From positions 1 to 35,611 of the IMG/VR virus record IMGVR_UViG_3300012682_000004: a DNA stretch of 35,611 nucleotides, one strand, 5' to 3'. Position 1 is the first letter of the stretch. Every line of letters starts with the position of its first letter. Origin of the DNA: a virus. Lineage: Duplodnaviria > Caudoviricetes. This document shows positions 1 through 35,611 of this stretch, in pieces. The position numbers and the translations under genes were made by a program. The notes beneath the pieces are model-generated. The model made no database searches. It was not told the DNA's origin and saw only the letters and a program-made list of their open reading frames with translations.

Positions 1-123
1 TCCAATCTGACTATACCATAAACATTTTGTCTTTCAATGCTAGTTCTGCTCGGTCAGACTTTCGTTTGAAATACTCAGCTCGTAGTTGTGTACCAAATTT
101 AGAATCGTGAGCGTCTAATTCAA
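1..123. repeat. Terminal direct repeat, copy 1 (circular overlap)
   Basis: 1-123 is identical to 35489-35611. Confidence 0.97.
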
Positions 124-328
124 CTAAATAAACCATCTGCCTAAATTGACCACCCATTGCAGTCATAATAGCGTTAGCGAGGCCGTGCGTGGCTCGTATG
201 GTAGTTTTAGCAGCTAGTTGGGCGGCTTGTTTACGTTTGATACGTTTTAACTTGGCGATATAGTCGGGACTAAGTTCACCGTTAATGTAGATTGGGAATG
301 TTGCTTGGTTGTTTGTGTTGTTTGACAT
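11..328 (-). CDS. Hypothetical protein, 105 aa, probably leaderless
   Basis: ORF with ATG 6 nt after a consensus promoter. Confidence 0.8.
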   Translation of the reverse strand: MSNNTNNQATFPIYINGELSPDYIAKLKRIKRKQAAQLAAKTTIRATHGLANAIMTAMGGQFRQMVYLVELDAHDSKFGTQLRAEYFKRKSDRAELALKDKMFMV

Positions 329-334
329 GGTTTT

Positions 335-363
335 ATATTAGCACAGATGTTTTACAATGTCAA
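335..363 (-). promoter_or_regulatory. Sigma70-type promoter
   Basis: TTGACA-17 nt-TAATAT with extended TG. Confidence 0.85.
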
Positions 364-1494
364 GAGATTATTGTGTTGAGTGTCTTTGATTGATTGCATT
401 ATTTGTACTGCTACTGGCGGGACTATTCCGTTGCCGTAGGCTTTGAGGCTGTCTTTTCTCCACTTGGCTCGACTGTAGGGAACTCCGTCCACAATTCGGG
501 ATAGCCCATCATCCATTGAGTCATCGCAGGTGCTAAACGCAACTTCTTGCCAGTTTCGCCGCCAATCAGGATATGATCTTTTAGGTCTCCCCTCCAACTG
601 CCCGGCTTCGACATGTCCCTTGGCATATCTTTTTTGGGTCTGAGCGGCCTGCCCTCTCCGTTGCTGTCTATCGCCTGTGGTGTTGGTAGCATTCCTAGAT
701 GTTCTATCGTCTGCCCGGCGTTCCAGCTTTTCCTCTTGTACTGGCTTGGCGACAGGAACTGATCGGCCCTTCCTGTCGTTGGTGTCGGTAGATTGCCGTC
801 CATTGTACGCAATAATCCATACCCTGTCCCTGCGGTGCGGAGCATTGACGGCGACAGCTGGAATAATAAACGGTTGGACTTCGTAACCTTCGCTTTCCAA
901 GTCAGCGCACACTTGTTCGAGTACCATGCCTTCGTTCCAAGTAACGAGGCCACGCACGTTTTCAGCGATGACCCAGTCCGGTTTTGTATTTCGTATAACC
1001 TCAAACATGTTAGGCCACTGGTAGCGGTCATCTGCCGTGCCGCGTCTTCGTCCGGCGGCGCTGAATGGTTGGCATGGAAAGCCGCCGGTGAGAATAGCCC
1101 AGTCTTGTGTTTGGTTTGACCCTTTTCCACTGCTGAGTCCAGGGTGTCCCGGCCTTTGGTTGCTGCCCCTTTCCAGTCCCTTGTGCTTGGTGTCGGCAAC
1201 ATTATCTGATCTATCTGAGTCGCTAGGTTCGGCATGGTCGTGCCGTTCGGGTACTTCTCCATCCGTTTCTTGAACTTGGCTAGATCCATCACGCTCTCGC
1301 TGGCTGTTGGTGTGAGTAACAAGCTCGGCGATGTCGCCCCAGAACTCTCCGTCTGGCCAGTGGTTTTTGAGTACGGCGGTTGGGAACTTTTCCCACTCGC
1401 AGAAAATATGTCTAATTGGTTCATTTGTAAACACCTCCTCAAGTGCTAGGCTAAAGCCTCCTATTCCGGCGAATAAATCATAATGAGTAATCAC
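352..1494 (-). CDS. C5 DNA cytosine methyltransferase, catalytic (alpha) chain
   Basis: Motifs I DLFAGIGG, IV GGFPCQPFS, VI ENV, VIII HRRDRVWIIA and X LKAYGNGIV are present; motif IX is absent from this frame. Confidence 0.93.
   Translation of the reverse strand: MITHYDLFAGIGGFSLALEEVFTNEPIRHIFCEWEKFPTAVLKNHWPDGEFWGDIAELVTHTNSQRERDGSSQVQETDGEVPERHDHAEPSDSDRSDNVADTKHKGLERGSNQRPGHPGLSSGKGSNQTQDWAILTGGFPCQPFSAAGRRRGTADDRYQWPNMFEVIRNTKPDWVIAENVRGLVTWNEGMVLEQVCADLESEGYEVQPFIIPAVAVNAPHRRDRVWIIAYNGRQSTDTNDRKGRSVPVAKPVQEEKLERRADDRTSRNATNTTGDRQQRRGQAAQTQKRYAKGHVEAGQLEGRPKRSYPDWRRNWQEVAFSTCDDSMDDGLSRIVDGVPYSRAKWRKDSLKAYGNGIVPPVAVQIMQSIKDTQHNNLLTL
423..1424 (-). CDS. Nested alternative-frame methyltransferase partner (beta) chain, 333 aa
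   Basis: Open same-strand frame over 1 kb; SD GAGGAGGTG at 1432-1440, 7 nt before ATG 1424; motif IX-like RLAPAMTQWMMGYPELWT; four L(P/L)TP modules. Confidence 0.8.
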   Translation of the reverse strand: MNQLDIFSASGKSSQPPYSKTTGQTESSGATSPSLLLTPTASESVMDLAKFKKRMEKYPNGTTMPNLATQIDQIMLPTPSTRDWKGAATKGRDTLDSAVEKGQTKHKTGLFSPAAFHANHSAPPDEDAARQMTATSGLTCLRLYEIQNRTGSSLKTCVASLLGTKAWYSNKCALTWKAKVTKSNRLLFQLSPSMLRTAGTGYGLLRTMDGNLPTPTTGRADQFLSPSQYKRKSWNAGQTIEHLGMLPTPQAIDSNGEGRPLRPKKDMPRDMSKPGSWRGDLKDHILIGGETGKKLRLAPAMTQWMMGYPELWTEFPTVEPSGEKTASKPTATE

Positions 1495-2669
1495 GGTAGT
1501 GTCGGCTCAACTACCCGAACTATAACCCGGCTCCCCCACCGCCCCGTAGTCATAGTAAACAGCGCAAAAACTTTAACCGGCAACAAGACTAGAAAATAAA
1601 TGAAACTATAACCAATAAAAGCCAAATACCACAAGTCACGCTTCCGTATCATCGGGTCAAGTACTCGGATAAAGCTCATCAGGCCAATCATAATAGCCAG
1701 GGCTATCAAATGCGATTCCGAACCAAAGGCAGCCTGTACAATGTGATAAATTACCGACCCTATCAACAAGAACGGTAATACAGCCGTCACCACAAAGTCA
1801 TACCATAAATAAAGCCCATGCTTCGGCAAAGCCTTTAATTGCCAAAGTAGCTCCCGCCAATAAGACTTACCCCACCGTGACTGCTGTTTAAGTAGCGCAA
1901 AAAACTTAGTCGGCGCTTGCGTATAACATTTAGCGCGGGCGGCATACCGGACTTGATACCCGGCTATCAGGACTAAATTGGTCAAGTGACGGTCATCGCC
2001 ATAAGTACACGGCTTACCTAAGAATGTCTGGTTGATAAATGATTCTTTAACGCTCTCGATTACTTCCCGCCGATAAGCCCCAAGTGGCCCCGATATACAA
2101 GTCACCGTTTTAAACCATGATTGACTAGCCCGCTCATATGCAAAGGCCATATGGTAGCGCATACCGATTAGCCGGGTCATTACACTGTAGTTATGATTAA
2201 GTACCGCTACCTCGCCGGTGACAGCGCCGGTACGTTTGTCAGCGTATAAGGTATTTACAAGCTGTTTGGCGGCGTCAGGCTTCCAGACGGTATCACTATC
2301 GCTAAATAGTATTACTTCACTGTCTGGCCTTGCCTTGGCTAGTCCGTGATACATCGCTTCCCGCTTACCGGCATTATCTTGGTATAGGTAGGTAAAGCCC
2401 GCTTTTAAGGTTATTCGTTTGATGTCGGCCGAATTGCTACTACCATCATCAACAATGATAACTTCAATGTCCGGGTAGTCGATGTGCATTAGGCTGGCCA
2501 TAGCGCGGATGAAGACGTCTAACGGTTCGTTATAAACGGCGACTATGAGGCTGGCGTTTGGGTAATGGCTAATCGGTACAGTTCGTTTACGTTCACGAGC
2601 CGATGTTGCTACTTGCATAGCTACACGACTGGCGGCGACTGCGCCGTAGAGGGAGAGGGGTTCAATCAT
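1491..2669 (-). CDS. Processive GT2 glycosyltransferase, class I hyaluronan synthase/NodC-like
   Basis: VDDGS, GKREA, DSDT, CISGPLGAYR, GDDRHLTN, QQSRWGKS, C-terminal TM helices and terminal WGS. Confidence 0.9.
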   Translation of the reverse strand: MIEPLSLYGAVAASRVAMQVATSARERKRTVPISHYPNASLIVAVYNEPLDVFIRAMASLMHIDYPDIEVIIVDDGSSNSADIKRITLKAGFTYLYQDNAGKREAMYHGLAKARPDSEVILFSDSDTVWKPDAAKQLVNTLYADKRTGAVTGEVAVLNHNYSVMTRLIGMRYHMAFAYERASQSWFKTVTCISGPLGAYRREVIESVKESFINQTFLGKPCTYGDDRHLTNLVLIAGYQVRYAARAKCYTQAPTKFFALLKQQSRWGKSYWRELLWQLKALPKHGLYLWYDFVVTAVLPFLLIGSVIYHIVQAAFGSESHLIALAIMIGLMSFIRVLDPMIRKRDLWYLAFIGYSFIYFLVLLPVKVFALFTMTTGRWGSRVIVRVVEPTLP

Positions 2670-2941
2670 TTAATATGTCCTTTGTTTTGGCCGTGTAAAA
2701 CAGCGTCAAGTTCTTCAATATTAACAAAGTGATTTAGGCGTCTATATTTAGTGTCGGCGGGTTCTTCGGATTGTATAACATGGTATGTCATACGCGATGG
2801 CCATAATTCTATATAGGCTACATCGCCGAGTATTTTTAAATGTTGGCCGCCGGAGTATGAATAATATTCCACGTTGTTATCTTTAAGGTATTTAATAACT
2901 TTAGGATGATTGTATTCCCAGTTGCCTTTTTGCCTACCCAT
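2666..2941 (-). CDS. Hypothetical protein, 91 aa
   Basis: ATG overlaps upstream TAA (TAATG) and its stop overlaps the GT2 start. Confidence 0.75.
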   Translation of the reverse strand: MGRQKGNWEYNHPKVIKYLKDNNVEYYSYSGGQHLKILGDVAYIELWPSRMTYHVIQSEEPADTKYRRLNHFVNIEELDAVLHGQNKGHIK

Positions 2942-3264
2942 TACTTCCCCCCCCAACTGGCTATAGCTTGGTCAATGGCTTGGTTCCACCCAACATGATA
3001 ACTATGTAACAAATCATCTTCTGCGTTCATGTCTATTTTCTCCCCCAAAGCTTCCTTAAACTTGGCGTTGATGGCGGTTTCGGCTACATCAACGTCGGCA
3101 TAATCAGGCTTTCTTTCCTCTGGAATAGCGTCGTAATAGCCACCTTTTCTAACTGACTCTAGTATCTCCCTGATTGTCTGGCTCCCTATTTTACTATCAG
3201 CCCCCAAGGTATAATTAGGCTGGTTGTTATTATACTTTGGGGGGTTAGGTGTTGTCTGGCTCAT
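2941..3264 (-). CDS. Hypothetical protein, 107 aa
   Basis: ORF track; coupled at both ends. Confidence 0.75.
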   Translation of the reverse strand: MSQTTPNPPKYNNNQPNYTLGADSKIGSQTIREILESVRKGGYYDAIPEERKPDYADVDVAETAINAKFKEALGEKIDMNAEDDLLHSYHVGWNQAIDQAIASWGGK

Positions 3265-3374
3265 AACTTAACCCTTTTTTTATAAATACCTTTTAATATT
3301 TGTCGAGCTTTAGTTCTTTCGGGGTTGGCGACTAAGTTCATTAGGTCGAGTGGTTGGTCGGTGGGAGTTGTCAT
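3261..3374 (-). CDS. Micro-ORF, 37 aa (MTTPTDQPL...KRVKL)
   Basis: Manual translation; ATGA overlaps at both ends. Confidence 0.65.
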   Translation of the reverse strand: MTTPTDQPLDLMNLVANPERTKARQILKGIYKKRVKL

Positions 3375-3454
3375 TTTTTATGTTCCGTACAATAACCTAG
3401 CATATAATTAGCCTCAATAACTGTTAATTGTTTTTTGCACTTTTTACATTTCAT
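3371..3454 (-). CDS. Micro zinc-finger protein, 27 aa (CKKC...CTEH)
   Basis: SD AAGGAG; MKCKKCKKQLTVIEANYMLGYCTEHKK. Confidence 0.7.
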   Translation of the reverse strand: MKCKKCKKQLTVIEANYMLGYCTEHKK

Positions 3455-3502
3455 TATTCAATCTCCTTACTTTTTATTGGGTTGGTGGGTTGCAATTCGG
3501 CC

Positions 3503-3625
3503 TTATTTATCTGGTTTTCTAAAAAGTGAATTATCGGGCCTGAAGTTGTTTGACCTATTCGGCAATTCATTGAATATCTTGCTTTCTAAGTCAGCTAGTG
3601 GGTCGTTGGGGGTGGGTTCAATCAT
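3503..3625 (-). CDS. Micro-ORF, 40 aa (MIEPTPNDPL...)
   Basis: Manual translation; overlaps the upstream stop. Confidence 0.55.
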   Translation of the reverse strand: MIEPTPNDPLADLESKIFNELPNRSNNFRPDNSLFRKPDK

Positions 3626-3800
3626 CGGTTTGGATTCCCTTATTAAACTCATCCATAGCGCCCTGTATATAACCGTCTTTGAAATTTTGTACGGCGACTT
3701 CGGTTATGATGGCCTCAATCTCTAGTTTCAATAAATCGGTATGCCCGGCTTTGAATTCTTGGATGTGGTTAGCCAGTATATTGTCTAATTTACTCATCAT
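3618..3800 (-). CDS. Hypothetical protein, 60 aa
   Basis: ORF track; ATGA coupling. Confidence 0.7.
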   Translation of the reverse strand: MMSKLDNILANHIQEFKAGHTDLLKLEIEAIITEVAVQNFKDGYIQGAMDEFNKGIQTDD

Positions 3801-3973
3801 TGAACCTTAACCCTAACCTGAAACTCCACCCTAGCCCGCTGTCGGTCAGTCAGGCCACGTTTTAGCTGGTCAGTTGTACGATTGTCAAAAGCATCAGCTT
3901 TGAAGCCGTAAATGGACTGTAGTGCCTCAATTAGTTTGAAGCGACTTATGTTTTGTATGGTTGGTTGTTTCAT
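3797..3973 (-). CDS. Hypothetical protein, 58 aa (MKQPTIQN...)
   Basis: Manual translation; first gene after the leftward promoter; TAAGG upstream. Confidence 0.7.
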   Translation of the reverse strand: MKQPTIQNISRFKLIEALQSIYGFKADAFDNRTTDQLKRGLTDRQRARVEFQVRVKVQ

Positions 3974-4006
3974 TTGTTTATGCCTTAATCTTATGTTGAT
4001 ATTATC

Positions 4007-4087
4007 ACTTTAGCTTGTCCTATTATATAAGTCAATGACAAAATAATAACTTTAATCATTGCACATGTCATATATATATAGTAAGAT
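4007..4087. promoter_or_regulatory. Divergent sigma70 promoter pair
   Basis: Minus: TTGACT(4030-4035)-17-TAAAGT. Plus: TTGCAC(4059-4064)-17-TAAGAT. Confidence 0.75.
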
Positions 4088-4112
4088 AGAATCATCTAAC
4101 AAAAGGAGTTGT

Positions 4113-4277
4113 ATGGCCGAGCGAAACATTACCAGTATTATGATACGTAAAGATACCAAGAAACGATTTATAAAACAGTTCCGTAAGACTAAAGAAACAA
4201 TTGTTGTCCGTCACTTTTATATTGATGATTATATTAATGCCCTGTTGGACGGGCAGGAAGCTAAGGGTAAAGTATGA
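4113..4277 (+). CDS. Small DNA-binding protein, ribbon-helix-helix-like, 54 aa
   Basis: SD AAGGAG before ATG 4113; TSIMIRKDTKKRF...IDDYINALLD pattern. Confidence 0.6.
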   Translation: MAERNITSIMIRKDTKKRFIKQFRKTKETIVVRHFYIDDYINALLDGQEAKGKV

Positions 4278-4654
4278 AACTCAAACTACTAAAAGATTTA
4301 CCTGGGTTCCCAGAGGGTACGGTGTTTTTACTAAAAGATAACTACAAAGGCAAGGCTGTATGGGTGTGGCAGTACCATAGCAACGAAGCTATGGTGGGGT
4401 CAAACTGGTTACAAGACTTACTGTATGGTCAGATACCAGAACCAGACGATGATTATGTAGAGTTCTTTGAGCAGATAATAGAGCAGCCCGATTTATACTA
4501 CGCTGTAAACTTTGATGGCACAATTAAAGAGTTCAGCACTTATAGCTGGTGGGGTAACCCAGATAACCCCAACGTGTTCAGTGACAAAGAAACCGCCCAA
4601 ACTAAAGCCAACCAGATTAAACAGATTAAACAGATTCTAAAGGAGTCTAACTAA
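4274..4654 (+). CDS. Hypothetical phage protein, 126 aa
   Basis: ORF track; KLLKDLPG..EGT start; ATGA coupling. Confidence 0.8.
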   Translation: MKLKLLKDLPGFPEGTVFLLKDNYKGKAVWVWQYHSNEAMVGSNWLQDLLYGQIPEPDDDYVEFFEQIIEQPDLYYAVNFDGTIKEFSTYSWWGNPDNPNVFSDKETAQTKANQIKQIKQILKESN

Positions 4655-4726
4655 ATGGAACCCCAATCAGAACCCTACGAACATAAACGGTGTCAGTATG
4701 AGGATTGTGAGTGGTGCGAGTGGTGA
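4655..4726 (+). CDS. Cys/His-rich micro-ORF, 23 aa
   Basis: SD AAGGAG; MEPQSEPYEHKRCQYEDCEWCEW; stop overlaps the next GTG. Confidence 0.55.
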   Translation: MEPQSEPYEHKRCQYEDCEWCEW

Positions 4727-5103
4727 ATGTTCACTTTAGCTCACAACGCTTAGACTGGAAAACTCCCAAAGCGGTATACCAAATACTTGATGCAGAGTTC
4801 AGCTTTGACCACGATCCATGTCCACCAAACTTTACCGTAGACGGTTTGTTAAGCGAATGGGGTCAATCCAACTACGTCAATCCACCCTACGGCCGAGAGC
4901 TACCTAAGTTTATTGAGAAGGGCTATCAAGAGTGGAACAAAGGCAAGACCGTAGTATTTTTGATACCTAGCCGAACTGATACAAGGTGGTGGCACGACTA
5001 CTGCATGAAAGCCACTGAGATACGTTTTATTAAAGGTCGGTTGAAGTTTGATGAACATGAGAACTCTGCACCGTTCCCAAGTGCTATAGTAATATTTAAG
5101 TAA
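4723..5103 (+). CDS. Phage DNA N6-adenine methyltransferase (phage Dam family)
   Basis: DWKTP, FDHDPC, YVNPPYG, LIPSRTDTRWW, IRFIKGRLKF, APFPS; start may be 4711. Confidence 0.9.
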   Translation: MNVHFSSQRLDWKTPKAVYQILDAEFSFDHDPCPPNFTVDGLLSEWGQSNYVNPPYGRELPKFIEKGYQEWNKGKTVVFLIPSRTDTRWWHDYCMKATEIRFIKGRLKFDEHENSAPFPSAIVIFK

Positions 5104-5121
5104 GATGAAAGAGAGTAAATA

Positions 5122-5394
5122 ATGTTTAGATTCTGGACTACTAAAGAACCGGACGGTGCAGAGTTACACCGTTATGAAGGTACTCTTAGTAAACAATACG
5201 ACGAAGCAATCGGTGCGCTCTTAGCAAAAACCGTGAAAGATAATCTAGCAGTTGCATGGATCGAAAAATACGGCGATAAATTACTAGAAAGTATTGCACC
5301 CGAAGAAATGGAAATAGCAATTAAACAGGCGGTAGCGAGTAAACTTTTAGGTATTCCCCCGCCCTGTGATGGTCGTAAGGATAGAGATTGGTAG
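5122..5394 (+). CDS. Hypothetical protein, 90 aa
   Basis: ORF track. Confidence 0.75.
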   Translation: MFRFWTTKEPDGAELHRYEGTLSKQYDEAIGALLAKTVKDNLAVAWIEKYGDKLLESIAPEEMEIAIKQAVASKLLGIPPPCDGRKDRDW

Positions 5395-5425
5395 ACGACT
5401 CCTCCCTACTCCCCTAACCCACTTA

Positions 5426-5434
5426 TGCTATACT
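5426..5434 (+). promoter_or_regulatory. Extended -10 promoter of the endolysin
   Basis: TGCTATACT 10 nt before ATG; no SD. Confidence 0.65.
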
Positions 5435-5444
5435 GCCCCTAACT

Positions 5445-6422
5445 ATGGTAGTACTTAAACCGACCATTCAATCACGACCGGCTAGGAGTGGTAACTTTAC
5501 GCGCGGTCGTAATACTCGTGTGACTGACATCACGTTCCATCATATTGTAGGTGACGCCCCCGCCGCCATCAACCGCTTCTGTCATACTGACGATGGAGTA
5601 AGCGCAACCTACATTATCGGTTCAGACGGTACGATATACCAGAACGTAGCTGACAATGACACTCCACACACTAACGGCAACTTTTCAAGTAACAGTCGGT
5701 CTATAACGATTGAACATGCGGGCGGCCATGCTAACGTGCCGTATACCGACGCCATGTACAATGCTAGTATTCAGCTAGTCGCCTGGCTGATTCAAACTTA
5801 CGGCATTACTACGTTTAGGCGGCACCGTGACATAATTCCTACAGCTTGTCCGGGCGGCTTAAACGTCGAGCATATTATTAACAATGCGCGGGCTACATTA
5901 GACCGAGCAGAACAAGGAGTACCCATTATGATTCCCGACCAAGATAATTACTACATGCGCTACGGCGTAAACCTAGCTTCACGTTTACGAGGCCGTCAAT
6001 TAAGCCGTGATGAGTTCCGAACATACATAGTCGGACAAACTGATTTACGAGCCATTGAAATACTAAGCGACAACACAGAAGCCGACCAAATCCAAGACGC
6101 TCAAAACTTAGGCGTGATTGCCGTCCGTGATAATTGGGCTAATCAAATACATTCATTACTAGCCGCCCAAACTCAACTATCCCAAACGATTACTGACTTA
6201 CAAAAAGTAGTCGCCAATGTTCAAGCCGACGACCAAAACGACAAACAATCTATATCACAAGGACTAGAAAAAATCGCTACCCTGACCAACCAAATCGAAG
6301 CCATCAATACGACTCAAGCTAATAACGAAGCCGCTATCAAGACGGCTCAAGCCAAAGCCCCAAGCGCCACCAAATCTAGTTGGTTTGTTAAACTACTAGC
6401 CGCCCTAACTACCAAAAAGTAA
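5445..6422 (+). CDS. Endolysin, N-acetylmuramoyl-L-alanine amidase (Amidase_2) with C-terminal coiled coil
   Basis: ITFHH, SATYIIG.DG.IYQ.V, NSRSITIEH, RHRD..PTACPG. Confidence 0.9.
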   Translation: MVVLKPTIQSRPARSGNFTRGRNTRVTDITFHHIVGDAPAAINRFCHTDDGVSATYIIGSDGTIYQNVADNDTPHTNGNFSSNSRSITIEHAGGHANVPYTDAMYNASIQLVAWLIQTYGITTFRRHRDIIPTACPGGLNVEHIINNARATLDRAEQGVPIMIPDQDNYYMRYGVNLASRLRGRQLSRDEFRTYIVGQTDLRAIEILSDNTEADQIQDAQNLGVIAVRDNWANQIHSLLAAQTQLSQTITDLQKVVANVQADDQNDKQSISQGLEKIATLTNQIEAINTTQANNEAAIKTAQAKAPSATKSSWFVKLLAALTTKK

Positions 6423-6652
6423 TGGCCCGAAAATCACACAGCCCGACTCATTTATGGCTAATGGGTAATACGGTGCTGCGTGTATTCGGCTGGCTGTTTT
6501 TGACAGTTCTGGTAATTTGTTCAATAATTGTATTCAGTATTATTAGTAGCTTGAAGCGTGATTGTGACCCAGCTTATAAAGAATCAATCGGGCTGTTTGA
6601 TTACAACTTTAAGCTAATAGTTAGTAGCAGTAAAAAAGGTTGCCCGAGCTAA
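6422..6652 (+). CDS. Membrane protein, 76 aa
   Basis: One TM segment; TAATG-coupled to the endolysin. Confidence 0.7.
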   Translation: MARKSHSPTHLWLMGNTVLRVFGWLFLTVLVICSIIVFSIISSLKRDCDPAYKESIGLFDYNFKLIVSSSKKGCPS

Positions 6653-6729
6653 TGGACAACCTGACTTTATTATTCTTTGTTCTGATGCTGGTGATAGGCT
6701 ACTTACTTATGACTAAGGGTAGGTTCTAG
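6652..6729 (+). CDS. Single-TM peptide, 25 aa
   Basis: MDNLTLLFFVLMLVIGYLLMTKGRF; TAATG coupling. Confidence 0.6.
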   Translation: MDNLTLLFFVLMLVIGYLLMTKGRF

Positions 6730-6890
6730 CGCTTCAGGGCTGGTAGGACACCGGCTGACTCGATAAGTATTAGTATACCTGTTAGGCCAGCGAACAGCCC
6801 TAAGACTACGTTGCTGACGGCCAGAACGCTTAGTAATGATAGCGCCCAGATGATTAAGGTTATTGCCAAGAGTAAAGAACTTATAGACAC
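6726..6890 (-). CDS. Two-TM protein, 54 aa (holin-like candidate)
   Basis: GTG with SD AAGGA; own TGCTATACT at 6924-6932; very hydrophobic with a KR C-terminus. Confidence 0.7.
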   Translation of the reverse strand: MSISSLLLAITLIIWALSLLSVLAVSNVVLGLFAGLTGILILIESAGVLPALKR

Positions 6891-6934
6891 TGTGTATTCC
6901 TTTGGTTAGTTGTTATGGTTGTGAGTATAGCACT

Positions 6935-7486
6935 TTATTTACTCGAGTATTTAACTTCTGCTTCTAGGCGAGCTTTTATAGCATCTTCTTTATTTTTAAA
7001 CATTTTTCTAAGTACTGCTACCCCGTCAATTGTTAACTTGGCTTCCCACTTGCCACACTGTTTTGCGTAGCCCACCCCGACCACCTCGTTACTGTTTGTC
7101 CTGTTACACATTTGTTCTCTTTGAGTAGCCCAACGACAGTTACTCGGTGTATATCCTTTATTATTATCAATACGATCAATGCTATGTTTCGGGCTTGGTT
7201 TTTTACCCATATCTTTTAAGAAATTATGGTATCCATACGTACCACCCCAACGACTGCATACCTTAATACCTCTACCACCGTAGTACTTGTAGCATGAAGA
7301 ATTAGGACTTAAACATCTATACCTCATAGCCGCCCAAGTACTATGTTCTGAACTACGACAATCACCATGCCTAGCAAACTTTAGAAGGTGTGGACTTCCA
7401 TACTTTCTAATTCTCCATTCATGCATAGGGCATACATTTTTTTTATGGCTTTGTTTATCGCAAGCTTTGATAATACAATATCTCAT
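6935..7486 (-). CDS. HNH homing endonuclease with AP2-like C-terminal domain
   Basis: YGGRGIKVC.RW, HSIDRIDNNKGY.PSNCRWAT..EQ..N, AIKARLEAE. Confidence 0.92.
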   Translation of the reverse strand: MRYCIIKACDKQSHKKNVCPMHEWRIRKYGSPHLLKFARHGDCRSSEHSTWAAMRYRCLSPNSSCYKYYGGRGIKVCSRWGGTYGYHNFLKDMGKKPSPKHSIDRIDNNKGYTPSNCRWATQREQMCNRTNSNEVVGVGYAKQCGKWEAKLTIDGVAVLRKMFKNKEDAIKARLEAEVKYSSK

Positions 7487-7549
7487 ATAGTCTCCATGAT
7501 TGTCTTTAAGCGGATGTTGTGGAGGCTATCTTTATAGTCTCTTAACCAT

Positions 7550-7558
7550 ATTATAGCA
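7550..7558 (-). promoter_or_regulatory. Extended -10 promoter of the HNH gene
   Basis: TGCTATAAT. Confidence 0.7.
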
Positions 7559-7668
7559 TTGTGTAAGTGCCTGCCCTACCGCCCCCTGCCTACACGTCCT
7601 ATAGGGGTCAGACCTAACCGGGGGAGTATATAACGCCAGCAGGGGAGGGGTATTGTCAAACTTATGTT

Positions 7669-7699
7669 AAAACAAAAATACCAGCTATTTTGGCTGGTA
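7669..7699 (-). terminator. Intrinsic terminator
   Basis: TACCAGC-7 nt-GCTGGTA followed by TTTTTGTTTT. Confidence 0.8.
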
Positions 7700-7792
7700 C
7701 AATTGTCGTCCCCTCGCATGGGACTTGCCCACAATGGGGGACTGTTTATTTTGGGATAGTTTTTGTTTTGAGTTCTTTTCTGCGAGAACCTG
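7669..7792 (-). ncRNA. Candidate sRNA, about 125 nt
   Basis: TTGACA(7823-7828)-18-TATAAG upstream; GTCCCC/GGGGAC stem; terminator; no credible ORF. Confidence 0.5.
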
Positions 7793-7824
7793 TTTTTACT
7801 TATACGCTAATGCTTATGCTAATG

Positions 7825-7965
7825 TCAAGCGTAACTTTTAGGTAACAGTATCAGCGCCATCGAACTACTAACATTCTTCAAAAATGTAACGCTCGCGCCA
7901 GCCTCATAATAACAAGAATAGACTTCAGGTTCGGGTAATGGGTTGTCGCCGTAGTTAATACTCAT
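7825..7965 (-). CDS. Leaderless micro-ORF, 46 aa
   Basis: TGCTATAAT (7972-7980), then 6 nt, then ATG. Confidence 0.55.
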   Translation of the reverse strand: MSINYGDNPLPEPEVYSCYYEAGASVTFLKNVSSSMALILLPKSYA

Positions 7966-8002
7966 GCTTCAATTATAGCATAAGAGTTTTACAAAAAAAG
8001 AC

Positions 8003-8031
8003 TTGCACGAAATAGTGAAGTGTAATACTAT
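8003..8031 (+). promoter_or_regulatory. Sigma70 promoter of the recombination operon
   Basis: TTGCAC-17-TACTAT. Confidence 0.7.
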
Positions 8032-8060
8032 AGAACTACTAAAACGCTTGGAGGCCAATA

Positions 8061-8162
8061 GTGAATAAAAGACGAGGGACGTACTATATCCGTCCCAAAA
8101 TTAACTTGGGAGGCTTCATAGTCTCATACGAAGAACTAACTACTAAAAAGAAAAGAGGGTGA
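8061..8162 (+). CDS. Micro-ORF, 33 aa
   Basis: SD GGAGG; GTG start. Confidence 0.6.
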   Translation: MNKRRGTYYIRPKINLGGFIVSYEELTTKKKRG

Positions 8163-8164
8163 AT

Positions 8165-8317
8165 ATGTTTAGGCGAATATCAGAATTAATATGGCCAGTT
8201 ATGGAACGTGAAAGCACTTACGTTTTTCCAGACCATTCAATTATATGCGACTGTCGGATGTGCGTCCGTGAAGCCACTCGCTACATCAACCGCATAAGCC
8301 GCCGGACAAAACGATGA
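8165..8317 (+). CDS. Micro-ORF, 50 aa, with H...CDC..C
   Basis: SD GAGGGTG; manual translation. Confidence 0.65.
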   Translation: MFRRISELIWPVMERESTYVFPDHSIICDCRMCVREATRYINRISRRTKR

Positions 8318-8478
8318 GCGTCCTACTAGCCATAGTTGGTGACGTTGTAGCAGCCGAACGAGTCCGACATTTAATGATGGACATGCTCGGCCCACTTGAA
8401 CTAGGCGGCGACTTAGAATGCCGTGAAGCACTTAATAATTATCGATCACAATTAAGACAGAAAGTGAGCCAGCTATGA
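8314..8478 (+). CDS. Micro-ORF, 54 aa
   Basis: ATGA overlaps at both ends. Confidence 0.65.
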   Translation: MSVLLAIVGDVVAAERVRHLMMDMLGPLELGGDLECREALNNYRSQLRQKVSQL

Positions 8479-8648
8479 ACCAAATAAATGCCATACTTCG
8501 CAAATGCTATTATGCCGGAGCCGAAGACCCGGACTTACATGCCGACTTTAGAGATGCCGTCAAACCATTCGAGCGTCAAATCAAAACTATACTATTAGAC
8601 ATGGTTGGTGATGATGAAGTCTTACGGGATAAGGTGGGGAAGTTATGA
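8475..8648 (+). CDS. Micro-ORF, 57 aa
   Basis: ATGA overlaps at both ends. Confidence 0.65.
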   Translation: MNQINAILRKCYYAGAEDPDLHADFRDAVKPFERQIKTILLDMVGDDEVLRDKVGKL

Positions 8649-9064
8649 CTCAAATAAATAACACATTCGACGAGGCGATAGAACGCCTAAGCACCGACCT
8701 AAATAGCTTCATCAAATATTGCGAAGCCACCAAACCAAGTGACTGGTATTTGCACAAAGTCAGGAATAACAGGAACACTAAGAACTGCTTATACGGTCAC
8801 TTAGTCAACTGGTACTACGGCAAAGACTGGACTGGCAACGTGTCGCCAATATGGGACGCTTTCGAGGAGGTCGGTACTACGTTTTACGTTTACCCAATTA
8901 ACGACGGCACAAATCCCAAGTACCCTCAAAAAACCGCTCGTGACCGTTGTATAGCCTACCTAAAAAACGTACAGTCTGGTGATGAGCTTTGGAGCGAGGC
9001 TGCTATGGAAGCAGATTTGAAAAATTACGAAGCTACCCGGCAACAGGAGGGTATAAAGTTATAA
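8645..9064 (+). CDS. Hypothetical protein, 139 aa
   Basis: ORF track; CLYGH and INDG..PKYPQ.TARDR. Confidence 0.85.
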   Translation: MTQINNTFDEAIERLSTDLNSFIKYCEATKPSDWYLHKVRNNRNTKNCLYGHLVNWYYGKDWTGNVSPIWDAFEEVGTTFYVYPINDGTNPKYPQKTARDRCIAYLKNVQSGDELWSEAAMEADLKNYEATRQQEGIKL

Positions 9065-9150
9065 TGAACGAACTGCTGTACGTTATGAATGACCTAGTAG
9101 TCGAAATGGTGGAACTAAATTTAATAATGAAAGAAGGAATAAATGACTGA
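9064..9150 (+). CDS. Micro-ORF, 28 aa
   Basis: TAATG coupling; bridges to the next gene. Confidence 0.45.
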   Translation: MNELLYVMNDLVVEMVELNLIMKEGIND

Positions 9151-9910
9151 CAACAAATTAGCCACCACGCCGCCCAAAAGTGAAACAACCAAATGGGATG
9201 CCCCGCTAGACCTAAGCAACCTGAGTGTCACGCAGATGCGTTTTATCGGTCAGATGATGGCCGACAGTGACATGTTTCCCGATATAGCCAAAGATGCCGC
9301 AAAATCAATGGTTAAGATACTGGCCGGGCAGGAGATTGGTGTGACACCGTTTCAGTCCATGTCCGGTATCAATATCATAAAAGGGAAGGCTGCAATGGGT
9401 GCCAACCTGATTGCCGGTAAGATTAAGGGACACCCTTTGTATGACTACCGAGCTGACGTATCGAGCGATAAATGTACCGTCCGAATATTGCAACGTGATA
9501 GCACTCACGACAAGTACGAAGAAACTGGCAGCTTTACATTCACGATGGAAGACGCCAAACGAATTGGCCTAGCCGGTAAGGACAACTGGCGCAACTACCC
9601 GTCTAACATGTTATTTGCTCGTGCCATTACAAGCGCCCAGCGTATGTATGCACCTGACGTATTGAATGGGGGGCTTGTATACGACCCCGACGAACTAGGT
9701 GCAGTCACAAACGACCAAGGCAGCGTAGTTGAAACAGCCGTTGGTGACAACGAACTATCCGAAGCCATAACTAAAATTGAAGCCGCCAAAGACGAAGACG
9801 AACTAACCGACATAGTAACCAACCTACCAGCTACAGTTCAAAAGAACGTCACCGAAGTGGCTGGTAAGAAGTTTAAGCAGCTTACAATAGGCGAGAGTGA
9901 TGAGTCCTGA
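9143..9910 (+). CDS. RecT/Red-beta-like ssDNA annealing protein
   Basis: GQEIGVTPFQSM..INII.G, NWRNYPSNMLFARA, Y.PDEL; adjacent to the exonuclease. Confidence 0.8.
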   Translation: MTDNKLATTPPKSETTKWDAPLDLSNLSVTQMRFIGQMMADSDMFPDIAKDAAKSMVKILAGQEIGVTPFQSMSGINIIKGKAAMGANLIAGKIKGHPLYDYRADVSSDKCTVRILQRDSTHDKYEETGSFTFTMEDAKRIGLAGKDNWRNYPSNMLFARAITSAQRMYAPDVLNGGLVYDPDELGAVTNDQGSVVETAVGDNELSEAITKIEAAKDEDELTDIVTNLPATVQKNVTEVAGKKFKQLTIGESDES

Positions 9911-10538
9911 ACAAGGAACAGACGCGTGGTTACAATCCAGAGTCGGCCTAATAACAGGCTCCCGCGTCTACGATGTAATCAAAGGCTCCCGACTAGCCGG
10001 TTGGAAGAACTACAAAGCACAACTACTGGTCGAACGCTTGACAGGTCAACCAACCGAGTCATTTACAAGCAAACCGATGCAGTGGGGGACAGACACCGAG
10101 CCACTGGCCAGACTACGCTACCAACTAATTACTCGTAGTGCCGTAGAAGAAACCGGCTTTATAAAAGACGCTGAACGTGACTTTGGAGCCTCACCAGACG
10201 GCTTAGTTGGCAAAGACGGCCTAGTAGAGATTAAATGTCCAAACACAGCTCAAGCCTTTGAAACTCTAAAGACAGGTAAAATACCGCCTCAATATATAGC
10301 TCAAATGCAAGCTCAGATGTACGTCACAGAAAGACAGTGGTGTGACTATTGTAGCTTTGACCCACGCTTACCAGCTCATGCCTCAATCTATATTAAACGG
10401 GTCGAACGTGACGATGACTACATTGCAGAGATGTTACTGGCAGTTGATACCTTTATAGAAGAACTAGAATCAGATATTCTATTCATTAGTAACTACGGTA
10501 AAGAAGTCAAAACAATAACTAAGAAAGAGAGTAAGTAA
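9900..10538 (+). CDS. YqaJ/lambda-type exonuclease
   Basis: QGT.AWL..R.G.ITGS, MQWG...EP, GASPDGLV, VEIKCP, QMQAQM. Confidence 0.93.
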   Translation: MSPEQGTDAWLQSRVGLITGSRVYDVIKGSRLAGWKNYKAQLLVERLTGQPTESFTSKPMQWGTDTEPLARLRYQLITRSAVEETGFIKDAERDFGASPDGLVGKDGLVEIKCPNTAQAFETLKTGKIPPQYIAQMQAQMYVTERQWCDYCSFDPRLPAHASIYIKRVERDDDYIAEMLLAVDTFIEELESDILFISNYGKEVKTITKKESK

Positions 10539-10702
10539 TGTTCAACAAAGAAGAATACTGGAAAAATCGTAAAGAGGGTAAGCGGGGACAAGGTGAAAGT
10601 CCAATCACGGCTCGGTTTTTAACTACCGTCGCCAAGTCTACAAAGCCGGTGTCAAAAAAAGCTATCAAGAAAAACACTAAACGGGCAAGGGCGGTTCTAT
10701 AA
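10538..10702 (+). CDS. Basic hypothetical protein, 54 aa
   Basis: TAATG coupling; MFNKEEYWKNRKEGKRGQG. Confidence 0.65.
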   Translation: MFNKEEYWKNRKEGKRGQGESPITARFLTTVAKSTKPVSKKAIKKNTKRARAVL

Positions 10703-10703
10703 T

Positions 10704-10928
10704 ATGCCCGGTAACAAACTTGGTGGCACTAAAATCAAACAATCCATGCTAAAACGCTTCAACGGCGACATGGACAAGCTACGGGAACACTTCGCAACTA
10801 TCGGTAGGAATGGCGGTCTAGCCCCCCACTCGAAACCACGAGGCTTCAGCGCTAGCCGTGAGTTAGCTTCAGCAGCCGGTAGACTCGGTGGCCTAGCAAG
10901 TCGGCGCGGAAAGAACAAAGTTAAATGA
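10704..10928 (+). CDS. KGG-repeat (stress-induced motif) protein
   Basis: IGRNGG and GFSASRELASAAGRLGG. Confidence 0.75.
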   Translation: MPGNKLGGTKIKQSMLKRFNGDMDKLREHFATIGRNGGLAPHSKPRGFSASRELASAAGRLGGLASRRGKNKVK

Positions 10929-11098
10929 CCGACATCGAAACCCACCTCAACAAAACCAAAAAAAGTCACAACCGACTAGGCTACAATGACTTTCAACAAC
11001 GCTTAGAAATAGGCCTGTCAAAGGTTCGGATAGCGGAGGATTTTGGGGTTTCTGTGAGGACTATATTTAGTTGGTTGAAGTTGAAGGGTGGTAAGTGA
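10925..11098 (+). CDS. Helix-turn-helix protein, 57 aa
   Basis: GLSKVRIAEDFGVSVRTIFSWLK; ATGA coupling. Confidence 0.75.
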   Translation: MTDIETHLNKTKKSHNRLGYNDFQQRLEIGLSKVRIAEDFGVSVRTIFSWLKLKGGK

Positions 11099-11271
11099 TG
11101 GCTACGTCACTGAGTAATCCGATTGCTGATATGAGGACTGAGCTACAAATTGTTCACCGTAATTGGTGGCAGAAAGCATTAAGAAGGAGGACGAAAGTTT
11201 ACAGGTTATTTATCATGCGCTATGCAGACGGTTCATACCAGATATATAAGGCCAAGGAACCAAAGTTGTGA
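11098..11271 (+). CDS. Micro-ORF, 57 aa
   Basis: TGATG and GTGA coupling. Confidence 0.65.
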   Translation: MATSLSNPIADMRTELQIVHRNWWQKALRRRTKVYRLFIMRYADGSYQIYKAKEPKL

Positions 11272-11483
11272 TACTCGACCTACCTGAACCGAAAGAAGTT
11301 TTGGACGAGAAAGAGTGGCACTTATTTTGGTGTATAAAACCTCGGATTATCAATAATAAACTTGTTTGGCTATCGAGGGCGCAACGACGTTTAATAAAAA
11401 TTGTTGAGCGATATGACGGCGCTACAGGCGATACTTATAGGAAACGTATCTACGAATACGATTTGCCGGTCGTATATTTCTAA
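11268..11483 (+). CDS. Hypothetical protein, 71 aa
   Basis: ORF track; W..FWC.KP.....VWL. Confidence 0.7.
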   Translation: MILDLPEPKEVLDEKEWHLFWCIKPRIINNKLVWLSRAQRRLIKIVERYDGATGDTYRKRIYEYDLPVVYF

Positions 11484-11546
11484 TAAAACATTGACTTCTA
11501 TCCGCTTATGCTATACTAACCCTATAAACATAAGGACAAAAAATAT

Positions 11547-11873
11547 ATGTCAATACCAAAAGTAAACATCAACAAAACAGTTTCAGTAATCGTACTCCTG
11601 GCGGTAGTAGTTCTCGTCACGTTTCTATCAGTTCAGCATTGGAATAACTACAGTCAGATGACCGCCAGAGCGCAAGCTAAAGCAGTTGCAGAACAAGCTC
11701 AAGCCCGCGAACAAGAACGCCTAGAATCAGTCATGGCCGCCAAACAAGCCACCGCCAAGTACGAACTAGTCAGAATTGAATGTGAAAAAGGTTTGTTTGC
11801 TTGGGCGCAATTAGCCCCTAAGTTACGCAACTCTACACCAACGCCAGTATGTGGCCCAGCCGCCGCCAATTAA
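11547..11873 (+). CDS. Membrane-anchored coiled-coil protein
   Basis: N-terminal TM and two Cys; promoter TGCTATACT at 11509-11517; SD AAGGA. Confidence 0.8.
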   Translation: MSIPKVNINKTVSVIVLLAVVVLVTFLSVQHWNNYSQMTARAQAKAVAEQAQAREQERLESVMAAKQATAKYELVRIECEKGLFAWAQLAPKLRNSTPTPVCGPAAAN

Positions 11874-11903
11874 ATAATTAACAAAACAAAAAGTGAGTAT
11901 CAA

Positions 11904-12065
11904 ATGTCAAACACAATCAGAGCTATCTCAGACCACATCCGTCGCCGTAACTTAAACCGGAGTTATTCAACTCGTAAACTACAAGCTATACTAAACGAAG
12001 AAGTCGCCGACGAACTGGTAGCCGAAGCCATCAGCCGCTACAGAAGGGAACACAGCAATGTTTGA
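11904..12065 (+). CDS. Micro-ORF, 53 aa
   Basis: Manual translation MSNTIRAISD... Confidence 0.6.
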   Translation: MSNTIRAISDHIRRRNLNRSYSTRKLQAILNEEVADELVAEAISRYRREHSNV

Positions 12066-12297
12066 TACTATCTGGTCGTTCGTATGGGAAATAGTCATCG
12101 TGACAGTTATATTTAAAATGATAGTCTTACGCCAGCTTGCACAATGGCTATTCGACTGGTTCAAACGCTATGCCGCTAAAGATGACCGCCGTGAGTCAAT
12201 CTGGGCGCATTACCGTAGCAAGGCATTAGGGCAGGGACATAATACTGATTCGGTGCTGGACTGTCACGAAACTAATTGTGTGGCGGTGTTCGCTTAA
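12058..12297 (+). CDS. Membrane protein, 79 aa
   Basis: N-terminal TM; H...H.....C....C tail. Confidence 0.7.
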   Translation: MFDTIWSFVWEIVIVTVIFKMIVLRQLAQWLFDWFKRYAAKDDRRESIWAHYRSKALGQGHNTDSVLDCHETNCVAVFA

Positions 12298-12600
12298 CTT
12301 CTATCTATATCCCATAACCACGGCTCAAGGTGGTTAATTGTTAAAGTTGTTCCCTTGGAACGAGTGTTACGTCTGAGCCTGAATCGGCCACACGTTCATC
12401 GGGAATAAGGGTTGTTATCTTATTGCCAATATCGTTGTAACAGCGGATAGCCCAACCTCGTTCGTCATACATGACCATGATTTTGGCTGTTTCTGTTGGG
12501 AAGTCTTTAAGTCTAAGTATTTTGCTGTTTAGTTGAATATCTCTCATAGTATTTCCTTTTCTAAACCGTTGAGCCGCAGATAGGGATATAGATTGTTAAG
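12293..12600. repeat. Tripartite inverted repeat flanking the 68-aa gene
   Basis: CTTAAC/ATCTATATCCC/CGGCTCAA at 12293-12328, inverted at 12569-12600. Confidence 0.85.
12341..12547 (-). CDS. Hypothetical protein, 68 aa
   Basis: SD AAGGA; promoter TGCTATAAT at 12610-12618. Confidence 0.75.
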   Translation of the reverse strand: MRDIQLNSKILRLKDFPTETAKIMVMYDERGWAIRCYNDIGNKITTLIPDERVADSGSDVTLVPREQL

Positions 12601-12618
12601 GTTAAGCTGATTATAGCA

Positions 12619-13110
12619 CTAAAACAACTCCCCATTATCCACCGCCTCAACCCCACCAGATAAATACCAACCAGCCTTGCGGATAAAGTCATCAATACCG
12701 ATACAGAAGTCCGTGTAATAGCCTAGCTTGCTAAGTTGTTGCAACATGTAATACTGCTCCCTAATATGAGGGTTAGCGGTTAGTTGGCCTTTACGCTTGC
12801 CAATCTTTACGATGATGTTCACTTTATCCCTCTTTAGCTCAAAGGCGGCTCCACAGTAGGTTTTACCGTCAATAGTGACAGGCTGGTACAAAAACATATC
12901 AGGCCAGCTCTTACCCGACTGGAGAGCCTTGTGCGTACTAGCCTGATACATCGTCAACTTCAACCCTGAAGCAAAGTCACTCCTAAATATAACCATTGGC
13001 CAGACAAGTCGTAGGTAACGGCAAGCCTGACGCTGAATAGATTCCTCATGTTTGATGTTCTTAGGGACGTATCGGGGTTTCGGTGTAAATGGTTTAAGCG
13101 TATAGCTCAT
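12619..13110 (-). CDS. VRR-NUC family nuclease/resolvase
   Basis: EESIQ, G.SWPDMF, FELK, REQ...L..L...GY; probable start ATG 13110, 6 nt after TGTTATAAC. Confidence 0.8.
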   Translation of the reverse strand: MSYTLKPFTPKPRYVPKNIKHEESIQRQACRYLRLVWPMVIFRSDFASGLKLTMYQASTHKALQSGKSWPDMFLYQPVTIDGKTYCGAAFELKRDKVNIIVKIGKRKGQLTANPHIREQYYMLQQLSKLGYYTDFCIGIDDFIRKAGWYLSGGVEAVDNGELF

Positions 13111-13126
13111 ACCAAAGTTATAACAC

Positions 13127-13579
13127 TTACCGCCTTGAATTGCTAATGCTTGCACTCCGAGCGTCATCAGTCGGGGCGGTGGGGGTAGGTTTAAAACTAG
13201 CCTTAGTCTGGTTTATCTGACCGGCTAGAGCTAGTTTAGAGGCAAACCATATACCTAGTCGGGTAAATATCGGCTTAACAGCGTACCGGTAAACAGGCTG
13301 AGTAGTAGCCAGTATCAACCAACCTTGTACCAATATAAACCACGGCGCATACCTTGGGTCGTTATGTAGGTAAGCACCAGCACCGGCTAGCAGGGAAGCC
13401 ACGATCGTCCAAAACGTCATAACTTTGGCACTGTTAATATCCCACCACTTCTTCAGTCCGACTAAGGCCGGTGACACTACTAGAGCGCCGACAACAACTT
13501 CAACTATGATTGACCAGGCTTCGGGTGGTACTTCATTTAAGGTATTTAATGCTAGCGATGGTATGTTTGACAGTTCCAT
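13127..13579 (-). CDS. Multi-TM membrane protein, holin candidate
   Basis: About 3 hydrophobic helices; lies at the end of the virion module. Confidence 0.6.
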   Translation of the reverse strand: MELSNIPSLALNTLNEVPPEAWSIIVEVVVGALVVSPALVGLKKWWDINSAKVMTFWTIVASLLAGAGAYLHNDPRYAPWFILVQGWLILATTQPVYRYAVKPIFTRLGIWFASKLALAGQINQTKASFKPTPTAPTDDARSASISNSRR

Positions 13580-13580
13580 T

Positions 13581-15017
13581 TTACTTTGTCCCCTTTATTT
13601 TTTTAGTTATCCAGTGAGCAGTACCAACATATTTACTAGCCATCTTACTGAGCGCCACGTCTACTCTTTCTTTGTCCGTTAGGTAGCCACGAGGTAGGGC
13701 GGCTCGTTCAGCTAGGGTAAGTGGTAACAGGATAATATCCTCGTCAGTCATAGTGTGCATTGGTATACCCCACCAGTGACCTTTGGCGATAGTGGCTTCA
13801 AAGTCTTTACCAACCCGGCCGTATAGATTACCCTCAATCAGAAACGTCCCGATAATATTAACTCTTTGTCCGGCAATGATAGTGCTTTCACGGCCGGTTC
13901 CGTGTTCGTATATTGTTTGGTCTTCGTCTACCATATAAACGCTAGGTTCACGGTCTTCATTTAACGGCTTAAATGTAGTTCTGAAGTCATGTTTAAGTAA
14001 TGGTGGCTCCGGTACGATTTCGTCCATCTCAGGCAAGGGTAGCAGTGGTTCCGGCACAATCGGCAAGGCGACCTCAACTATCGGTTCTATCTTAGGTTTG
14101 TAAAAGTGACCGTCCTCTAAGTCTTGCCAGTTAAAGCCAGTTGTAGCACCGACTAGGCCGGTTGTCTTGTACTTACCGATACCAGCACTGTCCATGTAAT
14201 ACTTAGCCGTGTCTTCGCCGATTGGTACGTTAGCCGAACCGTATATTTTAAGGTTAGCATTTTCGGGGTAAGTTAAGCCGACCATGTGTAGATTTTCCCA
14301 AGTCTTAATATTCCCGAACGCCCATTTTTTAGCACCACCAGTCTTGATAATGTGCATGTCACGGGGTTTTGAATAGACTTCGTATGATGTCACTCTATCG
14401 GAGTTGTCGGGTGGTATGTCTTTAGGCAAAGTTATGACCATACCAGGCTTGATGTCACCGGCTTGTAGGGCGTTAATGGCTAATAGTTCTAGCGGTTTAT
14501 TGCCAGTCCGTTTAGCTATCTCCCAGATTGTGTCGGCTTCGAGGACGGTGTAGGTTTTGGTCGTAGTTTCGGGTGCAGGGGTAGGTTCACTAACTACTAC
14601 TGGCTCATCTAACTCTAGCAAGTACTCTGGATCAATATGGTAGCTACACCAGCCGAACGGACCATGATATAGACTAGCGTTCTTAATTTCTCCGTCTAAA
14701 CTATCTATAATGGAATGAAACATTGGGTCGCCACTCAAGCAGTAATGGTCAACAGTATTTCCGTTTTCGTCCGTCCGTTTGAGCTTGATAATAGCGTCAC
14801 TGGTAGTCGGGAAGTCGCCACTGTCGCTAACTTCTTTGGTATCGATTGACTCATCAATACCAGTAAGAGTCCACCAGTCGGGTTCTTCCATCATCTTAGC
14901 TAGGGCGCGTGGTTCTATAGGTCGGCTGAACTTTTGAAGTAAGTTAGCCGTTGCAATCACGAGTGATAAGTTTGGGCTGTCTAGGTCAGTGTAGTCGTTT
15001 TGGGTATAGTATTTCAT
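13581..15017 (-). CDS. LysM-domain protein with degenerate C39-like N-terminal domain
   Basis: YTVLEADTIWEIAKRTG...ELLAINAL....IKPGMVITLP. Confidence 0.8.
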   Translation of the reverse strand: MKYYTQNDYTDLDSPNLSLVIATANLLQKFSRPIEPRALAKMMEEPDWWTLTGIDESIDTKEVSDSGDFPTTSDAIIKLKRTDENGNTVDHYCLSGDPMFHSIIDSLDGEIKNASLYHGPFGWCSYHIDPEYLLELDEPVVVSEPTPAPETTTKTYTVLEADTIWEIAKRTGNKPLELLAINALQAGDIKPGMVITLPKDIPPDNSDRVTSYEVYSKPRDMHIIKTGGAKKWAFGNIKTWENLHMVGLTYPENANLKIYGSANVPIGEDTAKYYMDSAGIGKYKTTGLVGATTGFNWQDLEDGHFYKPKIEPIVEVALPIVPEPLLPLPEMDEIVPEPPLLKHDFRTTFKPLNEDREPSVYMVDEDQTIYEHGTGRESTIIAGQRVNIIGTFLIEGNLYGRVGKDFEATIAKGHWWGIPMHTMTDEDIILLPLTLAERAALPRGYLTDKERVDVALSKMASKYVGTAHWITKKIKGTK

Positions 15018-15068
15018 AACTTATTTACTGCACATCACTTTGTTCTGTTGTTAGTTTAGCATAAGCGG

Positions 15069-15683
15069 TTAGGTTTGACTTACCAAATGCAGGCTCAAAT
15101 ATGTTCGGTTGTTCCCGCCTACAATATCGCGGGCCTCGCTACAAAAGGCGAATAGCTCTAAATAATCCCCCGGTGTTAAAAATACGAGCCTTGAAATATT
15201 GGAAGTCGGGATGAGACTTCCATTACCGGAACCTGTTATTTGCAACCCTCTTATGAACTCAGCGCCATTCTTAAAAATATAACCTAAAGCAAAGGCAGTT
15301 GTAGCGATACCGGTTGTACCAATTTGCACCTGTGCTGAAACTTGATAATAACCTTGTATAGCCGCCGTAAAGCGATAGTTGGTTACGGAATCGAAGTTGT
15401 TACCAGTATCAAAATTTTCACTATTTAATAGAACTTTAGTAGCGGTAGAAGCGGATAAAACTTGGGTGGCACTAAGAAATACGTCAACCTTTGCTGGCAC
15501 AAAAACTTTAGCGGTGCTAACGGCTCCGGTGGCTATTTTTGAAGCTGTCACAGCCGAGTCAGCCAAGTTCGTACTATCTATATTGCCGTTAATCTGAGCA
15601 GCAAGTTGGTTAACTGGCGTATTGACATCGGCGGCTTCGATTGTATCTCCGGGGGCTGATTGACTTGGGTTTACAGTTGCCAT
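15069..15683 (-). CDS. Short fibre with C1q/TNF-like head domain
   Basis: FDTGNNFD...YRFTA...GYYQVSAQV, LVFLTPGDYLELF. Confidence 0.8.
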   Translation of the reverse strand: MATVNPSQSAPGDTIEAADVNTPVNQLAAQINGNIDSTNLADSAVTASKIATGAVSTAKVFVPAKVDVFLSATQVLSASTATKVLLNSENFDTGNNFDSVTNYRFTAAIQGYYQVSAQVQIGTTGIATTAFALGYIFKNGAEFIRGLQITGSGNGSLIPTSNISRLVFLTPGDYLELFAFCSEARDIVGGNNRTYLSLHLVSQT

Positions 15684-15684
15684 T

Positions 15685-17913
15685 TTAGAACGCTCCTTGA
15701 GTTACTTGTTGAGTTTCAACACCACCGCCGTATAGCAGGGTGTTCTGACGAGAGTTTTCGAGTCGTTCCTTGAGGGCGGCGAATTTAGCGCGGGCGACTG
15801 CCGGTGAGTCGGTCGTTCTAGGTAGCGCTCTGATAATAACGGCAGCGTCGGCGTCTGATACCTGACCGCCGCCATTGATAGCTTTGGCAATCTGAGTTGA
15901 AGCCGAGGCTGATAGGTCGTTATACGAGGCTACGTTATCGTTTGCGCCAACCTTAGATAGTGTATTAGCCAGTAAACCGCCAACCTTGCCACTACCACCG
16001 CCAGTACTAGCAAATAACTGCTCTAGCTGGTTAAGTGTACCGATACCGTTGGCGCTGGTAGCTAGTGATGATTTGGATTGAGCGTTCAGGGCGCCTTCTT
16101 CTTTTGTGGCAGCGAATATACCGTCCAGTTCCTTATAGTAACTAATATACTGTTTAGCGTTCTTTGGGTCGCGCTGAATATCAGCCATGAGGTTATCACG
16201 TGAGTATGGCGAGCCTTGTGGCTGTTGATTGCCACCAAGTCCGGCCATGCCTGAGTCTTGTTGTTGACCAGACTGCTCTTGACCGTTTGCACCAGCTAGT
16301 AAGCCACTGAAGTCATTTGTGCCGGTTTGTGGCTTACTAGCACCACTGAGGGCGTTATATAGGCTAGGGTCTTGGGTTGGGTCATCACCAGCTGGATTGC
16401 TTCGGTCTCCGATAGCAAAGGCAGGGACGGCGGCTCTGGTGGCACTAAGTGTTGAACCAGCGGCTTCACCAAGTCCACCGACAACACCGACTCGACCAGC
16501 GATACTTTTAGCACCTTGACCGGCGAGTGGGACTCCTGTAATGTCTTTGGCTGCGACACGGTTTAGAGCCGCACCAGCTAATCTTGAAGCACCGGGCTGA
16601 ACGGCTGCGGCTGTACCGGCTAATAAGGAGCTGGCTATGTTACCGCCACTCTTAAAAGCATCACCAACTCGGCCACCATACGTCAATAGGTTTGTATCAC
16701 CCTCTTTAATTACCCGGCTCATATCGACAAACGGCTTGATACTACTTCTTAAGTCTCCAACGGTCTTAGATGACATGATTGATTCATCAACGTATTTTGT
16801 CCATTGTGTATTATTAGGTTGTAGTTTTACTAGCTGCAATCGAGCTTCGGGAGTCAATATATTGTTTAAGTTCTTATTAGCTCCGGCGGCCCCATATAGT
16901 GAGTCTCGAAGTTCATTTTTTACCTTTGTTAAGACGGCGGCCTTCTCTGATGTTTCAGCCGTTACATTCTTGTAGTTTCCGCCCGCACCTTTCAGGTCGG
17001 CTATGCGCTTCTCTAGTTGTCTAACAGTCTGCATTACCTGTCCAGGGTCGGCATTATCACCTAGCGCACCAAGTTTACCGTCAACAACCGCAGCGACACT
17101 TTTAAGCTCTTTCCCAACCAACCCAATGTCAGCAACAGCCTCATTAAAGACTTTTTTAACCCCGACTGTGGGTACTGTCGTAGCGCCTTGGATAGATTTA
17201 GCCACTAGGTTGTCTACAATTCCGTTGCCGCCTGTGATAGCGCTGGATATTCGGTCAACATCTTTTGATTTTGTTATACCGGCGTTAGCCAATTTAGTTA
17301 TAGCGCCCTTAGCGTCTACACTTCTAGCTATGTTCTTTCCGATTGTGCCGTACTGTTGGGATAGCAGGGTAGAGCTTAAATCGCCCATTCGTCCGGTGGC
17401 GCTAGTCTTGAGAGGCTCTTTAGCTACCTGACCAACCGCCCCCGCCACATCATCACTAGATTGTATAAGTGCGTTACTAAGGCTCGTTGGAGCTGTCTTA
17501 CCGGCAGCACCTAGACTCATACCACTAATTCCCTTGAGACCTTTTACTAAGCCTCCGGGACCGGCACCGAGTACGCCTGAGATAGTACCCTCTTTGAGAG
17601 CATCGCCAATGCGGTATTCATCATCACGGATTTTGTTCTCAGCTAGTCGGCCACCAGTACCACCAGCGAAGCCACCAATACCAGCACCGAGTATGCCACC
17701 AATAGCTGTACCGATACCCGGAACAATCGAACCAATAGCCGCACCTGTCGCAGCACCAGCTAATGCACCGCCAGTACCACCGGCTTCTGATATGAAACTG
17801 GTTGCAGAACCACCGCGTCCCCGTCTTTTGGTCGTGACTGGCGCACCGAACTCAATCGGTTGGTAATTTGCTTGTAGGGCAGCTAGTTTTTCGTTAGAGA
17901 AGAAATTAGCCAT
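15685..17913 (-). CDS. Putative DNA ejection/internal virion protein
   Basis: Ala/Gly-rich helical protein; glycine zipper GALAGAATGAAIGSIVPGIGTAIGG; position in module. Confidence 0.65.
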   Translation of the reverse strand: MANFFSNEKLAALQANYQPIEFGAPVTTKRRGRGGSATSFISEAGGTGGALAGAATGAAIGSIVPGIGTAIGGILGAGIGGFAGGTGGRLAENKIRDDEYRIGDALKEGTISGVLGAGPGGLVKGLKGISGMSLGAAGKTAPTSLSNALIQSSDDVAGAVGQVAKEPLKTSATGRMGDLSSTLLSQQYGTIGKNIARSVDAKGAITKLANAGITKSKDVDRISSAITGGNGIVDNLVAKSIQGATTVPTVGVKKVFNEAVADIGLVGKELKSVAAVVDGKLGALGDNADPGQVMQTVRQLEKRIADLKGAGGNYKNVTAETSEKAAVLTKVKNELRDSLYGAAGANKNLNNILTPEARLQLVKLQPNNTQWTKYVDESIMSSKTVGDLRSSIKPFVDMSRVIKEGDTNLLTYGGRVGDAFKSGGNIASSLLAGTAAAVQPGASRLAGAALNRVAAKDITGVPLAGQGAKSIAGRVGVVGGLGEAAGSTLSATRAAVPAFAIGDRSNPAGDDPTQDPSLYNALSGASKPQTGTNDFSGLLAGANGQEQSGQQQDSGMAGLGGNQQPQGSPYSRDNLMADIQRDPKNAKQYISYYKELDGIFAATKEEGALNAQSKSSLATSANGIGTLNQLEQLFASTGGGSGKVGGLLANTLSKVGANDNVASYNDLSASASTQIAKAINGGGQVSDADAAVIIRALPRTTDSPAVARAKFAALKERLENSRQNTLLYGGGVETQQVTQGAF

Positions 17914-17915
17914 TG

Positions 17916-18662
17916 TTAGTAGCTCACTCGGTTATTTACTACAGCTGATAAGGGAACCCCACCGTTGAATAGGTCGGGTCGGGCTTGTTGGTAAAGCTGT
18001 ATCTTAATTTTGTCCATCTGGTTGCCACGTTGGGCGCTTTTAAGGGTAGCAGCGTAGTCAGACTTTATAGTTTGGGCATTTTTGGTGTTTAAGAAGCTCA
18101 TGGCTGAGTTAAATGCTTGTTGCTCGGCGGGAGCTACTTTTGGTTGGGCTGCTTGAGCTTGAGCAGCCTGGGCGGCTTGTTGTCCGCCTAATGATGCTCC
18201 AAATGACGGCATAGCTACAGATGATGCAGCCGAGGCAGCCCTAGCAGCTCGTTCAGACGCTTGTTGTTGGAGGTTGAATTGACGGGTTTGTTCATCGCGG
18301 TTCATTTCACCTTCTCGGAGCTGGGTGGCATACTTTCGTTGGTCTAAGTTGACGTTATTAAGTGAGTCGAGTAGTGATGTTCTGGTGTCATTTACGGACT
18401 GTTTAACACGAGCCACGGCCGGTAAGAAGCTACTAGCAGTGTACTTAGCTTGTTCAGCTATTGGTATACCTGAGAAGCCGACACCCCGGTCACGTGCGCC
18501 AGCGGTAATATCACCAAAGGCTTGTTCTTGTGTGGCGCGAAGTCCAGCAACCTCAGAATCAGCCTGACCAGCCAGACCGTCTATTTTTTGGTTGATGAGC
18601 TGACGGGATGGATTATACCCAGCATCTAGTTCAGAGATTATTTGGTCTAATGAGCGCGCCAT
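17916..18662 (-). CDS. Putative ejection/internal virion protein
   Basis: Q/A-rich coiled coil, ARDRGVGFSG; position in module. Confidence 0.65.
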   Translation of the reverse strand: MARSLDQIISELDAGYNPSRQLINQKIDGLAGQADSEVAGLRATQEQAFGDITAGARDRGVGFSGIPIAEQAKYTASSFLPAVARVKQSVNDTRTSLLDSLNNVNLDQRKYATQLREGEMNRDEQTRQFNLQQQASERAARAASAASSVAMPSFGASLGGQQAAQAAQAQAAQPKVAPAEQQAFNSAMSFLNTKNAQTIKSDYAATLKSAQRGNQMDKIKIQLYQQARPDLFNGGVPLSAVVNNRVSY

Positions 18663-18720
18663 AGTTACACTGCCGTCTACCCTCGTTGTTGGGCATTATA
18701 TAGTACTAAAGCTTAAAATA

Positions 18721-19329
18721 CTAGTTAATGGTTTCCTGAAGGACATAATAGGTAATCGGATATGGCCCGCCAGTCACACTAGCGGCTCCGGTCACGAAGA
18801 TTTGTAAGGTAGTTCTTACAAAAAAGTTTATATTCGTACTATCCATAGAAAAGTTGATTGTACTGACTCCGTAAAAATTGTTAGTACTGGTGGTGGAACG
18901 ATTACCCTCACCCGGCAGCTGTATAGAGTAGCCACCAAAATCAACATAAGCTAGTACGATTGGCACTTTAGCTTGACCGTGTGGCACAAGTAATGAACCT
19001 CCACCTTGGTAAATACCAACAGCATTTCCAGCCACATCAGACGCGGTTACTGTAGTTGTACCTTTGGAGACTATTTTAAGGCTGTTCTGGGTGCTGTTGA
19101 ATGTCAGTTCGTCGTTTGTAGCGGTAATGACGTTCTTACCGTCTTTGGCCACCTGAATGACCGACTTACCAGTACCATCAATACCGATAAAAATGCTTGG
19201 TACACCGTTACGGTCATAGTACAGCTTTTTGGTACCCTCCTGGTCTAATTCGGCAAAGTTCTTGTTAATTAGGGCGGTTTGTTGGGACTGGTCTACGTTG
19301 ACTGGTATTGGGATAAATCGATTGCTCAC
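18721..19329 (-). CDS. Virion tail protein
   Basis: Beta-rich, HGQAKVPIV; follows the nozzle gene. Confidence 0.65.
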   Translation of the reverse strand: MSNRFIPIPVNVDQSQQTALINKNFAELDQEGTKKLYYDRNGVPSIFIGIDGTGKSVIQVAKDGKNVITATNDELTFNSTQNSLKIVSKGTTTVTASDVAGNAVGIYQGGGSLLVPHGQAKVPIVLAYVDFGGYSIQLPGEGNRSTTSTNNFYGVSTINFSMDSTNINFFVRTTLQIFVTGAASVTGGPYPITYYVLQETIN

Positions 19330-21302
19330 TAATTGATCCTCTGAGTTTCAATTTTTAAGATATGACCGTCAAAGCTGACTGGTTGGCGGGCGGCGTACTT
19401 ACGATAGCGGATTTGTAAGCGTCGGAACTCACCCGGTATCATTGGGCCGTCATCGGTCGGGTTAATCTGGGCAGCTGAACCGTACGTGAGGCCGCTGTTG
19501 AATGTTTTGCCACTGTCAAATGTTGCGCCGATAGGTTGGAGATTCAATAAGGTGTAGTTCGGTGCATCGTTATAGTCGAGCGCATAGCCGACTTCTATAG
19601 AATATTTACCAGTTGTGGCGTCAAAGTGTGGCCGGAACAGTGGCGCTCGTTTGAACTGGGCGGGGGTGTCGTAATGGTCGTAGCGAGTTCGTAGCTCATA
19701 AGTAAATGGTTCACCGCAGTTGTTATAGTCATTGGTTGCCCGTTCACCGAGCATTACAAAGCCAGCTCGGTTACTGCCTTGTAAGAAGTAGTTGTCGGTA
19801 TCAAATAGAGTATAGCTCCGGTTAATGTAGGTGTTGGTGTCTTCGCTCTCCCATATTTTATATAAGGTATTGTAGACCTGACAGCGAGAGTTTCGGTCTT
19901 GGCCGTTCGGGGTGTAGTAGATATATAGGCGGTTGTCGTGCAGTTCCAGTACGGTGTTTTCTTTAGCAATTATACCGTTCCACCAGTCCAGCACGTCTTC
20001 GGACAGGTTGACCTCCTCGGCACCGTTAAAGCGGTATATACCGTCATCACCGGCTAGGTATATGTAATCCTCGTCAAATACGATAGATTCCTGGCTAAAC
20101 GTACCCTTTTGCCCGATAGCACTATCAAGCTGGAATGTAGCGTTTTGAGCGCCGTAGAGAATATATTTTGAGTTCCTAGTGATGATGTATAGGTTGCCGT
20201 TCAGACGGGCTTTAGCGGTTATCGGGTCGCCGGTTTTGGGGGCTGGTACAAGTATAAAGTCAGTGCTGGTAAACGTATCGTAGATACCGAAGTTAGTGTA
20301 GAACTCACGAGTTACGTCGTCAGCGTCAGTGTAGAACAGGATGCCTTTATGCTCGAATATATTGGTCGCGTTGCTGGGGGCGGTTGTAACCTCAGTAGCG
20401 GTGGTGAAGTTATACTTACGTGGTTTCTGCAATCCGGTTATGTAGTAGAGAGTGTCGTTGACAAATGCAAACCGGACATAAGTGCTGTTGGTATTGATAC
20501 CGCTGTCAACTGAGGTTGTTACGCCGGTTGTTTCGTTAATTGAGTAGAGGTCGGTGCCGTGTGCCATAAAAGTGTACTTTATGCCGTTGGATCGCCGGAC
20601 TCTAATAACGCCTTTAGTGCCACCAGACGTTGCAGTGCTTAGTCGAGCGTTAATAGCTACGGTTTGGTTAGTCCAGCTAGTTCCACTGTCAACACTCAGA
20701 CTGCTAGTACTGGCGTTGGTTGTCGTGCTGACCTGATAACTGCCTGTCCCACCTTGCTGGGTAAATATGACCATCCAGTAAGCCGTACCACTAACAACAG
20801 ACGGACAGGTGATTGAGCGAGCTTTTAGGTATTGCAACGTGGCTGTGACGGCACTAGCAGCTATTGTGCTACGGAATAGTTCAGTGCCTGGCTTGTTAGC
20901 ATTATCAGAGTATAGGGCAACTACTACCGTACCAGTCGCACCGTTAGCGTTCTTAATGTTCACTTCAAGGCTCGTTAGAGGCCCTGTAGTCGTAGCGGTC
21001 AGCTTTTGAGCTAGATACTGCGTAGTTGAGAATGAAGTTAGGCTAGCGCCTATCACAGAGCTGATGTTAGCACTGACGGACTCGCCTATCGGGATACTGA
21101 ACGGGTCACTGCCGAGCCGAGTTGACCATTTACCAACATTGTACTCACGAGCATCGGTAATATAGCGCCAGTTATCAGGCGGGCTTATATCATTACTTAG
21201 GTTGGTGTTTTTACCTTGCTTGTATTCGTAGTCCTTGGTCTGGGTTTTGTTGGTAGTGACGCTAGGGACTACGACGCGGCGGCGGTTACGTGACCGAATC
21301 AT
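19329..21302 (-). CDS. Tail nozzle/hub (P22 gp10/T7 gp12-like) with an inserted beta-sandwich
   Basis: 657 aa, beta-propeller-like, GTFSQESI...YIYLAGDDGIYRFNG; follows the adaptor. Confidence 0.7.
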   Translation of the reverse strand: MIRSRNRRRVVVPSVTTNKTQTKDYEYKQGKNTNLSNDISPPDNWRYITDAREYNVGKWSTRLGSDPFSIPIGESVSANISSVIGASLTSFSTTQYLAQKLTATTTGPLTSLEVNIKNANGATGTVVVALYSDNANKPGTELFRSTIAASAVTATLQYLKARSITCPSVVSGTAYWMVIFTQQGGTGSYQVSTTTNASTSSLSVDSGTSWTNQTVAINARLSTATSGGTKGVIRVRRSNGIKYTFMAHGTDLYSINETTGVTTSVDSGINTNSTYVRFAFVNDTLYYITGLQKPRKYNFTTATEVTTAPSNATNIFEHKGILFYTDADDVTREFYTNFGIYDTFTSTDFILVPAPKTGDPITAKARLNGNLYIITRNSKYILYGAQNATFQLDSAIGQKGTFSQESIVFDEDYIYLAGDDGIYRFNGAEEVNLSEDVLDWWNGIIAKENTVLELHDNRLYIYYTPNGQDRNSRCQVYNTLYKIWESEDTNTYINRSYTLFDTDNYFLQGSNRAGFVMLGERATNDYNNCGEPFTYELRTRYDHYDTPAQFKRAPLFRPHFDATTGKYSIEVGYALDYNDAPNYTLLNLQPIGATFDSGKTFNSGLTYGSAAQINPTDDGPMIPGEFRRLQIRYRKYAARQPVSFDGHILKIETQRIN

Positions 21303-21962
21303 CTAGTTACTAACTCGCACCCGGCCATTGCTGGGGGCTTTACGTGCGCCCATACTCCGGCCATTGTGCCTGATTTGCATAGATTCCAGGCCGTCTTCGT
21401 ATTCTTGTTTGTAAGTGGCAGCTACGTCATGGTTGCCACGGTACTTCTCAGCTCGGTAGTCAGCGTATAGTTCGAGCAGTTCTCGGAATACTTCGGGTAC
21501 TTCTGGTATAGCGGTGTCATTAGTGAGGGGGGTTGGGTTGCGGTAGTAGCGTAGGTTTAGAGTATAAGCCTTATCTAGCGGGCAGTTGAAGTATATCTGG
21601 TCGCCAAATTCAGTCCAGGCGCTTGGTAGGTTAGCAGCTTCACTAGCCGGGTCAGGATAAGCGTCAAAGAACATATCAGAGCTGACGTAGGTGCTGGTGT
21701 TAAGCTTAAACTGGCGCTTGCTGTCGGTCGGGTCAACCAGTACGCCACCAATCGTCACTTGCCAGTCGGCTTGCATATCAAACGTATACTCGTTAATTAT
21801 CAGTATACCGGTAACTGACTTCTCAGAAAATCGGAACGTGTGGGTATTGAATATGTTATTTTGAGCGTAATTGATATAGCGACCTATACGGCTGCTACTA
21901 AATCCGGTGTCTTTTAAGTCATCTTGGACTGATGTTTTGAGGTCTAGTAGGTTATAAGCCAT
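21303..21962 (-). CDS. Head-tail adaptor
   Basis: L...VQDDL.D, YINYAQ, P.DKAY.L.L.YY, PEVPE.F.ELL. Confidence 0.75.
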   Translation of the reverse strand: MAYNLLDLKTSVQDDLKDTGFSSSRIGRYINYAQNNIFNTHTFRFSEKSVTGILIINEYTFDMQADWQVTIGGVLVDPTDSKRQFKLNTSTYVSSDMFFDAYPDPASEAANLPSAWTEFGDQIYFNCPLDKAYTLNLRYYRNPTPLTNDTAIPEVPEVFRELLELYADYRAEKYRGNHDVAATYKQEYEDGLESMQIRHNGRSMGARKAPSNGRVRVSN

Positions 21963-22025
21963 GTCAATAGCCGCCGCCTACCCTGTTGAGTTAAATTGTA
22001 GCACGTTATGGGGCTATCGGTATAG

Positions 22026-22265
22026 TTAGTGTTGATCACCTGGTGTCCAGGTGATATTGACGGTATCGTTATCGGGGTCAAAGCCGCCGTCAACCTCAAT
22101 GTTGTAGTTATCGATGTCAATTATGGCAAAGCCGTCGATATCGGCTAGTATGGCTTTGAGCAAAATGTTACCATCAGGTTGCCAAGTAGTGCTTATGATG
22201 TCGTTTTCGGGCGTTATGATGACAGAAGTTGTCTGTCCTGTCCCCCAAGTTACTGCTACGGGCAT
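22026..22265 (-). CDS. Acidic hypothetical protein, 79 aa
   Basis: ORF track; TAATG-coupled to a uORF. Confidence 0.6.
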   Translation of the reverse strand: MPVAVTWGTGQTTSVIITPENDIISTTWQPDGNILLKAILADIDGFAIIDIDNYNIEVDGGFDPDNDTVNITWTPGDQH

Positions 22266-22306
22266 TAGTAGAGTCTCTGTTGTTGGTTTGGAATGTTCAT
22301 ATCTAC

Positions 22307-22335
22307 CTTATACCTAATCGTTAATATGTATGCAA
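22307..22335 (-). promoter_or_regulatory. Sigma70 promoter
   Basis: TTGCAT-17-TATAAG, ATG 6 nt later. Confidence 0.55.
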
Positions 22336-22381
22336 GCTTTGGGGTTTAGCATATGTTGTCAAACTGTTTATGGTTAAGAGA

Positions 22382-23626
22382 TTAAAAGAAGTTAAAAAAT
22401 CCTTTAGTATCTTGAACATATCCGACTGGTGGGGGACTGCCAGCGCTAGCCGATTTAATAGCGATTATACTGGCGATACCGCCTTGGGCCGTGTTGATTG
22501 TAAAGTTGGCGGTTTGCGACCCGGCGCTTGTGACGTTTTTGCTTTCCATTGCAGCTGATAGGAAGTCGCCACCGTTAGCCACACTAAGGTTAGAGTATCC
22601 CGCACCTAGCGTAAAGCCAACACTGGTACTATCTACCCCAACAGCGCCCACTATTAAATCATTAGCATTAGTTGTCGTAGCGGTAGCACTAGGAGCTGTT
22701 GAGGTAGCAACGGCGGCATAAGCGAATACATCTATCGGCGAACTTGTAGCTACACCCGATATTTCCCGAAGCACCATAGCCCTAGTAACAAAATTCGTCG
22801 TAGTAATCGTAATTGTAGGCGTTCCACCGGCGGCCGACTGTACATACCACCAATCACCAACCCTGCTATTCTGAACATCACTAGACACCTTTACCCAAGT
22901 ATTTGTATTAGTATCAGCCACAGCAGTTACGTTGTTAGCAGTACCGTTGTGACTTATCCAGAGTAATAAGAAGTTACCCGGCACAACTGGATTAGTCGGG
23001 GCGATAGTTGATGTTAATACATAACCGGCCGTGCTAGCTGTAGCTGATTGTATGACGTTTTGGGTATCAAGTAGCAGAACACCAGTTCCATCTTCTAGTA
23101 GGTAGCCGTCGGTGGTAGCGCTACTATAGGTGACTTCTACTTCCACCCGACTGATAAAAGCGGTTTGACCACCGGCTACTATAGTGCTGAGTCTTGATAC
23201 AAATCCAAGACTTTGTGTACCGCCATTTGTCCTAATATCTGCTCCGATATCGGAAGCTTGAGATGTTTCTGGATAAGTGTAAATAGTTGCTTCTAAGTCG
23301 TTTACTCCTTGCCAAGTCCAACCACCGGTCGGAGTGGTTAAGACTTTATAGCTTCCGTATGAAGCAGTACCAATACCATCACTCGACCAATAGCCGTGTA
23401 CCCTTGCTCGTACTCCAACTATTGTTGGGCCGGTAATTGGCGCGTTAGTTCCTTCACCTTTCAAAGCTTCACCATATGCGCTGCTGAATGCGTAAGTCGT
23501 TAAGCTGCCGTCAAAGGCATTTACATCATTTGTCCAAAATGCACCAGCATCAACCGGCCCTGCGTCAGACACATCAAAGTAGTACGTTGCTACTGTGGCG
23601 GTGTCTAAAAGATACCTGTCAGCCAT
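22382..23626 (-). CDS. Virion fibre/decoration protein
   Basis: Thr/Ala/Gly beta-rich; DGYLLEDG motif. Confidence 0.75.
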   Translation of the reverse strand: MADRYLLDTATVATYYFDVSDAGPVDAGAFWTNDVNAFDGSLTTYAFSSAYGEALKGEGTNAPITGPTIVGVRARVHGYWSSDGIGTASYGSYKVLTTPTGGWTWQGVNDLEATIYTYPETSQASDIGADIRTNGGTQSLGFVSRLSTIVAGGQTAFISRVEVEVTYSSATTDGYLLEDGTGVLLLDTQNVIQSATASTAGYVLTSTIAPTNPVVPGNFLLLWISHNGTANNVTAVADTNTNTWVKVSSDVQNSRVGDWWYVQSAAGGTPTITITTTNFVTRAMVLREISGVATSSPIDVFAYAAVATSTAPSATATTTNANDLIVGAVGVDSTSVGFTLGAGYSNLSVANGGDFLSAAMESKNVTSAGSQTANFTINTAQGGIASIIAIKSASAGSPPPVGYVQDTKGFFNFF

Positions 23627-23631
23627 AATGG

Positions 23632-24267
23632 TTAAGCAATCTTAGTTAGTTCCAAGAACGAGTTGGCCATCACCCTTGCGGCACTACCAGCAATCTCTGA
23701 AGCAAACTTGAACTCTAGGCTACCGGTAGCGGTCACGACTAGCAAGCCACGGACTATAAGCAGTTGGTTGCCATTGGCAGTACCAACTCCGGCCGTTGCT
23801 TTAGAGCTGGTATTCAACACACGTTCGGCATGGCCTTCATGTAGTCCGGCCAACTGAACCGTTGCTATACCGTCAGCCACACCGGTGGCGGCGGCCCCAC
23901 CAGTCGAAAGGAAGTCTGAGTGCATTTGGTAGGTTGAAACTGTACCTGTATGGTTATTAGCAATCTTTATACCGGTTGTCGTAGCGGCCGTCTGGAACAG
24001 TACCGTGTATTCAAAGTGCCAAGTTCCAGCACCGACACCAGTGGTTGTCATAACCGTGGCTGGTGTAATGGTCGTGTTGTCTGCTGAATTAGCTGATAAC
24101 ATCTGAAGCGTCTTAAACGGGCCGGCTGGCCCGGTATTACCAGCTATGCGGTCAAATAGCAACTCAATGCTGGCTTGCCTCGATGAACCCCCTTGTACGA
24201 CCGCAAAAGTGTCAGCCGGGTTTAGGGTAGTCGCTGGGGTTAGGGCGCTTATTTTAGTATCGGGCAT
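23632..24267 (-). CDS. Fibre protein
   Basis: N-terminal DTKISAL...VQGG fibre motif. Confidence 0.75.
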   Translation of the reverse strand: MPDTKISALTPATTLNPADTFAVVQGGSSRQASIELLFDRIAGNTGPAGPFKTLQMLSANSADNTTITPATVMTTTGVGAGTWHFEYTVLFQTAATTTGIKIANNHTGTVSTYQMHSDFLSTGGAAATGVADGIATVQLAGLHEGHAERVLNTSSKATAGVGTANGNQLLIVRGLLVVTATGSLEFKFASEIAGSAARVMANSFLELTKIA

Positions 24268-24280
24268 TAGTTACTCCTCA

Positions 24281-25942
24281 TTAAAAATTAAGTCTTTCGG
24301 CTATACAATCCCACTTTGTATCAGCGGTGCTATATTGAAAGCCAATGTAATCTGTTTTGCTGGGGGCGGTTGTAAGGGTTGGGGCCGTACCGCCAGCAAA
24401 CCTGTATATAGCATCCCAAGTGATCGTTCGCGTTCCGGTGGCATCCTGCTTAATCCTGAACATTATCTTTTGGCCGTCAAGGGCGGTTCCAGTATGCGCG
24501 GCCATTGTTCTGTTACCGGCAAGGGTGACTGTCAATATCTCGGCAGACGTGATAGTGGGGGTGATAGTTGCGCCGTCTGTTAGGGTTGTAATTCGGACTA
24601 GCCCTTTTGGTATAGCTTGCCACTCGGTCGGGTAGACGCCAGCCCCATCAGAGTCACGATACAAGGCGGTAAGTACCGTCGCGCTAGTTCTGGTCAATGT
24701 CAGCGTACCGGTTCCCTCAACTCTAGCGAATGAGTTACGGAGCGTAGTTGGTTTAAGAGGGTCGGTATTTAAATCGTTCAGTACCTTAATTGTTTTGCTG
24801 TTACCGACATAGGCATACTGGACAGACAGTTGGTTGTTCGGACTATCGGCTGTAACACTAAACATAGTACCACCGGTTTTGGTATCGATGTAGTTGCCGT
24901 TAAATTCGACATTAGCGGAGTGTTCCAGGCTTACTGCCGTGTTAAATACTTCTACATTAGACCGGAGTATCAATAAATCTCTGGTGGTATAAAAGCTTGT
25001 CGTACTACCCTTAAAGCGCCAACCGATAGAGGTTGTAGATGTACTGTTGCTATCAATGGCGTCACATTCCATAAATGTACAGATGTTAAAGAAGCCGCCG
25101 GTATCGGCCGTATCGAGGAAGTAAGCTGTGCCGTTCGGTTGGCTCAAATCCATGTGGCAATCATCAAAGGTTAGGTTGCCGGGATTGAATTGAGCATAGC
25201 TAGATTTAAGCCAGACACCGTTCTTAATGCCGAGTCCTTGTATACGTTTAAAGGTAGACCTAAATGGGGCTTCCATATTGATAGCCCAACCGGTATGAGT
25301 TGAGAAGTCACCTTGTATTTTCAAATCCTCAAAAGCGCCCATCCAAAAGCCTCGGCGGTCGTTAGCGCCTGTAGTCGGGGCGATACAGCGTATACCATCG
25401 GAAGTGCCGGACAGGTTGATACGCATCTTTTTAATGCCGGGTTTCGGCGTACCTGTTAGGGTGATAGCGTGTATGCCGCTAGCCGGGGCTAAGACGGTTG
25501 TATCAGCACCGGAACCGACCAGTTCGACATAAAGGTTATCGGCGAAATTTGCGCCGCCGGTCATAGCGATTGTAGCCGCTAATGTAAATGTTCCACCACT
25601 AAGCAGGACGCTACCGCCTTTAGTTTGGAGGGCGGTTAGGGCGGCGTTTATTTCTACGTCATCGGCCGTTCCGTCACAAACATAATTGGCGCTGGCTTTC
25701 TCAGCTACGCTAGCGGTTGAGCTGGCGACAGTTAAAGTGTTTAAGGGTGTGAATGTTGTACCACCGGATGGTACGTCACTAATCCAAGTAGTGCCGTTAG
25801 ACTTGAGGACATTGCCTGAAGTACCGGGGGCCGATAAGCCAGTCCCGCCGTTGGTTGTTGGTAGAGTTCCGCTAACTTCAGCGGCGGCCGTGGATAGGTC
25901 GAGTGGGCCAATCTGCTTACCTTGAAGTTGCGTTACTGCCAT
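24281..25942 (-). CDS. Spike with pectin-lyase-like beta-helix (putative depolymerase)
   Basis: NGGTG repeat, YVCDGTADDVEINAAL....GGSVLLSGGTF, QDATGTRTITW C-terminal domain. Confidence 0.8.
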   Translation of the reverse strand: MAVTQLQGKQIGPLDLSTAAAEVSGTLPTTNGGTGLSAPGTSGNVLKSNGTTWISDVPSGGTTFTPLNTLTVASSTASVAEKASANYVCDGTADDVEINAALTALQTKGGSVLLSGGTFTLAATIAMTGGANFADNLYVELVGSGADTTVLAPASGIHAITLTGTPKPGIKKMRINLSGTSDGIRCIAPTTGANDRRGFWMGAFEDLKIQGDFSTHTGWAINMEAPFRSTFKRIQGLGIKNGVWLKSSYAQFNPGNLTFDDCHMDLSQPNGTAYFLDTADTGGFFNICTFMECDAIDSNSTSTTSIGWRFKGSTTSFYTTRDLLILRSNVEVFNTAVSLEHSANVEFNGNYIDTKTGGTMFSVTADSPNNQLSVQYAYVGNSKTIKVLNDLNTDPLKPTTLRNSFARVEGTGTLTLTRTSATVLTALYRDSDGAGVYPTEWQAIPKGLVRITTLTDGATITPTITSAEILTVTLAGNRTMAAHTGTALDGQKIMFRIKQDATGTRTITWDAIYRFAGGTAPTLTTAPSKTDYIGFQYSTADTKWDCIAERLNF

Positions 25943-25943
25943 T

Positions 25944-26810
25944 CTAGTATGTTCCGAAGACCTGTATAACGTCAGTTGAAGCGGGTGCTGTAAAGCCGGT
26001 TGTAAATGTCAGAGTTGTACCGGATAGGGTGTAGTCATTCGACGCGCCAGGGTTAAGTATTTGACCGTTGATAATGACTTGTTCTGAACTGGCGGTTAGG
26101 CTGTTAGCTAGGGTGAATGTTTTGTTAGTGCCATCTTGTGTACCGGTGACAGTTGTTCGCTTGAATGTGGCGGCGGCTGATACGATGCCCCATGATACGT
26201 TTGTACCGTCAGACGTTAAGTATTTACCTGCGTTAGTAGCTTGTGTTGGCAGAACAGCGTTAGCCGCGCCAGCCTGAGTGGTAGCGCCTGTACCACCATT
26301 ACCTAGGGCGACAGTTCCGGTTACGTTACCAGCATTACCGGCAATGTTACCGCTTATCTGACCACCACCAATGACTTTGTTAGTTAGGGTTTGAACAGTT
26401 GATACGTCTACGATATCGGCCTGAGTTGTACCGTTACCAATTTGAAACTTAGAAGCTGAACCGGCGGCGTAGGTGATTGCGCCTATAACGGTATTAGCAT
26501 CGCCTTCAATGACTATTCCAGCACCGGCAGCTCCGGCTGTAGTACCACCATCGTTTACGGTGATTGTCTTGTCTTTGACGTTAGTATTGGTGACTGACTG
26601 GCTATCAACTGAGCCGGTAATGTTTAAGTTACCAGTTAGATTAAGGTCGCCCGCTACTGTGGCGCTACCCTTAACGTCTAAGACTACGTTAGTACTGGCG
26701 GCTACACCGTTGTTTAAGGTTAGTAATGCTTGACCAGCCGAAGCCGTTGTACCCAAGCCTACTAATCGGCCTTCGGCTTGTCTGTCTAGGTTAATCTTTG
26801 TGACTGCCAT
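25944..26810 (-). CDS. Fibre protein
   Basis: QTLTNK, NGGTGATT, DGTNKTFTL...INGQ domain. Confidence 0.8.
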   Translation of the reverse strand: MAVTKINLDRQAEGRLVGLGTTASAGQALLTLNNGVAASTNVVLDVKGSATVAGDLNLTGNLNITGSVDSQSVTNTNVKDKTITVNDGGTTAGAAGAGIVIEGDANTVIGAITYAAGSASKFQIGNGTTQADIVDVSTVQTLTNKVIGGGQISGNIAGNAGNVTGTVALGNGGTGATTQAGAANAVLPTQATNAGKYLTSDGTNVSWGIVSAAATFKRTTVTGTQDGTNKTFTLANSLTASSEQVIINGQILNPGASNDYTLSGTTLTFTTGFTAPASTDVIQVFGTY

Positions 26811-26834
26811 GATTTATTCCTTATCTTATGTTGT

Positions 26835-27233
26835 TTATGGTTGGTTGTAAACTAATGTAATTGAGTCACCCGTTATCGGGGCGGTATCAAAGGTGAATGT
26901 AGTAGTTGAAGTTTGAGTGATGAAGCCTTCTTTAAGGCCATTCAAGAATACCTGTAAGCTACCAATAGTGTAGGCGGTTGGAGTTGTGAACAATGTTCTG
27001 ACTCCGTTTGGTAGCTCGTTTGGGATGCCTGTGGTTGATATGCTACCGCTGTGGGTATGAATTGTATCGGCTTTGGCGTTGATAGCCGTCTGAGTAGCGG
27101 CTGTTACAGGTAACGTACTTATCGGCGTCTTAGAGTAGGCCAATGTGGTGGGGTCTTGTAATAACAAAAATTCAGCACCAGTTACGTTAGCGTCTGTGCT
27201 GAATTGGTCTATTCTTTTTTCACCGATAGCCAT
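26835..27233 (-). CDS. Small fibre protein
   Basis: KAD..HTH knot; C-terminal domain shared with 25944-26810. Confidence 0.75.
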   Translation of the reverse strand: MAIGEKRIDQFSTDANVTGAEFLLLQDPTTLAYSKTPISTLPVTAATQTAINAKADTIHTHSGSISTTGIPNELPNGVRTLFTTPTAYTIGSLQVFLNGLKEGFITQTSTTTFTFDTAPITGDSITLVYNQP

Positions 27234-27275
27234 AAGCTAATCCAAGTCTTTCGTTTCGTATTAGTTTAATGAACT

Positions 27276-27306
27276 GCTGGCACCTCTAGTAGTAAGAGGT
27301 GCCAGC
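27276..27306 (-). terminator. 12-bp perfect hairpin ending the capsid operon
   Basis: GCTGGCACCTCT/AGAGGTGCCAGC; no clear U-tract. Confidence 0.55.
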
Positions 27307-27312
27307 CTGTGC

Positions 27313-27711
27313 CTAGTTAGGCTTGAAATCTCCGGCGGCTGAACCTTTCAGTGTGACGCCTATTTCTTCAGCTCGTTTGGCTAGGTCGTCGAGCGACTGG
27401 CCGGTCATAGCTGAAATCGTGAATGCGTTGGTACTGTTAAGTAGTTGAAAATCAACCTCATGCTTCTTAGTAGTCCGGTTACGCAAGTCACTGTTGACAT
27501 CATTCATTTGGGTTCGGAGTTGTTCGCCAAGTGGTAGCTTGTTGAACTCATCTTTGGGCATACCGTGTTTCAAGCCGTTGTCGGCGTCGTCCTTGATAGC
27601 TTTCTGGCGAGCTTCTTCAGCCGTAAGCTGTTTAGCGGCCAGTTCGCTTTCAAATGTTCCGTTGGCGGCGGCCTGTTCGTTAGCTTTATCAGCGGGTGTA
27701 GGTTTTCCCAT
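27313..27711 (-). CDS. Hypothetical protein after the capsid gene
   Basis: SD AAGGAG. Confidence 0.8.
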   Translation of the reverse strand: MGKPTPADKANEQAAANGTFESELAAKQLTAEEARQKAIKDDADNGLKHGMPKDEFNKLPLGEQLRTQMNDVNSDLRNRTTKKHEVDFQLLNSTNAFTISAMTGQSLDDLAKRAEEIGVTLKGSAAGDFKPN

Positions 27712-27753
27712 GTAGTACTCCTTATGGTGGAGGAGGGACTAGACCCTCACTCC

Positions 27754-28599
27754 TTAGACAAAGTTAATATTGACGGCAGTGTTTGTGCGCTGGGCTGCGA
27801 CACCGTAAATGACATCAGACCGTTGCTCAAACGCACCAGAACGGACGTTATCCCAACCAGTAACTGATACATCACGTTGCAAACCGAGAGCAACAGACTG
27901 TTTGTGGAACATCAAAGCGGTTCCAGCTGGAATGTTGTTAGATACCCGAACTTCGACTCCGTAGAGTACCAGGACGCGACCAGAAACAACCGGCTTGCCG
28001 TTACCGTCCATGATGTAGTCACTTGAGCTGAAACGTGTCTCGGCCAAAATGTCGTTAAAGCCATCAGGGTTAACTGCTAATGTGACATTTTCCCAGTCGA
28101 TAACATCGTTTTCACCGAGTTTCTGGATAGCTTGGCGGATTTTGGCGTCGGTTAAACCAGTTGCGGCGGCGGCTAGTGTGAAACTAACGCCACCAGCCGT
28201 GACAGCAGCGTTAATAGCTGTGACACAGGATTGGTCAATGGCATCCTTCAGTACGTATGCAGCGTCCTGGGTGTACTTAGTACGTAGGTTGAACTTACTC
28301 TGAACATCTAACAGTTTGTAGATTTGGTGAGCTTTGTACTTCCATTGGTCAATAGCTAATGTGATAGCTGTTTCGCTAGCTGAGTCAAATGTGACGTCAG
28401 TACCTTGAACCAATGTACGAGCTGAACCGGAGCTGGAGAATGGAACAATCTTTAAAGATTGACCGTATTCTTTGACTTCATCGTCGTAGCGGTCTACGCG
28501 GTCAGCGACAACTAGGCTCTTTTTTAAGTAGTCGAGTGTGTCGGCAGCCCATACTATGGGGCGGTAATCGGAGTGAGTTGCGGTGGTTGATCCAGCCAT
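27754..28599 (-). CDS. Major capsid protein (P22-coat-like)
   Basis: P.VWA...L..L, GQSLKI, ITLAIDQWKY, LYGVEVRVSNN, DVIYGV; synteny. Confidence 0.88.
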   Translation of the reverse strand: MAGSTTATHSDYRPIVWAADTLDYLKKSLVVADRVDRYDDEVKEYGQSLKIVPFSSSGSARTLVQGTDVTFDSASETAITLAIDQWKYKAHQIYKLLDVQSKFNLRTKYTQDAAYVLKDAIDQSCVTAINAAVTAGGVSFTLAAAATGLTDAKIRQAIQKLGENDVIDWENVTLAVNPDGFNDILAETRFSSSDYIMDGNGKPVVSGRVLVLYGVEVRVSNNIPAGTALMFHKQSVALGLQRDVSVTGWDNVRSGAFEQRSDVIYGVAAQRTNTAVNINFV

Positions 28600-28633
28600 T
28601 TTGTTTAATTCCTTGAGTGGTTAGTTTGCTTTG

Positions 28634-29389
28634 TTAGAGCAAGCCAGCGACAATCTGTTGAGTTTCAGGTTTAGCGCGTTCAGCGGCACTGAGGTTGCTG
28701 TACCATTGGTCTAAGTTTGCCTTTGTCGGTCCGGAGTTGCCCAACGCACTGGTTGTAGCAGTTCCGGTGACGGCTTTAGCTTGCTGTTTATCAGCGAGCT
28801 GCTGGAGCGCTTCTTTACCACCCTGCGATTTAAGACTATTGGCGACTTGGGGGTCGCTACCGCGAGCCATGCTGTGCAAATCATTAAGACTCAGGTATCC
28901 GGCGGATACGAGCTGACCTATTTCGGGCTTGTCTGTGACGATTTTTGACATCGTGGCTTCCAGTTCTTTTGCTTCGGGGTTACTACTAAAAAAGTCGTTA
29001 ACGCTGTTCTGTAGTTTAATGCCCTGTATGTCGGCTTGGAGCCTAGTGGCTACATCCGGGTCTATCAGGCTGTCTACTGCATTGTTGTGCGTTTCGCTTA
29101 GTGATTTTTGTAACTCCGACGCTTTCGCAGTCGAGTTGTGCATGTTCCGTTCAGCGTTCCGGTACATTTCAGCTACTTTGCTGAGTGCTTCGGGGCTATT
29201 CGGGTCGATGCCTTTGCTCTGTAACCAGTCGAGTGAGTTGTCGTCTTGTGACGGCTCAGATTCTTCGGTTGTGGTAGTCGCTTGGTCGGCGGTAGAGTTG
29301 TCCGCCGTACCAGCATCAGCGCTAACTGGTTGTGTCGAATCGACGCCAGTATCTTCTGTAGTGGTTTCGGTTGTGGTGTTTTCTTCCAT
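28634..29389 (-). CDS. Scaffolding protein
   Basis: Acidic N-terminus and coiled coil; SD AAGGAG before ATG 29389 (not 29443). Confidence 0.8.
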   Translation of the reverse strand: MEENTTTETTTEDTGVDSTQPVSADAGTADNSTADQATTTTEESEPSQDDNSLDWLQSKGIDPNSPEALSKVAEMYRNAERNMHNSTAKASELQKSLSETHNNAVDSLIDPDVATRLQADIQGIKLQNSVNDFFSSNPEAKELEATMSKIVTDKPEIGQLVSAGYLSLNDLHSMARGSDPQVANSLKSQGGKEALQQLADKQQAKAVTGTATTSALGNSGPTKANLDQWYSNLSAAERAKPETQQIVAGLL

Positions 29390-29426
29390 GACCTTCTCCT
29401 TAATTAAGTTAATAAAAGCAGTTCGC

Positions 29427-29601
29427 CCTAGACGCAGCCCCACCTAACGGGGTAGCCGGGGAGAGTTCCTCTCCTAGCAATATGCTTTTAATTTCATAAT
29501 TACTATAGAGGCTGCGCTTTAGGTTGTGACCGGGGTATTACCCCCGCTGTGATGGCCTACAAGTGAGAAAATGGCATAGGCCGCCACAGTGGAGGTGATA
29601 C
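29427..29601 (-). ncRNA. Structured RNA element upstream of the scaffold gene
   Basis: Long hairpin 29535-29601 plus multibranch domain 29427-29523; wobble pairs favour the minus strand. Confidence 0.6.
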
Positions 29602-29604
29602 GGG

Positions 29605-29862
29605 CTACATGACGAGTTTGTCCCGCTTAAAGTAGCCACTATCCTTCAGCTTCTTACGTTCTTCAAGCCAGTTAATAGCGTATTTCAGGCCGGTGGCTTG
29701 GTTAATCAGGCGGGCTTGTTTGGCTGGGTCACCTTCACTTTCGGCTTGTTGGTGCAGTCCGTTGTATTGCAAGCCGAGTTGTTGCATGTAGAACTTACCG
29801 CCCTCATTTTCTAAAAAGCTACTAACTAGGTCAGCTAGGTCTTCTTGGTTAGGTGTAGACAT
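29605..29862 (-). CDS. Small conserved-position protein after the portal
   Basis: F...EGGK motif; TAATG coupling. Confidence 0.75.
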   Translation of the reverse strand: MSTPNQEDLADLVSSFLENEGGKFYMQQLGLQYNGLHQQAESEGDPAKQARLINQATGLKYAINWLEERKKLKDSGYFKRDKLVM

Positions 29863-31661
29863 TACAATCCTCCTCCGGCTAGCAGTAGGTCACTCAGGGC
29901 GGCATCGGAGTTACTAACAGGAGTTGGTAGTCCTTGAATAGCCCCGATGTCTATTAGTTCGGGTGGCAGTTCTGGCGGTAATTGTTCCATGTTAGGGTCA
30001 ATTGGTAATTCTTCGCCTACTGGTGCGCCCTCCTCTGGTAATGCACCGGCTGGAGCCATGCCGGGCTGTTCTGGCTTAGTTGCGCCGATAATCCGGTCAA
30101 GTTCTTCTTCGTTTAGGTCGAACATTTTGGCATAGAGTATCTTTTTAGCTTCCCACAGGTCGTTGGTGGGGTCTTGGATGATAGCCTGAAATGCCATTGT
30201 AGCTTTATCGGACGTTTGACTCTGATTGAGCTTAACGCTGGCTTCTAGTTGTATTTTAGGCTCGTAAGTATCATCAAACTGTGACGGATCGTACTGCCGG
30301 AACTTAGGGCCGTCCATGCTGATGATAGGGATGAGCTGTTTGTCTTTGACGTAGCGTAACATGAGGGTGTAGACAATCTTAGCTCGTTGGTAGAAGGCTT
30401 CTTTTTCTAGCATCCGGACGTATAGGCCAAACCGTTGACCAGCTTGGGCGACTTGAGTGTTGATTTCAGTCGCTGTGGCATTACCGTCACCAGCCACACC
30501 TTGAATGATTTGGTCAGCGGCAGTGGCTTCTCTGATTTCGTTCTTCATGTTCTGGCGTTCGTTAAAGGCTTGAGGACTGATTGGGTTCTTAGCTACCTGT
30601 TGCAGTGAGCCGGGTTTGAATGGGTGGATTGTGCCGGGTGCGGTAGTTAAGTTTTCTAAAGCATCTAAGTACATTGGGTCAAGTTCCCAATTAGGCATAA
30701 GTTGGTCTGTGACGGCATCAACTGACTGGTTGGTGACATCGTTTAGAAGCTCTTGAGGGGCGGCAATCGGGTCGATGATAGATTTACCGTAGATAACGTT
30801 CTCATCGGCTATGAAGCGGTGTATGACTAGGTTGTGTATGCCCTCAATGTTGGGTCGCTTCTCAATCGTTACACAACGGTTAGCGATAGAGATAATATGT
30901 TCACCGTCGTTAATCTCTATGATTTCTATCAGGTCTTTGTTCTCACCAACTGAGCCGAGTAGCATTTCTTTGACTTCTTTTTCGGTATGTTCAGTCGCGC
31001 CGTAGCCTGGACGGACTTTTTCTAGGTTCTTGTAGCGTTTTTTGAGCTTGCCTGTTTCTGGGTCGGCTAGTTCCTCATTCTCAAGGGCTGTTTTGGTAGT
31101 CATGTAGCGCCGACCAGAGTAAAAGTCTTTAGGGTGAGTAATTAATTGCATTGGGTCGGATAAGTTCGGGTCAATAATAGCGTCACGAACACTCAGGTTG
31201 ATGATACGAGGCTTGTCACCGTCCCAATAGACGTATTCAGTCGCTGTACCGTATATCAGGCCACTACGAATAGTCTTGATGCTCTTTAAGTCCCAGTTAT
31301 CACACTCCCAGAAGTAGTCAAATTGAGCGTTCAGGGCTTTGAGGTCTGGTTTTTTACCACTCTCGTAGTAGTTCATTATGTACTTGTACATGTCTTGAGG
31401 TACGAAGTCGATGCTAGGCCGACCAGCGCCTAATGCGGCTGTAATGGTTTCAACGCTAGAGAATGTCATCGGCACAAAGGTGTTAGTTATACCCTCATAG
31501 CTGACGTTAGTTCGCTTGTTGTTGTAGAGGCTCCAGTTACGGCTCCAGCGTTGGTGATGATTTTTTTGGGCGTAGTCCCATGAGGCTTTGAATTTATCAA
31601 CCGAAGTCTTGGCTGATTTCATTATGTTTTGTTTGTTGGCCGTATCAGGCATAGATAACAT
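29862..31661 (-). CDS. Portal protein (P22-like)
   Basis: FVPMTFS.VET, YGKSIID...PQ..LN...NQ..D, TATEI; start may be 31652. Confidence 0.9.
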   Translation of the reverse strand: MLSMPDTANKQNIMKSAKTSVDKFKASWDYAQKNHHQRWSRNWSLYNNKRTNVSYEGITNTFVPMTFSSVETITAALGAGRPSIDFVPQDMYKYIMNYYESGKKPDLKALNAQFDYFWECDNWDLKSIKTIRSGLIYGTATEYVYWDGDKPRIINLSVRDAIIDPNLSDPMQLITHPKDFYSGRRYMTTKTALENEELADPETGKLKKRYKNLEKVRPGYGATEHTEKEVKEMLLGSVGENKDLIEIIEINDGEHIISIANRCVTIEKRPNIEGIHNLVIHRFIADENVIYGKSIIDPIAAPQELLNDVTNQSVDAVTDQLMPNWELDPMYLDALENLTTAPGTIHPFKPGSLQQVAKNPISPQAFNERQNMKNEIREATAADQIIQGVAGDGNATATEINTQVAQAGQRFGLYVRMLEKEAFYQRAKIVYTLMLRYVKDKQLIPIISMDGPKFRQYDPSQFDDTYEPKIQLEASVKLNQSQTSDKATMAFQAIIQDPTNDLWEAKKILYAKMFDLNEEELDRIIGATKPEQPGMAPAGALPEEGAPVGEELPIDPNMEQLPPELPPELIDIGAIQGLPTPVSNSDAALSDLLLAGGGL

Positions 31662-31735
31662 GCACCGTTGTTAACCTTAATGTTGTGAATTGTAACAAAC
31701 ATAACCGTAAAAGCAAAATATTTAACATTTACAGT

Positions 31736-32932
31736 TTAATGCCATTGTGATTTGCGTTGGGAAACCCAGCTTGGCGTTCGGCTTTTAGCTATGACTTGGC
31801 TGGGTCTGAGCGACTCTAGGGCGTAGCGGGCGGCGTCTAGGGCGTGGTCTCGGCCACCTTCCGGTATAGATAAGATTGTGCCATTGCGGTCAGTCTTCCA
31901 GAAGTACTGGCGGTACTCTTTGATTAAGTTGTAGCTATGACGAGTAATACTGATTCTTTGAGCTTGCATGTGTTTAATACTACGGTTGAGTGAGCCGGGA
32001 CCTTTTTCGGCACCGACTATCCCTACCCCATACTCAGCTATTTCATCAATCGACTTCGGTTCGGCACTGTCAGCGATGACTAAGGTATGGCTGTCAGTCA
32101 TATTCTTCAAGAACTGAGCAATAGCATTGTTACTAAAGCCGACTTGATACAGCTTCTCGTCCAGGATGTAGCCGCCATTATGGTAGTAGATGTCCACAAT
32201 AGCTGTCGGGTCTTGACTGTAGCCAAAGTCCATACCACGCCGTTCTAGGCGGGCTTCGTGCGGCACCTCGTCAATAATGTTCCAGCCAGTATATATCCGA
32301 CCCTCAACCTCACCAAGTTGGCCGAGGCCGTAGACTTGCCACCAGCCTTTGTTTTGTTGGTGTGATTCAATTTCATTTATGGTGACTTGATCGAGCGCTT
32401 CGTTGTCTTTGTAGGTTAAGGTAATGAAGTCTATGTCGGTTCGGTTCGGTTTCATCTCGGTATAGAACCAAAACTCCTCGCTTGGGTTCCAGTCCAGCCA
32501 GACCGTCTTCCTGGTTCGAGTAATCAGTTGGTCAACTATTTTGTAATCTAAGTTGTTGCACTCGTTGACGTAGAGTATGTCACGCCTAGGGCCGTGTGCC
32601 TTGCCGTAAGTATCAACTGCCATAAACTGTATCTCGTTACCGGCTTCAGTCGTGTAGATATGTTTTGTGCCATGCCATAGTTCATCATTCCAGTAGCCGG
32701 AGTCTTTCATAATGTTCATAAAGTCCCTCATAGCGCCACCTTCTAGGTGTGGGTATGACTCACTGACGATAGTAATTAGCTGCGGAGTACTATGTTTAAC
32801 TTGAGCGTAGTCAATCAGCCAGAACAGTATTGATATGGTCTTACTGGCGCTCGTACCACCGGCAACGGCTCTGATACGGCCTTTCATAGCAAAGATTTTG
32901 TCGGTGGCGGTGGTTTTTTTATAGGTTGGCAT
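31736..32932 (-). CDS. terL: Terminase large subunit (PBSX-type)
   Basis: GGTSASKT, ILYVNE, LDWNP, GMDFGY, ADSAEP, DHALDAARY. Confidence 0.95.
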   Translation of the reverse strand: MPTYKKTTATDKIFAMKGRIRAVAGGTSASKTISILFWLIDYAQVKHSTPQLITIVSESYPHLEGGAMRDFMNIMKDSGYWNDELWHGTKHIYTTEAGNEIQFMAVDTYGKAHGPRRDILYVNECNNLDYKIVDQLITRTRKTVWLDWNPSEEFWFYTEMKPNRTDIDFITLTYKDNEALDQVTINEIESHQQNKGWWQVYGLGQLGEVEGRIYTGWNIIDEVPHEARLERRGMDFGYSQDPTAIVDIYYHNGGYILDEKLYQVGFSNNAIAQFLKNMTDSHTLVIADSAEPKSIDEIAEYGVGIVGAEKGPGSLNRSIKHMQAQRISITRHSYNLIKEYRQYFWKTDRNGTILSIPEGGRDHALDAARYALESLRPSQVIAKSRTPSWVSQRKSQWH

Positions 32933-33062
32933 AACTAAAAACAGCCCTCAAGTGGGGCTTCTCTGTTCAATGATGTAATTTGTAAGGTGCCGGTTGTTAT
33001 CAGGTTATCGGCTTGGCATAAAGCTAGTCTGCAAGTCTGATTACAATTTAAGTGTAGCATGG

Positions 33063-33524
33063 TTAGTCTGTTTTAGCGCTATTACCGCCAAATATAGGGG
33101 TTGGGAGGACTTTACCGTCAGAGGTGAGGTCGAGTTTGTCACCGTATTTCTTGGGCTTCATCTTAGCCATGAGCCACTTACGGGTTTCTATTCTGAGCCT
33201 GTCGCGTTGGACTTGGATTGGGTTGTGCCTGTAGCCACCGGAGCCGTCTTCAATCAGTTGGTCTTCATTGTCCGCTATGTCGATAACATCTTCGGCCATA
33301 GCGTCGGCTGACTCCTGTTTGGCGCGTGTGTATTGGTCTAGAAAACTTTGGTTTGTGTGCAACCAATTAAAAACCGTACTCTTATTAGGCATTTCTTTAG
33401 CCAAGCATACAGTTCTCAAGCTAATACCCTCTGACAACTGTTCACATAATTTCGCAGCTAACTCTTGTGAATATTTAGTTGGGCGGCCGTTAATCTTCTT
33501 AACTTTGGTTGTATTCCCTGCCAT
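33063..33524 (-). CDS. terS: Terminase small subunit (Sf6-like)
   Basis: GRPTKYS, G.SLR.VC, MP..STVFNWL, RLRIETRKW...K..PKKYGDK. Confidence 0.92.
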   Translation of the reverse strand: MAGNTTKVKKINGRPTKYSQELAAKLCEQLSEGISLRTVCLAKEMPNKSTVFNWLHTNQSFLDQYTRAKQESADAMAEDVIDIADNEDQLIEDGSGGYRHNPIQVQRDRLRIETRKWLMAKMKPKKYGDKLDLTSDGKVLPTPIFGGNSAKTD

Positions 33525-33563
33525 ATTACCGCCATCATACCACTAACGCTTCAAACATACAAA

Positions 33564-33854
33564 CTACTCTTTGTTATGGGCGGTTATTTTAACATTCTCA
33601 CAGACTGGCGTAACCCCCTGCTCTACCTGGTCAAAGTCTTCGTGCAACATCCGGTAAACTACACCATTAAAGTTTAAGTCCCAGCCAACATTGTCGATGA
33701 TTGCGTTGGTTGGTATACCCTCGGCTGACAGACAGGTTGGTTGTTCACCTCGTAGATTTTCGAGTAGTGACCAGAGAACTCCTTTGTCGATGACGAATAG
33801 TTTAGCTCGGTTTTGGTCTCTTAGTTCTTCGGCGCGGTTTGGGTTGTTGTTCAT
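33564..33854 (-). CDS. Hypothetical protein, 96 aa
   Basis: ORF track. Confidence 0.75.
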   Translation of the reverse strand: MNNNPNRAEELRDQNRAKLFVIDKGVLWSLLENLRGEQPTCLSAEGIPTNAIIDNVGWDLNFNGVVYRMLHEDFDQVEQGVTPVCENVKITAHNKE

Positions 33855-33858
33855 GGTG

Positions 33859-34008
33859 TTATTTCCCTGTTGCTTTAGTTAAAATATGGTGGACAGTTTC
33901 ACCAGCTACCCATGAGGCGACGATGTTGTACTCGTCGTCTAGGAGTTCAGCTAGTTGGTTAGCAGTTTTGGTGTTTTCGACGATTAGGTAGACGGCTTGG
34001 GGGGTCAT
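33859..34008 (-). CDS. Leaderless micro-ORF, 49 aa
   Basis: TACAAT (34015-34020), 6 nt, ATG; MTPQAVYLIVEN... Confidence 0.65.
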   Translation of the reverse strand: MTPQAVYLIVENTKTANQLAELLDDEYNIVASWVAGETVHHILTKATGK

Positions 34009-34038
34009 GTGGTTATTGTACACCTTTTGGGGGTTAGG

Positions 34039-34314
34039 TTAATGGCTGAACTTGGCCTTGTTCCATTCGTTAAGTTTCCTTAATAAACTAGGACTGCTGA
34101 CTTGTTGTAGGTTGTCAGGTAGGGGACTATCCATAGCTCGACGGAACGCCACCTTAATCCAACCGGAACCGTGGTCTGGTCGCTCTAGGACGTAATACCC
34201 TATACCGGCGCTAGCCATCCCATCGATATACTTGGCCTGATCGCCAACGAATTTACCCATTACCCATTCAGTCTTCATTGGTGGGTAAGCATCCTCATAC
34301 ATATTTTGATTCAT
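34039..34314 (-). CDS. Hypothetical protein, 91 aa
   Basis: SD GAGG; overlaps the end of rep. Confidence 0.7.
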   Translation of the reverse strand: MNQNMYEDAYPPMKTEWVMGKFVGDQAKYIDGMASAGIGYYVLERPDHGSGWIKVAFRRAMDSPLPDNLQQVSSPSLLRKLNEWNKAKFSH

Positions 34315-35032
34315 CGAAAACCTCTTTCACTGCTTGTTTACTGGTGCTTGATACTGTCTGAGCGCCGTTTAAGTATTTATCTACGTTCTCGTCCGACCTG
34401 AGTAAGTAATCAATCGTGCCGTACTTCTTCCCCGCATCATTGTCGCCCATCATGTAGCCGTCAGCGGCTAGGGCTTGAGCCGAGCTGATAAGCTCCTCAT
34501 ACTTGAAAGTTTTGTTCCTGACTTTCAATTTGGTTAACCGTCCGGTGCTGAGTAATGTTGCTGGACTATGTCCCAAAATAGTTACTAATTCTGTAAACAA
34601 AGTTTTATACGTCCGTGTGGTCGGCTCGTCCGATCGCACATAAGTATTTAATGTTTTATGTTTAATGTTTAATTCTTGTTTAGTGTTACCTGGTTGTTCC
34701 CTGGTTGTTACCGCGTTGTTACCGGGTTGTTCGTCACTTGTGTTACTGTCTGACTGATATTTAGTCCAGTTACAGATTGAAATAGTGGTATATTTGTTGT
34801 TACTCTTTAGTGTTACTAATCTGTTATCCTCAAGCCTAATTAGTACCTTATATAAAGTACTTGGATTTAGGTTAGTAAGCTCGGCCAAAACGAACCGCCC
34901 AGTGTCGTATTCGCCGGTCTTGTAATTGCAGTAAGTCAGTAGTTTCGTGAACACCACATAAGCATTGTTGTCGTGGCACAAGAACTTATTATCTTCTATC
35001 TTGCGCCAGATTTTTATATACCCTTTATCCAT
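34295..35032 (-). CDS. Replication initiator / replisome organiser (lambda-O-like layout)
   Basis: GYIKIWRKI N-terminus, winged HTH, ISICNWTKYQ, iteron-encoded linker, TIDYLLR C-terminus. Confidence 0.82.
   Translation of the reverse strand: MDKGYIKIWRKIEDNKFLCHDNNAYVVFTKLLTYCNYKTGEYDTGRFVLAELTNLNPSTLYKVLIRLEDNRLVTLKSNNKYTTISICNWTKYQSDSNTSDEQPGNNAVTTREQPGNTKQELNIKHKTLNTYVRSDEPTTRTYKTLFTELVTILGHSPATLLSTGRLTKLKVRNKTFKYEELISSAQALAADGYMMGDNDAGKKYGTIDYLLRSDENVDKYLNGAQTVSSTSKQAVKEVFDESKYV
34641..34748. repeat. Putative replication origin: iterons plus AT-rich tract
   Basis: GTTGTT(A/C) units with an 11-bp period at 34692-34733, extra TGTTAC copies, AT-rich 34641-34680. Confidence 0.65.
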
Positions 35033-35060
35033 AAAGAAAAACACCCTCTCTAGGAGGGTG
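35033..35060 (-). terminator. Terminator-like hairpin directly before the rep ATG
   Basis: CACCCTC-5 nt-GAGGGTG then TTTTTCTTT ATG. Confidence 0.7.
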
Positions 35061-35179
35061 CAATTCGTCTGTTATATCGCTGCTATAAATGTAGCAGTAA
35101 TAATGGCGCTTGTCCACCCTCAAATTAGTTAATTTTTTGGGAGATCAAGTTATAGCGATATAACGTGACTCTTAGTTGC

Positions 35180-35188
35180 AGTATACCA
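35180..35188 (-). promoter_or_regulatory. Extended -10 promoter of rep
   Basis: TGGTATACT. Confidence 0.65.
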
Positions 35189-35205
35189 CAAGCGAAATAT
35201 CCATC

Positions 35206-35385
35206 AAACAAAAAGAAACCGCCCCTGCCGGGTGGGACAGAGGCGGCGCTTGGAGCCGGCCAGCTAGGTTTGACGGCAGTTCGATGGTCTAGACTCGACT
35301 GCCCCGCTAATAAGTGTTTACCCTACGCCAGCAGTGACTTGATGACATAAGGAATTTTAGCTCGCGGTCACATATTTATAGGCCA
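35206..35385 (-). ncRNA. Candidate sRNA, about 180 nt
   Basis: TGCTACTAT at 35391-35399; internal stems; 11-bp terminator 35219-35246 with U-tract; insulated upstream by another terminator. Confidence 0.65.
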
Positions 35386-35412
35386 TTTTGATAGTAGCAT
35401 AAATCAGCCCTT

Positions 35413-35450
35413 AAAAAGTATTAACCGCCCTAAGCAATGTGGGCGGTTAA
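35413..35450 (-). terminator. Intrinsic terminator for gene 11-328 across the circular join
   Basis: TTAACCGCCC/GGGCGGTTAA then TACTTTTT. Confidence 0.75.
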
Positions 35451-35488
35451 CGAGTGTGAGTTTATGTAGATTGCTAAGGCATTAACAA

Positions 35489-35611
35489 TCCAATCTGACT
35501 ATACCATAAACATTTTGTCTTTCAATGCTAGTTCTGCTCGGTCAGACTTTCGTTTGAAATACTCAGCTCGTAGTTGTGTACCAAATTTAGAATCGTGAGC
35601 GTCTAATTCAA
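35489..35611. repeat. Terminal direct repeat, copy 2
   Basis: Identical to 1-123. Confidence 0.97.

Follow-up and report, generated by a model that had tools for sequence, protein, structure and literature searches.

A structured RNA upstream of the scaffold gene as the very probable partner of a leader motif shared by virion messages in a group of phages likely infecting Saccharibacteria

In the phage contig analysed here (the window, 35,611 nt), a structured non-coding region between an 85-aa gene and the scaffold gene (29395..29604, minus strand) very probably gives rise to the true pairing partner of a motif found at the start of several virion messages. The initial annotation had proposed that an RNA reads a motif shared by virion-assembly messages and had assigned this role to a short unit at 35384-35206. 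The idea is strongly supported by our comparisons, the identity of that RNA is not: judged from the sequences compared, the conserved RNA-leader system is real but had been mislocated.

The window is a whole circular phage contig, as read from its sequence, with a 123-nt terminal repeat. PHROGs and Pfam annotate a terminase, SU10-type portal and adaptor, a major head gene, a LysM protein and a DnaD-like replication gene. No late sigma factor, antiterminator or activator was named by these databases in the 35,611 nt, where most small ORFs had no match and one small HTH was annotated at 10925-11098. Relatives were found within Saccharimonadales genomes (3 of 401 by the adaptor profile and 3 of 401 by the nozzle protein), and the host is therefore likely to belong to Saccharibacteria. 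Among five incomplete genomes of this host group, RNase J was present in all, Rho above cut-off in none and Hfq in none; a canonical 16S tail is present in one genome of the group. Throughout, transcription starts are placed by -10 spacing and all RNAs are predictions.

Target leaders and the scaffold-leader RNA

Six relatives found via the adaptor share a common leader layout, with an extended -10, a motif from about +1 and a start codon near +27, and the 18662-type leaders follow it in four of the six. In the window, the adaptor (SU10 adaptor, PF24175) has the promoter TGcTACAAT at 22003-21995, the motif at 21987-21974 (together 21974..22003, minus strand) and its ATG at 21962, and gene 18662-17916 has the -10 TATAAT at 18700-18695 with the motif at 18687-18673 (18673..18700, minus strand). 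The latter gene had no PHROG or Pfam match and the label of ejection gene is that of the initial annotation, so it is treated here as putative. Leaders of late low-copy genes thus consist of a TGnTATAAT-type promoter, a phage-specific motif and a start codon at about +23 to +32, mostly without a Shine-Dalgarno (SD); they precede the adaptor, the putative ejection gene and often the portal and the gene that follows the capsid operon. Within one phage the motifs are alike, and between phages they differ (AGGGUAGG, AGAGUAAG, GGGGUUGG, GACUAAAG and ACACGGGCAGG), and a scan with the leader pattern gave 120 loci. An SD of -5 or better is found in 6 of 42 target leaders and a TTG or GTG start in 20 of 40. 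A strong SD is absent also from 31 of 48 non-target genes of this phage, and in the blind loci described below the contrast in SD absence was non-significant (0/11 vs 3/14, p 0.23).

In G001 and G011, the leader of the 18662 homologue contains a short upstream ORF beginning at +27/+28, which retains the usual spacing and ends in TAATG overlapping the gene. At the portal promoters of the same two relatives (G001 28337 and G011 26643) and in L221 the motif is absent, and another conserved sequence, GCCACTGA...CAGAG...GTCG, is common to them, perhaps as a different control element. The motif is missing from the related G490 (L294), whose leaders at about 5404 and 7912 are SD-led and carry ATC where a start codon would be expected. 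A segment of about 35 nt (TTAACAATCTATATCCCTATCTGCGGCTCAA...GAAAGGAA) is common to the leader of gene 12547 of the window (12619-12545, minus strand) and to the sequence directly following the scaffold-leader RNA of G003.

The scaffold-leader element itself (29604-29395), which is likely transcribed, is present in 13 phages and has a fold z-score of -3.8 (0/200 shuffles). It starts with a long imperfect hairpin directly 3' of the upstream stop codon (29530..29604), which may be a processing or stabilising element. A closing stem follows, whose 5' arm (29508..29517, with 8 of 11 pairs changed on both sides among nine phages) and 3' arm (29432..29441) enclose a large loop. The loop comprises an A/U-rich 5' strand (29476..29507), a small hairpin AGGAGAG-GAA-CUCUCC (29460..29475, 4 of 6 pairs changed on both sides) and, adjoining it, the 15-nt anti-leader guide CCGGCUACCCCGUUA (29445..29459), all on the minus strand. 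Downstream is the scaffold-like gene, labelled from its place between the portal and the major head gene, with the SD AAGGAG at 29401-29396 (28634..29401 together, minus strand) and a likely start at ATG 29389 rather than GTG 29443. Both partners changed in 12 of the 17 stem pairs, with a covariation score of 0.60 (0/500 shuffles) in a MAFFT alignment of nine sequences, the structure being derived from that same alignment; the RNA structure is thus conserved with compensatory changes within this sample.

A covariance model (R1) retrieves only the clade of this phage and misses G002 (partly outside the locus supplied), G008-G010 and G021. A scan for the conserved 5' motif of the RNA gave 8 matches, 2 known and 6 unrelated. 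The A/U-rich loop strand showed no covariation with promoters, and a 6S-like promoter mimic or a second spacer was rejected on this ground. In the scaffold RNA of G001, G007 and G011, the loop GTCCGCCC of the upstream hairpin complements GGGCGGAC located 3' of the closing stem, a possible second pseudoknot.

The guide complements the predicted +2..+17 of the adaptor and 18662 transcripts, with energies of -19.8 and -19.3 kcal/mol, respectively, and an opening cost of 3.7 on the guide side; after opening, net values are -10.5 (18662) and -6.8 kcal/mol (adaptor). When non-coding sequence was searched for the leader complement, the top match in G001, G002 and G003 fell immediately upstream of scaffold; the G004 site upstream of scaffold was seen as an inverted motif, the top matches of G005 were unlisted leaders, and G006 is without the region. 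The complement occupies the same scaffold-upstream position in G005, G007, G011, L033 and the distant G008-G010. For G021, the guide was predicted beforehand from six leaders (AACACGGGCAGG) and ACCUGCCCG was found at the expected place, with a 9-nt perfect core. G542 also shows a guide-leader match, by eye.

Over 13 phages with about seven motifs, the cognate guide-leader energy was -19.0 against -12.0 +/- 1.1 kcal/mol for permuted pairs (0/100,000 permutations), and with only the orthologous adaptor and 18662 leaders of 10 phages it was -19.3 against -12.2 (0/200,000); as phages and leaders are related, these p-values overstate independence. The cognate guide came first for 10 of the 13 leader sets and second for the other 3, and after collapsing the data to seven motif classes the cognate assignment ranked 1 of 5040. 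A blind set was assembled from 76 new loci, 46 of them usable and 26 distinct with a promoter call, leaving 25 once one near-copy was dropped. At these 25 portal loci the energy was -12.3 against -10.5 +/- 0.5 (14/100,000 permutations), a weaker tracking than in the 13 phages. Eleven of the 25 were matched by at most 1/40 shuffles and 14 were non-significant; among the latter are loci whose portal leaders are led by an SD or otherwise organised. In the blind set, the guide strand did not outperform the opposite-strand control (p 0.30), a likely reason being that many of these loci carry the motif in sense orientation on the 3' side of the closing stem.

Genome-wide, 6 of the 7 top non-self guide targets of G008 are located at TATAAT promoters. 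In the phage of the window, the guide mismatches the core, neither the 18662 nor the adaptor leader is among its ten best sites genome-wide, and the portal leader does not pair with the guide (-6.0). Taken over the phages, an accessible guide covaries with its target sites while G-U pairs and bulges are tolerated, as is general for trans-acting base-pairing RNAs.

Direction of effect and level of action

Given real pairing, the predicted folds tip slightly towards activation as the net effect. The start region of target leaders costs a predicted 9.8 kcal/mol to open when free and 5.0 when guide-bound, close to the 4.7 of 48 non-target genes of this phage. Blocking the guide site relieves targets by 4.8 and non-targets by 1.2 kcal/mol, and the relief exceeds that of spacer-shuffled controls in 32 of 41 leaders, a set that omits this phage's portal and two leaders without ORF. 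Most of the occlusion stems from the G-rich motif itself, with shuffled controls averaging about 8.5 kcal/mol; the specific excess is 1.3 kcal/mol (26/41), and the synonymous-codon control was null (20/41, p 0.68). In G008, a tRNA-Asp gene (L182 6039-6113) is preceded by a late promoter and the leader motif, and in this single case the folds predict a misfolded tRNA when the leader is free and a cloverleaf when +1..+16 are blocked. The tRNA-Asp of G006 has no such leader.

The scaffold-leader RNA may be a natural toehold-like activator of late messages, a proposal for which we see about as much reason for belief as for doubt. The G-rich motif is predicted to fold back over the start region; guide binding would free it, in the manner of a natural toehold switch, and the bound 5' end would in addition be protected from RNase J. 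Since the guide is part of the portal-scaffold-capsid transcript, the head-gene mRNA would switch on the synthesis of adaptor, nozzle and ejection proteins, with positive feedback where the portal itself is a target. Nothing was found in these analyses to explain the silence of host-type promoters in a lysogen. An SD supplied in trans by the AGGAG of the small hairpin is disfavoured, since about 22 nt would have to be spanned to reach the start codon.

The same RNA and targets could serve repression or dosage control, with an abundant scaffold-capsid mRNA capping the translation of minor virion messages by binding their 5' ends, as in c4. We consider this rather unlikely, with several features in its favour. 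The genes identified as targets (portal, adaptor, putative ejection genes) encode low-copy parts, strong SDs precede scaffold and capsid, and the duplex adjoins the ribosome footprint, its end being separated from the start codon by a median of 11 nt. A duplex ending about 11 nt before the start codon is at a position where small RNAs often repress. The ATC after the SDs of G490 also suggests that low output is the aim. Against repression, leaders that look locked when free look typical once guide-bound, their relief is mostly above the controls, and the tRNA leader is predicted to fold correctly only if its motif is occupied.

Control at the DNA level is improbable in any of its forms: a protein operator that occupies +1..+16 and recurs in inverted form before scaffold, an RNA-guided protein on the non-template strand (TIGR- or CRISPRi-like), or an action on the nascent transcript during promoter escape. 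It would fit the exact registration of the motif to the promoter, a non-translated tRNA among the targets, and a stem-strand-hairpin-guide-stem layout that resembles stem-loop tigRNAs (bioRxiv 10.64898/2026.09.09.750476). However, in 34 leaders (this phage's portal leader excluded) wobble-compatible transitions are favoured over incompatible ones (15/161 vs 7/281, p 0.0025) and 14 indel columns occur besides; G-U wobbles, bulges and compensatory stems point to RNA. The inverted copy lies in the loop of a covarying RNA fold, the other strand has no -10 before it, save a weak one in G004, and the spacing to the start codon is fixed. No second covarying spacer and no conserved CCA-N9-UG were seen, and a Nop domain (PF01798) was found in 0 of 5 searched, with a Pfam profile that may miss divergent Tas.

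Still less probable is the reverse direction, in which the guide would be a pseudoknot loop of the scaffold leader and the late 5' ends would act as displacing ligands tuning scaffold-capsid expression. A distant clade does repeat the leader motif immediately 3' of its closing stem, and this copy covaries with guide and leaders (9 of 10 loci tested, G021 and G542). This sense copy is observed 28-51 nt before the scaffold start in L224, L234, L237, L252, L259, L261, L263, L270, L272, G021 and G542, and is likely a pseudoknot mask of the guide. In the clade of this phage, however, the copy is weak or absent (-4.6 to -8.9 in 8 of 9), and the folds predict no change of access to the scaffold SD.

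The insulated unit at 35384-35206

The unit first flagged (35206..35399, minus strand) has an extended -10, TGcTACTAT (35399-35391), a hairpin upstream (35450-35421) and an intrinsic terminator (35247-35218) with a U tract, with a predicted RNA of 179 nt and a fold z-score of -2.5. It looks like an insulated non-coding unit, as had been claimed. Fold prediction also agrees that its 5' arm, UUAGCGGGGCAGUCGAG (35294..35310), mimics the leaders and masks the proposed seed, ACUGCCGUCAAACCU (35280-35266); the seed is complementary to the leaders because it is the hairpin partner of an arm resembling them. The pair counts given for it are correct, being 13/15 with the 18662 leader and 12/15 with two G-U with the adaptor. 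Those for the portal (5+6) and LysM (9 with a bulge) are also correct, but neither gene gains support as a target in this phage: over 55 annotated leaders, the seed's top three were 18662, TerS and the adaptor, with LysM 11th and the portal outside the top 14. The TerS match would be mostly untranscribed, since it overlaps the TerS -10 box. Between TerS and the TerL start codon there is a terminator-like hairpin (32959-32943, minus strand) that would limit TerL.

The best 18-nt window against the 18662 and adaptor leaders jointly (-20.2) was reached by 17/150 dinucleotide shuffles. Against four hand-picked leaders, 5/150 equalled the flagged RNA; the coarser step used to scan the shuffles biases these comparisons towards the observed value. 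The pairing of the seed beyond chance is weak. Both of its mismatches sit in GGGUAG, the leader core conserved among relatives, and for these two leaders it ranks fourth among non-coding windows, after a terminator arm, the scaffold-leader element and one other site (a ranking by whole-RNA duplexes was swamped by long GC-rich chance duplexes). The seed is buried, its opening costing 10.0 kcal/mol and 4.7 once the mimic arm is bound, and after opening its net energy is -3.7 for 18662 and +2.4 kcal/mol for the adaptor, against the -10.5 and -6.8 of the scaffold-leader guide. No homologue was detected in 17 other contigs or prophage regions (nhmmer best E 3.5), BLAST gave 0/5, and the 25 exact seed matches among viral contigs have no common flanks. 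The expected covariation of seed and leaders in relatives was found instead for the complement upstream of the scaffold gene. A master role for this RNA, with its seed acting on the leaders, is thus very unlikely, even with real matches to two leaders and an opening cost that falls upon arm binding.

A possible, still tentative role for the flagged RNA is that of a decoy titrating the guide, with the seed as the masking strand. Its mimic arm pairs with the guide at -22.3 kcal/mol, which ranks 1 of 2913 non-coding windows (3/150 shuffles) and ahead of both leaders, making it a candidate decoy site and the sixth non-self guide site genome-wide; as the arm is masked, only -4.2 kcal/mol net is left after opening. 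About 23 non-leader insulated units were collected across this phage and eight relatives, of which G002 yielded none, and a guide match beating 40/40 shuffles occurred in four units (this phage, G001, G004 and G021). These analogues are only suggestive. The decoy remains a minority reading because the four units share neither homology nor synteny, the match in G001 falls within a terminator arm, and the alignment between this phage and G004 is unconvincing.

At 29080-28945 (minus strand) of G004 (L162, about 13945-14080) there is an insulated 135-nt unit with a canonical promoter and a hairpin-masked leader-like motif at its start. G011 has several small promoter-terminator units upstream of its replication gene (46759-47100 in joined coordinates, L192), positioned like the flagged RNA and unrelated to it in sequence. 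The replication-gene leader of the window (35188-35021, minus strand) combines a promoter of its own with a long hairpin and with a terminator-like stem (35061-35041) whose end lies 9 nt before ATG 35032, and it looks like an attenuator of the replication gene.

Known systems and biological meaning

The literature was searched at listing level, subscription papers lying outside it, and gave no description of the scaffold-leader element; the main text of Weinberg 2017 does not contain 'scaffold', 'portal' or 'Saccharibacteria', and its supplements could hold an unnamed motif. Rfam had no match for this element or for the flagged RNA, with only chance-level hits to other families at E<=10. The C and D boxes of TIGR-Tas guides are spelled CCA-N9-UG.

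Among the nearest known systems is the C4 antisense RNA of phages P1/P7, an RNA of about 77 nt that folds into three stem-loops, is processed by RNase P and through two loops represses one immunity operon by occluding ribosome-binding sites (PMC5320573). Both are structured phage RNAs with single-stranded loops that pair, or would pair, in trans with phage mRNA leaders, and we count as a further likeness that C4 is cut from a longer transcript and varies in specificity with its loop sequence. Unlike C4, a single loop strand here reads +1..+16 of several separately promoted virion genes, mostly without SD; of the two strands that would correspond to the a' and b' loops, one covaries and the other does not, and the C4 Rfam covariance model found nothing at gathering score in this phage. 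Pairing at the extreme 5' end is shared with FasX of Streptococcus pyogenes, which stabilises ska mRNA and raises its output (PMC7509114), but FasX is a stand-alone chromosomal sRNA without a phage-wide shared address motif.

Synthetic toehold switches have a 5' toehold of about 14 nt beside a hairpin over the initiation region, which a trigger RNA opens (PMC9071393). These are engineered and release an SD-type ribosome-binding site, whereas the hairpins predicted here are weak and varied and most leaders lack an SD. StxS is a phage late-region RNA that activates rpoS in trans by an anti-antisense mechanism and needs Hfq (PMC7547250); its target is a host gene, unlike the phage targets here, and Hfq was not found in the 5 host-group genomes. 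Stem-loop TIGR-Tas guides occur in Patescibacteria and can repress transcription (bioRxiv 10.64898/2026.09.09.750476). They have in common with the scaffold-leader RNA a closing stem that encloses a two-strand loop and an inner hairpin, but the latter is a single unit without paired spacers flanked by box C and box D and without a conserved box C/D.

What this analysis adds is a blind test of covariation, evidence for unlocking, a tRNA as target, the built-in mask and a candidate decoy. A further-reaching proposal, which we hold to be doubtful as a whole, is an RNA-only late switch. Host-type promoters would make locked late messages, and the scaffold-leader trigger would unlock them by toehold strand displacement, standing in for a late sigma factor or antiterminator and for the SD. 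A mask, either built-in or, in this phage, the RNA 35384-35206, would soak up the trigger, set a threshold and release its own seed onto the leaders.

Late timing in tailed phages is usually ascribed to proteins, namely late sigma factors, antiterminators and activators. Throughout this uncultured family, virion messages appear to be addressed through a phage-specific code of 16 nt that a single RNA reads, in hosts for which neither Rho nor Hfq was found. If the RNA represses, it would be a direct means of setting the stoichiometry of portal, adaptor and capsid. If it activates, it would be a natural multi-target toehold switch and the family would hold naturally orthogonal trigger-leader pairs.
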